Shown one piece after another: positions 1 to 64,000 of a stretch of 64,000 nt of DNA. Origin of the DNA: an uncultured Micavibrio sp. (GTDB lineage: Bacteria > Pseudomonadota > Alphaproteobacteria > Micavibrionales > Micavibrionaceae); the NCBI GenBank assembly GCA_964351365.1, contig CAYGNP010000001.1, forward strand, positions 92,572-156,571, read 5' to 3'. The notes beneath the pieces were generated by a model, which saw only the letters and a list, made by a program, of their open reading frames with translations, did no database searches and was not told where the DNA came from. The position numbers and the translations under genes are program-made. Each line of letters begins with the position of its first letter. The stretch's first letter is position 1.

Positions 1-343
1 ACAGGCTGAAGAGAAGCTGCCCCTGATCTTTGACCAAAGCAGGATCAACAAAGACTGAAGGGGTTTTCAACGTTGTGGCAATCAAGAATCCGTTGCGGTC
101 ATAGATATCACCGCGGCGAGGGGCGATGGCAGCAACCTGCTGCTCCTGCTGCACGTCATGATTTGCTTGCATTTGCGGGATTGTGCCCTGAACGATACTG
201 AGATCCGCAAGACGAATTAAAACCAGAAGATATGCCGCTATAAAAGAGACACTTAGTATCGATAATCTACCACGCGCCATGATGAAGGCCGATTGACGAT
301 CACCGCTTAGCTCAATCCGGTTATGGCGGGCATGTTTCCACAT
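1..343 (-). CDS. ftsI: Peptidoglycan D,D-transpeptidase FtsI (PBP3), N-terminal part; gene continues past the window start
   Basis: Not in the ORF track because it runs off the window. Hand translation from ATG at 343: MWKHARHNRIELSG...SILSVSFIAAYLLVLIRLADL (TM anchor)...PRRGDIYDRNGFLIATT, which carries the RGxIxDRNG motif of class B PBPs. The start overlaps the ftsL stop (TAATG). Gene order is the canonical mraZ-rsmH-ftsL-ftsI. Confidence 0.8.
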   Translation of the reverse strand, partial: MWKHARHNRIELSGDRQSAFIMARGRLSILSVSFIAAYLLVLIRLADLSIVQGTIPQMQANHDVQQEQQVAAIAPRRGDIYDRNGFLIATTLKTPSVFVDPALVKDQGQLLFSL

Positions 344-687
344 TAGGGTAAATCCTGTGTTGCGCCGTAGGAAACTTCTCTGAAGGGCACGGGCGCTGGC
401 AATGGCCCCTCTTCCGGGATATCGGTTTTGGAAAGCATGTCTTCGGATTGCGGACAGGTCATGCCCATGACATTTGCGGCTATGCTCTCCAGGCGTGCAG
501 GATCGTTCAGGTAGGCCCATTCCGCTTTCAGGACGCGGATTGATTCCTCTTCCTGATCAATCGTGTTTTGCTTTGCGGTGATTTCGCGCTGAAGAATTTG
601 TACACGGTGACTGATGTTCATCAGGGCCGCGCCGCTGATGGCGACGAGGGAGAAAACAATTGAATATTTAAGGAGTATTTTACGCAT
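343..687 (-). CDS. ftsL: Cell division protein FtsL
   Basis: ORF 343..762. The likely start is the internal ATG at 687 (MRKILLKYSIVFSLVAISGAALMN..., a single TM followed by coiled coil), which gives an 8-nt overlap with the rsmH stop. Position between rsmH and ftsI fits. Confidence 0.75.
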   Translation of the reverse strand: MRKILLKYSIVFSLVAISGAALMNISHRVQILQREITAKQNTIDQEEESIRVLKAEWAYLNDPARLESIAANVMGMTCPQSEDMLSKTDIPEEGPLPAPVPFREVSYGATQDLP

Positions 688-1621
688 GAGACCCTCCGGA
701 TCTTTTTGCCGCACGCAGGCGCGCAGAGCGCGATCTTGGGTTTTCTCCGGTCTCTTTTTCACTGGGCTTTATTGCCTTGCGGGAGATGAGCTCAAAGATT
801 TGCTTATGCGGGGCATCCGTCGATTGAGGCGCATGGCGAGAGCCGGAGATTGTTACCCCTGATTTTTCGCGCAAGAATTTTTTGACGCGAGAATCCTCCA
901 GCGAATGGAAGGAGACCACAACCAAGCGCCCGCCCTCTTCGAGAATATCGATGGCAGCATCCAATGCACGATCAAGCTCGCCAAGCTCATCATTCACGGC
1001 GATGCGCAGGGCCTGAAATGTACGCGTTGCGGGGTCTACACCGTCCTTGGAGCGCGGAACGCAGGAGCGCACTATATCGGCGAGGTCGAGTGTTGTTTCG
1101 AATTTTTTTTCAGCGCGGCGTTCAACGATTTTACGGGCGATGCGGCGGGATTTTCGCTCTTCACCATATTCATATATCAGATCAGCGAGCGCATTTTCTT
1201 CGTATGTATTCACGATATCCGCGGCGGTGGGCATATCGTTGGCTGTGTCCATGCGCATATCAAGCGCGCCATCAAAACGGAAGGAGAAGCCGCGCTGCGG
1301 CTGGTCAATCTGCATGGAGGAGACGCCGATATCCAGCACGAAGCCGTTTATTTTTTTACCATCCAGAAGGGTTTTGACATCACCGAAACAGCCGCGCAGA
1401 AACATAAAGCGGTCTTTGTATTTTACCTTAAATTTTTCTGCTGTGGCTTGCGCGCCAGGGTCGCGATCAATGGCGTAGAGCGTGCAGTTTGCGGCATCTA
1501 ATATAGCCGCGGAATAGCCGCCTGCGCCGAAGGTTCCATCAACGTAGGTTTCACCGTCTTTGGGATTGAGCGCGGCGAGCACTTCGGGGAGCATCACAGG
1601 GTAGTGAGGGCTTGTATTCAT
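680..1621 (-). CDS. rsmH: 16S rRNA (cytosine1402-N4)-methyltransferase RsmH (MraW)
   Basis: ORF 680..1717. The start chosen is ATG 1621 (MNTSPHYPVMLPEVL...), forming ATGA overlap with the mraZ stop. Motifs DGTFGAGGYS, LDIGVSSMQID and FHSLEDSRVK are typical of RsmH. Confidence 0.93.
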   Translation of the reverse strand: MNTSPHYPVMLPEVLAALNPKDGETYVDGTFGAGGYSAAILDAANCTLYAIDRDPGAQATAEKFKVKYKDRFMFLRGCFGDVKTLLDGKKINGFVLDIGVSSMQIDQPQRGFSFRFDGALDMRMDTANDMPTAADIVNTYEENALADLIYEYGEERKSRRIARKIVERRAEKKFETTLDLADIVRSCVPRSKDGVDPATRTFQALRIAVNDELGELDRALDAAIDILEEGGRLVVVSFHSLEDSRVKKFLREKSGVTISGSRHAPQSTDAPHKQIFELISRKAIKPSEKETGENPRSRSARLRAAKRSGGSHA

Positions 1622-2079
1622 CCGCGCGCCCTTTCGGTTTGGGGAATGGTGAGCTTGCGCTCTTGCACTGCGCCTCTGGCCTGCTCTTTGCGGCGGGTAA
1701 AGAGCTCGGGGCTCCATATCTGGAATTTACGGCCAAGCCCGACGAATGTGGCATTAGAAGAGATTTGTGCAGCCTTTAGCAGATGCGGGGGAATAGTGAT
1801 GCGGCCATCACCGTCAATCACAAGTTGCACACTTTCGCCAAAAATCGTTGTGGCCAGATCGTCCTGATCATCGGAAAACAGGTCGTAATGATCCATGCGC
1901 GTGCTGATTTCATCCATTTTGGCCCAATCAAACCCCTCCAGGCAGGTATGGTTGTGGGCGGAAAAGACGACAATGCCATGATGAAGCTGCTCTGCCAGGG
2001 CCGCGCGGAAAGGCGCCGGCATGGACACCCGGCCCTTTTTGTCCACCTTATTGGTGTATGTCGATAAGAATAACGCCAT
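1618..2079 (-). CDS. mraZ: Transcriptional regulator MraZ
   Basis: 153 aa. MALFLSTYTNKVDKKGRVSMPAPFR and a second GRITIP half give the duplicated SpoVT/AbrB-like MraZ repeat. It is the first gene of the dcw cluster. Confidence 0.93.
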   Translation of the reverse strand: MALFLSTYTNKVDKKGRVSMPAPFRAALAEQLHHGIVVFSAHNHTCLEGFDWAKMDEISTRMDHYDLFSDDQDDLATTIFGESVQLVIDGDGRITIPPHLLKAAQISSNATFVGLGRKFQIWSPELFTRRKEQARGAVQERKLTIPQTERARG

Positions 2080-2164
2080 AAAGCCCTGTAATTCCTAGCC
2101 TTGCTCCAATAATTTATCTTTTTGAAAACACGAGAACACCGCTTGTGCCATAAAATGACACGAA

Positions 2165-2200
2165 ATGGATATATATGGGATATCATGGGAATTAATGGGA
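2165..2200. promoter_or_regulatory. Phased direct-repeat array (ATGGAT, ATGGGA, ATGGGA, ATGGGA at exactly 10-bp spacing); candidate MraZ operator
   Basis: Plus strand reads aaATGGAtatatATGGGAtatcATGGGAattaATGGGAcgtc (boxes start at 2165, 2175, 2185, 2195), 86-115 nt upstream of the mraZ start. E. coli MraZ is known to bind direct repeats with a TGGG core and one-helical-turn spacing near Pmra. Confidence 0.55.
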
Positions 2201-2473
2201 CGTCAAGAATTGCCAGGAGGCTATACAGAGAAATAATGAGCTTAGCAGACATGTACGCGTGGACAAAAATGTGGATAAAACTGAGATAAATTTTTTAAGT
2301 TGCTCATAATTTATACATTTTTTATGCAGGGTATGCTTCGCAAGCCCTTGTACACTCTAGGTTTTTTCCTAAGACATTGCAAATCATCAAAAAGCTTGAT
2401 TTTTATGTCAGATAATGCTAGTTGTAATTCCACTGATTGAACAGAATTCTGAGTGTGTGTGGGGAGAGACTTG

Positions 2474-2569
2474 ATGCTCGAAACATTCTTAATGATTGTT
2501 CTTGCTGTGAGTGGTGGCATGTTTTTAGGGACGATTTTATTTACCTATCATGTCAGCGATAGCAAGTAG
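2474..2569 (+). CDS. Candidate small membrane peptide (31 aa), unannotated
   Basis: Below the ORF-track size cutoff. GGGGAGAG sits 5 nt before ATG 2474. Translation is MLETFLMIVLAVSGGMFLGTILFTYHVSDSK, one hydrophobic helix. A strong intrinsic terminator follows about 70 nt downstream. Confidence 0.35.
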   Translation: MLETFLMIVLAVSGGMFLGTILFTYHVSDSK

Positions 2570-2636
2570 AAGGCATTGTTTTAAAACAATATATCTGCTT
2601 GTGTTACAGATTTAGAGCATAAAGATCTTTTATAAG

Positions 2637-2671
2637 AAAACCGCCAAGTGGAGAATTTGGCGGTTTTTTTG
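2637..2671. terminator. Bidirectional intrinsic terminator
   Basis: aaaaCCGCCAAgtggagaatTTGGCGGttttttt: a 7-bp GC-rich stem with an A-run upstream and a T-run downstream. It lies about 50 nt beyond the rnpB 3' end (minus strand) and downstream of the small plus-strand ORF. Confidence 0.7.
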
Positions 2672-2720
2672 TCCAACATAAAAAAAATATAAAAATGCAT
2701 AAATTATGCACACAGAAAAA

Positions 2721-3105
2721 GGTCGAAGAAATCTATAAGCCGGGTTCTGTCCTCATATTTCTATGAGTGATGACCATTCATCTTGGCGATTGATTGCTCA
2801 AACGCTCATGCGACCTACCCGGGAGACGGTGCGGAAACACCTTGCATTTACATGCGTGCCTCCCCTATTTGGTCTTGCTTCCGGCGGGGTTTACCATGCC
2901 ACATTTGTTGCCAAATATGCGGTGCGCTCTTACCGCACCTTCTCACCTTTTCCTCTTTTCAAGAGGTAGTTTAAATTTCTTCAGCACTTTCCATCAAAGC
3001 TTGCGCCCTGTCCGGACGTTATCCGGCGCCGTTTTTCCGTGAAGCCCGGACTTTCCTCCCACCTTTGCCAAGGCTTTGGCGGGCGGCCATCCGATTTCTT
3101 CGACC
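2721..3105 (-). ncRNA. rnpB: RNase P RNA, bacterial type A
   Basis: The reverse complement contains GGAGGAAAGTCCGGGCT, GGTGCGGTAAGAGCGCACC and ACAGAACCCGGCTTAT, universally conserved RNase P RNA blocks. Terminal P1 pairing is GGTCGAAGAAATC (5') with GATTTCTTCGACC (3'). Ends are approximate within a few nt. Confidence 0.92.
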
Positions 3106-3137
3106 AAGGGCACTATACTCTTATTTATGATGAAAAA

Positions 3138-3848
3138 TCAAACTTTATGCGGACGCAATAGAGAGCAGAGCCGCGCTATGGTTTCTTGGTTGATTTTACC
3201 CTCGGTGCCATGCGTGAAAACATCCGGATAATAATGGCGCTGGAAGGCGGTGACAACATCCTGAAATGCCGCCATCGGATTGTAGCCCAGCTCGTTAAAA
3301 AGTTTTTCGGCCTCGTAATCATTGCGGGATATCGCTTCGGCGCGGGTGTAATCTTCTGGTTTGGGGTGAGGCCAACGTCCAACGCCGTTTGCAGCCAGCC
3401 ATTCCCAGTCAAAAAGCTCGCCAGGGTCTTGCTTGCGCTCGGGTGCCACATCGGAATGGCCCAGAACGTATTTGATCTCGTGCTTATCGATGATTTTGCG
3501 AGAGAGTTTGAGGACGGCTTGCATTTGCGCTTCGGGAAACGCGCGGTACCCGAATTCATGGCCGGGATTAACGATTTCTATGCCGATGGACGCCGAGTTG
3601 ATGTCGTCTTCACCCTTCCAGTAGGATACGCCTGCATGCCAGGCACGCTTGGCATCGGGGACAATATCCATGGTTGTTCCATCTTCATCGATAATATAAT
3701 GAACACTTACGCCGCTTTTGGGGTCGCTCAGGCGGTCTTTTGCCTCTTTCATTGTTTTCATACCCGTATAATGCATAAGCAAGATATAGGGCTCTAAATC
3801 ATCTCTGCGGTCTTCATAATTTTTGGGTTTAAAGAGCCATTGAAACAT
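3138..3848 (-). CDS. N-acetylmuramoyl-L-alanine amidase, AmpD/amidase_2 family
   Basis: ORF 3138..4001. The start chosen is ATG 3848 (MFQWLFKPKNY...). Motifs: LLMHYTGM, VSVHYIIDEDG, AWHAGVSYW, IGIEIVNPGHE, HSDVAPERKQDPG. The C-terminus resembles a degenerate PG-binding repeat. No signal peptide. Confidence 0.85.
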   Translation of the reverse strand: MFQWLFKPKNYEDRRDDLEPYILLMHYTGMKTMKEAKDRLSDPKSGVSVHYIIDEDGTTMDIVPDAKRAWHAGVSYWKGEDDINSASIGIEIVNPGHEFGYRAFPEAQMQAVLKLSRKIIDKHEIKYVLGHSDVAPERKQDPGELFDWEWLAANGVGRWPHPKPEDYTRAEAISRNDYEAEKLFNELGYNPMAAFQDVVTAFQRHYYPDVFTHGTEGKINQETIARLCSLLRPHKV

Positions 3849-3930
3849 TTTACGCGTAACCTTCGAATAGATATATAATAGATATATAATAGGTTTATTA
3901 TACTCCTGTTTTCGTAAAAACAAAAGTGAG

Positions 3931-4587
3931 ATGAAAATGCGTTTTTTAGTTGTAATTTTTTTGAGTGTCGCTGCCCTTGGGTTTGGGTTTTTTCTATCCA
4001 ATACAGCATCTTATGCGGTTGAAGGGACACTGGATGTTAAGGGGCCCGATTTGCAGGCGAGCAAGCCAGCAGATTATCCGGTTGCGACCTTTGCAGGGGG
4101 GTGTTTCTGGTGTGTCGAGAGTGAGTTCAGACCGTTGATGGGTGTTTTGTTCACGCGATCAGGATATATCGGTGGCCAGAGCGAACATCCAACCTATCAG
4201 GATATTACAACCGGAGAGACAGGCCATGCCGAAGCGGTTGAGATTACTTTTGATCCTGAAAAGATATCCTATAGTGATCTGGTGGACCATTTTTTGCGCA
4301 AGGCCCATGACCCGACGCAGCTTAATCGTCAGGGCGTGGATGTTGGCACGCAATACCGCTCGGAGATTTTTTATCATGATGAGGCGCAGCGCGAAATTGC
4401 GGCAAATGCACTCTCGCAGCTTAAATCCGAGGGCGTTGCGGTTGTAACCAAGCTCAGCCCTGCGCCTGTGTTCTGGGAAGCAGAGGCGTATCATCAACAA
4501 TATTATGAGAAGTACGAGGAAGAATCCGGGGCAGTGCATCCCCGTGTTTTGTACAAGAAGCAAATGAAGCTTTTAAAAGGGCAATAG
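3931..4587 (+). CDS. msrA: Peptide-methionine (S)-S-oxide reductase MsrA with N-terminal signal/anchor
   Basis: The GGCFWCVESEF active-site motif and GHAEAVEITFDP are present. The N-terminus MKMRFLVVIFLSVAALGFGFFLSNTASYA is hydrophobic. ATG 3937 is an alternative start. Confidence 0.9.
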   Translation: MKMRFLVVIFLSVAALGFGFFLSNTASYAVEGTLDVKGPDLQASKPADYPVATFAGGCFWCVESEFRPLMGVLFTRSGYIGGQSEHPTYQDITTGETGHAEAVEITFDPEKISYSDLVDHFLRKAHDPTQLNRQGVDVGTQYRSEIFYHDEAQREIAANALSQLKSEGVAVVTKLSPAPVFWEAEAYHQQYYEKYEEESGAVHPRVLYKKQMKLLKGQ

Positions 4588-4599
4588 TTGCGCCTATAA

Positions 4600-6006
4600 T
4601 TGCGGATGGATCAAAAGCATCTTAAAGCCTTTCAAACTCTCCTAGACCCTAAGGGCATTAAGTTGCCTGAAGAGGGTCTTGGCTCTTATGAGACCGGCGG
4701 ACGCGGGGATACGGGCAAGGCTGCGCTTGTACTGCGGCCGTCCACAACAGAAGAAGTTTCCGCCATAGTTGCCTATTGCGTGCAGCAGGGTCTGGCGTTT
4801 ATTCCGCAATCGGGAAATACGGGACTTGTGGGCGGATCCATTCCTGATGATACGGGTACGCAGATTATCCTGAGCCTACAATCCATGAATATGGTCCATG
4901 AGGTTGATGTTGTGAATGGGTCGGTGCATGTCGATGCAGGTGTACGTCTGTGGGGGCTGAATGATGATTTGCGGGCGCAGTGGGGGCTAGAGGTGCCGAT
5001 TGATCTGGGCGCTGATCCGTGTATCGGCGGGATGGTTGCGGCCAATACCGGAGGATCGCGGTTTTTGAAATATCGCGGCATGCGCGAGCATGTGCTGGGG
5101 GTAAGGGTGGTTTTGGCCGATGAGAAGGGTACGATCATTGATGCGCTGCGGCCTTTTCATAAGGATAATACGGGGCTCGATGTGAAGCAGCTTTTTATTG
5201 GCACATGCGGTATGTTCGGGGTGGTCACCGAGGCTATACTCCGGCTCTCGCCCAGTTTGAAGCAGCGCGCAAGCGCGTTACTGATTCCAAAATCATTTTC
5301 GGATGTGAGCGAGATTTTGATACGTATGCAGCAGGATTGCGGAGATTATCTGAGTGCGTTTGAGGGTATGAGCGGGGAAGCGATGGCCAGAGCGATTGAG
5401 CATGTGCCCAGCCTGTCTTCGCCGTTTGGGCCGGAGGGTATTCCAGATTATGCGATTTTGATGGAGCTTTCGCGAAGCTCCGCCCCGCGGGAGGGGGAGC
5501 AGAGCCTTGATGTTGTTCTTGAGCAAATTCTGGCCGGTCTATGGGCGCGTGAGCGCACACCGCTTGAGACGGCGCTAATCGGATCGCCGGAAAAGCTCTG
5601 GGCGCTGCGGCATGCTCTGTCTGAGGGGGTGCAGAAGTCAGGACCCTTATATGCGTTTGATTTGTCGTTCATTCGGGGTCAGGTGATGGCGTTTTGCGCC
5701 GATATGCGCGGTGCACTTGCGGATGAATTCCCCATGTTAACCCTTTGTGACTTCGGGCATATCGGGGATGGCGCTGTGCATTTCAATCTGGTGCATGACG
5801 GGTCAGGAACCGTGGATGAGACGGCGCTGAGAAGCTGGGTGATTGAACGTGCGGTCAAGGCCGGAGGGTGTTTCAGTGCGGAGCATGGGCTGGGGCGCAA
5901 AAATCAGGTTTTTTATGATCGCTATACCCCGGCTACGGTCAAGATTTTGACGCGGGCGATCAAGGATGCTATAGCTCCGGGCGATATTGGCGTGATTAAG
6001 GTATAA
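4600..6006 (+). CDS. FAD-binding oxidoreductase, GlcD / D-lactate / D-2-hydroxyglutarate dehydrogenase family
   Basis: 468 aa. It has an FAD_binding_4-like N-terminal half ([14 protein letters not shown]) and a C-terminal FAD-oxidase domain ending in EHGLGRKN. Start is TTG at 4600 or ATG at 4606. Confidence 0.8.
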
Positions 6007-6007
6007 T

Positions 6008-6988
6008 ATGGCTTTCAAGCTTGGTGCGATAGAGATTAGCGATCCGGTGTTTTTGGCGCCGATGTCGGGCATTACCGACCTGCCCTTTCGCAGACTTGTG
6101 AAATCTTACGGCGCAGGGCTGGTTTTTTCAGAGATGATCGCCAGCCGCGAGATGATCCATGAAACCGCACATTGCATCAAGATGAATGAGGATTACTCCG
6201 AGGAATTTCCGATGGCGGTGCAGCTTGCGGGATGTGATCCGGATGTAATGGCGCAGGCAGCGCAGCTCTGTGTGGCACGCGGCGCGGCGATTATCGATAT
6301 TAATTTTGGTTGTCCTGTCAAAAAAGTGGTGACCAAACTTGCGGGATCGGCGCTGATGCAGGATGAGGGTCTGGCCACCGAGATTATGGCGGCGACGGTC
6401 AGGGCTGTTGATGTGCCGGTTACGGTGAAGATGCGCCTTGGGTGGAGTGATGCGGATTTGAACGCGCCGTCATTGGCGCGGAAAGCGCAAGATGTCGGTG
6501 TATGTATGGTTACTGTGCATGGGCGCACGCGTGAGCAGCGCTTCTCAGGACATGCGGATTGGCGGGCTGTGCGCGCGGTTAAGGATGCGGTGGATATTCC
6601 GGTTATCGTGAATGGGGATATCATCACGCCGCAAGATGGCGCGCGGGCGCTGGAGCAATCGGGCGCAGACGGGCTGATGATCGGGCGCGGAGCGCAAGGC
6701 AAGCCCTGGGTTTTGCGCCAGATGATGGATTACATGAGAACCGGCGCTATTGGCGCGGAGCCAGATATTGAGGAGAAGCTTGCGCTTATTCTGGATCATT
6801 ATGATGCGATTCTTTCCTATTACGGCGAACGCAAGGGCGTTCCGTTTGCGCGGAAGCATCTTTCCTGGTACTGCGCGGATTTGCCGGGGGCGGCGGCGTT
6901 TCGGGCGAAACTGAATGCTTTGCGTGAGCCTGAGGATGTGCGCGCAGCTTTGCGCGGATTTTTCATGATTTACGCGCAGGCGGCTTAG
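6008..6988 (+). CDS. dusB: tRNA-dihydrouridine synthase B
   Basis: 326 aa. [26 protein letters not shown] and VHGRTREQ are typical Dus family motifs. Confidence 0.92.
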
Positions 6989-7015
6989 TCTGTCAGACAT
7001 TTTCGTCAATACTTA

Positions 7016-7356
7016 GATTCTTCGCTGCGCTCAGAATGACAAAGGGGGGGGATTCTTCGCTGCGCTCAGAATGACAAAAGGGAGGGCGGAATGACATTTG
7101 AGATGCTCATTGTCATCCTGAAGCCCTTTAGGGCTGAAGGATCTTGTGCATTCATCATCCTTAAAAATGGAATTACCGCAAAGGCTCTAAGGTTCGCACC
7201 GTTTTTTGAACTACAGAGGACACAAGAGGGCGCCAAGGTTTTTGTTTTTAAGGGATGAGGGGGGAGGGGATTCTTCGCTGCGCTCAGAATGACAAAAGGG
7301 AGGGCGGAATGACAAAGGGGGGCTCAGAAAGACAAGCGGGCTCAGAAAGACAGGAG
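7016..7356. repeat. Cluster of short dispersed repeats (three copies of the GATTCTTCGCTGCGCTCAGAATGACAAA core, one reverse-type half element, a short tandem repeat)
   Basis: Core copies start at 7016, 7051 and 7269. 7051..7096 and 7269..7314 are an identical 46-nt direct repeat. GTCATCCTGAAGCCCTTTAGGGCTGAAGGATC lies at 7112..7143. GGGCTCAGAAAGACA occurs twice in tandem at about 7319..7350. A G8 run lies at 7044..7051. Confidence 0.9.
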
Positions 7357-7401
7357 GTGCTGCGTTTGGAATAAGACTTTCTGATAGATGGTTTAGAATT
7401 T

Positions 7402-7623
7402 TTAATAATGTGGGGGTTTTTGATTGGCCATTTGCGAATCTGCGGGCATTGTTTCCTCCAGGCGTTCAATTTTCGAGAGGGTTTTCTCAAGGCGCGCTTT
7501 CAGGCTCTCGATCTCTTTCCATTGCGCGGTGATGAGATCGCTCAGCTCGGTGATGGTTTGCTCGTGATGGGCGAGCGTGGTTTCAATATGCATCAATTTT
7601 TGTTCGGTCATGGGCGGTGTCAT
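7402..7623 (-). CDS. slyX: SlyX family protein
   Basis: 73 aa coiled-coil. IETTLAHHEQTITELSDLI is present, and the C-terminus ends in PPHY as in E. coli SlyX. Confidence 0.85.
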   Translation of the reverse strand: MTPPMTEQKLMHIETTLAHHEQTITELSDLITAQWKEIESLKARLEKTLSKIERLEETMPADSQMANQKPPHY

Positions 7624-7663
7624 ATCATATTAGCGCGCTTTTACACTAGAGATTTATACGCAG

Positions 7664-10507
7664 ATGCGTAATATACGCCTCACGATGACGATCACTCAAA
7701 AACTTTATCAGTTGCTCTGCGGGCCAAAGCTGTTGCATTTTGTGCTGCCTGCGCTGATGGTTTATCTGGTGATCGGCACGGTTGCACAAAAATATGTCGG
7801 CCTTTATGAGGCGAGCAGGCTTTATTTTTCCGCGCCTTTTATATGGGTCTTGTATGTTTTTCCCCTGCCCGGTATGCCCGTGTTGGTGGCGCTGGTTTTC
7901 TTTAATCTTGCATTCAAGCTCGCTTTTAAAAGCCCGTGGCATTGGCGTAATGCAGGAAATATCATCACGCATATCGGGGCGATGCTGTTGCTTCTTGGGG
8001 GATTGTTTACCGCGATCTTCAGCTCCGAGGGGTATATCGCTATTCCTGAGGGGTCATCGGAATCGCGGATATCGGATTATCATAAGCGTGAATTTGCTGT
8101 TATGGATGATCGGGGTGAACTTGTAGGCGTGTTTGATCATAAAACCCTGCGCGCCGGGCAGGTTTTACCTGCCCTGCCCTTTGAGGTTAAAATTCTGGAG
8201 CGGTGCAGGAATTGCAAGATTACAGCGCGCGCAGATGGGGGTGAGGATCATCAGGGCATGGCGGCGCATATGCAGCTTTCTGATGATACGCTAAAGAATA
8301 ATGATGAGGAAAATATGGCCGGTTTGACCTTTCGGGTTGACGGGGTGGATATTTTTGTTGCGCTGGAGGATGTTTCGGAAATTCCAAGCGCCGAGATTGA
8401 TGGCAAGACTTACCGCTTTGTGCTGCGGCGGGCTGAGCGGGTGTTGCCGTTTTCCATCACACTGGTTGATTTTGAAAAGCAGGTTTATCCGGGCACGGAT
8501 ACCGCCAGAGAATATCAATCGCACGTTTTGATTACTGATGGTGATTTGCAGTGGGAGAGCGTTATATCGATGAACGCGCCGCTGCGGTATAAGGGGTATA
8601 CGTTTTTTCAATCCTCGTTTTTTGAAACGCCGTCCGGTGAGGTTTCCGTTTTGGCGGCGGTGTGGAATGTGGGGCGTGCGTTTCCCTATATTTCCGGTTT
8701 GCTGATGTGTATTGGCTTAATATTGCACTTGTTTTTGCGCAGGAGAGTAGCTGCGCTGGTTTTGTTGTGTCTGGTCGTACCGCAGGGCGTTTATGCGCAA
8801 GGGTTTGATACACGGTATTTTGCACAGTTGCCTGTTCTTGATGCGGGGCGGGTCAAGCCAATTGAGAGCTTTGCGCGGGCACAGAAGAAAATTCTCTCCG
8901 GCAGTGAAAAGGATGCGATGGCGTGGCTGTTGCTTAGTCTGTTTGATCCGGCGCGGGCGGAGCATATTGCGGTGATAAAAATTACCAATCCTGACGTGCT
9001 GTCGGTTTTGTCGTTGGAGCGCCGCGAGAGCAAGCTTTACAGCTATACGGAAGTTTTTGAGGCGCTGGATCGCAAGCAGGATTTGATTTTGGGGATTGTG
9101 AAAGCGGATCAAGATCAGTGGAGCCTGCAACATCGGGCGCTTATTTCCTTGCAGGAAAAAACAGTTTCCTATCAGAAGCTTATGGGCAGTCTGGCGGGGT
9201 TTTTACCGCTGGATGTTTCCTTTGAGGATGGGCGCAAGCGAAGCTATTTTGATCTCATGGGGGAAAAGGATGAGCTGCTGAGCCGCGCGCAGGCCCTTGC
9301 GCAGCAGGGTCAAGGTTTTGAGACCTTCAGCGCGGATGATGCGCATATAGTGGAGCTCTCTTATCTTCTGAGCACGCTGGAGGAGAACGGGCGGCGCAGT
9401 GTACCGTTCAAGGTTATTCCTGTTGAGGGGGTTATGCTCGCGCCGTGGCAGGTTTTGCTGGAGGGTAAGAGTTCGGATTATCTGTCTTATTGGGAGGGGC
9501 TGGCGCGGGCCTATCATGCGGGTGATGCCTCGATGTGGAACGATTCCTTGCGCGCGCTATATACGCTTTATGTGCAGGAAGATGACAGGCTATATGATTT
9601 GGGCCGCGTGCAGGTGGAGTATTATTACACTCTGCTTCACCCCTTTGTTGTCAGCTTTGTTTTTTGTCTGGTGGCTTTGTGTGTTTTGGGTGTTCAGGCC
9701 TATACGCGCAAAGGTTTATTGCGGGCGGCGTTTTGGATTTTGATGCTGAGCGCCGGTATGCAAATTGCCGGTATTGCGGCGCGGATTTATATTCTGGAGC
9801 GTCCGCCGGTGAGCACGCTCTATGAGACGGTGTTGTTTGTGTGCGCGCTTGTGATGATGTATTGCACCTTGCGGCGCGGCCTGTTCTGGCTTGGGATGGC
9901 GGCGGGCTTGGGCACGGTTTTGCATATTCTCGGATTTGCGCATGAAGGCGATGGTGATTCACTTTTGGTCTTGCCTGCGGTTCTTAATACGAATTTCTGG
10001 CTGGCGACGCATGTTCTCTCCATCACGGCGGGCTATGCATTTTGTGCGATTGCCAGCGCACTGGCGCATTATCTTTTGTTGCGGGGTGAGCATGGGGGCG
10101 TTGTTTACGGGCATATGCTGAGCACCGCTTTGATTGCGCTGTTCTTTGCAACAATCGGCACGGTATTGGGCGGGATTTGGGCGGATCAGAGCTGGGGTAG
10201 GTTTTGGGGGTGGGATCCGAAGGAAAACGGCGCGCTGCTGATTGTCTTGTGGCTGATCTGGGTTTTGCATGGACGCATCAGCGGAATGATGAGGCCGCAG
10301 GGCGTTCTTTATGCGATGAGCTTTTTGTGCGTTATACTCGCGCTGTCGTGGTTTGGGGTGAATTTGCTGAGTGTGGGGCTGCATTCTTATGGTTTTACGG
10401 ATGGTTTAGGACTTTATCTGAGTGGATTTATTGCGCTTGAGTGCCTGTTTTTGCTTTTTATCTTCCTGAGGGAGCACCGATGCAAAAAATTATCATCGTT
10501 TTTGTAG
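7664..10507 (+). CDS. ccsBA: Fused System II cytochrome c synthetase CcsBA (ResB/Ccs1-like N-terminal half plus CcsA/ResC-like C-terminal half)
   Basis: 947 aa. The ResB-like part ends with MNAPLRYKGYTFFQSSF. The C-terminal polytopic part carries the tryptophan-rich WWD motif WGRFWGWDPKENGALL with flanking His residues (ATHVL, VLHGRI). Confidence 0.88.
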   Translation: MRNIRLTMTITQKLYQLLCGPKLLHFVLPALMVYLVIGTVAQKYVGLYEASRLYFSAPFIWVLYVFPLPGMPVLVALVFFNLAFKLAFKSPWHWRNAGNIITHIGAMLLLLGGLFTAIFSSEGYIAIPEGSSESRISDYHKREFAVMDDRGELVGVFDHKTLRAGQVLPALPFEVKILERCRNCKITARADGGEDHQGMAAHMQLSDDTLKNNDEENMAGLTFRVDGVDIFVALEDVSEIPSAEIDGKTYRFVLRRAERVLPFSITLVDFEKQVYPGTDTAREYQSHVLITDGDLQWESVISMNAPLRYKGYTFFQSSFFETPSGEVSVLAAVWNVGRAFPYISGLLMCIGLILHLFLRRRVAALVLLCLVVPQGVYAQGFDTRYFAQLPVLDAGRVKPIESFARAQKKILSGSEKDAMAWLLLSLFDPARAEHIAVIKITNPDVLSVLSLERRESKLYSYTEVFEALDRKQDLILGIVKADQDQWSLQHRALISLQEKTVSYQKLMGSLAGFLPLDVSFEDGRKRSYFDLMGEKDELLSRAQALAQQGQGFETFSADDAHIVELSYLLSTLEENGRRSVPFKVIPVEGVMLAPWQVLLEGKSSDYLSYWEGLARAYHAGDASMWNDSLRALYTLYVQEDDRLYDLGRVQVEYYYTLLHPFVVSFVFCLVALCVLGVQAYTRKGLLRAAFWILMLSAGMQIAGIAARIYILERPPVSTLYETVLFVCALVMMYCTLRRGLFWLGMAAGLGTVLHILGFAHEGDGDSLLVLPAVLNTNFWLATHVLSITAGYAFCAIASALAHYLLLRGEHGGVVYGHMLSTALIALFFATIGTVLGGIWADQSWGRFWGWDPKENGALLIVLWLIWVLHGRISGMMRPQGVLYAMSFLCVILALSWFGVNLLSVGLHSYGFTDGLGLYLSGFIALECLFLLFIFLREHRCKKLSSFL

Positions 10508-10992
10508 CGCTGGTTTTGGGATTAGGGCTTGCGGTGTGGGATGCGTATGCGCCGCCGCCGGGCACGCCTGCTGCTGTAGTTTTTCCTGATGCGCCGGATT
10601 TTGCGTTTGAGACTTTGGATGGCGCTGCGCACAGGCTCTCGGATTTTCGGGGAAGGACGGTTCTGATCAATGTCTGGGCAACATGGTGTGCGCCATGTGT
10701 TGTGGAGATGCCGGAGCTGGTGCAGCTGGCGGCGCGCGAAAATCTGGTCTTTATTGCCCTTTCAGTAGATAAAAATCCGCAGGATATTAGGCCTTTTTTT
10801 GATAAGCTTGGTGTTGATTATTCACATGTTTTTTTGGTGCATGATGGGGATAAAGCCATTTCAAAAAATCTCTATGGCGTGAAGATGTATCCGGAAAGTT
10901 TTGTGATTACGCCGGAGGGCACGATCAGAGATAAAATCGAGGGGGTTATTGACTGGCTGGGGCCGGAGGGGCGCGAGCGGCTTGGGATTTAA
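10480..10992 (+). CDS. Thiol:disulfide oxidoreductase, TlpA/ResA/CcmG family
   Basis: ORF 10441..10992. The start chosen is ATG 10480, preceded by GAGGGAG (MQKIIIVFVALVLGLGLAV, signal/anchor). WATWCAPCVVEMPEL is the thioredoxin CxxC motif. It overlaps the ccsBA 3' end. Confidence 0.88.
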   Translation: MQKIIIVFVALVLGLGLAVWDAYAPPPGTPAAVVFPDAPDFAFETLDGAAHRLSDFRGRTVLINVWATWCAPCVVEMPELVQLAARENLVFIALSVDKNPQDIRPFFDKLGVDYSHVFLVHDGDKAISKNLYGVKMYPESFVITPEGTIRDKIEGVIDWLGPEGRERLGI

Positions 10993-12632
10993 TATACCTC
11001 GCCTTTGCCATTGCCGCGCGGGTCGGAATAGGTTTTTACGGTGTTTGTTTCAAAGTCCCAGAAGATCATCTGCATATTGCCATAGGGGCGTGAGGCTTTA
11101 TCCAGCTTGTGGCCTTTGGCGGTGAGATCCTTGATCTCTTTATCTGTAAACGCACCCTCCTCGTAGGTTACGATATCGGGCATGTATTGATGGTGATAAC
11201 GCGGGGCGGCGATAATGTCTTTGGGGTCTTTTCCATCCAGAAAATCCAGGATCGCAAGCAGGTTCATACTGATAATTCGAGAGCCGCCAGGCGTGCCAAG
11301 GATCAGAATGCCCTTATCTGTTTCCACAAAGGTTGGAGTCATGCTGGAGAGCATGCGTTTTTTAGGTGCAATCACGTTCGCGGATGTGCCCTGCAAGCCG
11401 TAGCCGTTTTCAACACCGGGCTTCAGGGTGAAATCATCCATTTCATTATTTAGCAACACGCCTGTGCCTTGGGGCACAAAACCGGAGCCAAACCAGAAAT
11501 TGATGGATTGGGTGACGGCGACGCGGTTTCCTTGCGCATCTATAACTGCGAAATGTGTGGTTTCCGTGCCCTTTTCAGCTTCGAGGGCAAGAGGCGCGCT
11601 TGGCGTGGCTTTGTCTGGGCTAATGCTCATGCGTTGCTCGTCCGCGTTCTCGCCGGAGAGGATTTTTTGAACCGGTACAACAACAAAATCGCTGTCGCCC
11701 ATATATTGTGCGCGTTGCTGATAGCCTTGTTTCATAGCCTCGATGATGAGGTGTTTGTTCAGTTTTTCATAGCCGGAGAGAATGTTCAGAATATTCCCAA
11801 TAACCAGTCCTCCAGAGGATGGCAAAGACGGCATTATGATTTTTGCGCCTTTATTATTGATGATCAGGGGTTTGCGGATAATTGTTTTATACTCTGCGAG
11901 ATCTTCCAGCGTCCATATGCCGCCGCGAGATGTTATATCCTGCACCATATTTTGGGCGATTTCACCTTTGTAGAAGCCGGCCTTGCCTTCCTTTGCAATT
12001 TTCTCAAGTGTTTGAGCAAGGTCGGGCTGTTTTAAGATCCAGCCTGCTTCGGGCACTTTACCATTATCCAAAAATATAGCAGCGGCGGCAGGGTTTGCAC
12101 GCAGTTGATTTTCTTTAAACGATGCTCCCTCGATGTAGCGCTCATCAATTGGGAATCCATTTTGTGCGATTTCAATTGCGGGTTTTAGGCTCTGAGAGAG
12201 CGGCAAGTTTGCAAATTGCTGGCTTGCGGTTACGAAGGCCGCAGGAAGGCCGGGAATTGCGGCAGCGAGGGGGCCGTTGGTTGAAGCGCCTTTAACCGGA
12301 TTTCCTGTTTCATCCAGATACATATCGGCAGTAGCCTTAATTGGCGCCGTTTCGCGGGCATCAATCACGCTGTAATTTTTAGTTTGTGCATCGTATGTGA
12401 GCCAAAAGCCTCCTCCGCCCAAGCCGGAGCCAAAGGGCTCGACGACACTGAGCATAGCGCTGACGGCTATGGCGGCGTCGAAGGCGTTACCGCCCTCCTT
12501 CAGGATATCTTTTCCAGCCTGCGTGGCTAAAGGGTGGGCAGAGACAACGGCATATGCTGGCGGCTGCGTTTGGGCATGGCTTATTGCGCTCCAGAGGCAG
12601 AATACTAGAATTAGAATGATATGCTTTTTCAT
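10989..12632 (-). CDS. ggt: Gamma-glutamyltranspeptidase
   Basis: ORF 10989..12656. The start chosen is ATG 12632, preceded by AGGAGG (MKKHIILILVFCLWSAISHA, signal peptide). GTETTHFAVID carries the autoprocessing Thr nucleophile, and GTPGGSRI is present. ATGA overlap with the upstream ABC gene stop. Confidence 0.93.
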   Translation of the reverse strand: MKKHIILILVFCLWSAISHAQTQPPAYAVVSAHPLATQAGKDILKEGGNAFDAAIAVSAMLSVVEPFGSGLGGGGFWLTYDAQTKNYSVIDARETAPIKATADMYLDETGNPVKGASTNGPLAAAIPGLPAAFVTASQQFANLPLSQSLKPAIEIAQNGFPIDERYIEGASFKENQLRANPAAAAIFLDNGKVPEAGWILKQPDLAQTLEKIAKEGKAGFYKGEIAQNMVQDITSRGGIWTLEDLAEYKTIIRKPLIINNKGAKIIMPSLPSSGGLVIGNILNILSGYEKLNKHLIIEAMKQGYQQRAQYMGDSDFVVVPVQKILSGENADEQRMSISPDKATPSAPLALEAEKGTETTHFAVIDAQGNRVAVTQSINFWFGSGFVPQGTGVLLNNEMDDFTLKPGVENGYGLQGTSANVIAPKKRMLSSMTPTFVETDKGILILGTPGGSRIISMNLLAILDFLDGKDPKDIIAAPRYHHQYMPDIVTYEEGAFTDKEIKDLTAKGHKLDKASRPYGNMQMIFWDFETNTVKTYSDPRGNGKGEVY

Positions 12633-14428
12633 TTTTCCTCCTGCTGGCGGCGCCACATCTGGGCATATATCCCGTCTTTGGCAAGCAGCTCTGTATGTTT
12701 TCCACGCTCCATGACGCGGCCTTCATCAAGAACGAGTATTTCATCGGCGGAGACGACTGTCGAGAGTCTGTGGGCGATGACAAGGGTTGTGCGTCCTTTT
12801 GAAACGTCTTTAAGACTTTGCAGGATTTCCTGCTCGGTTTTGGAATCAAGGGCCGATGTTGCCTCATCGAAGAGCAGAATGGGCGTGTCCTTGAGGATGG
12901 TGCGTGCGATGGCGACGCGCTGTTTTTCTCCGCCGGAGAGCTTGAGGCCGCGCTCGCCGACAAGGGTTTCGTAGCCTTTGGTGAGTTTTTCGATAAAGCC
13001 GTCGATGCTCGACATACGTGCCGCGCGGATAACTTCTTCCTCGCTGGCCTCTGGTCTGCCGTAGGCGATGTTGTAGCGGATGGTGTCGTTGAACAAAACG
13101 GTATCCTGCGGCACGATGCCAATGGCTTTGCGCAGAGAGCTTTGCGTGATCTCGCGTACGTCCTGTCCATCAATGCGCACCGCGCCCTTAGTGACATCAT
13201 AGAAGCGGAAGATCAGGCGGCTGATCGTGGATTTTCCTGCGCCGCTTGGCCCTACTATGGCGATGGTTTTACCGGCTGAGACTTTGAAGGACAGGCCCTT
13301 GAGGATATCACGGTCTGGATCGTAGCCAAAATGCACGTCATCAAATTCGATACTGCCGCCGGTGACGCGCAAATCCAATGCATCTGGTTTGTCTGTAATT
13401 TCGCGCTCGATGTTCAGCATGGAGAACATATCATCCATATCGGTTAAAGACTGGCGGATCTGGCGGTAAACAAAGCCAAGGAAGTTTAGCGGGATATAAA
13501 GCTGGATCAGGTAAATCACCACAAGGGTAAAATCGCCGATGCTCATTTTTCCTTCGGCAACGCCGTGCGCGGCCATGTACATGACCAGAACAAGGCCGAT
13601 TGAGATGATGGCCGACTGGCCAATATTGACAACCGAGAGGCTTTGAATCGATTTGACGGCGGCCTTTTGGTAAGATTGCAAAGACACATCATAGCGCGCG
13701 GCTTCATGCTGTTCATTTGCAAAATATTTCACGGTTTCATAGTTAAGCAAGCTGTCGATTGCGCGGGTGTTGGCTTTGGTGTCCTGATCGTTCATTTCCT
13801 TGCGGTATTTCAGGCGCCATTCCGTTGTTATCAGAGTGAAAGCGATGTACGCTCCGATTGTAAAAAAGGTTATAAAGGCATAGAAAAAGCCGAACATGTA
13901 CCACAGCACGGCGCAGACCATTACAATTTCAAGCAGTGTCGGCAGGATGTTGAACAGCATGAAGCTGAGGAGAAATTCGATCCCCTTCACCCCGCGTTCA
14001 ATGACACGGCTAAGGCCGCCGGTCTGGCGGTTCATGTGAAAACGCATGGAGAGTGCGTGCAAATGCTCGAAGGTTTCAATCGCGACTTTGCGCATGGCGC
14101 CTTGCGCAACATTAACGAAGACGGCCTCGCGGATCTCGCCGAAAATAATGGATAATGTCCGCACGAACCCGTAACCTATGAGGAGCGCCGTGGGCACAAC
14201 GAAGATGAGTGTTTCACTGTTTGGTGATGCCAGCGCCTTGTCCCAACTGCTCATCAGGTCGATGATGTTTTTGTAGATGATGGGTGCGTAAACATTCGCA
14301 AGCTTTGAGAGGAACAGGCAAACCATTGCAATAACAACACGAATGCGTGTTTCACGAGCGTTTTTTGGCCAGAGATATGGCAGCAAGGTTTTTAATGTCT
14401 GGATTTCTGAATGATTTTTTGTGCTCAT
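12629..14428 (-). CDS. ABC exporter (fused permease-ATPase), Atm1/ABCB7/HMT1 family
   Basis: 599 aa. The N-terminal LLPYLWP...RIRV is typical of Atm1-like proteins. It has six TM segments, Walker A GPSGAGKST, signature LSGGEKQRVAIAR and Walker B ILLFDEATSALD. Confidence 0.88.
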   Translation of the reverse strand: MSTKNHSEIQTLKTLLPYLWPKNARETRIRVVIAMVCLFLSKLANVYAPIIYKNIIDLMSSWDKALASPNSETLIFVVPTALLIGYGFVRTLSIIFGEIREAVFVNVAQGAMRKVAIETFEHLHALSMRFHMNRQTGGLSRVIERGVKGIEFLLSFMLFNILPTLLEIVMVCAVLWYMFGFFYAFITFFTIGAYIAFTLITTEWRLKYRKEMNDQDTKANTRAIDSLLNYETVKYFANEQHEAARYDVSLQSYQKAAVKSIQSLSVVNIGQSAIISIGLVLVMYMAAHGVAEGKMSIGDFTLVVIYLIQLYIPLNFLGFVYRQIRQSLTDMDDMFSMLNIEREITDKPDALDLRVTGGSIEFDDVHFGYDPDRDILKGLSFKVSAGKTIAIVGPSGAGKSTISRLIFRFYDVTKGAVRIDGQDVREITQSSLRKAIGIVPQDTVLFNDTIRYNIAYGRPEASEEEVIRAARMSSIDGFIEKLTKGYETLVGERGLKLSGGEKQRVAIARTILKDTPILLFDEATSALDSKTEQEILQSLKDVSKGRTTLVIAHRLSTVVSADEILVLDEGRVMERGKHTELLAKDGIYAQMWRRQQEEK

Positions 14429-14717
14429 GTTGGGTTGAGTGTTAGCATAAAATTATACGATTGTAATGATATTTCCTTGTGCACAAAAACAATTTTCATA
14501 TTGGGTTTTAATCTGCGTTTTGTGCTATAATTTTATGGTTTTTGATAAAAATTTTGGGGCTGCACCATATAATCAGCCCGTTTATTTTTTATTACTGTCC
14601 TCATAATTATCCTTAGAATAAAACTGCATAAACGCTTAAAAATCTTGACGTATTTTCCAAAATGCATGAAGAATAGTTGCATCTGCGTGTGAAATTTGGC
14701 GAAAGAGTAAAATAGTT

Positions 14718-17159
14718 ATGGGTTTTAAGAAAACATCCGAGGGCCGCGTTTTTTTCAAAAACCCTGATAATGACGATGACCCTGTTAATAACAGTGCGAT
14801 TGCGCCTGAGGCGATTGTGCCCAAAGATAATGCACAAATTCAAATTCTTCTTTTGCTTAAATCATTAAATGCAAAACTAAAATCTGCAAAGCTTGATCAG
14901 GATAAGCTTGCGCAAGAGGTTGAAGTCTATAAGGCGACTTTGCGCAAAATTGAGGAAAACAGCGCGGGATCGCGTGCGCCAGCATCCGATAAAAAAATGG
15001 GCGAGGCGCAAGAAAAGATCAGAGCTTTGGAAGCCAAAATTGAGAAGCAGCAAAGTGATTATATTTCTCTGGAGCAGGCCCTTTCACAAAAACAAGTTGA
15101 GGTGTCGAAGAAGGCTGCGCGCGTTGAGGAGCACGTCAAAGGCACTCTCAAGACACTTGATGAAACAAAGGCTTTGGTGCGCGAGCTTGGAGATCAGACA
15201 AAAAATCAGGACAGTAAAATTACTGCATTAAAAAATGATGTGGAGGAGCGTAAAAAAAATATCGAGGCTCTGGTTAAAAAACAAAAAGTTGTTGAAGAGA
15301 CACAAAAAGAGCACATTGAGAAAATTTCTGATCAAAATGAGGCTCACGTTTCGCTGATCAGGCGTGTGAGTGAGTCTGAAACGCGGTTTGATAAATTGGA
15401 TAATAAGCTTGAGGATGCGCGCTCAGATTATCTCAAGCTTGATCGCAAAATTGACAAGGTGATTGAAGATCGCGGCAGAATTTTGCGTAAAATTGAACGA
15501 ATTGAGCTGGCCGTCATTGAAACGCGTGATGCCCTGAATGCCAAGGCTATGGTGTTGCTGACGGATCAAGGCGCTGTTGCGGGCGTGAATATGCCGGAGA
15601 TAGGTGATAACTCTTACCAGAATGATCCGATAGCCTTGCAGCGTCGATTGCAGGAAGAAGCAATGATGCCTTGGTGGCGCAAGCCTCTGCGTGTGTCTGC
15701 TACCAGCCTCATTATGATGGCCGTGATTGCTGTTTTAACCGGATGGATTATAAGTGCAGTTCTGACTAGTGCGCCTGTTGAGGACGTCTCGCTCTCTGAT
15801 GTGCCCGCGCGGACTGTCCGTTTATCATCATCCGAGCCACTTCGGGAACCTTTGGATGAACCCACCGAATCGCTAGAGCGTTATGTTGAAGCCCCGCGTG
15901 AGCGTGAGCAAGATTTAAGTGCGGCACGGCCACTGCAGGAGCAAATTGCCGAAGAATCTGTTTATGATAATGCGCTTGATGAGGTTGCAGCGGATAATGC
16001 CCCCTTGATTGCGCCTTCTCCGCCACCTAAACCAGAGGCGCCTGCACCGGCGGTTGATTATGGTATTCGTATTCACAAAGGTGTTAGTGATCCTGCAGAG
16101 CTCTCTACGATTGGTTTTGAGAATAAAGAAGAGTTGATTGAGGCATTCGAGAAGGAGCCCGAGCGCGTTGCGAAAGCAATGAATGATCTTGAACCCTCGA
16201 GCTTGACGAGCGATGATAAAGTTATACCCTCTACAACCGGGCAGGCTGTGAGTGCGCCGGTTGACTTGACCGCACCTGAGATAATTGATGAGGTTACTAG
16301 ACCTTATCAGATGGCTTCTTATAAAAATGATTTAAGGCAGCGTATTCGTCCCGATCCCAAGCTTACTGATGTTGCCAAGAAAATTGAGACGCAGGCGTTT
16401 GAAGGTGTCCCTGAGGCACAACATGATATGGGCGCAATCTATGTTTCTGGCCATGCACAGATCAAGCAAGATTTAAAGCGCGCTGTACTGTGGTTTACGG
16501 AGGCATCGGATAATGGCGTTGCCAATGCAACTTACAATTTGGGTGTTTTGTATCATAAGGGGCTTGGGGTGAAGAAAAGCCTTGATAAGGCTATGGACTA
16601 TTATCTGAATGCGGCGCAGGCCGGGCATCGTGAGGCACAATATAACCTTGCGATTGCCAATATCGAGGGGGTTGGAACGCCTTATAATCCGGAAAAAGCC
16701 AAATTCTATTTTGAAAAAGCGGCAAATCAGGGCGTAACGGAGGCGGCGTATAATTTGGGGCTTATTTATGAGAATGGTTTGCTTGGTAAGTCAGAGCCAG
16801 GTAAGGCTCTTTCATGGTATAAGTACGCAGCGGATCAAGGGAGTCCCGAGGCCCAGAGCGCGCTTGAGCAGCTTGCCAATTCGCTCAGCATAAGTATCGA
16901 GGATGTAAATACGATTGTTGATAATGTTCGTGGCTCTGATGCTCGCGCTACTGAAGGTGGTAAGGATCAAAATGTGGTCTATCAGATACAAAAAGCGCTT
17001 AAGGAGCGTGGATTTTATCCTGGGCCAGTGGATGGTGTGATTGGGCCTGTTACGCGCAGCTCCATTCGTGCGTATCAGCTCTCTGCGGATTTGACAATAG
17101 ACGGTGAACCAACACCTCAGCTTTTAGATGTTTTGAAAACAGAGCCCGCGGCCTATTAA
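14718..17159 (+). CDS. PodJ-like architecture: cytoplasmic coiled coil, one TM, Pro-rich linker, Sel1 repeats, C-terminal peptidoglycan-binding domain
   Basis: 813 aa. Residues of about 40-270 are heptad-rich and K/E-rich. The TM is LIMMAVIAVLTGWIISAVL. Five Sel1-like units are present (AQHDMGAIY, ATYNLGVLYHKGLGV, AQYNLAIANIEGVG, AAYNLGLIYENG, AQSALEQL). PG_binding_1-like tail: IQKALKERGFYPGPVDGVIGPVTRSSIRAYQ. Confidence 0.7.
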   Translation: MGFKKTSEGRVFFKNPDNDDDPVNNSAIAPEAIVPKDNAQIQILLLLKSLNAKLKSAKLDQDKLAQEVEVYKATLRKIEENSAGSRAPASDKKMGEAQEKIRALEAKIEKQQSDYISLEQALSQKQVEVSKKAARVEEHVKGTLKTLDETKALVRELGDQTKNQDSKITALKNDVEERKKNIEALVKKQKVVEETQKEHIEKISDQNEAHVSLIRRVSESETRFDKLDNKLEDARSDYLKLDRKIDKVIEDRGRILRKIERIELAVIETRDALNAKAMVLLTDQGAVAGVNMPEIGDNSYQNDPIALQRRLQEEAMMPWWRKPLRVSATSLIMMAVIAVLTGWIISAVLTSAPVEDVSLSDVPARTVRLSSSEPLREPLDEPTESLERYVEAPREREQDLSAARPLQEQIAEESVYDNALDEVAADNAPLIAPSPPPKPEAPAPAVDYGIRIHKGVSDPAELSTIGFENKEELIEAFEKEPERVAKAMNDLEPSSLTSDDKVIPSTTGQAVSAPVDLTAPEIIDEVTRPYQMASYKNDLRQRIRPDPKLTDVAKKIETQAFEGVPEAQHDMGAIYVSGHAQIKQDLKRAVLWFTEASDNGVANATYNLGVLYHKGLGVKKSLDKAMDYYLNAAQAGHREAQYNLAIANIEGVGTPYNPEKAKFYFEKAANQGVTEAAYNLGLIYENGLLGKSEPGKALSWYKYAADQGSPEAQSALEQLANSLSISIEDVNTIVDNVRGSDARATEGGKDQNVVYQIQKALKERGFYPGPVDGVIGPVTRSSIRAYQLSADLTIDGEPTPQLLDVLKTEPAAY

Positions 17160-17164
17160 GTATA

Positions 17165-17800
17165 TTAATGGGCGTAATTACCGCTGAGCTTTATGAGTTC
17201 GGCCTCAATTGATTTGCACTTTTCGTCCTTGTTCATGCAAATCACGGCACTCACCGCCAGTTGGTACATGTTTAAATCTGGAGGAACCTCAGTTTGCTCA
17301 GTTGTATCCGAGATATGGTTTATACATTCAGTGAGTGCGCTTTTCATGGCATATGCAGGAACATCAATTTCTGCAGCCGCCGTTGCGGCGGCACAATGCT
17401 GCTTTAGAGGCTCCAGAGCATCTCCATGCCCTGCTTTTTCAAGCCTATCTGAATAGTCGGTTGCCATTGTATGTGATAAAACAGCAAGTGATTGAAGGCA
17501 CGGCTTTTCTTCCCAAATATTAGGGCAATTCTGGGAAATTTTTAGCATAAATGGCAAAGCAGAAAGGTCGAACTGTTTAGAGTCCTCTTTTACTGATTTT
17601 TCCAAATCCTGTTTTGATGGCGGATCTTTGCGGTCTTTATACCCTTGGTTCCATATAGATTTTCTTTTAGGCTCTTGATCTTTAATATTTTCTTGTGTGG
17701 ACTTGGTATCGGGCGATGATAAATCTTGGGCACAAAGTGGGTGCTGGAATGAAAACAATGTTGTCATTAGGAGTAGAAAGTTCACAGCTATCTTTGGCAT
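17165..17800 (-). CDS. Hypothetical secreted Cys-containing protein
   Basis: ORF 17165..17869. The start chosen is ATG 17800, preceded by AGAGGA (MPKIAVNFLLLMTTLFSFQHPLCAQD, signal peptide). I recognise no family. Confidence 0.6.
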   Translation of the reverse strand: MPKIAVNFLLLMTTLFSFQHPLCAQDLSSPDTKSTQENIKDQEPKRKSIWNQGYKDRKDPPSKQDLEKSVKEDSKQFDLSALPFMLKISQNCPNIWEEKPCLQSLAVLSHTMATDYSDRLEKAGHGDALEPLKQHCAAATAAAEIDVPAYAMKSALTECINHISDTTEQTEVPPDLNMYQLAVSAVICMNKDEKCKSIEAELIKLSGNYAH

Positions 17801-17871
17801 TTTAAATCCTCTTGGAGCATTGACATTCGCATAGCAAATATGTGACTGATAGATGAAGGATAGTAGCACGC

Positions 17872-18042
17872 ATGGATAATGTAAAAGAAGAAAAAAAAAT
17901 ATTTAGCGTATTGCGTTCATTTCGCTTTAAGAAACCTGTTGGCCGCGTTTTTTGGGTTTGGGTCGGGTATCAGGCCATCAAGGGGACTTTAACCCTTAGT
18001 TTCATCTGGATACCGCTTTTTTACGTTTGGTGGGTTTCATAA
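17872..18042 (+). CDS. Candidate small membrane protein (56 aa) coupled to the FNT gene
   Basis: Below the ORF-track cutoff. Translation is MDNVKEEKKIFSVLRSFRFKKPVGRVFWVWVGYQAIKGTLTLSFIWIPLFYVWWVS. Its stop TAA at 18040..18042 is 1 nt before the ATG at 18044 of the FNT gene. Confidence 0.4.
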   Translation: MDNVKEEKKIFSVLRSFRFKKPVGRVFWVWVGYQAIKGTLTLSFIWIPLFYVWWVS

Positions 18043-18043
18043 A

Positions 18044-18832
18044 ATGAGCAATGGCGCAGATGATATTGATAAAAAGATGCGCCTGGCATCTCCGACGATT
18101 TATGAAATTATATCCAGTGAAGGTGAGGAGGAGCTTGCGCGGCCCCTGCACTCTTTAGGATGGTCGGGGTTTGTTGCGGGTCTGTGTATCAGTTTCTCGC
18201 TGTTTTGTGAGGGGTATCTGCGTTATAATCTGCCGGAGAGTGCGCATAATTTCCTCATTGAGAATATTGGTTATACCTTCGGGTTTGTCATTGTTATCAT
18301 GGCGCGCCTGCAGTTATTTACCGAAAACACGATTACTGTGGTTCTTCCGGTTTTTGAAAAGCGCACAAGCCGCAATTTCAATAAAATGATTACGCTATGG
18401 GGCGTTGTGATGCTTACGAACTTTATGGGAACCTTTGTTGCAGCGCTTTTGGTTACAAAGCTCAGCTTTGTAACACCTGAGCAGCTCGCGGTATTTACGG
18501 AGATATCGCGTCATGCCGTTGTTCAGGATTTTTCGTATGTGTTTCAGATGGCTATACCGGCGGGTTTTCTCATTGCCTGCCTTGTCTGGATGCTGCCCAG
18601 CAGCCGTGGGAGTGAGATCTGGGTGATTATGCTCATGACCTATATTATTGCAATCGGGGATTTTGCGCATATCGTCGCAGGCTCTGCCGAGGCCTTTATG
18701 CTGATTTTACAAGGGCAGATAGGGTTTGCGCAATGTTTGGGTTATCTTGCGGCGGCGGCGGCGGGCAATATCGTCGGGGGCACATTCCTGTTCGCCCTTT
18801 TTGCCTATAATCAGGTAAAAAACGAGCGCTAG
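18044..18832 (+). CDS. Formate/nitrite transporter (FNT) family channel
   Basis: 262 aa, six TM. It carries the RLQLFTENT motif characteristic of FNT proteins and aligns in outline to FocA/NirC/YfdC-like proteins. Confidence 0.85.
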   Translation: MSNGADDIDKKMRLASPTIYEIISSEGEEELARPLHSLGWSGFVAGLCISFSLFCEGYLRYNLPESAHNFLIENIGYTFGFVIVIMARLQLFTENTITVVLPVFEKRTSRNFNKMITLWGVVMLTNFMGTFVAALLVTKLSFVTPEQLAVFTEISRHAVVQDFSYVFQMAIPAGFLIACLVWMLPSSRGSEIWVIMLMTYIIAIGDFAHIVAGSAEAFMLILQGQIGFAQCLGYLAAAAAGNIVGGTFLFALFAYNQVKNER

Positions 18833-18995
18833 AGATTTTTCTTTTGCAATTTTGGAAAAATTGATATACTTACTCCTAACGCACGTGTCTCTGGCCGATC
18901 TCTTTTGATCTTATGGTTATGCAACGGCGTAAACAATTTTGGACCGGGGCGGATGTCATAAATCCCAACCTTAGAGATTTGAAAGGGTTTACGTT

Positions 18996-19127
18996 ATGAA
19001 ACGTAATGTTGCTACTGGCTGGGGACAAAATAATCCCCACATTGTATTGAAATCATCGTTGATGTCTCTGGCCTGTATAGGCAGAGCACACGGGGGCTCG
19101 TCCCTCACTTTGGATATCATGTTTTAA
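18996..19127 (+). CDS. Candidate leader peptide (uORF, 43 aa)
   Basis: AAGGG lies about 10 nt before ATG 18996. Translation is MKRNVATGWGQNNPHIVLKSSLMSLACIGRAHGGSSLTLDIMF. The stop at 19125..19127 lies 5 nt before the hairpin at 19133. Confidence 0.3.
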   Translation: MKRNVATGWGQNNPHIVLKSSLMSLACIGRAHGGSSLTLDIMF

Positions 19128-19132
19128 GGCAT

Positions 19133-19180
19133 CCGCGCTTGTTCGATAAAAACGGGCAAGCGCTGGTTGGTTTTTCTTAT
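19133..19180 (+). terminator. Terminator-like hairpin inside the odc leader (candidate attenuator)
   Basis: CCGCGCTTGttcgataaaaacgggCAAGCGCtGG is followed by ttggTTTTTcTTaTT. It lies about 50 nt upstream of the odc start. The U-tract is offset by a few nt, so it is not a textbook terminator. Confidence 0.4.
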
Positions 19181-19230
19181 TCCGGAAGAGCCAATCGTTT
19201 ACTTGCCTTTAAAATTTTGACCAAGGAAGG

Positions 19231-20421
19231 ATGTTCACTATGAACGCTGTTTTACCGTTTTTACAAAATAAAGCACGCAAACAAAACGTGCCCCCGTTTT
19301 TCAAAGATGTACGCGATGTCGTTGGTACTCTTAAGCCCTGCGTGCCAACTTATGTGCTTAACCCTGCGCAGATTGCGCAAACGGCTACGCATTTTATGAC
19401 GCAGTTTCCGGGCAAAACCCTGTTTGCGGTTAAAACCAATCCACACAGGGCGGTGATTGAGACCCTGGCGCGCGCAGGTATGACGGCCTTTGATGTGGCC
19501 TCTTTACCAGAAATTCAGCTTGTGCATTCGATTGCCCCGGATGCGGAGCTGTTCTTTATGCATACCGTTAAAGCGCCGGAGACGATCCGCATTGCCTATT
19601 TCGATTACGGCGTGCGTAATTTCTCGCTTGATCATGAGGACGAGCTTGCGAAAATCATAGATGCTACGGGTCATGCAGATGATTTGACCTTGTTTGTGCG
19701 TGTGGCTTTGCCGAAAAATGACAATGCCGCGATTGATTTTTCCAGCAAATTCGGCGCGCTTCCGGCTGAGGCGATTACGCTTTTGCAAAAGGTTCGTCCG
19801 CATGCCAAAAAGCTTGGCGTTTGTTTCCATGTTGGCACGCAAACCGCGGATGCGGGCTCGTATGGTAATGCGATTAACACCATCAAGGGTATTATCCGCG
19901 ATTGTGGTGTGCGTGTTGATGCGCTTGATATTGGCGGCGGGTTTCCTGTGCCGTATGAGGGCGAGGATGTGCCGAGCATTACAAGCTGCTTGAATGTCGT
20001 CAAAACAGCGCTTTACCATGCGGGGCTGGATCATCTTGAGCTGCTGGCCGAACCGGGGCGCTGCCTTGTGGCGCAAGGCGGATCGTTGATTGTGCGGGTG
20101 GAGCTGCGCAAGGGTGATTTGCTCTATATCAATGATGGCACGTATGGCGGCTTATTTGATGCTGGCTCGCAGCTGCGTACGCCCTTCCCTGTTCAGGCGC
20201 TGCGCCCGGATGGAGGATTTTCAGGTGCGCCTGAGGCGTTCCGTCTTGCGGGGCCGACCTGTGACAGCCTTGATATGATGGAGGGGCCGTTCATGCTGCC
20301 CGCCGATATCAAGACAGGCGACTGGATCGAGATCAAGAATACCGGCGCGTATAGTCAGGCTTTGCGCACGGATTTCAATGGCTTTGGTGTTTGTGAAACG
20401 GTGTTTGTTCAAAGCCACTAG
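19231..20421 (+). CDS. Ornithine (lysine/ornithine) decarboxylase, alanine-racemase-fold PLP enzyme (eukaryotic-type ODC)
   Basis: 396 aa. FAVKTNP carries the PLP lysine, DIGGGFP and EPGR are present, and the CDSLD-type C-terminal barrel is present. ATG 19240 is better spaced from AGGAAGG and may be the true start. Confidence 0.88.
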   Translation: MFTMNAVLPFLQNKARKQNVPPFFKDVRDVVGTLKPCVPTYVLNPAQIAQTATHFMTQFPGKTLFAVKTNPHRAVIETLARAGMTAFDVASLPEIQLVHSIAPDAELFFMHTVKAPETIRIAYFDYGVRNFSLDHEDELAKIIDATGHADDLTLFVRVALPKNDNAAIDFSSKFGALPAEAITLLQKVRPHAKKLGVCFHVGTQTADAGSYGNAINTIKGIIRDCGVRVDALDIGGGFPVPYEGEDVPSITSCLNVVKTALYHAGLDHLELLAEPGRCLVAQGGSLIVRVELRKGDLLYINDGTYGGLFDAGSQLRTPFPVQALRPDGGFSGAPEAFRLAGPTCDSLDMMEGPFMLPADIKTGDWIEIKNTGAYSQALRTDFNGFGVCETVFVQSH

Positions 20422-20427
20422 ATAGTT

Positions 20428-20462
20428 GGGTTCTCCCAATGTAAGGAGAACCCCTTTTTTGT
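20428..20462 (+). terminator. Intrinsic terminator after odc
   Basis: GGGTTCTCCcaatgtaaGGAGAACCC is followed by CTTTTTTGTTT, starting 7 nt after the odc stop. Confidence 0.8.
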
Positions 20463-20762
20463 TTAAAAATCAAATAAATCAAAAACTTCGGAAAAGGCGC
20501 TCTTCTTTTTTCTGTGTTTTCCTTTTTGGTATGGTTCGTCGTGGTAGCGTTCCTGGAATTTTTCCTTGTGTTGCGGAGCGATATATTGTGACATTTGCTG
20601 TTGCTCCTGGCTTACTGCATTTTGAATAGCTGCCATAATTTTTTCAAGCTCACCTTTATCAAGCCATATTCCGCCTGTCGTCGGGCATACGTCAAACTCT
20701 ACTCCGTAACGGTTAATTTGCTGCATCGGTTCGCCGCTAATGGGGGATGTTAGAAGGGGCAT
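20463..20762 (-). CDS. zf-TFIIB-like small protein with degenerate (nearly Cys-less) zinc ribbon
   Basis: 99 aa. GVEFDVCPTTGGIWLDKGELEKI and the tail KKKSAFSEVFDLFDF match the family usually written CPxC...GVxxDxCxxCxGxWLDxGELxKl...fLxelFdf. Here only one of the four Cys is retained. Confidence 0.65.
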   Translation of the reverse strand: MPLLTSPISGEPMQQINRYGVEFDVCPTTGGIWLDKGELEKIMAAIQNAVSQEQQQMSQYIAPQHKEKFQERYHDEPYQKGKHRKKKSAFSEVFDLFDF

Positions 20763-20834
20763 TGTGATCTCCTCAAATATGGATTAACGTTTATTGTCTA
20801 TACCGTACCAAAAAGGTACTGCATTTCAAGAGAA

Positions 20835-21968
20835 TTATGATAGGCGGCCTTCGAAATCTTTATAGCCGAAGGATTTGACCAGCTCGTAGCGCCCGTCTTC
20901 GTGAAGGATACCGATATCGGGCAGTGGCACGCCGTTAAAGGTCGTGTTCTTTACACATGCATATTGCATCATGTCGGTGAAGATCAGTTTTTGACCGACC
21001 TGAAGGGGCTCATCGAAGCTGTAGGTTCCGATGACATCGCCGGTCATGCAGGTGTTTCCGCCCAGAATATAGCGGTGAGGCGCGTCCTGGCGCGCGCCTA
21101 TAATCTGCGGCGTGTAGGGAACCTCCAGAACATCGGGCATATGGGTGGAGGCGGAGGCATCGAGGATTGCAAGCTTTTCTGTGTGGTTGATGATATCCAG
21201 TACTGTGGCCACCAGATATCCGCCGTTATAGACATGCGCTGCGCCCGGCTCCATGGTGATATCAAGGCCGAATTTCTCCCGCAGCTCGATGAGGGCTTTG
21301 ATCAGTAATTCGCGGTCATAATCCGGGTGGCTGTAATAGTGCCCGCCGCCAAGATTAACGCGCTTGACGGTGTCCAAGGCAAAGCCGAATTCATGGGAGA
21401 TATAGTGAATGAGGCGCACCGAATCATGCGCGAGGTTTTCGCAAAGATTATGAAAGTGGAGCAGATCAACTTGCTCCAGAACCTCCGGCGTAAGCTCTTC
21501 CTTATATACGCCAAAGCGGGAAGACGGGGCGCTCGGGTCGTAGAGGGCGGAGTTTTTGACCAGCGAGAGCTGCGGGTTTACACGCAGGCCAATCACGGCG
21601 TCTTTATGGCTGGCGCGCACAAGGGGGGCGAAGCGCCGGAGCTGCTCCACCGAGTTGAAATAGATGTGATGCGAATATTTGAGGATTTCTTTCAAATCGC
21701 TTTCAGTATAGGCGGGAGAATAGGTGTGAACCTCTTTGCCGAAATGGGTCTTGCCCAGCCGTGCCTCATACAGGCCGCTCGCGGTGGTGCCGTCCAAATA
21801 ATCCGCCATCATGGGGAAGACGGAGAATTGTGAGAAGGCCTTGGTGGCGAGCAGAATGTTCACCCCTGCCCGCTTTTTGATCTCTGCCGCTTTCTCGAGG
21901 TTGCGCTTGATTGCAATGATGTCGGCGACGTAAGCGGGGGTGGTGATGGATTTTAAGACTTCTTTCAT
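20835..21968 (-). CDS. nspC: Carboxynorspermidine/carboxyspermidine decarboxylase
   Basis: 377 aa. TPAYVADI at the N-terminus, LLATKAF (PLP Lys), NLGGGHY and the overall length match CANSDC. Confidence 0.88.
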   Translation of the reverse strand: MKEVLKSITTPAYVADIIAIKRNLEKAAEIKKRAGVNILLATKAFSQFSVFPMMADYLDGTTASGLYEARLGKTHFGKEVHTYSPAYTESDLKEILKYSHHIYFNSVEQLRRFAPLVRASHKDAVIGLRVNPQLSLVKNSALYDPSAPSSRFGVYKEELTPEVLEQVDLLHFHNLCENLAHDSVRLIHYISHEFGFALDTVKRVNLGGGHYYSHPDYDRELLIKALIELREKFGLDITMEPGAAHVYNGGYLVATVLDIINHTEKLAILDASASTHMPDVLEVPYTPQIIGARQDAPHRYILGGNTCMTGDVIGTYSFDEPLQVGQKLIFTDMMQYACVKNTTFNGVPLPDIGILHEDGRYELVKSFGYKDFEGRLS

Positions 21969-22348
21969 TCCTTTATGCTTTCCTGATCCTTCGCTTTGCT
22001 CAGGATGACATTCCCTGTAGCGTCATTCTGAGGCGTAGCCGAAGAATCTATGGGAAATTGATAATTACATTGCGATAAATCTATCCAATCAGGATTTACA
22101 CATTGTATGAGCATATCCTTCTTTTTCCTTATCCAGCCTTTAATTGCCTTTTCTCTTTTTATTGCATTTTCGGAATCTGAATATATTTCAAAATATACAA
22201 GTTTGTGACAATTGTATTTTTTCGTAAAACCTTGATGCGTTCCGCTCTTATGTTCAAGAACACGTTTTTCAAGATTACTGCTGACGCCCGTATAAAGAGC
22301 AGTATTTTTAAAATTTGTCATTAAATACACGTAGTAGCTTTTATTCAT
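21965..22348 (-). CDS. GIY-YIG nuclease family protein (UPF0213/YhbQ-like) with a C-terminal tail encoded by the palindromic repeat
   Basis: 127 aa. YYVYLMTNFKNTALYTGVSSNLEKRVLEHK is the GIY-YIG core. The last roughly 30 aa (PIDSSATPQNDATGNVILSKAKDQESIKE) are translated from repeat copies at 21985..22048. The stop overlaps the nspC start (ATGA). Confidence 0.85.
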   Translation of the reverse strand: MNKSYYVYLMTNFKNTALYTGVSSNLEKRVLEHKSGTHQGFTKKYNCHKLVYFEIYSDSENAIKREKAIKGWIRKKKDMLIQCVNPDWIDLSQCNYQFPIDSSATPQNDATGNVILSKAKDQESIKE

Positions 22349-22377
22349 TTAGATTCTTCGCTTTGCTCAGAATGACA
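21985..22377 (-). mobile_element. Candidate repeat-flanked GIY-YIG cassette inserted between two polyamine genes
   Basis: GTCATTCTGAGGCGTAGCCGAAGAATC (22022..22048) and GATTCTTCGCTTTGCTCAGAATGACA (22352..22377) are inverted copies flanking exactly the 100-codon GIY-YIG core. An extra half element, GATCCTTCGCTTTGCTCAGGATGACA, lies at 21985..22010. Without 21985..22377, the spacer between the CANSDH stop and the nspC start would be about 26 nt. Confidence 0.55.
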
Positions 22378-22387
22378 ATTAAAGACA

Positions 22388-23632
22388 TCAAGCCGCTTTC
22401 TTCTCATATTTCGCGCGGCGTTCGGTGAGCTCGCCCAGGCCAGCGGGGAGTTCTTTCACGTGCCAAGGCAGGCCCTGTTTTGCGACTTCTTCCATAAAGG
22501 GGTTCGGGTCGAGCTGCTCGACGTTCCATACGCCTGGCTCCTTGCCCCATAGCCCTTTGGCCATCATGATTGCACCCGTTACGGGGGGCACGCCGGTGGT
22601 GTAGGAGACGGCCTGCGCGCCGACTTCTGCGTGGGTTTTGGCGTGGTCGCAGACATTGTAGATGAGAACGGTTTTTTCTTTGCCGTCCTTGAGCCCTGTA
22701 ATCACGCAGCCAATGGATGTTTTGCCGGTGTAGCCATCGGCGAGAGAGGATGGCTCTGGCAGCAAGGTTTTGAGGAACTGGATCGGCACGATCTCGACGC
22801 CGTTATGCACCACGGGATCAATGCGGGTCATGCCGATATTCTGCAGCACTTCCATATGTTTGATATATTCATCGCCAAAGGTCATCCAGAAGCGGATGCG
22901 TTTCAGGCCCTTGATGTTTTGCACGAGGCTTTCCAGCTCTTCGTGGTAGAGGAGATAGCTCGCCTTCTCGCCTACTTCGGGGTAGTCGATCATCTTGCGG
23001 AATTCGAGCGGCTCGGTTTCGATCCACTTGCCATTTTCCCAATATTTGCCTTTCTGCGTCACTTCGCGCAGGTTGATCTCTGGGTTGAAATTCGTGGCAA
23101 AGGCCTGTCCGTGATCGCCCGCGTTGCAGTCGATAATGTCGATATAATGGATTTCATCGAACAGGTTTTTCTGGGCGTAGGCGCAGTAGATGTTCGTCTG
23201 GCCCGGATCAAAGCCGCAGCCCAGAATCGCGGTAATGCCCGCTTTCTTGAAGCGATCCTGATAGGCCCATTGCCAGTGATATTCGAATTTTGCAACGTCG
23301 ATTGGCTCGTAATTTGCGGTGTCCATATAATTGGTATTGGTTTCCAGGCAGGCGTCCATGATGGCCAGATCCTGATAAGGCAGCGCCATATTGATAACCA
23401 GATCGGGCTTAAGCTTGTTGATGAGCGCCACCGTATCGGCGACGTTATCCGCATCAAGGGCGGAGATAGTTATATCAACGCCAAATCTTTTTTTGATGTC
23501 TTTTTGGATGGCTTCGCATTTTGAGACCGTGCGGCTGGCGAGGTGAATTTTTGTGAAAATATCCTTATTCATGGCGCATTTTTTTGCGACCACGCTGCCT
23601 GCTCCGCCGGCGCCGATAATCAATATGTTCAT
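22388..23632 (-). CDS. Carboxynorspermidine/carboxyspermidine dehydrogenase (saccharopine dehydrogenase family)
   Basis: 414 aa. The MNILIIGAGGAGSVVAKK Rossmann N-terminus and IHLASRT are present, and the overall length is typical of CANSDH. It sits adjacent to nspC. Confidence 0.88.
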   Translation of the reverse strand: MNILIIGAGGAGSVVAKKCAMNKDIFTKIHLASRTVSKCEAIQKDIKKRFGVDITISALDADNVADTVALINKLKPDLVINMALPYQDLAIMDACLETNTNYMDTANYEPIDVAKFEYHWQWAYQDRFKKAGITAILGCGFDPGQTNIYCAYAQKNLFDEIHYIDIIDCNAGDHGQAFATNFNPEINLREVTQKGKYWENGKWIETEPLEFRKMIDYPEVGEKASYLLYHEELESLVQNIKGLKRIRFWMTFGDEYIKHMEVLQNIGMTRIDPVVHNGVEIVPIQFLKTLLPEPSSLADGYTGKTSIGCVITGLKDGKEKTVLIYNVCDHAKTHAEVGAQAVSYTTGVPPVTGAIMMAKGLWGKEPGVWNVEQLDPNPFMEEVAKQGLPWHVKELPAGLGELTERRAKYEKKAA

Positions 23633-23703
23633 AAGCCTGTCCTTTCGTTTTCGTGCCCCCTTTATAGAGTTGAAATGCCCTAAAAATCAAGTATAAGAAG
23701 AGA

Positions 23704-24588
23704 ATGATGGATTTTATGGAAGCAAAAGACAGTTTTATGCGCCAGTGCGCCGATGATGCGCGCGCGGTGATTATCCCCTTTGGGCTGGAGGCCAGCGTGA
23801 GCTATGAAGGCGGCACGAAAAAAGGGCCGAAGGCGATATTGGATGCCTCGCCGGAGCTGGAATATTTTGACGAGGTGTTCTGGCGTGAGTGTTTTCGTGA
23901 TTACGGCATCGCGACCCTTAAAGAGCCGAAGATTGAGAAGGATTTACCCGCCGCGCTCAGTCAGTTAGAGGCGATTGTTGCGGGGGTTCTTGAGGCGGGG
24001 AAATTTCCGCTTGTGATTGGGGGGGAACATTCCCTGACTGCCGGTGCGATACGGCCCTTTGTGAAACGCCACGAGCAGTTAACAATCTTGCAGTTTGATG
24101 CGCATGCGGATTTGCGCGATGGCTATGAGGGTGAGCATTTCTCTCATGCGGCGGCGATGCGCCGGTGCTTGGATCATGATAATGTGCGCCTGGTGAGTGT
24201 GGGCATTCGCAATATTTCGGCGGAGGAAATTCCGTTTTTGGCCACCGATTCGAATCGTATTGATATCTTTTGGATGAAAGACAGAAAAGTCTGGGATATC
24301 AACGATGTAGCGAGCGCTGTTGGCACGGGGCCTGTTTATATCACTTTTGATGTGGACGGGTTTGACAGCAGCCTGATGCCTGCCACCGGTACGCCGGAGC
24401 CGGGCGGCCTGTTTTGGAATGAGGTCATGGATATGCTGGATCTGGTTTCGCAAAATGCACAGATTGTTGGTGCGGATGTGGTGGAGCTTGCGCCGCGTAA
24501 GGGGCTGCATGCGTGTGATTTTGTCGCGGCGAAATTGTGCTATAAAATTATGAATTATGCGTTTAGAGCGCGTGTTCAAGCGTTCTAA
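23704..24588 (+). CDS. speB: Agmatinase / ureohydrolase family
   Basis: 294 aa. GGEHS, QFDAHADLRD and ITFDVDGFD are the Mn-binding motifs of the arginase/agmatinase fold. The substrate call comes from the polyamine context. Confidence 0.8.
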   Translation: MMDFMEAKDSFMRQCADDARAVIIPFGLEASVSYEGGTKKGPKAILDASPELEYFDEVFWRECFRDYGIATLKEPKIEKDLPAALSQLEAIVAGVLEAGKFPLVIGGEHSLTAGAIRPFVKRHEQLTILQFDAHADLRDGYEGEHFSHAAAMRRCLDHDNVRLVSVGIRNISAEEIPFLATDSNRIDIFWMKDRKVWDINDVASAVGTGPVYITFDVDGFDSSLMPATGTPEPGGLFWNEVMDMLDLVSQNAQIVGADVVELAPRKGLHACDFVAAKLCYKIMNYAFRARVQAF

Positions 24589-24590
24589 TT

Positions 24591-25712
24591 TTAATAAACA
24601 CCAATTTTGAGGTAAATTCCGCTTAAGGTCTGGAGTTGCTCTGTTTTTGCACGCAGCACGGCCATACGAGCGCTCTGCAGGCTGCCTTCAAGATCGAGAA
24701 GACGGGTAAAGGTTGCCTCGTTTTCCTTGATATATTCTCGCAAGTTACCGAAGTCCTTCTCTTGTTTTTCAAGCGATTTTTTTAAAATATCGGCCTGCTC
24801 TTTCAGATGGGTATAGCGAACCATTTCCTGCTCCAGATCAAGCACATAGGACATGATATCGGCCTTAAACTCGTCAGGCATATTATCAAAAAGAATTAGA
24901 GATTGGACGCTTTGGCCTGGAATAATATGCCAGGACAGATCAGGATTAGCGAATATTGCATCATCGATCCCAAAAAAGGTATTTAAATTCATATCCGGGA
25001 ATATTTTTTGGGTAATTTCGAATTGCGCGCGGGCGACTTTGACCTCTTTGGCTTCATTTAATATGTTCGATTTAGTCGATAATAGCGGATTTATATCCCC
25101 ACGAGTAAGTGTCACAGGGGTTTTTAGAATGTCTGCTATAAATTCAGGCAGAAGACGTGTCGATTCAGTGAGTTGCTCGCTCTGGTTTTTCTGTTTAATG
25201 CCCAGTTGCTCGATTTGCTTTTCAATTGCGGCGTTTTGTGCAAAGAAATCAGAAAGCCTTGGATCTTTATCCCGATTTTCTTTCGGTAAATCCACATGTG
25301 CCAGAACAGCCATGCGTGATTTAAGGCTTTGTTCTAAAATAGTTTTTTGGTTTTGCGCGTATCTGAACTTTATGTATGCGTCAATGACATTTGCGATCAG
25401 ATCAAGGTTTTGGTCATGATAATATTTGCTCAGGGCTGCTTTTTGGGGCTTGCTGCCTTCGTCTTGATATGGTTCGTGTTTGCTTCTCGCATTCAGGCTT
25501 AGCGCGGCAGAGATAAGTTTATCCAAAACCGGATCGCTGAAAAAGCTCCACCACGCGCCAAGTGCGTGATCGTTTTTTTCAAATTTCATTGGCTTAAAGA
25601 CCACACGTACAGGATCAGGAGGTGCAGATATATCCTGTTTTTCCTCGGTAAATGTTACGCATGCCATCAAAGACACTATGCAGGTTACGCAGAACAAGAG
25701 ACGCAAAAACAT
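24591..25712 (-). CDS. Short OMF/NodT-like outer-membrane lipoprotein (atypical, about 100 aa shorter than canonical)
   Basis: 373 aa. The lipobox is SLMAC. WWSFFSDPVLDKLISAALSLN matches the NodT N-terminal signature. The C-terminal half is helical and Q/K/E-rich. The segment normally following the signature appears missing when compared by eye with the neighbouring 466-aa NodT. Confidence 0.6.
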   Translation of the reverse strand: MFLRLLFCVTCIVSLMACVTFTEEKQDISAPPDPVRVVFKPMKFEKNDHALGAWWSFFSDPVLDKLISAALSLNARSKHEPYQDEGSKPQKAALSKYYHDQNLDLIANVIDAYIKFRYAQNQKTILEQSLKSRMAVLAHVDLPKENRDKDPRLSDFFAQNAAIEKQIEQLGIKQKNQSEQLTESTRLLPEFIADILKTPVTLTRGDINPLLSTKSNILNEAKEVKVARAQFEITQKIFPDMNLNTFFGIDDAIFANPDLSWHIIPGQSVQSLILFDNMPDEFKADIMSYVLDLEQEMVRYTHLKEQADILKKSLEKQEKDFGNLREYIKENEATFTRLLDLEGSLQSARMAVLRAKTEQLQTLSGIYLKIGVY

Positions 25713-25918
25713 CGCTTTTTTCCTGTTTGATATGATCTTTCAGCATAAAGGGACAGTGCGTAAGTGCAAGGGTAGAAGGTTAATAAGGCTTTTATATCTG
25801 TGAACATTTTTCATGACATAATTAAATGACATAAATTTAATGTTTTGTGTATATTCTTTGAAAGGTTTTCTTCGCTACACTACGTATAATGTACGCCAGT
25901 TAAAATCTTAGGATACAC

Positions 25919-27319
25919 ATGATTAATCGCCTGACGCATATTATCTTTGTTGCTGTTTTTACGCCTGTTTTAGCGGGGTGTTTTTCAGTGACAGAGCGCA
26001 GTCCTTATGCAGGGCTTGATCTTTCGGCTTATAAAGATAAGCAGGCTGATCAATATTCCATCTTCTGGAATGAAGGCTGGTGGTCTGTTTATCAAGACGA
26101 GCAGCTTAACAGCCTCATGGCTTACGCTTTTGAAGAGAACCCTGATTTAAATCAGATCCGGGCGCGACTAAAACAGGCGCAGGCCGAAACACGCGCAAGC
26201 CGGTCGGTGCTTTTTCCGGCACTGGATGTCACAGGCGGGCGATCTGAGTTTGATGGGAATAATAACCTCGATTCAGAGTTTGATTTGCGCGGCGGAGCCA
26301 GCTTTGAGATTGATTTATGGGGTGAAAACCGCGCGCGCGTTAAATCAAGAACGTTACTGGAGCGTGCAGCTCGCTATGATCTTTATGCCGGCGCAATTAC
26401 GCTGAGTGCAAATATAGCGAATAACTGGCTGCAAATCCTGTCTTTGCGTGAACAGGAGGCGATTATCCGCAAGCAAATTGAGGTGAACAAAACCGTATTA
26501 GACCTTCAGGAACAACGCTTTGAGCGAGGCGGAGCGCGCGCACTCGATGTGCTTCAGCAGGAGGAAAATCTTGCGCGATCAGAAGCTCTGTTGCCTGATA
26601 TTCTTGCCAATCAGCGCGTGGCAGAGAATAATATTTCTATTCTTATTGGCCGCACGCCTAGTGAGACCGTCTTGATTGATGAAAAACTTTTGCCTGAGCC
26701 TTTGGATTTACCCCCCAGCGGCTTGCCTTCTCTCTTACTCGAAGACCGCCCTGATATTGAGGCCGCATGGTCGCGGCTGATCTCTGCAGACTGGGCGCAG
26801 CATGCTGCCTTTGCAGACAGGTTGCCGCGCTTTGATTTAAGCGCGAATTATACAAGCACGTCGGCGAGTCTTGGGAATTTGTTCGACACATGGCTTTTGG
26901 AACTTGCGGCCAGCGTGAGTGCGCCCATTATTGATGGGGGCCGCAGGCGCGCTGAAGAGTTGCGTCAGGAGGCGATTGCTGATGAGAATTATTTCGCTTA
27001 TCAGGGCACTGTTTTGGCTGCGGTTCAGGACGTTGAAAACGCATTGGTCCAGAATCTCTATCAGGATAAAAAAATTTCGGCTCTTGGTAAGCAACTTGAG
27101 GCATCGCGAAAAACTTTGGAGCAGGCGCAGTTTAGTTATATTAACGGTGAAAGCGGTTACATTAATGTTCTCAATAGTTTGACAAACAGCCAAGGTCTTG
27201 AGTTGCAAATTGCAACCGAGAAACTTGTGCAAGCACAAAATCGCGTAAGTTTATATCGCGCGCTTGGCGGGCGCAGTTGGGCGGAGGTTCTCGTGAAACA
27301 GGATGTCAGTGATGAGTAA
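25919..27319 (+). CDS. RND efflux outer-membrane lipoprotein, NodT family
   Basis: 466 aa. The lipobox is VLAGC. WWSVYQDEQLNSLMAYAFEENPDL is present, along with two TolC-like repeats and YRALGG near the C-terminus. Confidence 0.9.
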   Translation: MINRLTHIIFVAVFTPVLAGCFSVTERSPYAGLDLSAYKDKQADQYSIFWNEGWWSVYQDEQLNSLMAYAFEENPDLNQIRARLKQAQAETRASRSVLFPALDVTGGRSEFDGNNNLDSEFDLRGGASFEIDLWGENRARVKSRTLLERAARYDLYAGAITLSANIANNWLQILSLREQEAIIRKQIEVNKTVLDLQEQRFERGGARALDVLQQEENLARSEALLPDILANQRVAENNISILIGRTPSETVLIDEKLLPEPLDLPPSGLPSLLLEDRPDIEAAWSRLISADWAQHAAFADRLPRFDLSANYTSTSASLGNLFDTWLLELAASVSAPIIDGGRRRAEELRQEAIADENYFAYQGTVLAAVQDVENALVQNLYQDKKISALGKQLEASRKTLEQAQFSYINGESGYINVLNSLTNSQGLELQIATEKLVQAQNRVSLYRALGGRSWAEVLVKQDVSDE

Positions 27320-28496
27320 ATTCTCTATTCTATCCCGCGGAATAATTGTTGCTCTAATCCTTTGCGGGGCGGGGGCCATATCTTATCGTTTTATCAGTAA
27401 TCCTGCCAAAACGGAGAAGACGGATGATAAGCCCTCTGCGCTGGTGAGTGTTAAAACTCTGCCTGTTGTGCTCGGCAATTTTCCGCTTGAGATCGAGGTT
27501 TTGGGGCTGGTGCGCGCGGCCAAAGAGAGTGTTTTAAAAGCGCAGGTTTCGGGTGAGGTTATCTGGACGGGGGATGAATTTATTCCAGGCGGTTTTTTTG
27601 AAAAAGATGCGCCGATTTTAAAAATTGATCCGGCGGATTACGCATTAGATGTGCAGATGCGCAAGGCTGCGCTGGCGCAAATGCAGGCAGCGCTTAAGAT
27701 TGAAAAGGGACAGCAGGATACTGCAAAAGAAGAGCTTGCGATGCTGAAGCGCAGCACGGGCAAAAAATTCGAGAGCACTGATCTGGCGCTTCGTAAGCCC
27801 CAGCTTGAGCAGGCGCAGGCGGATATTGATTCTGCGCAGGCGGGGCTTGATATGGCAGAGCTGAATTTAGAGCGCACGACTTTGTCTGCGCCGTTTAATG
27901 CGATTTTGACTGCACGCAATACAGATGTCGGTAATATTGTCTCTTCGCAGGATAATCTTGGAACGCTGGTCAGTACGGATGAATACTGGATTGATGTTGA
28001 TGTGCCGCTGGCCGATATCCGCTGGCTCGAGGTTCCGGGAAGCACAGCGGTGATTACCCTTGACGGGGGGCGCGGCGTGCGTAAGGGCCGCCTGATTAAA
28101 ATGACGGGCACATTGAATGAACAAAGCCGCCTTGCAGGGATGATCGTCTCGGTTGCTGATCCGTTGCTGCGGGAGGATCATGATGAGGGTTTATACCCGC
28201 TGATTTTGGGGGATTATGCGCGCATTACACTGGTTGGCAAGACCTTGAAGGATGCGGCGCGCATTGGCCAATCCTTCGTGCGCGGCGCTGATAAAGTCTG
28301 GTTGGAGCGGGATGGTAAACTGGTGATACAAACCGTAGAGATTGTTCATAAAGACCGTGAGTACGCCTATATTACGCAGGGGTTGAAAGATGGTGATCGT
28401 CTGATTACATCGAATATTATAACGCCTGTCGATGGTATGAATATAAGTGTGATTGCTCCAAACGCCGCTAAAGAGAGCACCGATGGGACATTATGA
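27303..28496 (+). CDS. RND efflux periplasmic adaptor (MFP/HlyD family)
   Basis: 397 aa with an N-terminal anchor, a coiled-coil hairpin (QLEQAQADIDSAQAGLDMAELNLERTTLSAPF) and a beta-barrel tail. It overlaps both neighbours. Confidence 0.9.
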   Translation: MSVMSKFSILSRGIIVALILCGAGAISYRFISNPAKTEKTDDKPSALVSVKTLPVVLGNFPLEIEVLGLVRAAKESVLKAQVSGEVIWTGDEFIPGGFFEKDAPILKIDPADYALDVQMRKAALAQMQAALKIEKGQQDTAKEELAMLKRSTGKKFESTDLALRKPQLEQAQADIDSAQAGLDMAELNLERTTLSAPFNAILTARNTDVGNIVSSQDNLGTLVSTDEYWIDVDVPLADIRWLEVPGSTAVITLDGGRGVRKGRLIKMTGTLNEQSRLAGMIVSVADPLLREDHDEGLYPLILGDYARITLVGKTLKDAARIGQSFVRGADKVWLERDGKLVIQTVEIVHKDREYAYITQGLKDGDRLITSNIITPVDGMNISVIAPNAAKESTDGTL

Positions 28497-31400
28497 CCCC
28501 GAAGAATTGAAGAGCATTAAAGCCGGGCCAATTGCATGGATGTGCGCGCATCCGGTTGCCGCAAACCTGTTGATGCTGGTTATGCTGATCGGGGGTGTTC
28601 TGATCCTGAGCCAGAGCAAGCAGGAGGTTTTCCCTGAGTTCAGCCTTGATATTGTTACCACGACAATGAGCTATCCCGGTGCTAGTCCCGAGGAGGTGGA
28701 GCAAGGGATTTTGCTGGCGATAGAAGATGCGCTCAAGGATATTGACGGAATAAGCGATATGAAGTCTGCCGCCTATGAGGGCTATGGTCATGTAATCGTA
28801 GAGATTGATGATCCGGCAGAATCGCTGCGTATTGCACAGGATGTGAAAACAGCGGTTGATCGTATTACAACCTTTCCGGTGGATGCAGAAAACCTGACCG
28901 TGACCTTGAGTAAGCGCGAGCGCAACGTCATGCGCCTTGTTCTGTACGGGAGTGTAGATGATAATGTGCTGCGTGATACAGCGGAGATGGTGCGCAGACG
29001 TCTGGAGCAGGATGAGGATATAAGCCTTGTTAGCCTCACTAATGTGCGTGATTATGAGATTCATATTGAGGTTAGTCAGGATAATTTGCGCCGTTACGCG
29101 ATTAGTATTCCTGAAATTGCCGATATTATTAGAAGCACATCCGTGGAGCTTGGCGGAGGATCACTTAAGACATCTGCTGGAGAAATTCTCGTGCGCCTGA
29201 CCGAGCGCCGGGATTATGCACCGGAATTTGAAACTATCCCGATTATCCGCAATCCCAATGGCAGTGTTGTGCGCCTTGGTGATATTGGCGTGATAAAGGA
29301 TACTTTTTCGGACAAAAACATCTATGCGACTTATGACGATAAGCCCGCCATTCAGATGGAAATTGACTCAACGGCCTATGAAACACCTGTGAGCATCTCA
29401 AACGCCGCCATGCGTGTGATTGAGGATTTGAATGCGTCCCTGCCGGGTGATGTGAAGATTGCCGTCATCAGCGACCGTTCAATTATTTTCAAGCAGCGGG
29501 CTGATCTTTTGATTAAGAACGGGCTGTTCGGACTGTTTCTTGTTGTTATATTTCTTGCATTATTTCTGGATGTGCGTCTTGCCTTGTGGGTCAGTATGGG
29601 AATTCCAATCTCATATATGGGCGCATTTTTACTCTTTCCGTTTTTCCCTTATTTTTCGATTAATATGGTGTCAATGTTTGCCTTTATCATTGCGCTTGGG
29701 ATTGTCGTGGATGATGCGATTGTTGTGGGGGAGAATATCTATCATAAACGCGAGACAGGGATGAAACCCCTTGCGGCCAGCGTTCAGGGTGCACGGGAGA
29801 TGGCCATTCCAATAACTGTTAGCGTCTTGACGAATATTATCGCTTTTGTACCTATGTTTTTTATGCCGGGATATATGGGTAAGATTTTCAGCATTATACC
29901 GGTAATTGTAATTGCGACATTCACAATCTCGCTGATTGAGAGCCTTTTCATTCTGCCCGCGCATCTGACCTTCCGCCAATCCAAGGCGGTGAAGAACAAA
30001 TTGATGTTGAGCATCATTCATTTTCAAAAGGGTTTTAACAGGAAATTTGACCGCTTTGTTGAGTATTATTATGTTCCGTTTTTGCGCAACTCTGTTTCGA
30101 TGCGCTATATCTCGCTTTCTGCCTTTTTGTTTATTCTTGCTACTTTTGCGAGCTATGTTGCGGGCGGGCACCTGGGCATACAGACTTTTCCGCGCATTGA
30201 ATCTGACTATTCCTTTGCCCGTGCTGTTTTGAAAGTCGGCGCGCCGGAACAAGAGGTTCGCGAAGTTGAGGGGCGTATAATTCTTGCCGCGCAGCAGGTC
30301 ATTGATGCCAATGGCGGGGTGGAGAATTACAAGGGCATCTATTCCGAGGTTAACGAAAATGAAATTTCGGTTTCTACGTTTTTGAATGATCCGGATGTGC
30401 GCCCGATCAGCACAAAAGAGTTCACGGATAAATGGCGTGAACAAACAGGCGAAATCCTCGGGCTGGAGACCATAAGCTTTGCCTCTAACCGTGGAGGGCC
30501 GGGCGCTGATCCGGCGCTGACGGTGGAGCTCAGTCATAATGATACGGATGTCCTCGAGCAGGCGGCTGTGCGCCTCGCGCTCGCGCTCGCCGAGTTTCCC
30601 AATACGCAGGATATTGATGATGGGACAGCTCAGGGCAAACGGCAGCTGGACTTCACCGTTTCCGATCTTGGCTATACGCTTGGTTTCAGCCCGTCTGATG
30701 TTGGGCGGCAGGTGCGCGGGGCCTATTACGGCAGTGAAGCGTTGAAGCAGCAGCGCGGGCGCAACGAGGTGCGCGTTCTGGTTATGCTGCCCGAAGAGGA
30801 GCGAAAATCTTCATATCATTTTCAAAATCTGATGATCAAGGCGCCGAACGGGGCGGATGTTATGCTGCGGGATATTGTGAATGTTAAGGACGGGCGTGCC
30901 TTTACATCGATTAACCGTCGCGAGGGGCGGCGCGTGATTACGGTAACATCTGATGTTTCTCCGCCATCAGAAGCGAATTTGGTGATTAATGCGATAAAAG
31001 AGGGTGTTCTGGAGGAGTTACAGGTGCAGTATCCAGGTCTGACCTATTCTTTCGAAGGGGCGCAGGCCGACCAGCGAGAGAGTTTGCAGAGCCTGTTCAT
31101 TGGCATGATTGCAATTTTATTTGTGATGTATGCGATTCTAGCGGTGCTGTTTTCCAGCTATTCGCAACCCCTGATGATTATGATTGCCATCCCCTTCAGC
31201 ATCGTGGGCGCGGTGATTGGGCATTTTATCATGGGATTTCCGATGAGCATTATCAGCATGTTCGGAATTATTGCGCTGGCCGGGGTTGTAATCAATGACT
31301 CGCTGATTTTGATTGATTTGACCAATACGAAACGCCGTGAGAATAATCTTTCCAGCTTTGAGGCTGTTCTTGTGGCGGCGCGCCAGCGTTTCCGCCCTAT

Positions 31401-31617
31401 TCTGCTGACCACGCTCACCACGTTTGTTGGTCTGGCGCCGATGATGTTTGAAACATCACGTCAGGCGCGGTTCCTTATTCCAATGGCGATTTCTCTTGGT
31501 TATGGCATTATATTTGCCACGTTCCTGACCCTTATTCTTATTCCAGCGCTTTATATGATTAATGAAGATATCAAGCGGGTTTTGGGCTCTGTTTTGGGTA
31601 AAGCCAAACCTGTTTAA
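28483..31617 (+). CDS. RND efflux permease (AcrB/AcrD/AcrF family)
   Basis: ORF 28453..31617. The start chosen is ATG 28483 (MGHYDPEEL...). About 1040 aa with 12 TM and two large periplasmic loops. VVDDAIVVGENI and VINDSLILID motifs are present. Confidence 0.92.
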   Translation: MGHYDPEELKSIKAGPIAWMCAHPVAANLLMLVMLIGGVLILSQSKQEVFPEFSLDIVTTTMSYPGASPEEVEQGILLAIEDALKDIDGISDMKSAAYEGYGHVIVEIDDPAESLRIAQDVKTAVDRITTFPVDAENLTVTLSKRERNVMRLVLYGSVDDNVLRDTAEMVRRRLEQDEDISLVSLTNVRDYEIHIEVSQDNLRRYAISIPEIADIIRSTSVELGGGSLKTSAGEILVRLTERRDYAPEFETIPIIRNPNGSVVRLGDIGVIKDTFSDKNIYATYDDKPAIQMEIDSTAYETPVSISNAAMRVIEDLNASLPGDVKIAVISDRSIIFKQRADLLIKNGLFGLFLVVIFLALFLDVRLALWVSMGIPISYMGAFLLFPFFPYFSINMVSMFAFIIALGIVVDDAIVVGENIYHKRETGMKPLAASVQGAREMAIPITVSVLTNIIAFVPMFFMPGYMGKIFSIIPVIVIATFTISLIESLFILPAHLTFRQSKAVKNKLMLSIIHFQKGFNRKFDRFVEYYYVPFLRNSVSMRYISLSAFLFILATFASYVAGGHLGIQTFPRIESDYSFARAVLKVGAPEQEVREVEGRIILAAQQVIDANGGVENYKGIYSEVNENEISVSTFLNDPDVRPISTKEFTDKWREQTGEILGLETISFASNRGGPGADPALTVELSHNDTDVLEQAAVRLALALAEFPNTQDIDDGTAQGKRQLDFTVSDLGYTLGFSPSDVGRQVRGAYYGSEALKQQRGRNEVRVLVMLPEEERKSSYHFQNLMIKAPNGADVMLRDIVNVKDGRAFTSINRREGRRVITVTSDVSPPSEANLVINAIKEGVLEELQVQYPGLTYSFEGAQADQRESLQSLFIGMIAILFVMYAILAVLFSSYSQPLMIMIAIPFSIVGAVIGHFIMGFPMSIISMFGIIALAGVVINDSLILIDLTNTKRRENNLSSFEAVLVAARQRFRPILLTTLTTFVGLAPMMFETSRQARFLIPMAISLGYGIIFATFLTLILIPALYMINEDIKRVLGSVLGKAKPV

Positions 31618-33881
31618 TAATCACGTTTCCAGAATATCCCTGCGCCGGCGCGGGCATCCTGGCCGACTTCGCTCTCAAGGGTAATACTGGGGGTGAGCTC
31701 GATTTCAATCGTTGCTGCGCCGCTATTTTCGGCTGATCCGCCTTCGAGCTGGAGGTAGACTTTATCGTTGATGCGCTTACCAAGGCCGACATTGGCGTTG
31801 CCTTCTTCATCGGTTTCGACATTGATGTCATCCAGCCCGGTGAGGGTGCGCAGCGAGCCAATGGGATCAAACGATGCCGCCCCGCCTGTGTCAACGCCGG
31901 AGAATCTTGCGAGGGATTGCGCCAATTTAACAGCTTGCAGGGGCGTAAGATTTTCGGTGCCCTGCCCGAAGAGAATTTGTGAAATAATCTGGTCTTCCGG
32001 CATTTCGGGGGTGCTGGAGAAATTAATTTTTGGCGTCAGAGCCGGGCCGGTAATCAGGATTTTTGCTATTACCTCGCCTGCTTTTGTTTCGGCGCTAATA
32101 TCCAGCTCTGGGCTAGGCGGGACGGAGCCGTAAAAACTGAGTTTGGCTTTGGTGATTTTAAAGATTTTGCCAAATTCCTCATAGCGCCCGCGCATGAGGT
32201 TTAAATCCCCCTCGACTTGCGGATCATTGGCGAACCCGCCGACATTGAGCTTGCCGCCAAATTCTGCATCCAGACCAAGGCCGCGCACAAAAATCTGGTT
32301 GGGGGCGTTTATGGTTAAATCGAGTGCGAGGGTTTTTGTAATATCCGTTTCGGCTGGCTGGCTTTTTTTCTCAATAATGTTGACTTGCGCAATTTTTTTA
32401 TCAAAACGCTCGGGCAATATGATGTCGATGCGCTGAGGGTTTATTGCACCTTGCAGACGGTAATGTTCAGGATTGCCGGAAAGGGTCAGATCGGCATTGA
32501 TCTGCCCGGCGGCGTTGGGGATTTGAGGCTCCAGTTCACGGATTTTTGCACTTATATCAATGCTGCGCGTTTGCGCGTTTAGCGTTCCGCTTGCTCTCAG
32601 TGTTCCGTCTTTTGAATCATGGAGCATAAGCGATTTCAAGGTTATGGTGTCTTTGATTATAGATGCGCTCAAGGTGATATCATTGATATCGATATTCATG
32701 GCCGGGTTCTGATAGCCCTGCCCTTTGGCGATCAGATCAATTTCCATCTGCGGTTTTAATGTGATGGTCGCGCTTAGGGGCTGGAGGTTATGCTGCGCGC
32801 CGATAAAGGCTTCGTAGGGTTTGAGGGATTTGACCTGCGCCTCAAGCGTTCCGGTGAGTTGCTCCGTGTCTTTTGCCCATGCCAAATTTCCAGATGCCGT
32901 GATGCCTGGAACGCTTGCTTTAATGTTAGAGAGCGTGATGGTATTTGATTTCAGATCAAGCGCGGCTTTGATATCTGCCGGTTGTTTCTGGTATTGACCT
33001 TGCAGGGAGATGAGGATTGGAAATGCATTTTGCGTTGTGGTTTTCGCATTAAATGTCAGGGGTGATAAATCTGCAATCGTCATGGGGGTTATGATTGCGC
33101 TAAGCGCGGCTGCGGGATCAGCTTCGCTGAGGTTTATTTCCCCTTGCGCGCTCATATCATAGAGCGCTGCATTTGCAGAGAATTCGCTGAGGCTGAGGGT
33201 TTTTTCTGATGCGCTGAATTGCGCTTTTATGTGCGCCTTATCCGGCCAGCCCTGCGGGCGCGGCGCGGCGTCGTCCTCATAGCTTAAATTGGCAGTGGCT
33301 TTATTCTCATGCACAATAACATCTGCAGTGATGCGCGGGGAAAGCGTTATATCTTTATCACCCTTTAAGACCAATCTTTTTATATCAATATCTGATATCA
33401 CGATATGATTGAACGGCATTTCAGGCAGAGCAAAATCATCGGGCAGCGTTGGGAACTTTATTGGCCCGGCTGTTTGCGGCTGCGCTTTTTGGGGCGGAGA
33501 TGGATAGAGAATGAGATTATTTATTGATAAATCGATGATCAGCAGTTTTTCTGAAAGCGGAAGAAAATCAGCGATGAGTTTTGGATGTTTTATCTCTGCC
33601 AGAAGCGCGTCATTTTCAAAAATTTTTAGCTCGTGCAGCGATATCCGGTTGGGTAAGCTAAAGGACAGGCCAGAAAACTCGAATCTGTAATCTTGAAAGG
33701 TTGAGACATGTTTCTGAATTTGGGCCTGTACGAATTGTTGTCCAGAGGATGAATTGAGCCAAAGCGTTGCGCAGAACAATATGATTTGAATCAGAATTAA
33801 AATTCCGAGGATAAACGCGGCAAAACCCAAAAGGATGCGCGGCAGTGCTTTCATAGGCTTTTTGCGGCGTTTGCTTTTCAT
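31614..33881 (-). CDS. tamB: Translocation and assembly module protein TamB (DUF490), short form
   Basis: 755 aa. It has an N-terminal anchor LLGFAAFILGILILIQIILF, a repetitive beta-rich body and a C-terminal DUF490-like end (LQLEGGSAENSGAATIEIELTPSITLESEVG). It lies immediately downstream of tamA. Confidence 0.8.
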   Translation of the reverse strand: MKSKRRKKPMKALPRILLGFAAFILGILILIQIILFCATLWLNSSSGQQFVQAQIQKHVSTFQDYRFEFSGLSFSLPNRISLHELKIFENDALLAEIKHPKLIADFLPLSEKLLIIDLSINNLILYPSPPQKAQPQTAGPIKFPTLPDDFALPEMPFNHIVISDIDIKRLVLKGDKDITLSPRITADVIVHENKATANLSYEDDAAPRPQGWPDKAHIKAQFSASEKTLSLSEFSANAALYDMSAQGEINLSEADPAAALSAIITPMTIADLSPLTFNAKTTTQNAFPILISLQGQYQKQPADIKAALDLKSNTITLSNIKASVPGITASGNLAWAKDTEQLTGTLEAQVKSLKPYEAFIGAQHNLQPLSATITLKPQMEIDLIAKGQGYQNPAMNIDINDITLSASIIKDTITLKSLMLHDSKDGTLRASGTLNAQTRSIDISAKIRELEPQIPNAAGQINADLTLSGNPEHYRLQGAINPQRIDIILPERFDKKIAQVNIIEKKSQPAETDITKTLALDLTINAPNQIFVRGLGLDAEFGGKLNVGGFANDPQVEGDLNLMRGRYEEFGKIFKITKAKLSFYGSVPPSPELDISAETKAGEVIAKILITGPALTPKINFSSTPEMPEDQIISQILFGQGTENLTPLQAVKLAQSLARFSGVDTGGAASFDPIGSLRTLTGLDDINVETDEEGNANVGLGKRINDKVYLQLEGGSAENSGAATIEIELTPSITLESEVGQDARAGAGIFWKRDY

Positions 33882-35561
33882 CTAAAATGCCTGACCGATA
33901 CTGATGTAAATCTGATAATTCTGATCGGTATTTTCATCATTATTAAGCGGCACGCCAACATCAAACCTGATCGGGCCGAAATCTGTGTAATAGCGTGCGC
34001 CCACACCTGCACCCAGTGATAAATCGCTGAAGGTGGGCGTAATTTTATCATCAACCTGACCAAAATCAAGGAATGTCACCGCTCCTATTTTATCGGTAGC
34101 TTTGAAGCGCAGCTCAAGCGCACCTTCGACCAATGAGCGCCCGCCCGATGGGTCGCCGTCTTCAAAGGGGCCGACTTCCTGATAACCAAAGCCGCGAACA
34201 GATCCTCCGCCGCCAGCGTAAAAGCGTTCGGAAGCTGGAAGGTTTTGCGTGCCTGCACCAAGTATCGAACCGATGCGTAGGCGTGATGCAAGGGTAAGCC
34301 AGTCGCTGGCTGAATAATATTTTTGCGCGGCGATGATGGCTTTGAAATATGGATCGCTCTCACCGAACATATCAAAGGTTGGCTCGATAGAGGCTTTGAG
34401 TACGTGGCCTTTCTTCGGATCGAGCGTGTCATCGCGGTTATCATAGGCCAGATTTGCAAAGGGTTTAAGCAGCGCGAAATTATCTTCGGTATCGCCCTCT
34501 TCCTTGATGCGGGTGAGATCAACATCCACTCCGGCACGGCCAGAAAATTCCTTGGTGAATTTACGGTTGATCGAAAATCCGGTCAGAAATCCGAGGCTTT
34601 CATAGGCATCGGTGTCCTCCCGGTTCAGTTTAGCATTAAGGGACAGGGTTTGATCGTCACGCTGGAAATAGGGCTTGGTGAGTGTTGTCTCAAGGGATTG
34701 CTCAAGGGATGATACACCAAGCTCCGCGTCCAGCGTTTCGCCAGCGCCAAAGAAATTGCGGTGCTGCCAACCCAGAACAGCGCCGGGGCCTTCATCGGTG
34801 TAATAGCTGAGCCCGGCGCGCACGGTGCGATGCGGGCTTTCGGTCAGGACGAATTTCACGGGCACTTTTCCATCTTTTTCCGGCCTGTCCGGCATGATGA
34901 TGTCTATCTGTGAGAACAAACCCGTCTCCAGCAGTCTCTGACGGGTTTTGCTGACTTTATCGCGCTTGAAACACGTATCTTCTTTCCAGTTTGCCCGCGT
35001 TTGTATGTATGATTGCTTCACGGTTTTTGAACCTGTAAAAACCGCGCTTCCCAGCGTTGCATCGCGACCTTGAGTGATTGCGTATCTAACTTCGGCTGTG
35101 TTTGTTATCGGATCAAGGATGACACCGTGCGTGACATCAAGATCAAAAGCGCAGCTGTCTTTTTGTAATTCCTTATATAGCGTGTTTTGAGCATTGATCA
35201 CTTTTTGCGCATCGAGCGGGTCACCGGCTTTAATATTTAGCTGCCTGTTTTTATATTTCACGGGCGTGATCGTGATCGCGCTGATGGTTGTCACTTTGCC
35301 GGGTTTGATCATTATTGTCTCGTCTTTGACAGTAATCACCGCATTATAATATCCGCGTGAGCGCATCGCTTTTTCGACTTCCAGGGATGGACGCTGCCCG
35401 GCTTTCAGGTTGGCTTTGAGGACGTCCTTTACGAAGGTTTGCGTTTGCTCATCTTGCTCAAGGCCCTGTATTTTATAAGCAATGGGTTTTTGATCTTTGG
35501 ACATGCACGCGCACGTGAAAAGGCACAAAATAAGTGTCGCAAGATTACGCAGGTTTTTCAT
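33882..35561 (-). CDS. tamA: Outer-membrane protein assembly factor TamA (Omp85/BamA family)
   Basis: 559 aa with POTRA-like N-terminal repeats and a C-terminal surface-antigen barrel (RFYAGGGGSVRGFGY, terminal ISIGQAF). The signal ends LFTCAC. Confidence 0.85.
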   Translation of the reverse strand: MKNLRNLATLILCLFTCACMSKDQKPIAYKIQGLEQDEQTQTFVKDVLKANLKAGQRPSLEVEKAMRSRGYYNAVITVKDETIMIKPGKVTTISAITITPVKYKNRQLNIKAGDPLDAQKVINAQNTLYKELQKDSCAFDLDVTHGVILDPITNTAEVRYAITQGRDATLGSAVFTGSKTVKQSYIQTRANWKEDTCFKRDKVSKTRQRLLETGLFSQIDIIMPDRPEKDGKVPVKFVLTESPHRTVRAGLSYYTDEGPGAVLGWQHRNFFGAGETLDAELGVSSLEQSLETTLTKPYFQRDDQTLSLNAKLNREDTDAYESLGFLTGFSINRKFTKEFSGRAGVDVDLTRIKEEGDTEDNFALLKPFANLAYDNRDDTLDPKKGHVLKASIEPTFDMFGESDPYFKAIIAAQKYYSASDWLTLASRLRIGSILGAGTQNLPASERFYAGGGGSVRGFGYQEVGPFEDGDPSGGRSLVEGALELRFKATDKIGAVTFLDFGQVDDKITPTFSDLSLGAGVGARYYTDFGPIRFDVGVPLNNDENTDQNYQIYISIGQAF

Positions 35562-35599
35562 GCCCAGACATTAATCACTGGGCGCTTAAAAGAAAAGTG

Positions 35600-36043
35600 T
35601 TAAATGGTGAAATTGAGAACTGGCTCGCGTATGAGCTTCAGCTTTCCGCTCTTATTTGCCTGATCGCACAATTTTTTGAAGGTCTGTTGCGCGAGGCTAT
35701 CCAGCCATTGATTATGGGCGTCCACCAGATATTGTCCCAGAATATTATCATAACCGGCAAAGCTCATTTTTTCGGTGGTGGGCGCGTTGATAAAAATATC
35801 TGCGACATCGCGCAAGGATGTTTGGCCCGGATCAGGCATATAGTAGCCTCCCTTTGCTCCCTTCAGAGAGATGATGAGGCGCGCATTTGAAAGCTTTTGT
35901 AAAACAGGCTCCAGCGCGCGCTTGTTCAGGCCTGAATATTCAATGATGGCGCTGCCAGAAACCGGCTGGCTTTCATTGGCGTTATATGCAATGAAAAAGG
36001 CGGCGCTGATTGCTAGATAGAGTTTGTTTGGAACGATTTGCAT
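35600..36043 (-). CDS. Rrf2 family transcriptional regulator
   Basis: 147 aa. The winged-helix N-terminus (YLAISAAFFIAYNANESQPVSGSAIIEYSGLNKRALEPVLQKLSNARLIISLKGAKGGY) is present. No C-terminal three-Cys Fe-S ligand set is visible. It is divergent from the cys operon. Confidence 0.85.
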   Translation of the reverse strand: MQIVPNKLYLAISAAFFIAYNANESQPVSGSAIIEYSGLNKRALEPVLQKLSNARLIISLKGAKGGYYMPDPGQTSLRDVADIFINAPTTEKMSFAGYDNILGQYLVDAHNQWLDSLAQQTFKKLCDQANKSGKLKLIREPVLNFTI

Positions 36044-36061
36044 GTTTCTTAAGTCCTTCGT

Positions 36062-36140
36062 GTCATCATGAAGGGCTTTGGCCCTGAAGAATCTATTCCT
36101 TTGTTTTTAGATCCTTCAGCGCGAGCGCTTCAGGATGACA
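36062..36140. repeat. 79-nt palindromic element, full-length copy 1 (MITE/REP-like)
   Basis: Sequence is GTCATCATGAAGGGCTTTGGCCCTGAAGAATC, a 16-nt spacer, then GATCCTTCAGCGCGAGCGCTTCAGGATGAC. The termini are inverted repeats. It lies in the rrf2-cysG divergent promoter region. Confidence 0.9.
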
Positions 36141-36225
36141 AGAGAATTTATATTACATATAAAAAATGTATTTACAAGTTAAATTTGTTTTTTTATAGTC
36201 AGCCCTTGATAAAGGTGATGATTAT

Positions 36226-37662
36226 ATGGGTTATACCCCCCTATTTTTGAATGCTGAAAAGCACGGCACGATTTTGGTTATTGGTGGTGGTGAGATTGCC
36301 GCGGCCAAAACCGAGGCGCTGGCCAGTGTTGGTGCGCGCGTTGATATCGTCGGCGAACAGATCGATGAAGCAGTGCATTTATTGTGCGACAAGCATGGCT
36401 TCAGGGCAATAAAAGATAAATACCGGCGCAAATATCTTAAGGGGCGCAAGATTGTTGTGGCCGCCACAGATAATGACCGCGTGAATGAGAAAATTGCGCG
36501 TGATTGCAACAGGCGCGGCATATTGGTTAACGTGGTTGATAATCCGCCGCTCTGTGATTTTATTTTTCCGGCGCTGATCCGGCGCGGGGCCATGCAGATT
36601 GCGGTTTCGTCTTCGGGTGTATCACCTGTGCTGGCGCGGATGGTCAAGCATGCGATTGAGCAGGCAGTGCCGGTGAATTTCACCAATTTAATTAAATTTA
36701 TGGGTGATAAGAAACATATTTTGCGTGAGAAGCTTTCCTCCATTCAGCCGCGCCGTTTGATCGGAGAGGCGATTTATCACGGGGCCATTGCGGAAGAGGT
36801 GCTGGAGGGCAATCGCGCAAAAGCGGATGCGCTGTTTGATGAATTAATTGAGGCCTATCCGAACCAAAAGCAACCTGCGCTATATCTTGTGGGTGCGGGG
36901 CCGGGTAATCCGGAGTTGATGACGGTTAAGGCCATCCGTTTGCTGTCGAAGGCGGATGTGATTTTTTATGACCGGCTCGTCTCGCCTGTCATCCTTGAGC
37001 AATATGCACGAAAGGATGCGGAGAAAGTTTTTGTCGGCAAGACACGCGATCACCATCATAAAACGCAGAGCCAGATTGATGCGTTGATAGAAGAGCATCT
37101 GCGCAAGGGCGATGTCGTTGTTCGCCTTAAAGGTGGGGATCCGGGGATTTATGCGCATGGCGCGGAAGAGATTGAGATTGCGAAGAAGGTCGGCGCGCCC
37201 TATCAGATCGTACCGGGTATATCCGCGGCCAATGGCTGCGCGGCTTATGCGGGTGTGCCACTGACCGAGCGCGGCGGTGCCTTGTCTGTTCGCTTTATTA
37301 CACTTTATACCAGCATGATACAGGATGATGATTTCTGGCTGTCCCTGAAATACGCGAAGAACGAGACCTTCGTGTTTTATATGAGTACGCCGCATTATCA
37401 AATGTTGTGTGACAAGCTCATTGAGATTGGCTATTCCCGTGATCTGCCCTTGCTGGTGGTGACAGAGGGTACGACGGATCATCACCGTGAATATGCGGCG
37501 AGCCTTGGGACGTTTGAGGCGCAGGATTTCGCCTCCCCTGCCCTGATGATCGTGGGCGATGTAGCGCGATGGGCGAGACAAAATCAATGGAAAGACGCGC
37601 CGCAGGATAGCGGGAATTACTTCCCGCCGATTGATCCGAAAGAGGTTAAACATGCAGCTTGA
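36226..37662 (+). CDS. cysG: Siroheme synthase (precorrin-2 dehydrogenase/ferrochelatase plus uroporphyrinogen-III C-methyltransferase)
   Basis: 478 aa. The N-terminal VIGGGEIAAAK Rossmann is present. The C-terminal half has LYLVGAGPGNPELMTVKA and RLKGGDPGIY methyltransferase motifs. Confidence 0.92.
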   Translation: MGYTPLFLNAEKHGTILVIGGGEIAAAKTEALASVGARVDIVGEQIDEAVHLLCDKHGFRAIKDKYRRKYLKGRKIVVAATDNDRVNEKIARDCNRRGILVNVVDNPPLCDFIFPALIRRGAMQIAVSSSGVSPVLARMVKHAIEQAVPVNFTNLIKFMGDKKHILREKLSSIQPRRLIGEAIYHGAIAEEVLEGNRAKADALFDELIEAYPNQKQPALYLVGAGPGNPELMTVKAIRLLSKADVIFYDRLVSPVILEQYARKDAEKVFVGKTRDHHHKTQSQIDALIEEHLRKGDVVVRLKGGDPGIYAHGAEEIEIAKKVGAPYQIVPGISAANGCAAYAGVPLTERGGALSVRFITLYTSMIQDDDFWLSLKYAKNETFVFYMSTPHYQMLCDKLIEIGYSRDLPLLVVTEGTTDHHREYAASLGTFEAQDFASPALMIVGDVARWARQNQWKDAPQDSGNYFPPIDPKEVKHAA

Positions 37663-38371
37663 TGATCTCATCGCGCTAGAGACTTTGCCCTGGCAGGAGC
37701 GATTAAAGGCTCTTAGCGGGGCTACCGCCTTTTCAACAAGTCTGAGCTATGAGGATCAGGTAATTACGCATTTAATTGCCTCTGATGATTTGCCGTATCG
37801 GATTTTTACTCTTGATACTGGCCGGTTATTTGAAGAGACGCACAAAGTCGCGCAAGAGACACGTTCTAAATATCCAAATATTATGATTGAGACCTTTTAT
37901 CCCGATGCGGTGGCAACGCAGGATTTGGTGCGCAGGCAGGGCATTAACGGATTTTTTGAGAGCGTGGACAAGCGCAAGGCGTGCTGTCATGTGCGCAAGG
38001 TTGAGCCTTTGGGGCGTGCGCTGGCGGGGGTGGAAATCTGGATTAGCGGATTGCGGCGGGCGCATTCTTCTGGACGCCGTGATCTGCCGATTGCGGAGAT
38101 GGATGCGGGGCATAATGTTTTGAAATTTTATCCCCTTATTGATGTTGAAGATGACGTGCTATGGGACTATATTCGGGCGCATGAGATTCCTTATAATGAA
38201 CTTCATGACAAGGGGTTTCCCTCCATCGGTTGCGCGCCCTGTACGCGCGCGGTTGCGCATGGAGAAGATATGCGCGCGGGGCGCTGGTGGTGGGAGCAAG
38301 AGGATGCAAATCAGGAATGCGGTTTGCATCTTGTTAATGGTAAACTGGTGCGGGTAAATAATGTTAAGTAA
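37652..38371 (+). CDS. cysH: Adenylylsulfate (APS) reductase type CysH, with Fe-S cysteine pairs
   Basis: ORF 37631..38371. The start chosen is ATG 37652 after AAGAGG. The catalytic tail is QECGLH. The KACCH and SIGCAPCT cysteine pairs are the [4Fe-4S] ligands that distinguish APS reductases from PAPS reductases. Confidence 0.9.
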   Translation: MQLDDLIALETLPWQERLKALSGATAFSTSLSYEDQVITHLIASDDLPYRIFTLDTGRLFEETHKVAQETRSKYPNIMIETFYPDAVATQDLVRRQGINGFFESVDKRKACCHVRKVEPLGRALAGVEIWISGLRRAHSSGRRDLPIAEMDAGHNVLKFYPLIDVEDDVLWDYIRAHEIPYNELHDKGFPSIGCAPCTRAVAHGEDMRAGRWWWEQEDANQECGLHLVNGKLVRVNNVK

Positions 38372-39839
38372 AGATCAGCAGAAACTTTTGGATCAGCTTA
38401 TGGCCTCGGCTAGTCATGAACAAAAAATCTGGCTTGCGGGGTATATGAGCGGTCAGGTTGGCGCGGGCGCAGGCGCGACCGAGGGCGATTCCCTCAAACC
38501 TGCAGTGATGATTTATTACGCCACCGAGACCGGCAATTCCAAGGGGCTGTCTTTGCAAATGATGAAGGCGATCAAGGCGGCGGGGTATAAAGTTAAAAAT
38601 TCGGCTGTGAACCGCGTGAAGGCCAAGGATATTGACCCGTCTGCATTTGCCATTTTTATTGCCAGCACGCATGGCGAGGGTGATCCGCCGGAGAGCGCTG
38701 TTCCCTTCTTTAATGAGATGCGCGGCGCGAAAGACGGTCTGCTAAAGGGATTGAATTATGCGGTTGCAGGGCTTGGTGATAGCTCGTACGAGATTTTCTG
38801 CGGCGCGGCGAGTGATCTGGATAAAGAGCTTGTGCGTTTGGGGGCATCCGCCTTTCAGGATGCTGCGCTCTTTGATGTGGATTACGCTTCGCACACGCCT
38901 TCATGGATTGAGAACACGGTCAAGGCGATGAACGCTCTGATCGGGGCAAGCGCTCCGGCAGGGGCAGCGGTTGCAACGGCGATTGCGGATGAACAAATCG
39001 TGCGCACGGGCAAGGGCTACACGCGGCTTGAACCTGTGGTTGGCAGAGTGAAACATATTGTGAATTTGAATGATATCGATTCAGCCAAGGACACTTATCA
39101 TATCGAGATTGAATATGAGGATGAGATTTTCTATTCCTGCGGAGATGCGGCGGGGATTATTGTACCCGAGGATCAAAATGGTGGTGACCCATCGCCGCGG
39201 CTTTACTCGATTGCGTCTTCGCCCAGCTATCATGAGGGTGAGGTGCATCTGACGGTGGCGCTCGCCAAGTATAAAAATGACGATGGCAGCATGGGGTATG
39301 GCATATATTCAAAATACCTGGCGGATTTGAAGGAAGGCGATGAGGTTACGTTTTATATTCATCAGAACCAGATGTTTAACCTGCCGGGCGATGATAAGGA
39401 TATCATCATGATTGGACCGGGCACCGGGATTGCGCCGTTCCGCTCCTTTGTGTATGAGCGCAATGAGCGGGGGGCTTCGGGGCGGAACTGGCTGTTCTTC
39501 GGGGATCAGCATATGCACTGTGATTTCCTCTATCAGGCGGAATGGCAGGAGCATCTGGCCACAGATGCACTGAGCCGCATTGATCTGGCGTTTTCGCGCG
39601 ATCAGGATCACAAAATTTATGTGCAGGATCGCTTGCGGGCGAGCGCTAAAGATTTAATTGAGTGGATTGACGGGGGCGCTATTGTCTATGTTTGTGGCAG
39701 CAAAGACCCGATGAGCAAGGATGTGGATGCGGCGCTGATTGAGATTATCGCGCAGGAAAAATCAATGTCTGCGGAGGGTGCGGCGGATTTTCTTGCCGAC
39801 ATGGTTGAACGTGATCGTTATTTGAAGGATGTTTATTAA
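38361..39839 (+). CDS. cysJ: Sulfite reductase [NADPH] flavoprotein component
   Basis: 492 aa. A flavodoxin-like domain (MIYYATETGNSKGLS, STHGEGDPP) is followed by an FNR-like FAD/NADPH module (RLYSIASSP, MIGPGTGIAPFRSF, terminal DVY). It is shorter than E. coli CysJ. Confidence 0.88.
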   Translation: MLSKDQQKLLDQLMASASHEQKIWLAGYMSGQVGAGAGATEGDSLKPAVMIYYATETGNSKGLSLQMMKAIKAAGYKVKNSAVNRVKAKDIDPSAFAIFIASTHGEGDPPESAVPFFNEMRGAKDGLLKGLNYAVAGLGDSSYEIFCGAASDLDKELVRLGASAFQDAALFDVDYASHTPSWIENTVKAMNALIGASAPAGAAVATAIADEQIVRTGKGYTRLEPVVGRVKHIVNLNDIDSAKDTYHIEIEYEDEIFYSCGDAAGIIVPEDQNGGDPSPRLYSIASSPSYHEGEVHLTVALAKYKNDDGSMGYGIYSKYLADLKEGDEVTFYIHQNQMFNLPGDDKDIIMIGPGTGIAPFRSFVYERNERGASGRNWLFFGDQHMHCDFLYQAEWQEHLATDALSRIDLAFSRDQDHKIYVQDRLRASAKDLIEWIDGGAIVYVCGSKDPMSKDVDAALIEIIAQEKSMSAEGAADFLADMVERDRYLKDVY

Positions 39840-41515
39840 TGGCTGATGAGATTAACAAACCGGAGAACCTGTCTGAAGTAGAGGGTTTTAAAACAAAGAG
39901 CCGAGGCTTACGCGGTGATTTGGCTGCGCAGATGGAAAATTCGCTGACGGGAAATGTCACGGAATACGGCAAGCAGCTAGTGAAATTTCATGGCTCTTAC
40001 ATTCAGGATAACCGTGACCGGCGGGCGGAGCGCGAGGAGAAGAAGCTGGAATGGGCGTATTCGTTCATGATCCGGCTGCGTATTCCGGGGGGGGATGTGA
40101 GCGCCGCGCAATGGCTGGGCTTGCAGGAAAGCTGTGATACCAAAGCGAGCGGTGTGGTTAAGATTACCACGCGCCAGACGGTACAATTTCACGGCGTGGT
40201 CAAAGCGCGCATGAAGCCGACCATGAAAGATTTTGATGCGCTTGGGCTTGATGCGATTGCCGCGTGCGGAGATGTGAACCGGAACGTGATTACAGGCTCC
40301 AGCCCAGAGACCGCGCCCTTCCACGCCGAGGTGCACGAATATGCGGTGAAGATCAGCGAGCATTTATTGCCGCGCACGGGGGCGTTCAAGGAAATCTGGC
40401 TGGATGGGGAGAAGCTTGAGGACGGCGCGCCTGCCGAAGATGATCCGCTCTATAAGGATATCTACCTGCCGCGTAAATTCAAGATTGCTGTGGCTATCCC
40501 TCCGCTCAATGATGTCGATGTGTATGTGCATGATATCGGCCTGATTGCGGTTGGTGAGGGGAAAAAATTTGAAGGCTTTAACGTCTCGATTGGTGGTGGT
40601 TTGGGCGCGACGCACGGCAATGCCAAAACCTATCCGCGGCGGGGCGATGTGATCGGCTTTATTCCCAAAGACAAAACACTTGATGTATGCTGGCAGATTG
40701 CCGCTGTGCAGCGTGATTACGGCAACCGGGAGCAGCGCAATCAGGCGCGTTTGAAATATACGATTGACCGTCTTGGGCTGGATTTCTTTGTCGGTGAAGT
40801 TGAAAAGCGCCTTGGGTTTAAATTCGCCCCTGCCCGCAAGGTTCCCGCCTTTACGCACAGGGGTGATCCCTTTGGCTGGACGCAGGATGCGGCGGGTAAA
40901 TGGTATTACACGGCCTTTGTCGAGAGTGGCCGCGTGGTGGATGAGGACGGGTATAATATCAAATCTGCGATGAAGGAGCTTGCACAATCGGGCTTGTGTG
41001 CCTTCCGCTTTACGGCGAACCAGAATGTAATGCTGACCTATGTTGTGAAAAAAGATAAGGCCGCGATTGAGGCCCTTTTGAATAAGCATGGCATTACGAT
41101 TGATGCGATGAATGCAACGCGGCGCGAGGCGATGGCGTGTGTTGCCATGCCGACCTGTCCGCTTGCGCTGGCCGAGGGGCAGCGTTATTTGCCGGAGTTT
41201 GTCGGCAAGGTTGAGGCGTTGCAGGAAAAGCACGGCATTCTCGACCGCCCCATTACCACGCGGATTACAGGCTGTCCGAATGGCTGCGGGCGGTCATATG
41301 CGGCGGAGATTGGTCTTGTGGGCAAAAATCCGGGTAAATACGTTTTGCGCCTTGGCGGAGATTATGAAGGAGAGCGTCTGAATTCCGTTTATCTTGAGGA
41401 AGCCGATGAGGGGGAAATTCTTGCAACGCTTGATAAGCTCTTTGGGGACTATGCCAATGATGGTAAAAAGGGTGAGAGTTTTGGTGATTATAGCCAGCGG
41501 ATTTTGTTTGGTTAA
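39839..41515 (+). CDS. cysI: Sulfite reductase hemoprotein beta component
   Basis: 558 aa. RGDLAAQM, TTRQTVQFHG and the siroheme/Fe-S Cys cluster CVAMPTCPLA...TGCPNGCGR are present. TAATG overlap with cysJ. Confidence 0.93.
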   Translation: MADEINKPENLSEVEGFKTKSRGLRGDLAAQMENSLTGNVTEYGKQLVKFHGSYIQDNRDRRAEREEKKLEWAYSFMIRLRIPGGDVSAAQWLGLQESCDTKASGVVKITTRQTVQFHGVVKARMKPTMKDFDALGLDAIAACGDVNRNVITGSSPETAPFHAEVHEYAVKISEHLLPRTGAFKEIWLDGEKLEDGAPAEDDPLYKDIYLPRKFKIAVAIPPLNDVDVYVHDIGLIAVGEGKKFEGFNVSIGGGLGATHGNAKTYPRRGDVIGFIPKDKTLDVCWQIAAVQRDYGNREQRNQARLKYTIDRLGLDFFVGEVEKRLGFKFAPARKVPAFTHRGDPFGWTQDAAGKWYYTAFVESGRVVDEDGYNIKSAMKELAQSGLCAFRFTANQNVMLTYVVKKDKAAIEALLNKHGITIDAMNATRREAMACVAMPTCPLALAEGQRYLPEFVGKVEALQEKHGILDRPITTRITGCPNGCGRSYAAEIGLVGKNPGKYVLRLGGDYEGERLNSVYLEEADEGEILATLDKLFGDYANDGKKGESFGDYSQRILFG

Positions 41516-41521
41516 ATCAAC

Positions 41522-41600
41522 GTCATTCTGAGGGGCTTTAGCCCTGAAGAATCTTGTTGTAGTTTTTTAGATCCTTCAGCGTTAACGCTTCAGGATGACA
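41522..41600. repeat. 79-nt palindromic element, full-length copy 2
   Basis: Sequence is GTCATTCTGAGGGGCTTTAGCCCTGAAGAATC, a 16-nt spacer, then GATCCTTCAGCGTTAACGCTTCAGGATGAC. It has the same length, architecture and orientation as 36062..36140, and starts 6 nt after the cysI stop. Confidence 0.9.
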
Positions 41601-41617
41601 ATTCAGGAGAATAAAAG

Positions 41618-42466
41618 ATGCTTGCGATTATTGGTGGATCAGGATTATACGCACTGGATGAGATTACAGTTATCGCCGAGCATGATGTGGATACGCCCTT
41701 TGGCAAGCCGTCTGCGCCGGTTGTTGAGGGCTCTGCGTTTGGATCAAAGGTTTTATTCCTGCCACGCCATGGGCGCAATCACGAATTCCTTCCCTCAGAA
41801 GTTAATTTCCGCGCGAATATCTATGCGCTGAAATCTTTGGGGGCGCGCACGGTTTTGAGCGTATCGGCATCGGGGTCTTTGCAAGAGGAGATCGCGCCCG
41901 GTGATCTGGCGCTCGCGTCACAATATTTCGATCATACGCGCGGATTTCGCAAAAATTCATTTTTCGGTGAGGGTGTTACAGCGCATATCTCAACGGCGGA
42001 GCCGACCTGCCCTGTTTTGGCGGATGATGTTCTAAAGGCGGCAGGCGATATTAATCTTCCGCTGCATTCGGGTAAAACCTATGCCTGCGTTGAGGGGCCG
42101 CGTTTGGGCACGAAGGCCGAGAGTTTTTTCCTGAAGAATGCCGTCAAAGCCGATGTTGTCGGTATGACCAATGTGCCCGAAGCGTTCTTGGCGCGCGAGG
42201 CGCAGATGGGGTATGTGACGCTCGCGATTGCAACAGATTACGATTGCTGGCGGGAAGATCCGGATGAGCATGTGAGTGTTGAGGCGGTGTTTGCGGTCTA
42301 TAACGAGAATATCGGCAAGATCAAAACATTGATTTTGAAGCTGCTGGAGAATGGCATTTCCGAGACGCCGGAAAATATCCGCAGCGCTCTAAAGGGCGCT
42401 GTGATGACGCCGGATGAGCGCCTCGATGCGGCGCAGCGCAGCTGGCTTGGGATATTACGGATTTAA
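41618..42466 (+). CDS. mtnP: S-methyl-5'-thioadenosine phosphorylase
   Basis: 282 aa. IIGGSGLY, DTPFGKPS, FLPRHGRNH, GMTNVPEA and IATDYDCW closely track the human/bacterial MTAP sequence. Confidence 0.9.
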   Translation: MLAIIGGSGLYALDEITVIAEHDVDTPFGKPSAPVVEGSAFGSKVLFLPRHGRNHEFLPSEVNFRANIYALKSLGARTVLSVSASGSLQEEIAPGDLALASQYFDHTRGFRKNSFFGEGVTAHISTAEPTCPVLADDVLKAAGDINLPLHSGKTYACVEGPRLGTKAESFFLKNAVKADVVGMTNVPEAFLAREAQMGYVTLAIATDYDCWREDPDEHVSVEAVFAVYNENIGKIKTLILKLLENGISETPENIRSALKGAVMTPDERLDAAQRSWLGILRI

Positions 42467-42515
42467 TTGCCTTGCCCGCCTTTCATTGTGTAGACACATC
42501 TATTAAGGTGCGGGA

Positions 42516-43391
42516 ATGGATTTCTATAGTTTTTTAAATGAGTATAAGGCCGTCATTGGCACGCTCTCGATCGCATTTGCGACCGTTCTGGCGGTGAGTA
42601 TGAATTTGGCCTATAGCCGGCGCGCCGACATGCGGCAAAAGCGTGAGCGTGATGCCAGCTTTGGCTCGGCGATTGCCTCCGAGCTTGTTGATAATGCGGA
42701 TAACCTTATGGATCTTTATTTTCAGATTTCGCGCTCAACGGCGAAAAGTACAAAAATTACGGGGTATAAGGAATTTAGCATTTTTGCCTATCAGGGTTTA
42801 CTGGAGCAAATTGGAACTCTGGGGCCGTCTTTGTCCTTTATGGTAGTGGATGTTTACGGCGATATCGTCAAGCTTAAGACGCGCCTTGGTACGATGAATG
42901 CCGAGGATATTCTGGCTGATAAAGATGATCTGCTGCCTGATATTCAAAATACGCTGGTTAAGGTTATGACCTGCTCAATTATGATGTATTTCTACGCGGA
43001 TTATATGTCGGGGAAAAATTGGCTTAAGGCGATAAAACGCCAACGCGTATTGTGGGTGGAATATATGCTTGAGAGTTTCCTTGAATATGTTGATAAAACT
43101 GACCATTCCGCTGACTTTCTTGGTATTGATGACGGCGAAGAGATCACGTTTTTAAAACGGTTTACTGATCCTGAAAAGCGCAAACATATTAAATCTTTGT
43201 TTGAAGCGATTGATCATAGCTATACGCGGTTCAATCATGTTGAAACATGGCAGGCGCAGCTGATTTTGCGGGCCTTATCGTACAAGCTTAGCAATACGCT
43301 GATGATCTTTCTTGATCTTGAGCCGAGCGAATACTCCCTCTCTTCCGAGAAGGAGTATAAGAGAATAATCAGCGCCTTTAAGAGCTTCTAG
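42516..43391 (+). CDS. Hypothetical membrane-anchored protein
   Basis: 291 aa with one N-terminal TM (VIGTLSIAFATVLAVSMNLAY); the remainder is helical. I recognise no family. Confidence 0.6.
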   Translation: MDFYSFLNEYKAVIGTLSIAFATVLAVSMNLAYSRRADMRQKRERDASFGSAIASELVDNADNLMDLYFQISRSTAKSTKITGYKEFSIFAYQGLLEQIGTLGPSLSFMVVDVYGDIVKLKTRLGTMNAEDILADKDDLLPDIQNTLVKVMTCSIMMYFYADYMSGKNWLKAIKRQRVLWVEYMLESFLEYVDKTDHSADFLGIDDGEEITFLKRFTDPEKRKHIKSLFEAIDHSYTRFNHVETWQAQLILRALSYKLSNTLMIFLDLEPSEYSLSSEKEYKRIISAFKSF

Positions 43392-43394
43392 GCT

Positions 43395-44012
43395 CTATTT
43401 CGCGGCTGGTTCAATCTGCGCCAGTTCCTCTAAGGCAGCCAAAACATCGCTTATGGGGGCGCGTTGTTTGTAGTCCTCGTTGACATAGGCGTATGTGACA
43501 ATGCCGTCCTGATTGACAACAAAAGTTCCGGGAATTGGAAGTTCAGCTACCTCAACGCCGTTATATTCGGCAAGGGATTGTCCTGTTTTCTTTTTCACAT
43601 ACTCGCTGGTTTTTTCGATGATGCTGTCTGAGGTATACCAAACCAGATCATAGTCGCGAATGACTTTATTACCGAGGTCGCTCAAGATCTCAAACTGTAG
43701 ATCGTTCGCCAGAACATGATCGACCATGCTTTCAGGTTTTGTTGGGGAGATTGCTACAAGCTGTGCGCCTTTTTCGGTTATTTGGGGCAAGTTCTCCTGA
43801 AATATGGCCAGTTGATCGTTACAATATGGACACCATTCTCCACGATAAAAATTTATGATGACGGGGCCTTTTTTGAGCATTTCAGAGAGCGTGCGATACT
43901 GTCCGTGGGCGTTAGATAATGTGAAATCCGGGGCTTTGTCGCCCACTTTTAATCCGGCGGCATAGGCCGGGGTAACCATAATACAAAGTGCAAAAAGTAT
44001 ATATTTTAACAT
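43395..44012 (-). CDS. Secreted peroxiredoxin/redoxin (AhpC-TSA family)
   Basis: ORF 43395..44054. The start chosen is ATG 44012 after AGAGGA (MLKYILFALCIMVTPAYA, signal). FYRGEWCPYCNDQL is the redox motif. Confidence 0.85.
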   Translation of the reverse strand: MLKYILFALCIMVTPAYAAGLKVGDKAPDFTLSNAHGQYRTLSEMLKKGPVIINFYRGEWCPYCNDQLAIFQENLPQITEKGAQLVAISPTKPESMVDHVLANDLQFEILSDLGNKVIRDYDLVWYTSDSIIEKTSEYVKKKTGQSLAEYNGVEVAELPIPGTFVVNQDGIVTYAYVNEDYKQRAPISDVLAALEELAQIEPAAK

Positions 44013-44034
44013 GTGTTTTCCTCTTCTTTGTTTG

Positions 44035-45537
44035 CTATTCGTCCGAAGTTTCAAATTGGATACCTTGGGCGAGGGGTAATTTTGTAGAAAAATTTACTGT
44101 GGAGGTCATACGGCGCATATAGGCCTTCCAAGCATCTGATCCACTTTCTCGCCCGCCGCCGGTTTCTTTTTCTCCGCCAAAGGCGCCGCCAATTTCTGCG
44201 CCGGATGTACCGATATTGACATTGGCCAGACCGCAATCGCTGCCGGATTCGCTGGTGAATAGCTCGGCTTCGCGGATATCATTGGTGAAGATGGCTGAAG
44301 ACAGGCCTTGTGGGACATTATTTTGACGCCAAATTGCATCTTCGATGTCGCTATATTTGAATACGTAAAGGATGGGGGCGAAGGTTTCGGTTTCTATATT
44401 ATTACACCCCTCAGGCATTTCCGCGATGGCAGGTTTAACATAGAACGCTTTGGGATAGTCTTTTTCCATTATGCGCCCGCCGCCTGTAATTAGACCGCCA
44501 TCCATTTGTGCAGTGTTGAGGGCATCTTCCATAGCGAGGTAGGCTTGTTCATCAATCAGCGGGCCGACCAGTATCCCCTGCTCCAGCGGATTACCGATTT
44601 TTAAGGACTCGTAAGATTTTTTGATGCGCGGAATAAGTGTGTCGTAGATGTCTTCATGCACGAAAATCCGGCGCGTCGTGGTACAGCGCTGCCCGCAGGT
44701 TCCAACCGCGCCAAAGACGATGGCCTGCAGCGCAAGATTTAAATCTGCGCTTGGAGCGACGATGATGGCGTTGTTCCCGCCAAGCTCAAGGATCGAGCGG
44801 CCAAAGCGCGCGGCAACAATTGGTGCGACGGCGCGTCCCATGGCGGTGGAGCCTGTTGCGCTGATGAGGGGAATGCGCTTATCCTTTACCATTTCTTGGC
44901 CGATATCGCTCTCACCGATTAAGAGCTGGGATAGGCCTTGCGGTGCGTCCGCACCAAATTGCTTGATGGCTTTATCCAGAAGATTCTGGCAGGCTATCGC
45001 GGTTAGCGGGGTTTTTTCCGATGGTTTCCAGATGATGGAATTTCCGCAAACAAGCGCAAGGCTCGCGTTCCATGACCAGACCGCAACGGGGAAATTAAAG
45101 GCGCTGATAATTCCTGTTGGTCCCAAGGGCTGCCAGATTTCGCGCATCTTATGTTCAGGACGCTCGGAGGGCATGGTCAGGCCATAAAGCTGGCGGGATA
45201 GCCCCACGGCAAAGTCACAGATATCAATCATTTCCTGTACTTCGCCAAGCCCCTCCTGATAAATCTTACCGCATTCAAGGGATACAAGTGCGCCGAGGGG
45301 CTCTTTATGTTCTCGCAGGACATTGCCAAGGATGCGCACTAGCTCGCCGCGGCGAGGCGCTGGAACGGTGCGCCATTTTTCGAAAGCCTGAACAGAAAGG
45401 CTGACTTTTTGCTGCACCCATGCACGATCATCTTTTTTGATGCTTCCGATTTTTGTGCCATCGATGGGGCTATATACATCCAAATCACCTGCGTCCGGCT
45501 TCAGTCCGAGTTTTTTGAAGATCTCTTTTTGTTGCAT
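44035..45537 (-). CDS. amaB: Aldehyde dehydrogenase, ALDH7/antiquitin type (alpha-aminoadipic semialdehyde / piperideine-6-carboxylate dehydrogenase)
   Basis: 500 aa. EGLGEVQEMIDICDFAVGLSRQLYG is diagnostic of ALDH7-type enzymes. The catalytic ELGGNNA and GTCGQRCT motifs are present. Confidence 0.85.
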   Translation of the reverse strand: MQQKEIFKKLGLKPDAGDLDVYSPIDGTKIGSIKKDDRAWVQQKVSLSVQAFEKWRTVPAPRRGELVRILGNVLREHKEPLGALVSLECGKIYQEGLGEVQEMIDICDFAVGLSRQLYGLTMPSERPEHKMREIWQPLGPTGIISAFNFPVAVWSWNASLALVCGNSIIWKPSEKTPLTAIACQNLLDKAIKQFGADAPQGLSQLLIGESDIGQEMVKDKRIPLISATGSTAMGRAVAPIVAARFGRSILELGGNNAIIVAPSADLNLALQAIVFGAVGTCGQRCTTTRRIFVHEDIYDTLIPRIKKSYESLKIGNPLEQGILVGPLIDEQAYLAMEDALNTAQMDGGLITGGGRIMEKDYPKAFYVKPAIAEMPEGCNNIETETFAPILYVFKYSDIEDAIWRQNNVPQGLSSAIFTNDIREAELFTSESGSDCGLANVNIGTSGAEIGGAFGGEKETGGGRESGSDAWKAYMRRMTSTVNFSTKLPLAQGIQFETSDE

Positions 45538-45607
45538 CGCGGCGCTCCTTATTCATCAAAATATAAGAATAGTATGGTATAATATAGTCTTTGATGAAAG
45601 GTGTTTC

Positions 45608-46894
45608 ATGTCTGATCTTTTTATCCCCTCTGATGATATTCGTGCACGGTTTTCGCGCGCGATGTCGGTGATGTACCGCGCCGAAGTTCCGGCCTACGGG
45701 ACGCTGCTTGATCTTGTTGGCAAGGTGAATGCACAGGTTCTGGAGCGTGATAAGGCTTTACGCGACGCCCTGTCAAAAACCGATAATCTTGAGCGGATTT
45801 CGGAGGAGCGCCATGGGGCGATTCGTTTGGGCACTGCGCAAGAACTGGCGATGATCTCACGGGTTTTTGGTGTGATGGGGATGCAGGCAGTGGGATATTA
45901 TGACCTCACGCAGGCGAATGTTCCCGTGCATTCCACAGCCTTTCGCGCGGTGGAGGCAGAGCGTCTTGCCCGCTCACCTTTTCGTGTGTTTTGTTCCCTT
46001 TTGCGTAGCGATTTGATTAAGGATAGAGCTTTGCGCGAACGCTCCGAGGAGATTTTGGCGGCGCGGGATATTTTCACGCCGCGCCTGAGGGAGCTGGTTG
46101 AGCAGGCTGAGGCGCAAGGCGGCCTTAATGAAGCCGATGCACAGGATTTTATCGAGAATGCGACCTATACCTTCAAGTGGCATGATAAAGCGGCGGTTGA
46201 GAAAGATTTCTATGAGGCCCTGAAGGCAGCCGATCCGCGGGCGGCGGATATTGTGTGCTTTAAGGGGCCACATATTAATCACCTCACGCCGCGCACGCTT
46301 GATATTGATGCCACGCATGCGGCGATGCCGGAATACGGCATGAAGGCCAAAAATGTGATTGAAGGCCCTCCTCCCTCTCATCCTATATTGCTGCGCCAGA
46401 CCTCCTTCAAGGCGCTGACTGAAAAGGTGATGTTCGGCGCGCAGGAAGGTGTTCATACGGCGCGCTTTGGGGAGATCGAGCAACGCGGCGCGGCGCTGAC
46501 ACCAAAAGGGCGGGCGCTGTATGATGAGATTCTGGATGAGGTGCGGGGGATCATCATCCCTGCCCCGGACGGATCGAATGCGGCCGAGTATATGCGCATT
46601 CTGAGCGAGCGGTTTCAGCGCTTTCCGATTGCGCCGGAAGATATGCGCTCCGAGAAGCTTGCTTATTTTCAGGCCTATAAGGATGATGCGGGCAAGACAG
46701 CCTATACGCCGATTACCTATGAAGATTTTCTACCCGTCAGCGCTGCGGGGATTTTTGCGTCGAACGCTGCGGATAAAACACGTGAAGACAGCTTCCAAAG
46801 CTCCTCCCAGGCTGATTTTGAAGCTGCGCTTGGGCATAAAGTTGCCCGTGAATTTGATCTGTATGAGGCGATGCAGGAAAAATCCTATTCTTGA
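45608..46894 (+). CDS. DUF1338 protein YdcJ/HglS (2-oxoadipate dioxygenase/decarboxylase family)
   Basis: ORF 45437..46894. The start chosen is ATG 45608. It is collinear with E. coli YdcJ as I recall it: FSRAMSVMYRAEVPAYGTLLDLV, ERHGAIRLGTAQELA, VPVHSTAFR, INHLTPRTLDID, LLRQTSFKAL, HTARFGEIEQRG, ITYEDFLPVSAAGIF. Confidence 0.85.
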   Translation: MSDLFIPSDDIRARFSRAMSVMYRAEVPAYGTLLDLVGKVNAQVLERDKALRDALSKTDNLERISEERHGAIRLGTAQELAMISRVFGVMGMQAVGYYDLTQANVPVHSTAFRAVEAERLARSPFRVFCSLLRSDLIKDRALRERSEEILAARDIFTPRLRELVEQAEAQGGLNEADAQDFIENATYTFKWHDKAAVEKDFYEALKAADPRAADIVCFKGPHINHLTPRTLDIDATHAAMPEYGMKAKNVIEGPPPSHPILLRQTSFKALTEKVMFGAQEGVHTARFGEIEQRGAALTPKGRALYDEILDEVRGIIIPAPDGSNAAEYMRILSERFQRFPIAPEDMRSEKLAYFQAYKDDAGKTAYTPITYEDFLPVSAAGIFASNAADKTREDSFQSSSQADFEAALGHKVAREFDLYEAMQEKSYS

Positions 46895-46919
46895 CACAAT
46901 GTATATACACGTATATCAT
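46891..46919 (+). promoter_or_regulatory. Sigma70-type promoter of parDE with palindromic GTATATAC boxes; predicts a leaderless mRNA
   Basis: TTGACA (46891..46896), a 17-nt spacer, then TATCAT (46914..46919). The parD ATG at 46927 is 8 nt after the -10 element and no SD is present. TGTATATA occurs twice and the self-complementary GTATATAC lies within the spacer. Confidence 0.5.
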
Positions 46920-46926
46920 TGTATAT

Positions 46927-47196
46927 ATGAATAAAGAACTTGTCTCCTTTCGGTTTGATCCAGAACTTAAAGCCCAGCTCGCAGCACTTGCTGAAGTTAC
47001 GGGGCGTTCCCAGACTTTCCTGGCTGAGGAAGCCTTGCGCGAGTATTGTGCCCGGCAAGCCTGGCAAGTAGACGCTATTAATGAGGGGCTAGCGCAGGCG
47101 GATCGTGGTGATTTTGCTGAACATGCCTCTGTTAAACAAAAATGGGTGAAAAAGCGTGCAGATCTTCTGGACGAGCGCAGCACAGAGCGATCTTGA
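46927..47196 (+). CDS. parD: Ribbon-helix-helix antitoxin (ParD/CopG-like)
   Basis: ORF 46891..47196. The start chosen is ATG 46927 (MNKELVSFRFDPELKAQLAALAEVTGRSQTFLAEEALREY, an RHH fold signature). It sits upstream of a ParE-like toxin. Confidence 0.8.
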   Translation: MNKELVSFRFDPELKAQLAALAEVTGRSQTFLAEEALREYCARQAWQVDAINEGLAQADRGDFAEHASVKQKWVKKRADLLDERSTERS

Positions 47197-47440
47197 GAAA
47201 ATAGAGTCTTTTATCGCATTAGATAATCCTGTTGCTTCGGTTGATGTTGTCCTTGAAAGTATAGATCAGGTCGAGAGGCTTTTGCCTCATAATCCTGCGT
47301 TAGGCAGAGCCGGGCGGGTTCACGAGACGCGGGAGATGGTTATCGTGGATTATCCGAATTATGTTGTAATTTATCGTGTCAGACTTGATATCCTTGAGAT
47401 TGTGAGAGTTTTGCATGCTGCACGTAAATGGCCCGAGTGA
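47156..47440 (+). CDS. parE: ParE/RelE-superfamily toxin
   Basis: 94 aa. MQIFWTSAAQSDLEKIESFI...GRAGRVHETREMVIVDYPNYVVIYRV...LEIVRVLHAARKWP is the typical ParE pattern. It overlaps parD by 41 nt in another frame. Confidence 0.85.
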   Translation: MQIFWTSAAQSDLEKIESFIALDNPVASVDVVLESIDQVERLLPHNPALGRAGRVHETREMVIVDYPNYVVIYRVRLDILEIVRVLHAARKWPE

Positions 47441-47634
47441 TAATAATTTCCTTGATTTTTTAGGCATTTTATCCTAATGTTAAATTGTGCTGATAACGCG
47501 TTGTAAATAATAAATAATTTTAGAAAATGCACAAAAATGACAAACAAACTAAAGGACTTTGTTTTTTGTATTGATTTCAATATCTTATAGGGTATATTCA
47601 GCGCGCAGATTTAACCCTTACTTTTTTGGTATGT

Positions 47635-49467
47635 ATGTCCGATCTTATTCTTAGTGTTGAAGAGGCCAGCGTTTTGATCGCGGCCAAGCCGTTCTTTGAG
47701 GGGCTGACGTTCCATATTCATGCGGGGCGGAAAATCGCGCTCGTCGGAAAGAATGGCGCGGGGAAAACCACGCTGATGAACATTATCAAGGGTGATCGGG
47801 AAATTGATGATGGTAAACGCTTTCTCTATCCCGGCACGACGACAGGCTATATGCAGCAGAATATCGTGCCCACACCAGAGCAGACGGTGCGGGATTTTGT
47901 TTTTGAGGGGCTATCGGATGAGCTTGAAGATTGGGATGTAGATTACCGGATTGATATGGTGATTGCACCCCTGCTCCTGAATGTTGATGACAAGCTTGCA
48001 ACGCTCTCGGGGGGGCAGCTCCGCCGGGCAGCACTCGCACGGGCATTGGTGGAGGAGCCGGATATTCTGCTGCTTGATGAGCCGACCAACCATATGGATC
48101 TCGAGCTGATTGAATGGCTGGAGGGGTATATCGCAGCATATCGCGGCGCGGTTTTGATTGTCAGCCATGACCGGCGATTTTTAGCGAATACAACAGACCG
48201 CGTGTTCTGGCTCGACCGGGGAGAATTGAAAGTTGCGCCGCAGGGCTTTGCGCATTTTCAGGAATGGTCGACCGAGATGCTGGCGCAGGAGGGGCGCGCG
48301 CTGCATAACCGGGCCAAGAAAGTGGAGCAGGAAATTGCGTGGGCCAATAAGGGCGTGAAGGCGCGCGTTAAGCGTAATGTCCGCCGTCAAGCGCAGGCTT
48401 TTGAAGCGCGGGCGGATCTGGAAAAAGATCAGAAAGCGTTCCGGCGTGTGACCTCGACGATTGAGCTGCCGCCTATAACGGCTGAGGAGTCTTCACAAAA
48501 TGTGGCGGAGTTCTTTAATGTCGGGAAAAATTACGGCGATAAAAAAATTCTTGATCATTTCAATATGCGGATCAAACGCAAAGACCGGATCGGGATTTTG
48601 GGCAAGAATGGCGCGGGGAAGACGACTTTCCTGCGCATGTTGACGGGGACAGAAGAGCCGGATACAGGCAAGATCAAGATGGCGAAAGATTTGACGTTCA
48701 GCTATTTTGATCAAAACCGCACGATGCTGGAAGATAACAAAACACTGAAGGATAATCTGTGTCCGGAAGGATCGGATTATCTGGATGTGCGCGGTAAATC
48801 GCGCCATGTGTGCGGGTATTTGAAGGATTTTCTTTTTGATCCGGAAGATGCATGGCGGCAGGTTTCAACTCTTTCAGGGGGGCAGAAGAACCGCCTGATG
48901 CTGGCCAAGGTGCTGGCTAATCCCGGCTCGATGCTGATTTTGGATGAGCCGACGAATGACCTTGATATGGATACGCTGGATATGCTGACCGGGGTTTTGA
49001 AAAGCTATGACGGGACGTTGTTTGTCGTGTCGCATGACCGGGATTTCCTGGATCAGGTGGTCACCAAAATGCTGGTGTTTGAGGGGAACGGCGTTGTTGA
49101 AGGCATTGTCGGTGGATATAGCGATTACGTGCTATGGAAGAAGAGCCAGGATGCTATTCAATCTGAACACTCGCAGAAGCGCGCGGATGGTTCTCAAAAG
49201 CCTAATAAGGATTCTTCGGCTTCGCCTCAGAATGACATTTCTTTTTCCTACAAACACAAGCGGGAGTTGGAGCAATTGCCCCTAGATATTGCAGGGCTTG
49301 AACAGGAAATTGCCAAGCTGGAGGATTTACTGAGTGATGCCGATCTTTATACGCGTGATCCCGATGCGTTTATGAGTGCATCAAAGCGTTTGCCGCAGGC
49401 GCAAGAGGCGCTTGAGGCGGCGGAGATGCGCTGGCTGGAGCTTGAGGAGATGCGGGCGCGGGCCTAA
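47635..49467 (+). CDS. uup: ABC-F family ATPase (Uup-like) with C-terminal coiled coil
   Basis: ORF 47626..49467 with an in-frame ATG at 47635. It has two ABC cassettes (GKNGAGKTT twice, LSGGQLRR / LSGGQKNR, LLLDEPTNHMD / LILDEPTNDLD) and no TM domain. The C-terminal helix is ELEQLPLDIAGLEQEIAKLE. Confidence 0.9.
   Translation: MSDLILSVEEASVLIAAKPFFEGLTFHIHAGRKIALVGKNGAGKTTLMNIIKGDREIDDGKRFLYPGTTTGYMQQNIVPTPEQTVRDFVFEGLSDELEDWDVDYRIDMVIAPLLLNVDDKLATLSGGQLRRAALARALVEEPDILLLDEPTNHMDLELIEWLEGYIAAYRGAVLIVSHDRRFLANTTDRVFWLDRGELKVAPQGFAHFQEWSTEMLAQEGRALHNRAKKVEQEIAWANKGVKARVKRNVRRQAQAFEARADLEKDQKAFRRVTSTIELPPITAEESSQNVAEFFNVGKNYGDKKILDHFNMRIKRKDRIGILGKNGAGKTTFLRMLTGTEEPDTGKIKMAKDLTFSYFDQNRTMLEDNKTLKDNLCPEGSDYLDVRGKSRHVCGYLKDFLFDPEDAWRQVSTLSGGQKNRLMLAKVLANPGSMLILDEPTNDLDMDTLDMLTGVLKSYDGTLFVVSHDRDFLDQVVTKMLVFEGNGVVEGIVGGYSDYVLWKKSQDAIQSEHSQKRADGSQKPNKDSSASPQNDISFSYKHKRELEQLPLDIAGLEQEIAKLEDLLSDADLYTRDPDAFMSASKRLPQAQEALEAAEMRWLELEEMRARA
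49210..49237 (+). repeat. Repeat half element embedded in-frame in the uup coding sequence
   Basis: GATTCTTCGGCTTCGCCTCAGAATGACA differs at one position from the reverse complement of 22022..22048. It is translated as DSSASPQND in the linker before the C-terminal coiled coil. Confidence 0.85.
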
Positions 49468-49476
49468 GCATTTATC

Positions 49477-50547
49477 TCAGGCGAAGCGCACCATTTTCTT
49501 ATTATCCTCATCCCATAGAGCGAGATGCGCATATTTCAGGCTTTCGAGGAAGGTAATGCGGTTCAGGGATTTCAGTTCTGGATTGGCATCCATGCATTCC
49601 TGCAGACGGTAATTCGGGATTTTGGCGTTCAGATGGTGAATGTGGTGCAGGCCGATATTGCCTGTGAACCATTGCATTATTGGTCCCAAGTCATAATAAG
49701 AGCTGCCCATGACAGCGGCCTCGTGATAGTCCCATTCTTGATGATTAACCCAATGCGCATCCTCGAATTGATGCTGGATGTAGAACAGCCATCCACCAAT
49801 CCAGGCGGTGGCGATCACAATCGGCATATAGGTTAGTAAAACCGGCGCAAAGCCAAATACCAGCCCTAGAGTGCCATAGGTCAAAAATAGCGCGAGGTTC
49901 AGGCCAAACACGCTTTTCCAGATTTGCTTGAAGGTTACGGATTTTTTGACTTCGCAGAACATAAAGGGTCCGGCGGTGGCGATGCGCTGATAGGCAATGA
50001 TGAAAAATGGCGTGCCAAGAAAAATCAGGAAAAATGGGTTGCGGTAGATGCGATATTTGCTCTTCATGGTGTTGTCAAGTGCGGCATATTCCTTAAGGGT
50101 TATGGTCTCCACCGAGCCAAAGCCGCGGTTATCGAGGTTGCCTGAGCTGGCGTGGTGCATGTTGTGGGTTTTGCGCCAGAAATCATAGGGAGTCCAGGTG
50201 AGTATACTCATGATGCGCCCTACCCGGTTATTCCATGTGCGTGATGTGAAAAACGAGCCGTGGCCGCAATCATGTTGGATGATAAACAAACGCACGAGCA
50301 GAAAAGATGCTGGAATTGTTAACAATGCGGTGATCCAGTAGGCAGATGAGAAACTGTAGAGCATGAGTGCATATACGACCACAAAAGGTATGAGTGTATT
50401 GGCAAGCTGTGCAATGGCCTTGCGGTTGTCCGCGCCTTGATAGAAGTTGCAGTGCTCAACGAAGCCCTCAATTTTTTGCTTCACACTTTGCGTTTGTTGC
50501 AATGATGCTTTTGACGGTATGCCTGGGCTATCAGGTTCGTTGAACAT
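49477..50547 (-). CDS. Membrane fatty acid desaturase
   Basis: 356 aa. The three His boxes HDCGH, HNMHH and HHIHH are present, with hydrophobic spans between them. Confidence 0.88.
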   Translation of the reverse strand: MFNEPDSPGIPSKASLQQTQSVKQKIEGFVEHCNFYQGADNRKAIAQLANTLIPFVVVYALMLYSFSSAYWITALLTIPASFLLVRLFIIQHDCGHGSFFTSRTWNNRVGRIMSILTWTPYDFWRKTHNMHHASSGNLDNRGFGSVETITLKEYAALDNTMKSKYRIYRNPFFLIFLGTPFFIIAYQRIATAGPFMFCEVKKSVTFKQIWKSVFGLNLALFLTYGTLGLVFGFAPVLLTYMPIVIATAWIGGWLFYIQHQFEDAHWVNHQEWDYHEAAVMGSSYYDLGPIMQWFTGNIGLHHIHHLNAKIPNYRLQECMDANPELKSLNRITFLESLKYAHLALWDEDNKKMVRFA

Positions 50548-50643
50548 AGATTCTCTTAAAGTGTATAAATATAATATTTCAGCTTCGCAGCTAAGCCATG
50601 CTTGCGCAAGGGGGAAATCATATTTTATCCCACCTGGTGAGGG

Positions 50644-52464
50644 TTAGGAGGCTGCGCGGCTGAAACGTTTTCTCTCATGTGGGCACAGATACTTCTTACG
50701 CAAGCGAAGAGATGTCGGCGTGACTTCCATGAGTTCATCATCATTTATGTAGGACATCATGTCCTCAAGGCTCATTTTACGCGGCGGGACAAGTGTGACC
50801 GCTTCATCAGAGCCGGAGGCGCGCATGTTGGTCAGTTTCTTACCTTTCAGGACATTGATCTCCAGATCATTCTCACGGTTGTGCTCACCGACAATCATTC
50901 CGGCGTAGACGGGAGTCTGGTGCTCGATGAACATCACGCCGCGGTCTTGCAGGTTGAAAATCGCGTAGGCTACGGCTGATCCTGTCTCAGAAGAAATCAA
51001 AGCTCCGTGGCGGCGCTGGCCGATATCCCCTTTGAAGGATGCGTAGGAATGGAACAGGCGGTTCATGACCCCTGTGCCGCGTGTATCGGTCATGAAGGTG
51101 CTTTGGTAGCCGATCAGTCCGCGAGAAGGCGCGACGAAAATAATCCGGGTTTTGCCAATGCCGGAGGTGCGCATATCAACCATTTCGGCTTTACGGCGGT
51201 TCATTTTATCAATGACGGTAGAGGAATATTCCTCGTCTACATCAATGATGACTTCTTCCATAGGTTCAAGCTTTTCGCCGCTCTCGCTTGTTTGGAAAAG
51301 GACTTTGGGGCGTGAGACAGTTAGCTCAAAGCCTTCACGGCGCATGGTTTCGATGAGCACGCCAAGCTGTAGCTCTCCGCGTCCACCAATTTCAAAGGAG
51401 TCGCGATCATCGCTTTCCTTGAAGGTGATAGCGACGTTGACTTCTGCTTCGGCGAGAAGACGGTTACGGATCATTGTGGAGGTCACTTTTGTGCCTTCTT
51501 GCCCGGCGAAGGGAGAATCGTTCACCGAGATGGTGACGGCCATGGTTGCCGGATCGATTGGCGTTGATTTCACCGCCTGCATGACAGAGGGTGCGCAAAT
51601 TGTATCAGCAACGGATGTTTTGGACAGACCCGCGATACAAACGATATCACCCGCCTTGACCTCTTTGACCGGAACACGCTTGGTGCCATCGAAGGTCAGG
51701 AGTTTTGTTAGGCGGCCATTTTCAACAAGATTACCGTCCAGATCAATTGATTTGACGGTGTCATTGACCTTTGCACGGCCCTGAATGACGCGCCCGGTCA
51801 GGCAGCGGCCCAGATAGGGGTCAGAATCCAGCAAGGTGGCCAGCAAAGCGAAGGGTTTATCGTAATCCACGACTGGCGGTGGCACATGACTGAGGACTGT
51901 TTCGATCAGGGGGCTTAGATCCTTGCGCTCATCGCTCAGTTCCTTTACGCACCAGCCGCTGCGACCAGATGCGTACAGGATCGGGAAATCAAGCTGCGCG
52001 TCATTTGCATCAAGGGAGACGAACAGGTCGAATACTTCGTCAACGACTTCTTCCGGGCGGCCATCGGGGCGATCGATCTTGTTGATGATGACAATCGGTT
52101 TTAAGCCCTGAGCGAGGGCTTTTCCCAGCACGAATTTGGTTTGCGGCATTGGCCCCTCGGCTGCGTCGGTGAGCAGGATCACGCCGTCTGCCATGTGCAG
52201 AACGCGCTCCACCTCTCCGCCGAAATCAGCGTGTCCGGGGGTGTCGATAATGTTTATGCGTGTGCCGCCCCACTGAACGGAGGTTGGTTTGGCCAGAATT
52301 GTAATACCGCGCTCACGCTCCAAAGCGTTGGAGTCCATGACACATGCATCAACGGCCTCGTTTTCACGGAATGCGCCGCTTTGTTTCATAATCGAGTCGA
52401 TCAGGGTTGTTTTCCCGTGGTCAACGTGAGCGATGATTGCGATATTTCTTATACTGTCTGACAT
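50644..52464 (-). CDS. typA: Translational GTPase TypA/BipA
   Basis: ORF 50644..52569. The start chosen is ATG 52464 ([21 protein letters not shown]). [12 protein letters not shown] and NKIDR are the G motifs. Length is about 606 aa. Confidence 0.93.
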
Positions 52465-52614
52465 TAGTTTTTTGCCGTTCCTCTGAATTTCATCGCCCTC
52501 TAGTAATATAAATTGCGGAAAAAAGCCAATGAAATGTTTTGATTTCGATACAAAGAAGCAATCCAACAAATTTGCCGGATTGCTTCCACTCTCACTTACA
52601 CGTTTTGTGGGGGT

Positions 52615-54732
52615 CTAACGCGCGAGTGTTTTGGCCATGCGCACAAGGTTAATGAACTCTGCGCGGTAGCCAAATTTGTCTTCGCCCTTGCCGGATTGCG
52701 CGAGCGTAATGACATCATCGTAACTGAAGTTGCCTGTATACTCTCCGCCCTTTAAGATTTGCCCGAACGCGGCCACTGCTGTTGCGAAGGCGGTGTCAGG
52801 GCCAGCGCCTTGGTTTTCAATAGGTACGGCCCGGGTGATCAGCTTACTGGTGTTTTCCATCGGCAGTTTATAGCGGATTTTTACAAAACCGTATTCATTT
52901 GCTGGCTCTGGCGCAATAATGCTCTCTTGTTTTTCGCCGTAACGCAGCGGATCAATTGTGCCTGCGTTGCTGCCTGTGGGGACGAACTCATAGATTGCGG
53001 TGACGGTATGGCCTGCGCCCATATCACCGGCGTCGATCTTGTCGTTGTTGAAATCCTCACGCTTAAGGGCGCGTGTTTCATAGCCGATCAGGCGGTACTC
53101 AGACACAGCCGCTGGATTAAACTCCACTTGAAACTTAACATCCTTGGCAATGGGAAACAGCGCAGAGCTTGCCTCCTCGACCAGCACTTTGCGCGCCTCG
53201 CTGAGGGTGTCGATATAGGCGGCAACGCCGTTACCGTTCTGCGCCAGGACTTGCATCAAAGCGTCATTGTAGTTGCCCTGACCAAAACCAAGCACAGAGA
53301 GGAAAATGCCCTTTTCGCGTTTGCGTTCAATATAGCGTTTCAGTTCGTCCTGATTTGTGATGCCGACATTAAAGTCGCCATCGGTGGCCAGAATAACGCG
53401 GTTTATTGCGTTTTCGCTGAAGTTCTGCTCGGCTTGTTGGTAAGCAAGCTCTATGCCTGCTGCGCCTGCTGTGCCGCCGCCCGCGCTGAGATTATTCATC
53501 GCATTGATGATAGTGCTGCTTTGTGACACTTTTGTCGGGGGCATCACCACGCCGGTTGATCCGGCATAGGTCACGATGGAGACGGTATCATCGGGATGGA
53601 GGCTATCAAGGAGCATTTTCATGGAGGCCTTGACCAGCGGCAGTTTATCGCTGCTGTTCATTGAGCCGGAGACGTCAAGCAGGAAAACAAGGTTGCTGCG
53701 CAGCTCTGCTTTATCCAGCTGATAGCCCTTAATACCTACATGCATGAGCTTGCGCCCCTCTGCCCAAGGGCTGTCGGTGACGGCAATTGTGGGTTTGAAG
53801 GGCTCGGCGCGGTTTTCAGGCACGGGATAGTCATAGGTGAAGTAATTGACCATTTCTTCGATACGTACAGAATCCGGATTTGGCAATTGCCCATTATTCA
53901 GGGTTTTGCGCACGAAGGCATAGCTTGCGGTATCCACATCAGAGGAGAAGGTGGATACGGGCTCTGCAGTGACCTGCTTGAAAGGGTTAGATGTGACTTT
54001 CTCAAATTTATTGCGATTTTCTTGCTGTATAACCTGCGGTTCTAAATCGTCTGATAAAACAACCATTTTATCCTGCCCGCTATAAAGCTCAGGTTCTGAT
54101 GGAGGCGATGCGGCTGGTGCATTGTTTGACCATCTATCATCTTTTGCACTCTCTATGCGCTCTTCTTGCAGGAGGCGCCAACGAACTAGAGGATCTTCTC
54201 CACTGATTTCAGGTGTTGCTGAATGTGCGGCTTGCGTATCAACCGGGGCCTGTCTCTCCTTGGAATCATGCTCAAGTCTCGCGTTTTGATTTGGTTTTGT
54301 GTAATCAGGGAGTAGTTTCCCTAAGTCAAATATTGGGCCGCTCGATATATTACTCGACATATTACTTGCGATATGTGCAAAATTGTTTGAGCTGATTGTC
54401 TCGGCATGTGTTTCATGACGCTGAAGTGTATCCTGTAGTTGCGTCAGACTAAGGCCACCAACGAGTACGACGACCATCGCTGTTGCCATGCCACCATAAA
54501 TCCATTTGTTGTTTTTCTGCTTCGTTTTCATTTTACTTTTTCCTCTCATAGGGTTTGTGTTTCCTATAAGACGAGCAAGATTGAGAAATCCTTGGGATTT
54601 TTTTGAATTTTTTTCATTTTGATGCGCTTTGAACTCCGCAACGGCAAGATTCAGCGCGCGTTTCTTAGCGTTTTCATCGATATCGGGTGCGTGATCCTTG
54701 CTTAGGATTTTATCGAGTTTATCGTGATCCAT
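52615..54732 (-). CDS. Membrane anti-sigma-like protein with periplasmic YfbK-type VWA domain
   Basis: ORF 52615..54816. The start chosen is ATG 54732, overlapping the sigma gene stop. The TM is WIYGGMATAMVVVLVGGLSL. STFSSDVDTASYAFVRKTL...EEMVNYFTYDYP is followed by the VWA MIDAS motif LVFLLDVSGSM and a DUF3520-like C-terminus. Confidence 0.75.
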   Translation of the reverse strand: MDHDKLDKILSKDHAPDIDENAKKRALNLAVAEFKAHQNEKNSKKSQGFLNLARLIGNTNPMRGKSKMKTKQKNNKWIYGGMATAMVVVLVGGLSLTQLQDTLQRHETHAETISSNNFAHIASNMSSNISSGPIFDLGKLLPDYTKPNQNARLEHDSKERQAPVDTQAAHSATPEISGEDPLVRWRLLQEERIESAKDDRWSNNAPAASPPSEPELYSGQDKMVVLSDDLEPQVIQQENRNKFEKVTSNPFKQVTAEPVSTFSSDVDTASYAFVRKTLNNGQLPNPDSVRIEEMVNYFTYDYPVPENRAEPFKPTIAVTDSPWAEGRKLMHVGIKGYQLDKAELRSNLVFLLDVSGSMNSSDKLPLVKASMKMLLDSLHPDDTVSIVTYAGSTGVVMPPTKVSQSSTIINAMNNLSAGGGTAGAAGIELAYQQAEQNFSENAINRVILATDGDFNVGITNQDELKRYIERKREKGIFLSVLGFGQGNYNDALMQVLAQNGNGVAAYIDTLSEARKVLVEEASSALFPIAKDVKFQVEFNPAAVSEYRLIGYETRALKREDFNNDKIDAGDMGAGHTVTAIYEFVPTGSNAGTIDPLRYGEKQESIIAPEPANEYGFVKIRYKLPMENTSKLITRAVPIENQGAGPDTAFATAVAAFGQILKGGEYTGNFSYDDVITLAQSGKGEDKFGYRAEFINLVRMAKTLAR

Positions 54733-55264
54733 AGCGCTCCTCCTTTCCAAAGAGTGCCTCAAGTTTTTTACGGGCTTCATGGATTCGCCACGATATGGTG
54801 CTTTCTTTAACACCAACGGCCAGCGCGGCTTCCTTGTGGGAGAGTCCCTGCCCCGCGACCATCAGAAGCGCCTGCTTTTCAGCTTCGGGGAGCTTGTGTA
54901 CCTGTTCCCAAATCTGAGATGCGTAGAGTTTTTCTTCTGTGCAATCGGCGCTTTGCGCAATGATCTCCAGCATTTCTGCGCCCTCTGGGTGCCGGTTTTG
55001 TGATTTGTACCAGTCCTTGGCCGTATTTATAACCAATACGTACAGCCAGCTTGTGAATTTTGAGTTCCCCTTGAAACTGGCAATATTGCGGGCGAGTTTG
55101 ATACAGGCTTCCTGGGTTATATCCTCGGCGTCGCGCCGGTTGCCACAATATTTATAGGCCATTTTGAACATTACCTCGTAATAGACATTCACCAATTCTT
55201 CAAAGGCATCAGAATTACCGCAAGATGCGCGGTTTATCAGCTCTTTTTCGTTGGTTTTTATCAT
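54719..55264 (-). CDS. ECF-type RNA polymerase sigma factor
   Basis: 181 aa. Region 2 is FEELVNVYYEVMFKMAYKYCGNRRDAEDITQEACIKL. Region 4 is LSHKEAALAVGVKESTISWRIHEARKKL. Confidence 0.9.
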   Translation of the reverse strand: MIKTNEKELINRASCGNSDAFEELVNVYYEVMFKMAYKYCGNRRDAEDITQEACIKLARNIASFKGNSKFTSWLYVLVINTAKDWYKSQNRHPEGAEMLEIIAQSADCTEEKLYASQIWEQVHKLPEAEKQALLMVAGQGLSHKEAALAVGVKESTISWRIHEARKKLEALFGKEERYGSR

Positions 55265-55340
55265 GTGTTAAACCGTTATTCTTCAGGATTTTTATATCCT
55301 ATAGAAATAAGACGATGTGAAAAGCAAAATCCTTGGTGGA

Positions 55341-56564
55341 TTATTTATTTGCTATGAGGCGGGCGTAAATAAGATAGGATAAAGGTATCCAGAATATAAC
55401 CCATGCCACACCAAGGTTTGTATAATAACCACCTATATCGACAAGGCCGAATAAAAATCCCGTACTTAACATGATGAGCGGGGCGTATTCCTTATCCTTA
55501 TATGCACATTTAAGCGCTTGTCTCATTGAGAGCAATCCAAGCGCCAGAAACGAGCTGAAACCTATAAAGCCAATTTGCAGCAGAATAGAGAAGTACAAAT
55601 TATGAGCATGGCCAGTGTCGATCGGCATCTTGTCGAAGACAATATAGCGAAATTTTGTGCCCACGCCATGTCCTAATAGAGGTTTTTCCATGATGTGGGC
55701 CCAGGCAATTTGCCATATTTGAAAGCGACCAGTTGTTCCACGTTCAATCATATATAGACCAATATCAGGGACAGATATGAGGATTATGATTGTTAGAATG
55801 GCTAGAATGCTAAAGCCAATACATATTATTTTTGCATGTTTTTTTATTAATTCTGGCGTTGTTAAAAATACAATAAAGAGAATGCCTAATGTTCCAGCAA
55901 ATGCAAAAATAGCGCCGCGTGAGAGCGTTATAAATAAAATTATAAATAGAAAAATAAAACATAATCTGCGCACAAGAGGTTTTGAAAACACTCTGAGTGT
56001 TTGACCCTTTAAAAAAAGAGAGAAAAGTGCAGCTATTCCATACAGAATGCCGGCAAGGTTAGAGTTTTCAGTTCGGCCAAAACCCTCAAGCCGCCAGGTC
56101 TTCTCAGAAGTTCCTAAAAAATAGAAGCTAACGATATCATTCATGCGAAATAATGACAGTGACAGTGCACTTAGAACAGCGCAAAACACGAATATTTCAA
56201 GGGCAGTTTGCCACGATTTGGGATATTTCTTTAGGGTCAATATTATACAAATCATAGTCATGATAATGAATAGTGCCGGTTTGATTTTTTGCCAGATGCG
56301 CTCTGCATCTTCGTTTTGTGACCAGGCGACTGATATTAGTGATATTCCGAGAAATAGAAGTGTAAGGCGCCATAGTAAATCTTTGTTTTTGAATAGCCCC
56401 CAAGCCTGTTCCTTATGAATAGTCAAGAGTCCAAGACACAGCGTCACATAGAGTATATTGCGGTGAATGGATGTATTGAGAAAAAAGAAGCCGCCGAAGA
56501 TTATGCAGAGCATGAGGGCAAGAACGATATTCGGTGTGAGATTGGTTTTTAGTTTATCCAGCAT
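55341..56564 (-). CDS. O-antigen ligase / Wzy_C family polytopic membrane protein
   Basis: ORF 55341..56597. The start chosen is ATG 56564 (MLDKLKTNL). It has about 11 TM and a periplasmic loop with HAHNLYFSILLQIGFIGF, typical of the Wzy_C domain. Confidence 0.75.
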   Translation of the reverse strand: MLDKLKTNLTPNIVLALMLCIIFGGFFFLNTSIHRNILYVTLCLGLLTIHKEQAWGLFKNKDLLWRLTLLFLGISLISVAWSQNEDAERIWQKIKPALFIIMTMICIILTLKKYPKSWQTALEIFVFCAVLSALSLSLFRMNDIVSFYFLGTSEKTWRLEGFGRTENSNLAGILYGIAALFSLFLKGQTLRVFSKPLVRRLCFIFLFIILFITLSRGAIFAFAGTLGILFIVFLTTPELIKKHAKIICIGFSILAILTIIILISVPDIGLYMIERGTTGRFQIWQIAWAHIMEKPLLGHGVGTKFRYIVFDKMPIDTGHAHNLYFSILLQIGFIGFSSFLALGLLSMRQALKCAYKDKEYAPLIMLSTGFLFGLVDIGGYYTNLGVAWVIFWIPLSYLIYARLIANK

Positions 56565-57624
56565 GCACAAACACCATTTTTTCCCACATTTTTGCACAGT
56601 TAAACCATGATCGGCATTGACTGTCCCGTGCTGCTTTTTCCGAGAGGCTCTGCCAGAGTTTATCGTCTTTGAGAATTTTTACGACTGATTCACCCATGGC
56701 GATATCATCTTTGTCTTGAATAATAAAGCCGTTTTTGCCGTGCTCTACACGCTCGGATAGCGAACCGCGCCCATATGTAACTATGGGGACGCCTAAGGCA
56801 CTTGCTTCAGCAGCAGCGTTGCAAAATGTTTCGTCCTTGTGGCCGGGATAAATCATGACCCGGGTGTTTTTTAGTTCTTGGATGAGCTTGTCTTTTGGAA
56901 TTTTTGGCATGAGCATTATTTTGCTACGTTCAAGGTCCTGTAAACTGTAGCTTATTCCAAGTTCTTTTAGAGTAATGTTATCGCCAAGAAATGCTTTAAG
57001 AACGCTATCGGGGGCTTTGGGAGCAACATGCTTTATCCAAATCTCTACAGTTTCGGCAAAGCCGCGATAGGCCTGGGAAAAGTAAATAGCCTGTGTTGGT
57101 GCGGGGCTTTGTGCATTTCGTGAAAAGCCCAGATAGTCCTGACTAAGGCCATGAGGAATTATATATTTTTTTCTGAAGGGATGAAGTTGGCTTGTTGCAG
57201 ATTTTTGTTTTTCACCCAGAAATACCGCATATGGCCGATAGCGCAACAGCGGGACCATGCGAGCCTTACGGATTGTTTTTTCTAACAATATTCGATTATG
57301 AAGCCAAAGAACAGGTATTGCCCCGTTTTTGATAATTTTATGTGCTTGGGATAATAATTTTGCATCGTTATTGGCGATCACAATATCTGCGTCCCTATCG
57401 TTATCACTGAAGGTATCGTAATTTTGCCACATAACGCCGTGATGTATTCCCGATTGATTTTCAGGAACCTGATTAATAACCGTTACATCATGCCCCATAA
57501 GGACAAATGTTTCGGCAAGGGCTGCTGTGCATACACCGATGCCGCCCACGGGGGTATTGCGAATTGATGAGCTGTTATATGGGGTTTGAATACAGTCAAG
57601 AAATAATACGCGCATGCTTCTCAA
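56554..57624 (-). CDS. Glycosyltransferase, GT4-like (GT-B fold)
   Basis: 356 aa. The N-terminus is MRVLFLD...GGIGVC. The C-terminal ETFCNAAAEASALGVPIVT is the E-x7-E region. Confidence 0.8.
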   Translation of the reverse strand: MRSMRVLFLDCIQTPYNSSSIRNTPVGGIGVCTAALAETFVLMGHDVTVINQVPENQSGIHHGVMWQNYDTFSDNDRDADIVIANNDAKLLSQAHKIIKNGAIPVLWLHNRILLEKTIRKARMVPLLRYRPYAVFLGEKQKSATSQLHPFRKKYIIPHGLSQDYLGFSRNAQSPAPTQAIYFSQAYRGFAETVEIWIKHVAPKAPDSVLKAFLGDNITLKELGISYSLQDLERSKIMLMPKIPKDKLIQELKNTRVMIYPGHKDETFCNAAAEASALGVPIVTYGRGSLSERVEHGKNGFIIQDKDDIAMGESVVKILKDDKLWQSLSEKAARDSQCRSWFNCAKMWEKMVFVHAG

Positions 57625-58649
57625 TACCGCTCTAACGGCCAGCGATAATCTCTTGAGAGAGGCTTATCGAAAATACGCTCAATCATATATTGGCATACTT
57701 TATCGACGTGGAAGACGTCATGTACGCGTTCATGGCCTGTACGTGCGATCTGGACACGCTGCTCGTCATTTTGACGGTAATATTTAATTTTATCTATAAG
57801 GTCTTCATTGCCAAAAAAGCTTACGAAGGCGCCTTGTCCTAATACATCTTCGAATTTTGAGCCTTCTGGAATGAAAGCGCAAACTCCGGATGCCATATAC
57901 TGGCTCATGCGACCTGAGGCGTACAGGTAATGATTATCTACTTTGTTCATACTTAAACCCATTTTGGCACGGCTAAGCAGTCGATAGAATTCGGGACCAA
58001 ATACGCGATCTTCGTTAATCCCAGCGCCTCCAATGTGAATATTCAGGTTGCCTTTATGCTCCAGAAGGTATTTTGCTGTCAGGTGGCGGTGGTCGTGCTG
58101 ATCACGCAAATAACTGGCAAGAAATAGAAAATCAATGTCTGCATCAGCATTTTCAAAGGCGCGTTTGTTCTCCAGCGCAGGGTCCACAGGATTTGGCATA
58201 AAATATACGCCGCCAAAGTCATTTGAAAATTGCTTTAACCCCTCACCTGCCGTGGTTATAAAAATACCCTCTACGTGCCCGACGCGCTGATGGATATCTT
58301 CTACGTTTTGCGCGGAGCTGAGAGGGTCAACGTTGCGGTAAAGCATCTTTACACCTGGAAGAATGCGGCGGATTTCTTGCAATGTCTGGTTGGTTATATT
58401 TTTACAATGCCCCAAAATAATCATATGCGGCTCATATTCGCGACAAAGCTCTATAACTTTCTTGTTCATCTTAGCTTTTCCGCGCTTTTGAGAGCGGAAA
58501 ATATTCGCAAAACGTGCATAATCGCGGTCATTGAAAACATAAACATTATGGCCGAGGCGTGTGAAGCCGTTTATAAGCTTTTGTGGCGTAAAATAATATT
58601 TCGCACCATTTATAAAGCCTTGCGCATTTCCCAGATATAATATTCTCAT
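57621..58649 (-). CDS. Glycosyltransferase-like protein (CgeB / Glyco_trans_1_2-like)
   Basis: 342 aa. MRILYLGN... is present, and the C-terminal part has RMSQYMASGVCAF and a Q/R-rich helix as in CgeB-family proteins. ATGA overlap with the downstream GT. Confidence 0.65.
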   Translation of the reverse strand: MRILYLGNAQGFINGAKYYFTPQKLINGFTRLGHNVYVFNDRDYARFANIFRSQKRGKAKMNKKVIELCREYEPHMIILGHCKNITNQTLQEIRRILPGVKMLYRNVDPLSSAQNVEDIHQRVGHVEGIFITTAGEGLKQFSNDFGGVYFMPNPVDPALENKRAFENADADIDFLFLASYLRDQHDHRHLTAKYLLEHKGNLNIHIGGAGINEDRVFGPEFYRLLSRAKMGLSMNKVDNHYLYASGRMSQYMASGVCAFIPEGSKFEDVLGQGAFVSFFGNEDLIDKIKYYRQNDEQRVQIARTGHERVHDVFHVDKVCQYMIERIFDKPLSRDYRWPLERY

Positions 58650-59042
58650 GATTTTGCTCTCTTGCGCTCAAGCTACAAAGAAATGTTCTGCACGGCAATA
58701 TGATTAAATCGCCTAATATTTATATAATTTCATAACTTTGAGTGGTTTATATATGTATCAATGGGTTATTTTTTGATTTTGTTTGGAAAAACTTTAAAAA
58801 AAGTTTGCATTTTTTTTTACAACGGCGTAGATTTTTCGAGTTAACGCAGTTAAAGAAGGAAAAATCCTCGAGATTACGTTAACGGGAGGAGCTAGGCTCT
58901 TACTTTCTTGAGTTTAGTGTGTGTGTATAAGAAAAAAATAACAATAATCTGATTCTTTGCGCAATCCTTTTACATATTATTAACTTTTAACACCTATCCT
59001 TTAGTCGTATAAATTTATTCGCGATTATGGGGAGAGTAAAGA

Positions 59043-60332
59043 GTGATTGACGTGGGCGTAGCGCAGTTAAAACCTGTTGAACAGCATTATTATCCATCGC
59101 GGCTTGCGATGTTTAATGCCGGAGGCGTGAGTGAAATTGCCCTGCGTGCAGGGGAAATGGCGGCAGATAATCATAATCGCCCTGCGGCTGATGTCTTATC
59201 CATTGCAGATTATTTGCGCGCTGATGCCAACCTTGGCCATTTGGCAAATCATCCCAAAGATGTTGCGAATATTCATATTTTTGGGCTTACAGGCTTAGTG
59301 GCTGAACGGGATAAAGCGCATATTGAGCACTACAGTGTTAAAGAGACGCGCGCGGAGCAGGATGGGCCGGAAAATCCTGATACGGATGCTGATGTGTCTA
59401 CGGCCGGGGGTTATCTGAAGCGCGGTATTATGGACCCTGAAGCGTATGCGGGTGCGGAGCGTAAGAGAGCAGAAAGAGCTGTCAGAGCGCTTATTCTGGC
59501 TGAGCAGCTTGAGGCGGAGTTTGCCGCGCTGGAGGCACGGATTGAGGAATTAACCGCTCGGCTTGTTGAAATTGATGCCCGCATAGAGACGCTTGAATTA
59601 AAATCTCGGGAACTCGCAGAGGCGCAAGCTTTGGCAGATGGTGATCTGGATGAAGGCACCGCAAGCGGACGGGCAAATAAAGAACGTCTTTCACGCATTT
59701 TGAGGAAAAACGGGCTCGGGGAGGTTGATGACTTCAGGCATCCCGCCACTGGGGCCGTTGATAGAGGCACAATTTCATCTCAAATTGACGCCGCGAAAGC
59801 CCAAACTGAGCGAGAATTAGAACAGGCTCAGCAAGAGCGTGAGGCGGTGCATGCAGAGTTAGAGGCTGCCGTAAAAAAACGCGATGAAATGGTGCGGGAG
59901 CATCCGGAGTTGCGCGAACGGGCTAGTAGCGTTGCACTTCGCAGTGATATAAGCCCTGCTGATGTGCCATCTGCTGAGGAACAAGCCGCCTATGAAGAAC
60001 GCGTTGAGGAGGATATTACCTTGTTATCTGGTGGCGATCCTGCGCTTATGGATGCCGATTTTGAAGATTTTCTTTTTAATGACGATCCTGTTGTTACAGC
60101 TGAGAATTATGACGCTTTTGCTGACGAACTTTCAATGGGTTGTCCTGAACAGGATAAGGCCATTGATGGAGGCATTCGTGCTGATCTGGCCGGCGGTGAG
60201 GCGGGCACTATTTGCGCAGCTTTTGCCTCGGCGGCGGCTGGTGATACGGTTCCAGACCCTGAAAGTCAAGAGCTGATTAATTTTGCGTACGAACAGAATA
60301 GTTCGCAGCCTGCTCGATCTCTGGTCACTTAA
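59043..60332 (+). CDS. Hypothetical acidic coiled-coil protein
   Basis: 429 aa from GTG 59043 after GGGGAGAG; the start is uncertain. No TM or signal. The centre is heptad-rich (LEAEFAALEARIEELTARLVEIDARIETLELKSRELAEAQ) and the tail is D/E-rich. I recognise no family. Confidence 0.55.
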   Translation: MIDVGVAQLKPVEQHYYPSRLAMFNAGGVSEIALRAGEMAADNHNRPAADVLSIADYLRADANLGHLANHPKDVANIHIFGLTGLVAERDKAHIEHYSVKETRAEQDGPENPDTDADVSTAGGYLKRGIMDPEAYAGAERKRAERAVRALILAEQLEAEFAALEARIEELTARLVEIDARIETLELKSRELAEAQALADGDLDEGTASGRANKERLSRILRKNGLGEVDDFRHPATGAVDRGTISSQIDAAKAQTERELEQAQQEREAVHAELEAAVKKRDEMVREHPELRERASSVALRSDISPADVPSAEEQAAYEERVEEDITLLSGGDPALMDADFEDFLFNDDPVVTAENYDAFADELSMGCPEQDKAIDGGIRADLAGGEAGTICAAFASAAAGDTVPDPESQELINFAYEQNSSQPARSLVT

Positions 60333-60341
60333 TAAGGCTTA

Positions 60342-61226
60342 CTAGTCGTTTTGCGGCCCAGAAGGTTCACTTGAAACCGCAATAGCTTTAGCTTTACCAA
60401 ATGATGGTTCATGAGCTTGTCTTATCGATCGGGCCTGTTCTTCAGTCATTAAATGCAAGCCGCGCGAGAAAGAAAAATCCATTAGAGTTGCCAACTCTTC
60501 TAGAGAATCCGGCAATTCTTGATTTGGTAACATTGCAACCGAATGATCGTTTATAACGACAATCAATGTTCCAGGAGGATAGGAGTGCTCTCTCATCTGC
60601 CCTGGGTTATCAATATCCACTTCAGCGAGACGTTTTTCAGGTTCGTTATACAGTGCGACAATACGGTTGATTTGTGCGCCAAAATCTCGCGCTAAAGGCG
60701 GGATGGCGCGGGTTGGATCACCATTGGCCATTAATTTTTCTACAAATTCTTCAACTTGTTTCATTCTTCCTAGCATATCCATTGCGGGGGGGTTATTTTG
60801 GAATCTTGCTCTGAAAGCCTTACTTGTTTCGCCTTCTCTCCTTGTGACATCAGCAGGCTTAAGAGCGTCTGGCGTTGCCCCAATGACGACGCCAATATAG
60901 GTGTCTGCCTCACCCTTGTCGCGTGCCTGCCTTCTTGCTATTTCAATTAGAGCCTGAAGGGTAGTGGGCCTTCCAAATTTAGGGATGTCAATTTTCTCTC
61001 CAGCAGAGGCAGCAGCGCTGATTTGAGCAGGCGTTTTTTCACCAAAATTTAATGTAGGCACGAAGCCCGGATACCCTTCCCGAAAGAACTTAGGCAAAAC
61101 CTCAGCTCCCTGAGGGGTTGTACTGTCCGTTGGGCGGGGTTGAGGTTGCTGTGCCTCTGAAGAAGGTGCCGCGACCAGAGTCATCGCCACTGTTGCTGCT
61201 GTTGCTAATCTGCTCAGTGCTGACAT
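60342..61226 (-). CDS. Hypothetical secreted protein
   Basis: 294 aa. The signal is MSALSRLATAATVAMTLVAAPSSEA, followed by a Pro/Gln-rich linker. I recognise no family. Confidence 0.6.
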   Translation of the reverse strand: MSALSRLATAATVAMTLVAAPSSEAQQPQPRPTDSTTPQGAEVLPKFFREGYPGFVPTLNFGEKTPAQISAAASAGEKIDIPKFGRPTTLQALIEIARRQARDKGEADTYIGVVIGATPDALKPADVTRREGETSKAFRARFQNNPPAMDMLGRMKQVEEFVEKLMANGDPTRAIPPLARDFGAQINRIVALYNEPEKRLAEVDIDNPGQMREHSYPPGTLIVVINDHSVAMLPNQELPDSLEELATLMDFSFSRGLHLMTEEQARSIRQAHEPSFGKAKAIAVSSEPSGPQND

Positions 61227-61344
61227 AGTTCTAACCCTTCTGTGCGTTGGATTTATTTTTACACGTTCAATTTACAGTTAGGATATTTATATAAAACATA
61301 TCGCCTTTTGACGCAAGCTTTACATATCGAGCATGCTCGTCGCG

Positions 61345-62031
61345 TTAATTCATACAACCCAATGTTACAGAACTTGCTAGGTCAATGGCCGCATCCTGGC
61401 CGCCGTTCTGCGCGGCCTTATAAATGCGCCCAATAAAGAGCGGAACCGGATCATTCAACTCGAAATAACGTGTTTCAGAGAAATCAATGTCGGTGTTATC
61501 ATATTTATCCAAAATTATATTTATATCGCGCCTATCCTCCACTGCTTCAAGGGTATCAAGGAGAATGGAATTGAGCTGCGCGCACATGCCGTATTTCATT
61601 TTGTAATCATATTCGCGCTCTGGGTTAGTATTGAGCGGCATCAATTTAATGCATTCATCATAGTCTTTGAGGCTATCCAGCTTAGCCTGAATCAGTCCTT
61701 TTTCACGGATTGTGCTCAATCTTTCTTCAAATAAGGGCTGCATGATTTTCATGTCTGTAAAATCCTCAATTTGGTCCCCCCTCTCATAACGTTTGGCAAC
61801 GGCGTAGAAGAAGGATGTGCGCATAGCACAGCCCTTTTTATCGTTTGAGAACGCGATTTTTTCAATGTCGAGGTTTTTGTATATGTCGGGCGGTGTTGTT
61901 TCAACCGTATCTGGGTTTGGCGTAAAATCCGAAGTTTGTGCAATTAGTCCTTTGGGCAAAAATGATATTGCTGCTCCGCCAGCCGTTATCAGCACTACCA
62001 AAACCAATATTGTTTTCCCAAAATTGCGCAT
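61345..62031 (-). CDS. Hypothetical membrane-anchored or secreted protein
   Basis: 228 aa. The N-terminal hydrophobic segment is ILVLVVLITAGGAAISFL. It has four Cys. I recognise no family. Confidence 0.6.
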   Translation of the reverse strand: MRNFGKTILVLVVLITAGGAAISFLPKGLIAQTSDFTPNPDTVETTPPDIYKNLDIEKIAFSNDKKGCAMRTSFFYAVAKRYERGDQIEDFTDMKIMQPLFEERLSTIREKGLIQAKLDSLKDYDECIKLMPLNTNPEREYDYKMKYGMCAQLNSILLDTLEAVEDRRDINIILDKYDNTDIDFSETRYFELNDPVPLFIGRIYKAAQNGGQDAAIDLASSVTLGCMN

Positions 62032-62070
62032 GCGTAATTATAGCCATATTCGTCATAAAAGAACAAGTTT

Positions 62071-62931
62071 TCATTCACCGGAATTAAGGGCAGATTCGTA
62101 TGTTTCAAAGAAATCCATGCTGGCGGCCAGAAAATCGGGCAGTAGCATTCCCTCGTTTTGGCCGCAGTATTTGATAGTTTTGCCCTGAAAATCGCGAATA
62201 TCTCCGCCTGCGGCGCGAAGGATGGCGTGCCCGGCGGCGGTGTCCCATTCGCATATCGCGCCAAAGCGTGGGTAGAGATCGGCTTTGGCGTTTGCGATTG
62301 CACAGAGTTTGAGGGAGCTGGACTGGCGGATGATTGAGGAGACTTTGAAGTTTTCCAGCAGGGCGTGGAACTCCTCTTTGCGGCCATAATGACCGCCGGA
62401 GGTCACTGTCAGCCCTTGTTTGAGCATTTTGCGGGTGCGCATTTCCTTTTCTTTTTCGCTGTCTTCGAAATATCTGAATGCGCTGGCGTTTCCGTTTTCT
62501 TCGGTGAACCCCGCGTAAAGCTCGCCTTTTTCAGGGGCATAAACGACGCCCAGAACCGGCGAGCCGTTATGGATAAGGCCGATATTGACGGTGAATTCCC
62601 CCTCCCCGCGCAGGAAGGATTTTGTCCCATCAAGAGGATCAACAAGCCAGAAATAAGGCTGGTTTGTTAAATCTACGCGCGTACCTGATGCGTAGGATTC
62701 TTCGCCTATAAATGGAATACCGGGAAGCAGTTTTGTAAGATTTGTTTCAATTAATGCTTCGGCTTGCTGATCGGCTATTGTAACCGGCGAGCCGTCAGAT
62801 TTTCCGGTTGTTTCGTTATCGCGTATGCCATCGAAATATTCAAGGATCAGCTCCCCCGCCTCAACCGCAATCCTGCGCACGCTGTTGCAGAGCGCCTTGC
62901 GGTGGGAGAGGAGTTTAGAGGACGTAGTCAA
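62071..62931 (-). CDS. cysQ: 3'(2'),5'-bisphosphate nucleotidase CysQ
   Basis: ORF 62071..62979. The ATG at 62979 would overlap cysNC by 65 nt, whereas an in-frame TTG at 62931 gives a 17-nt overlap, so the start is uncertain. WLVDPLDGT, the IMPase-family metal motif, and WDTAAGHAIL are present. Confidence 0.85.
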   Translation of the reverse strand: MTTSSKLLSHRKALCNSVRRIAVEAGELILEYFDGIRDNETTGKSDGSPVTIADQQAEALIETNLTKLLPGIPFIGEESYASGTRVDLTNQPYFWLVDPLDGTKSFLRGEGEFTVNIGLIHNGSPVLGVVYAPEKGELYAGFTEENGNASAFRYFEDSEKEKEMRTRKMLKQGLTVTSGGHYGRKEEFHALLENFKVSSIIRQSSSLKLCAIANAKADLYPRFGAICEWDTAAGHAILRAAGGDIRDFQGKTIKYCGQNEGMLLPDFLAASMDFFETYESALNSGE

Positions 62932-64000
62932 GGACTTGTTCTTTGGCTTTTGCGGTATCGGACAAATCACCCAGTGCAATTTGTTGCTCGATATAGTTTA
63001 CGAGCTGTTTGATGCAAGATTCAAGGTCATTTGTTTTGGTATCAATGATTAATTCCGGATTTGCTGGAAATTCATATGGCGCATCATTACTGAGGCCCGT
63101 AAATTCCTGAATCTCTCCGGCGCGGGCCTTTTTGTATAAGCCCGATTTATCGCGCGATTCGCAGGTTTCAAGGTCTGCGGCTATGGCGATTTCATGGAAA
63201 TGCTCGCCAGCGCGCTCGCGGATGAGGCGGCGGTCAGAGCGATAAGGTGAGATGAAGGCGGTAATGACGACCTGGCCTGTGCTGGCCATTAACTGTGCGA
63301 TATGCCCCACGCGGCGGATGTTTTCGGCGCGGTCTTTGGGGGAAAAGCTGAGGTCATTATTAATCCCGCAGCGCACATTCCCGCTATCGAGGACGACGAC
63401 ATTAATTCCTTTTTCGAATAATACTTTTTCCGCCGCCATAGCCAGTGTCGTTTTTCCTGCGCCGGACAGGCCGGTCAGCCAGAAAATTCCTCCACGGTGG
63501 CCATTGCGCTTTGCGCGTTCATCGTGAGAGATGATGTGATCGACCCAGTCGATGTTTTTGGCTTTGGGAGCTTCAGCGCGCTGATCGGCGTAGCCTTCCA
63601 TACTGAGCGCCCCGCCGCCGACAATGTCGTAGCCCTCATAGACAACCAGACGGCCTAGGCGTTCGTTATCGGTATATGGGTCGATGGGCAATAGATCGCG
63701 GGCGCGGAAGGTGACTTCGGCCACGGCGTTACGGGCGACTTCGCCTTTTTGTGAGGTATCGGCAAGGTCTTGGGTGTCGATGACTTTATCTATGGATTGT
63801 ACAGACACCATGGCTTCGTGCGTGCCGTATCGAATTTTGTATGAGTTGCCGACCTTGAGTGGTTTATGCGCGAGCCAGAAAATGCTGGCACGAAAAACGT
63901 TGGAGAGCATTGGCGGATTTTTGGTGTGCGATCCGATATGCCCGCGCTCGACGAATAATCTTTGATCCAGCGTAATCCCTATGGCTTCGCCGGGATGGGC
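62915..64000 (-). CDS. cysNC: Bifunctional sulfate adenylyltransferase subunit 1 / adenylylsulfate kinase (CysN C-terminal part plus CysC); the 5' end lies beyond the window
   Basis: The frame stays open to position 64000 (AHPGEAIGITLDQRLFVERGHIGS... precedes the tracked M at 63910). The CysN domain II/III is followed by the APS kinase domain (IFWLTGLSGAGKTT, NVVVLDSGNVR, FISPYRSDR). Confidence 0.88.
   Translation of the reverse strand, partial: AHPGEAIGITLDQRLFVERGHIGSHTKNPPMLSNVFRASIFWLAHKPLKVGNSYKIRYGTHEAMVSVQSIDKVIDTQDLADTSQKGEVARNAVAEVTFRARDLLPIDPYTDNERLGRLVVYEGYDIVGGGALSMEGYADQRAEAPKAKNIDWVDHIISHDERAKRNGHRGGIFWLTGLSGAGKTTLAMAAEKVLFEKGINVVVLDSGNVRCGINNDLSFSPKDRAENIRRVGHIAQLMASTGQVVITAFISPYRSDRRLIRERAGEHFHEIAIAADLETCESRDKSGLYKKARAGEIQEFTGLSNDAPYEFPANPELIIDTKTNDLESCIKQLVNYIEQQIALGDLSDTAKAKEQVLDYVL

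Follow-up and report, generated by a model that had tools for sequence, protein, structure and literature searches.

A GIY-YIG nuclease gene between inverted hairpin repeats in an alphaproteobacterial polyamine operon: a probable further case of the Ssn/SRM system

Ssn proteins were described by Chenal et al. (Nat Commun 2025; PMC11893778) as single-domain GIY-YIG proteins of ~94 aa that belong to cd10448 (GIY-YIG_unchar_3 in CDD), SsnA of Neisseria meningitidis being NMV_0044. Their targets are GTCAT-hairpin repeats (NTS/SRM) in single-stranded DNA, which they bind, cutting the strand just 5' of the repeat; for four homologues, binding of single-stranded DNA only, with cutting a few nt upstream, was shown (PMC11893778). 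The SsnA of N. meningitidis does not interact with an RNA version of the motif, characterised relatives leave double-stranded DNA uncut, and mutation of Y6, Y17 or E64 kills the N. meningitidis protein (PMC11893778). Cleavage and binding of the SRM are governed by the unpaired (H)GTC 5' and C 3' of the palindrome, and the SRM-ssn-SRM arrangement looks like an insertion sequence, an analogy raised by the authors (PMC11893778). Literature searches found no work after that paper, and nothing relevant was found with the literal repeat sequences of the DNA studied here.

The locus to be compared with this system lies in a 64 kb window, by which we mean the whole stretch of DNA that was analysed. 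For brevity, its gene and repeats are called ssn and SRM throughout. The features around the gene are as follows.

20835..21968, minus strand: nspC, carboxynorspermidine decarboxylase-like gene (Orn_DAP_Arg_deC), downstream operon neighbour
21965..22348, minus strand: ssn-like GIY-YIG nuclease ORF, 127 codons (127 aa)
21985..22010, minus strand: third SRM, GTCATCCTGAGCAAAGCGAAGGATC (21985-22009), an ATCCT/AGGAT stem variant
22022..22048, plus strand: downstream SRM, GTCATTCTGAGGCGTAGCCGAAGAATC, inverted relative to the upstream SRM and the other end of the SRM-ssn-SRM unit
22352..22377, minus strand: upstream SRM, TGTCATTCTGAGCAAAGCGAAGAATC (GTCATTCTGAGCAAAGCGAAGAATC for 22352-22376), forward relative to ssn
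22388..23632, minus strand: CANSDH, carboxynorspermidine/saccharopine dehydrogenase-family gene, upstream operon neighbour

The conserved core of the ORF comprises residues 1-93 (22070..22348), corresponding to 93-95 aa in an alignment of 31 sequences, and Pfam GIY-YIG (PF01541) matches residues 5-76 with E=1.8e-15 as the sole domain. No extra DNA-binding domain accompanies this core of ~95 aa. Catalytic residues are intact, including the Tyr of GIY, the Tyr of YIG and the metal-binding Glu; Y19, G21, R29, H33 and E66 are invariant in the 31-sequence alignment, and at least 90% of its sequences have Y8. Judged from their positions, Y8, Y19 and E66 probably correspond to Y6, Y17 and E64 of N. 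meningitidis SsnA at a constant offset of +2. Database searches returned 96 homologues, mostly single-domain proteins of 87-116 aa. Two homologues, that of L044 and the second ssn of L038 (59% and 55% identity), carry on both sides repeats that match the published SRM string, and one of the flanking repeats is nearly the Neisseria NTS consensus. NCBIfam holds no model specific to the ssn family, and a PDB sequence search with the window protein gave no Ssn structure; the nearest solved structures are the UPF0213 proteins 1zg2 and 1ywl, with weak matches (E=2e-6 and 4e-5, 27-31 bits).

Inverted repeat copies frame the ORF core at 22352-22376 (minus) and 22022-22048 (plus), as the first-pass annotation had proposed, and what it noted as a further half element at 21985..22010 is a third SRM. 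The upstream SRM begins 10 nt after the CANSDH stop and ends 3 nt before the ssn ATG. Beyond the core, the ORF reads through both downstream repeats, which encode a tail of 32 aa (residues ~96 to 127); the downstream SRM is translated in it as ...DSSATPQND..., and the TGA stop overlaps the nspC ATG as ATGA, in agreement with the reading made from the letters. A 12-nt spacer separates the third SRM from the downstream SRM, to which it lies head-to-head, and 16 nt separate it from the nspC ATG. This R-(8-13 nt)-F layout is also found in L002, L003 (with a degenerate 5' end) and L162.

The repeats that frame ssn are hairpins of 25-27 nt that can be written GTC-AT-xyz-GA-[stem/loop]-GA-z'y'x'-AT-C. 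All copies in the window read GTC-AT...AT-C; an unpaired GTC precedes the palindrome and a C follows it immediately. With the strict pattern there are 7 hits in the window, where 0.00 are expected from 100 shuffles; a looser search gave 11 good copies and one weak copy, and a further degenerate copy lies at 36062-36093. Outside the ssn locus this amounts to 8 clear and 1-3 degenerate copies in 64 kb, so that the earlier figure of no fewer than nine other places was roughly right and slightly generous. Apart from those in the ssn tail, all copies but one lie between long ORFs. The arrangements outside the locus are as follows.

7016..7293: intergenic cluster of four SRMs without a nuclease gene (7016-7040 minus, 7051-7075 minus, 7112-7143 plus, 7269-7293 minus), extended up to 7351 by truncated copies
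36062..36139: intergenic, gene-less inverted SRM doublet (degenerate forward copy 36062-36093, 16-nt spacer, reverse copy 36110-36139), fold z = -6.1 as single-stranded DNA
41522..41599: gene-less inverted SRM doublet (forward 41522-41553, 16-nt spacer, reverse 41570-41599), flanked by genes for a sulfite/nitrite reductase and a phosphorylase; fold z = -3.4
49210..49236, minus strand: solo SRM of 27 nt, in frame in an ABC-F ATPase ORF (47626..49467), where it encodes DSSASPQND

The doublets are of an SRM subtype with a longer inner stem, which differs from the copies flanking ssn. The published string, HGTCWYN(0-2)YYVSBRHN(0-5)WNVSBRGN(0-2)RNCYNB, has 0 matches in the window, and it does match the canonical NTS test sequences. 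This string was derived from 29 genomes and is a search aid, not a definition. The difference lies in the stem, which carries a conserved tandem G·A in the window (..CTGA-G...C-GA-AG..) and is GC-rich (CCCGCG) in the published repeats. The window repeats do not fit the published search string, and by sequence they are a tandem-G·A variant of the SRM. At gathering thresholds, the only Rfam match in the window is RNase P RNA, and there is none at the repeats. A hammerhead-like reading of CUGA...GAA was rejected by inspection, as the stems pair directly and the core is without the required unpaired nucleotides.

A genome scan for homologues yielded 83 genes, spread over 80 loci and many phyla. 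GTCAT accumulates upstream of these genes and ATGAC downstream of them, in both cases at 20-80 nt. With a structural definition of the SRM, a repeat is located near 77/83 genes, and 49/83 have a forward SRM upstream together with a reverse SRM downstream; any match to the published string occurs in 7/80 loci, and such matches flank 2/83 genes. Gene-adjacent GTCAT anchors are closed by an exact complementary 5-mer plus C in 133/182 cases versus 1% in shuffles, and 12 different compensating xyz triplets occur in the repeat stems. Nearest-neighbour DNA folding gives the short hairpins little stability (-1.9 to -4.7 kcal/mol), and four of the six sequences folded have z-scores of +0.2 to -1.0. Because these energies are weak and mostly non-significant, the case for SRM structure rests on covariation and not on energy.

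CANSDH stops at 22388 and nspC starts at 21968, and the module occupies the interval between them, where it had been placed before. No terminator-like site is predicted between CANSDH, ssn and nspC, and this, together with the tight spacings and the stop/start overlap, makes its co-transcription with the operon genes probable. GC drops from ~55% to ~34% across it, ssn being far more AT-rich than CANSDH and nspC, and GC3 of ssn is 29-41% versus 53-68% in the operon. Five related genomes (that of the window, L002, L003, L162 and L164) have ssn between CANSDH and nspC. An ssn gene without flanking repeats was looked for at this locus, and in 4/4 of the other occupied genomes repeats are present and flank the gene inversely as in the window, while SRM number and orientation around the same gene differ from genome to genome. 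Clean empty sites are found in L082 and L084, where CANSDH and nspC are 3 and 10 nt apart; removal of 21985..22377 from the window would leave 26 nt. These two relatives support the earlier suggestion of an insertion inside a polyamine operon, and on the tree no fewer than two losses or three gains are needed. Comparison of ssn at this locus gives saturated dS, a dN of 0.13-0.32 and, where the ratio can be calculated, a dN/dS that does not exceed 0.13. An old gene kept by purifying selection, ssn has nevertheless remained AT-rich.

Membership of the window protein in the Ssn family is supported by its size and catalytic residues, by the inverted GTC-hairpin-C flanks, and by 55-59% identity to canonically flanked homologues. 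We hold, with a probability of about 0.82, that the ORF belongs to the Ssn family, that the dispersed repeat is its cognate SRM, and that an IS-like module entered the operon spacer. Points that count against this are the lack of window matches to the published string, the weak hairpin energies and the unusual 32-aa tail. Likenesses to the described system include a GIY-YIG protein of ~95 aa made of one domain, in which the catalytic Tyr, Tyr and Glu hold the same positions, an oriented repeat made of (H)GTC, an AT...AT palindrome and C, inverted copies on both sides of the gene, a dispersed and mostly intergenic distribution, and occurrence in many phyla. Besides the stem, the locus studied here differs in that its ORF runs through two repeats into a 32-aa tail, and in that its module is embedded in a polyamine operon, probably co-transcribed, and kept there in five genomes. 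The proposal of the first-pass annotation, in which a palindromic repeat has a small GIY-YIG nuclease as its cognate enzyme, is supported here, and such a pairing has been shown experimentally for the Ssn family (PMC11893778). The annotation knew of no characterised example; Ssn is one (PMC11893778), hence the cognate-nuclease idea is not new, and the present locus is a probable further Ssn/SRM case with tandem-G·A repeats.

By homology with the characterised enzymes, binding of the repeat would require one of its strands to fold as GTC-[AT-xyz-GA-stem/loop-GA-z'y'x'-AT]-C; the protein would read the unpaired 5' GTC and the C after the stem, and would nick that strand a few nt 5' of the motif. 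The module can be regarded as a compact, IS-like and AT-rich unit of about 360-390 nt, consisting of the gene and its inverted SRMs, which presumably entered a CANSDH-nspC spacer of 3-10 nt in operon orientation in an ancestor of the Micavibrio-like alphaproteobacterial lineage. Vertical inheritance under purifying selection would have followed, while SRM copies nearby and elsewhere in the genome turned over. The cellular effect is likely as in Neisseria, namely cleavage of SRM-bearing single-stranded DNA that is incoming, replicating or recombining, and the spread of repeats may be a by-product. The role in control of transformation that was shown in Neisseria may not apply, because the window host is not known to be naturally competent. 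Mobilisation of the repeats or of the module by Ssn is no more than a candidate activity, both in the present analysis and in PMC11893778.

Several other systems resemble parts of this locus. In RAYT (TnpA_REP, an HUH Y1 transposase) with REP/REPIN/BIME repeats, a small gene likewise lies between inverted oriented hairpin repeats with a conserved unpaired 5' motif (GTAG in REP, GTC in the window SRM), and gene-less inverted doublets, clusters of alternating orientation and recognition as single-stranded DNA are shared features. However, fold and chemistry differ: GIY-YIG, a hydrolytic nuclease, is the only domain between the inverted repeats of the window, whereas RAYT is an HUH tyrosine transesterase, and unlike RAYT, Ssn has to our knowledge no covalent intermediate or strand transfer. 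IS200/IS605 elements are also compact, have sub-terminal hairpins recognised on one strand and make no target-site duplication, but their left and right hairpins are non-identical where the window has inverted copies, their transposase is of the HUH type, and they insert beside a defined tetra- or pentanucleotide. UPF0213/YhbQ proteins (PDB 1zg2, 1ywl) are stand-alone domains of ~100 aa in the same fold family, but at only 27-31 bits the window protein is not closely similar to BH0048, EF2693 or YhbQ, and we know of no association of those proteins with repeats. Rickettsia palindromic elements (RPE), short palindromic repeats of about 100-150 nt, can sit in frame in protein-coding genes, as the SRM at 49210-49236 does, and no cognate nuclease of RPE is known to us.

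One reading extends the best explanation and does not contradict it: SRM-ssn-SRM would be an autonomous, self-mobilising single-strand DNA insertion sequence and a functional analogue of RAYT/REPIN or IS200/IS605, with Ssn as its transposase and with doublets and solo SRMs as non-autonomous derivatives. We regard this as possible and no more than tentative. Inverted terminal SRMs with GTCAT outward at 49/83 genes, the clean empty sites in two relatives with at least two losses or three gains on the tree, the F-16 nt-R doublets at 41522-41599 and 36062-36139, the variable SRM number and orientation around the same gene, and the higher AT content of ssn than of its flanks in 83/83 genes are all in accordance with it, as is the published IS analogy (PMC11893778). 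Moreover, inverted neighbouring copies (71 FR, 66 RF) far exceed direct ones (11 FF, 12 RR). On the other hand, a GIY-YIG nuclease only hydrolyses, and neither strand transfer nor ligation is known for a 95-aa domain; the junctions of the window module show neither target-site duplication nor a conserved target; there is one ssn gene in 64 kb; and the doublets carry a different SRM subtype from the ssn flanks. That this lineage has kept one and the same locus in all five genomes, over a span long enough to saturate dS, also argues against frequent movement. A bolder form, which we consider somewhat less probable still, is a new class of autonomous element in which the 95-aa nuclease and host repair would together drive the insertion sequence, the 78-nt doublets and solo SRMs (including in-frame copies within genes) would be non-autonomous progeny, and the AT-rich body would be functionally required, e.g. 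for easy melting during hairpin extrusion, and not a trace of recent transfer.

If the repeats acted mainly as RNA, in control of ssn translation, as mRNA stabilisers or as operon attenuators, the nuclease would be incidental. The upstream SRM ends at most ~20 nt from the inferred start codon in about half of the loci with an upstream copy (3 nt in the window, 2 nt in L003), its 3' arm (GAAGGATC, GAGGAATC) may resemble a Shine-Dalgarno sequence, and tandem G·A is a common structural element of RNA. This reading is nevertheless unlikely: the SsnA of N. meningitidis interacts with the single-stranded DNA form of the motif and not with its RNA version (PMC11893778), the repeats face either way relative to flanking genes and also form clusters that do not look transcribed, no Rfam family matches, and a regulatory role at start codons would leave the dispersed copies unexplained. 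Much less probable is a free-standing I-TevI-like homing endonuclease that cuts a double-stranded repeat and copies itself in by repair, leaving target remnants as flanks. The GIY-YIG domain, the AT-rich look of a selfish gene and a weak match to TIGR01453, a model of group I intron endonucleases, fit this picture, but that match reaches 20.5 bits against a cut-off of 56.05 and covers only the first 49 residues, with no further domain or DNA-binding extension beyond the ~95-aa core, the flanks are two complete inverted repeats and not halves of one target, and characterised relatives do not cut double-stranded DNA (PMC11893778). Equally hard to credit is an unrelated passenger, a UPF0213/YhbQ-type housekeeping repair nuclease among REP/MITE repeats moved by another enzyme. 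Repeats do occur at many places without a nuclease gene, and UPF0213 proteins are the nearest solved structures; but they match with E=2e-6 and 4e-5 versus E=1e-20 to 1e-45 for SRM-flanked homologues, and position-specific flanking of 77/83 genes in many phyla cannot be coincidence.

With the window ORF read as an Ssn protein and its repeats as cognate SRMs, a real Ssn/SRM system was rediscovered from sequence alone. The tandem-G·A subtype occurs here and beside most of the closest homologues in many phyla, and since the published string misses it, published SRM counts probably understate the system. Each SRM subtype is a candidate new specificity for tools that cut single-stranded DNA. Moreover, the locus is a clean natural experiment on movement of SRM-ssn-SRM, a question that comes from PMC11893778, as five genomes have ssn in this spacer and in two the site is cleanly empty. 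The low GC3 of ssn persists despite age and purifying selection, a pattern that seems general for the family. Elsewhere, copies of ssn were compared to locate the ends of the element: ssn is tandemly duplicated in L069, and the Marinicella copies L041 and L067 are only 73% identical within the gene; neither case gave clean element boundaries. The 32-aa tail of the window ORF is unusual, yet it recurs in this clade.

Re-checking of the window reproduced the gene order, the repeats and the ATGA overlap that the first-pass annotation had described for a small nuclease module in a polyamine operon. The repeats are named here after the Ssn-related motif (SRM), and the nuclease gene is termed ssn. 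The locus reads as follows.

22388..23632, minus strand: CANSDH, a carboxynorspermidine/saccharopine dehydrogenase-family gene; its TGA is followed by 10 nt and then the first repeat
22377..22352, minus-strand reading: upstream SRM, TGTCATTCTGAGCAAAGCGAAGAATC, 3 nt before the ssn ORF
22348..21965, minus strand: ssn ORF, 127 codons
22048..22022: inverted SRM copy, read through by the ssn ORF
22009..21985: third SRM copy, separated from the inverted copy by a 12-nt spacer and also read through by the ssn ORF
21968..20835, minus strand: nspC, a carboxynorspermidine decarboxylase-like gene, whose ATG overlaps the ssn TGA as ATGA

The ssn ORF matched the Pfam GIY-YIG family with E=1.8e-15, and its neighbours carry saccharopine-dehydrogenase and Orn/DAP/Arg-decarboxylase domains. 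An arginase-family (agmatinase-like) gene was also found by domain search on the far side of CANSDH. GC content drops from ~55% in the surroundings to ~34% across the module. Because ssn shares the strand of both neighbours, is separated from CANSDH by just 10+26+3 nt and overlaps nspC at ATGA, and because no terminator-like site was predicted among CANSDH, ssn and nspC, we infer that ssn is co-transcribed with the polyamine operon. The 3′ arm of the upstream hairpin occupies the place expected for a ribosome-binding site, and one may speculate that this hairpin controls ssn translation.

A nuclease and repeat system of this kind was described by Chenal et al. (Nat Commun 2025; PMC11893778), and our literature search found no later work on the Ssn family. 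In that study, SsnA of N. meningitidis (NMV_0044), a single-domain GIY-YIG protein of 94 aa assigned to CDD cd10448, bound NTS, a hairpin repeat with the sequence CGTCATTCCCGCGMAVGCGGGAATCYRG, exclusively when it was single-stranded and in one orientation, cutting a few nucleotides upstream of it. Cleavage was governed by the three nucleotides 5′ of the palindrome, the C immediately after the palindrome was the most important base for binding, and the substitutions Y6A, Y17A and E64A abolished cleavage. At least one SRM lay near 71% of Ssn homologues, with SRMs on both sides in 42%, and SsnA lowered transformation by NTS-bearing DNA. The same authors discussed the resemblance of NTS-ssnA-NTS to an insertion sequence and likened it to IS200/IS605 and REP/BIME (PMC11893778).

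Several features place the window gene in this family. The protein is of Ssn-like size with a single domain, and its catalytic residues Y8, Y19 and E66 are intact, at a constant offset of +2 from the published ones. The repeats around it are inverted and share the GTC-palindrome-C design. Strong indirect evidence comes from two homologous genes, L044 from Rhodospirillales (59% identity) and the second of the ssn genes at an Omnitrophota locus (L038; 55% identity), each with repeats on either side that match the published SRM string; one of these repeats, TGTCATTCCCGCGCAAGCGGGAATCTAT, is almost the Neisseria consensus. That string had no match among the window's repeats and flanked only 2 of the 83 genes of our genome scan. 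The repeats of the window and of most close homologues are of a subtype with tandem G·A in the stem (GA...GA), outside what the published string was built to catch. Two other assignments fit worse than Ssn, namely UPF0213, for which structures match only at E=2e-6, and group I intron endonucleases, for which the model score is far under the cut-off. By its sequence, the window gene is thus classed as a putative member of the Ssn/SRM system, with a repeat subtype outside the published motif; the system itself is already known. At the Omnitrophota locus, two ssn genes lie side by side (2495-2773 and 3095-3373), one flanked by tandem-G·A SRMs and the other by SRMs of the canonical NTS type, suggesting that a single genome holds separate nuclease–repeat specificities.

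The first-pass annotation had proposed from the sequence that a small GIY-YIG nuclease is the cognate enzyme of the dispersed palindromic repeat. Database searches gave 96 homologues of the window protein with E up to 1e-5, mostly single-domain proteins of 87-116 aa, from Patescibacteria and many other groups; an alignment of 31 sequences has a conserved core of ~95 aa with invariant Y19, G21, R29, H33 and E66. Scanning a single genome for each species yielded 80 loci with 83 homologous genes from Alphaproteobacteria, Clostridia, Cyanobacteria, Omnitrophota, Patescibacteria, Chloroflexota and others. GTCAT was strongly concentrated 20-80 nt upstream of these genes and ATGAC 20-80 nt downstream, and the best inverted repeat shared by both flanks usually started with TGTCAT. 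When the repeat was defined by structure, it was found near 77 of the 83 genes, in forward orientation upstream plus reverse orientation downstream for 49, and adjacent repeats were mostly inverted (71 FR and 66 RF vs 11 FF and 12 RR; F, forward; R, reverse). From these peaks and this conserved inverted flanking, we conclude that the proposed pairing of nuclease and repeat is correct and general.

Across the window, the strict repeat pattern has 7 matches vs 0.00 expected, and a looser search gave 11 clear copies. All copies share the design GTC-AT-xyz-GA-[short stem and loop]-GA-z′y′x′-AT-C, and in the window the outer stem takes two forms, ATTCT/AGAAT and ATCCT/AGGAT, its two sides changing in concert. 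Evidence for this oriented, covarying hairpin is comparative, since nearest-neighbour calculations give single copies only a weak fold as DNA (-1.9 to -4.7 kcal/mol), mostly no better than that of shuffles. Among 182 GTCAT anchors beside homologous genes in other genomes, 133 had their next five bases matched by an exact reverse complement plus C that closes the hairpin, compared with 1% for shuffled tails. The closed anchors contained twelve different xyz triplets, and 91 of the 133 had the inner GA/GA.

The same operon spacer is occupied by ssn in four other genomes: an alphaproteobacterial MAG (L002, 74% ssn identity), a Micavibrio sp. (L003, 60%), L162 (68%) and L164 (74%). Flanking repeats are present in all four, in numbers and orientations that vary from genome to genome. 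The module is absent from two metagenome relatives; in L082 only ‘taa’ separates the CANSDH TAA from the nspC ATG, and in L084 the CANSDH–nspC spacer is 10 nt. When CANSDH was placed in a neighbour-joining tree, L003 (occupied) was basal and L082 (empty) fell beside the window and L002. The simplest history, indicated weakly because the tree comes from this single gene, would be one old insertion followed by clean losses on two or more occasions; otherwise the module would have been gained at least three times. Occupied in some genomes and empty in others, the CANSDH–nspC locus is useful for mobility testing. In L002 (2501-4054) there is no ssn stop before nspC, and ssn, repeats and nspC form one reading frame of 517 aa. 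Unrelated extra AT-rich ORFs lie between CANSDH and ssn in L162 (1784-2362; 192 aa, GC3 26%) and L164 (1479-1943; 154 aa, membrane-like, GC3 40%), neither with a Pfam match; this spacer seems to collect foreign genes.

Comparison of the five ssn copies showed purifying selection, with dS saturated, dN of 0.13-0.32 and dN/dS <=0.13 where computable, and ssn is old and functional. Despite this saturation, GC3 of ssn is 29-41% in the five genomes (window core 22070-22348) vs 53-68% for CANSDH and nspC of the same operon, a gap that recent transfer does not explain in an anciently resident gene. In the scan, a query-biased sample, the ssn core was more than 5 GC points under its flanks in 83/83 genes and its GC3 more than 10 points under neighbouring ORFs in 52/82; this bias and the Lys/Asn/Tyr-rich protein account for part of the low GC.

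By homology with SsnA, Ssn would bind single-stranded DNA in which the repeat has folded, and would nick it a few nucleotides 5′ of GTCAT. More speculatively, such cleavage may be what turns the repeats over or moves the module.

Repeats away from the window's ssn take several forms. Two gene-less inverted doublets (41522-41599 and 36062-36139; 78 nt) consist of a forward SRM, a 16-nt T-rich spacer and a reverse SRM, belong to a longer-stem subtype than the ssn-flanking copies, fold as single-stranded DNA with z = -3.4 and -6.1, respectively, and look like REPIN or MITE-like derivatives. An intergenic ‘graveyard’ downstream of a 326-aa ORF (7016-7351) holds four SRMs spaced by G-rich stretches, and after them truncated copies (GGAATGACA, CTCAGAAAGACA repeated). 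The window matched Rfam at one place only, a class A bacterial RNase P RNA (2720-3102, minus strand; RF00010, 288.8 bits). Elsewhere, L027 carries a periodic array of inverted doublets on both sides of ssn (~2040-2975, period ~118 nt), and in L069 (1800-4020) the whole ssn unit is tandemly duplicated inside repeat arrays (87% identity over 921 nt). Finally, a 27-nt SRM at 49210-49236 lies in frame within an ABC-F ATPase ORF (47626..49467, plus strand) with two ABC_tran domains and an ABC_tran_CTD; it falls in the linker ahead of the C-terminal domain and would add the peptide DSSASPQND, the same one as is encoded by the repeat within the tail of ssn.
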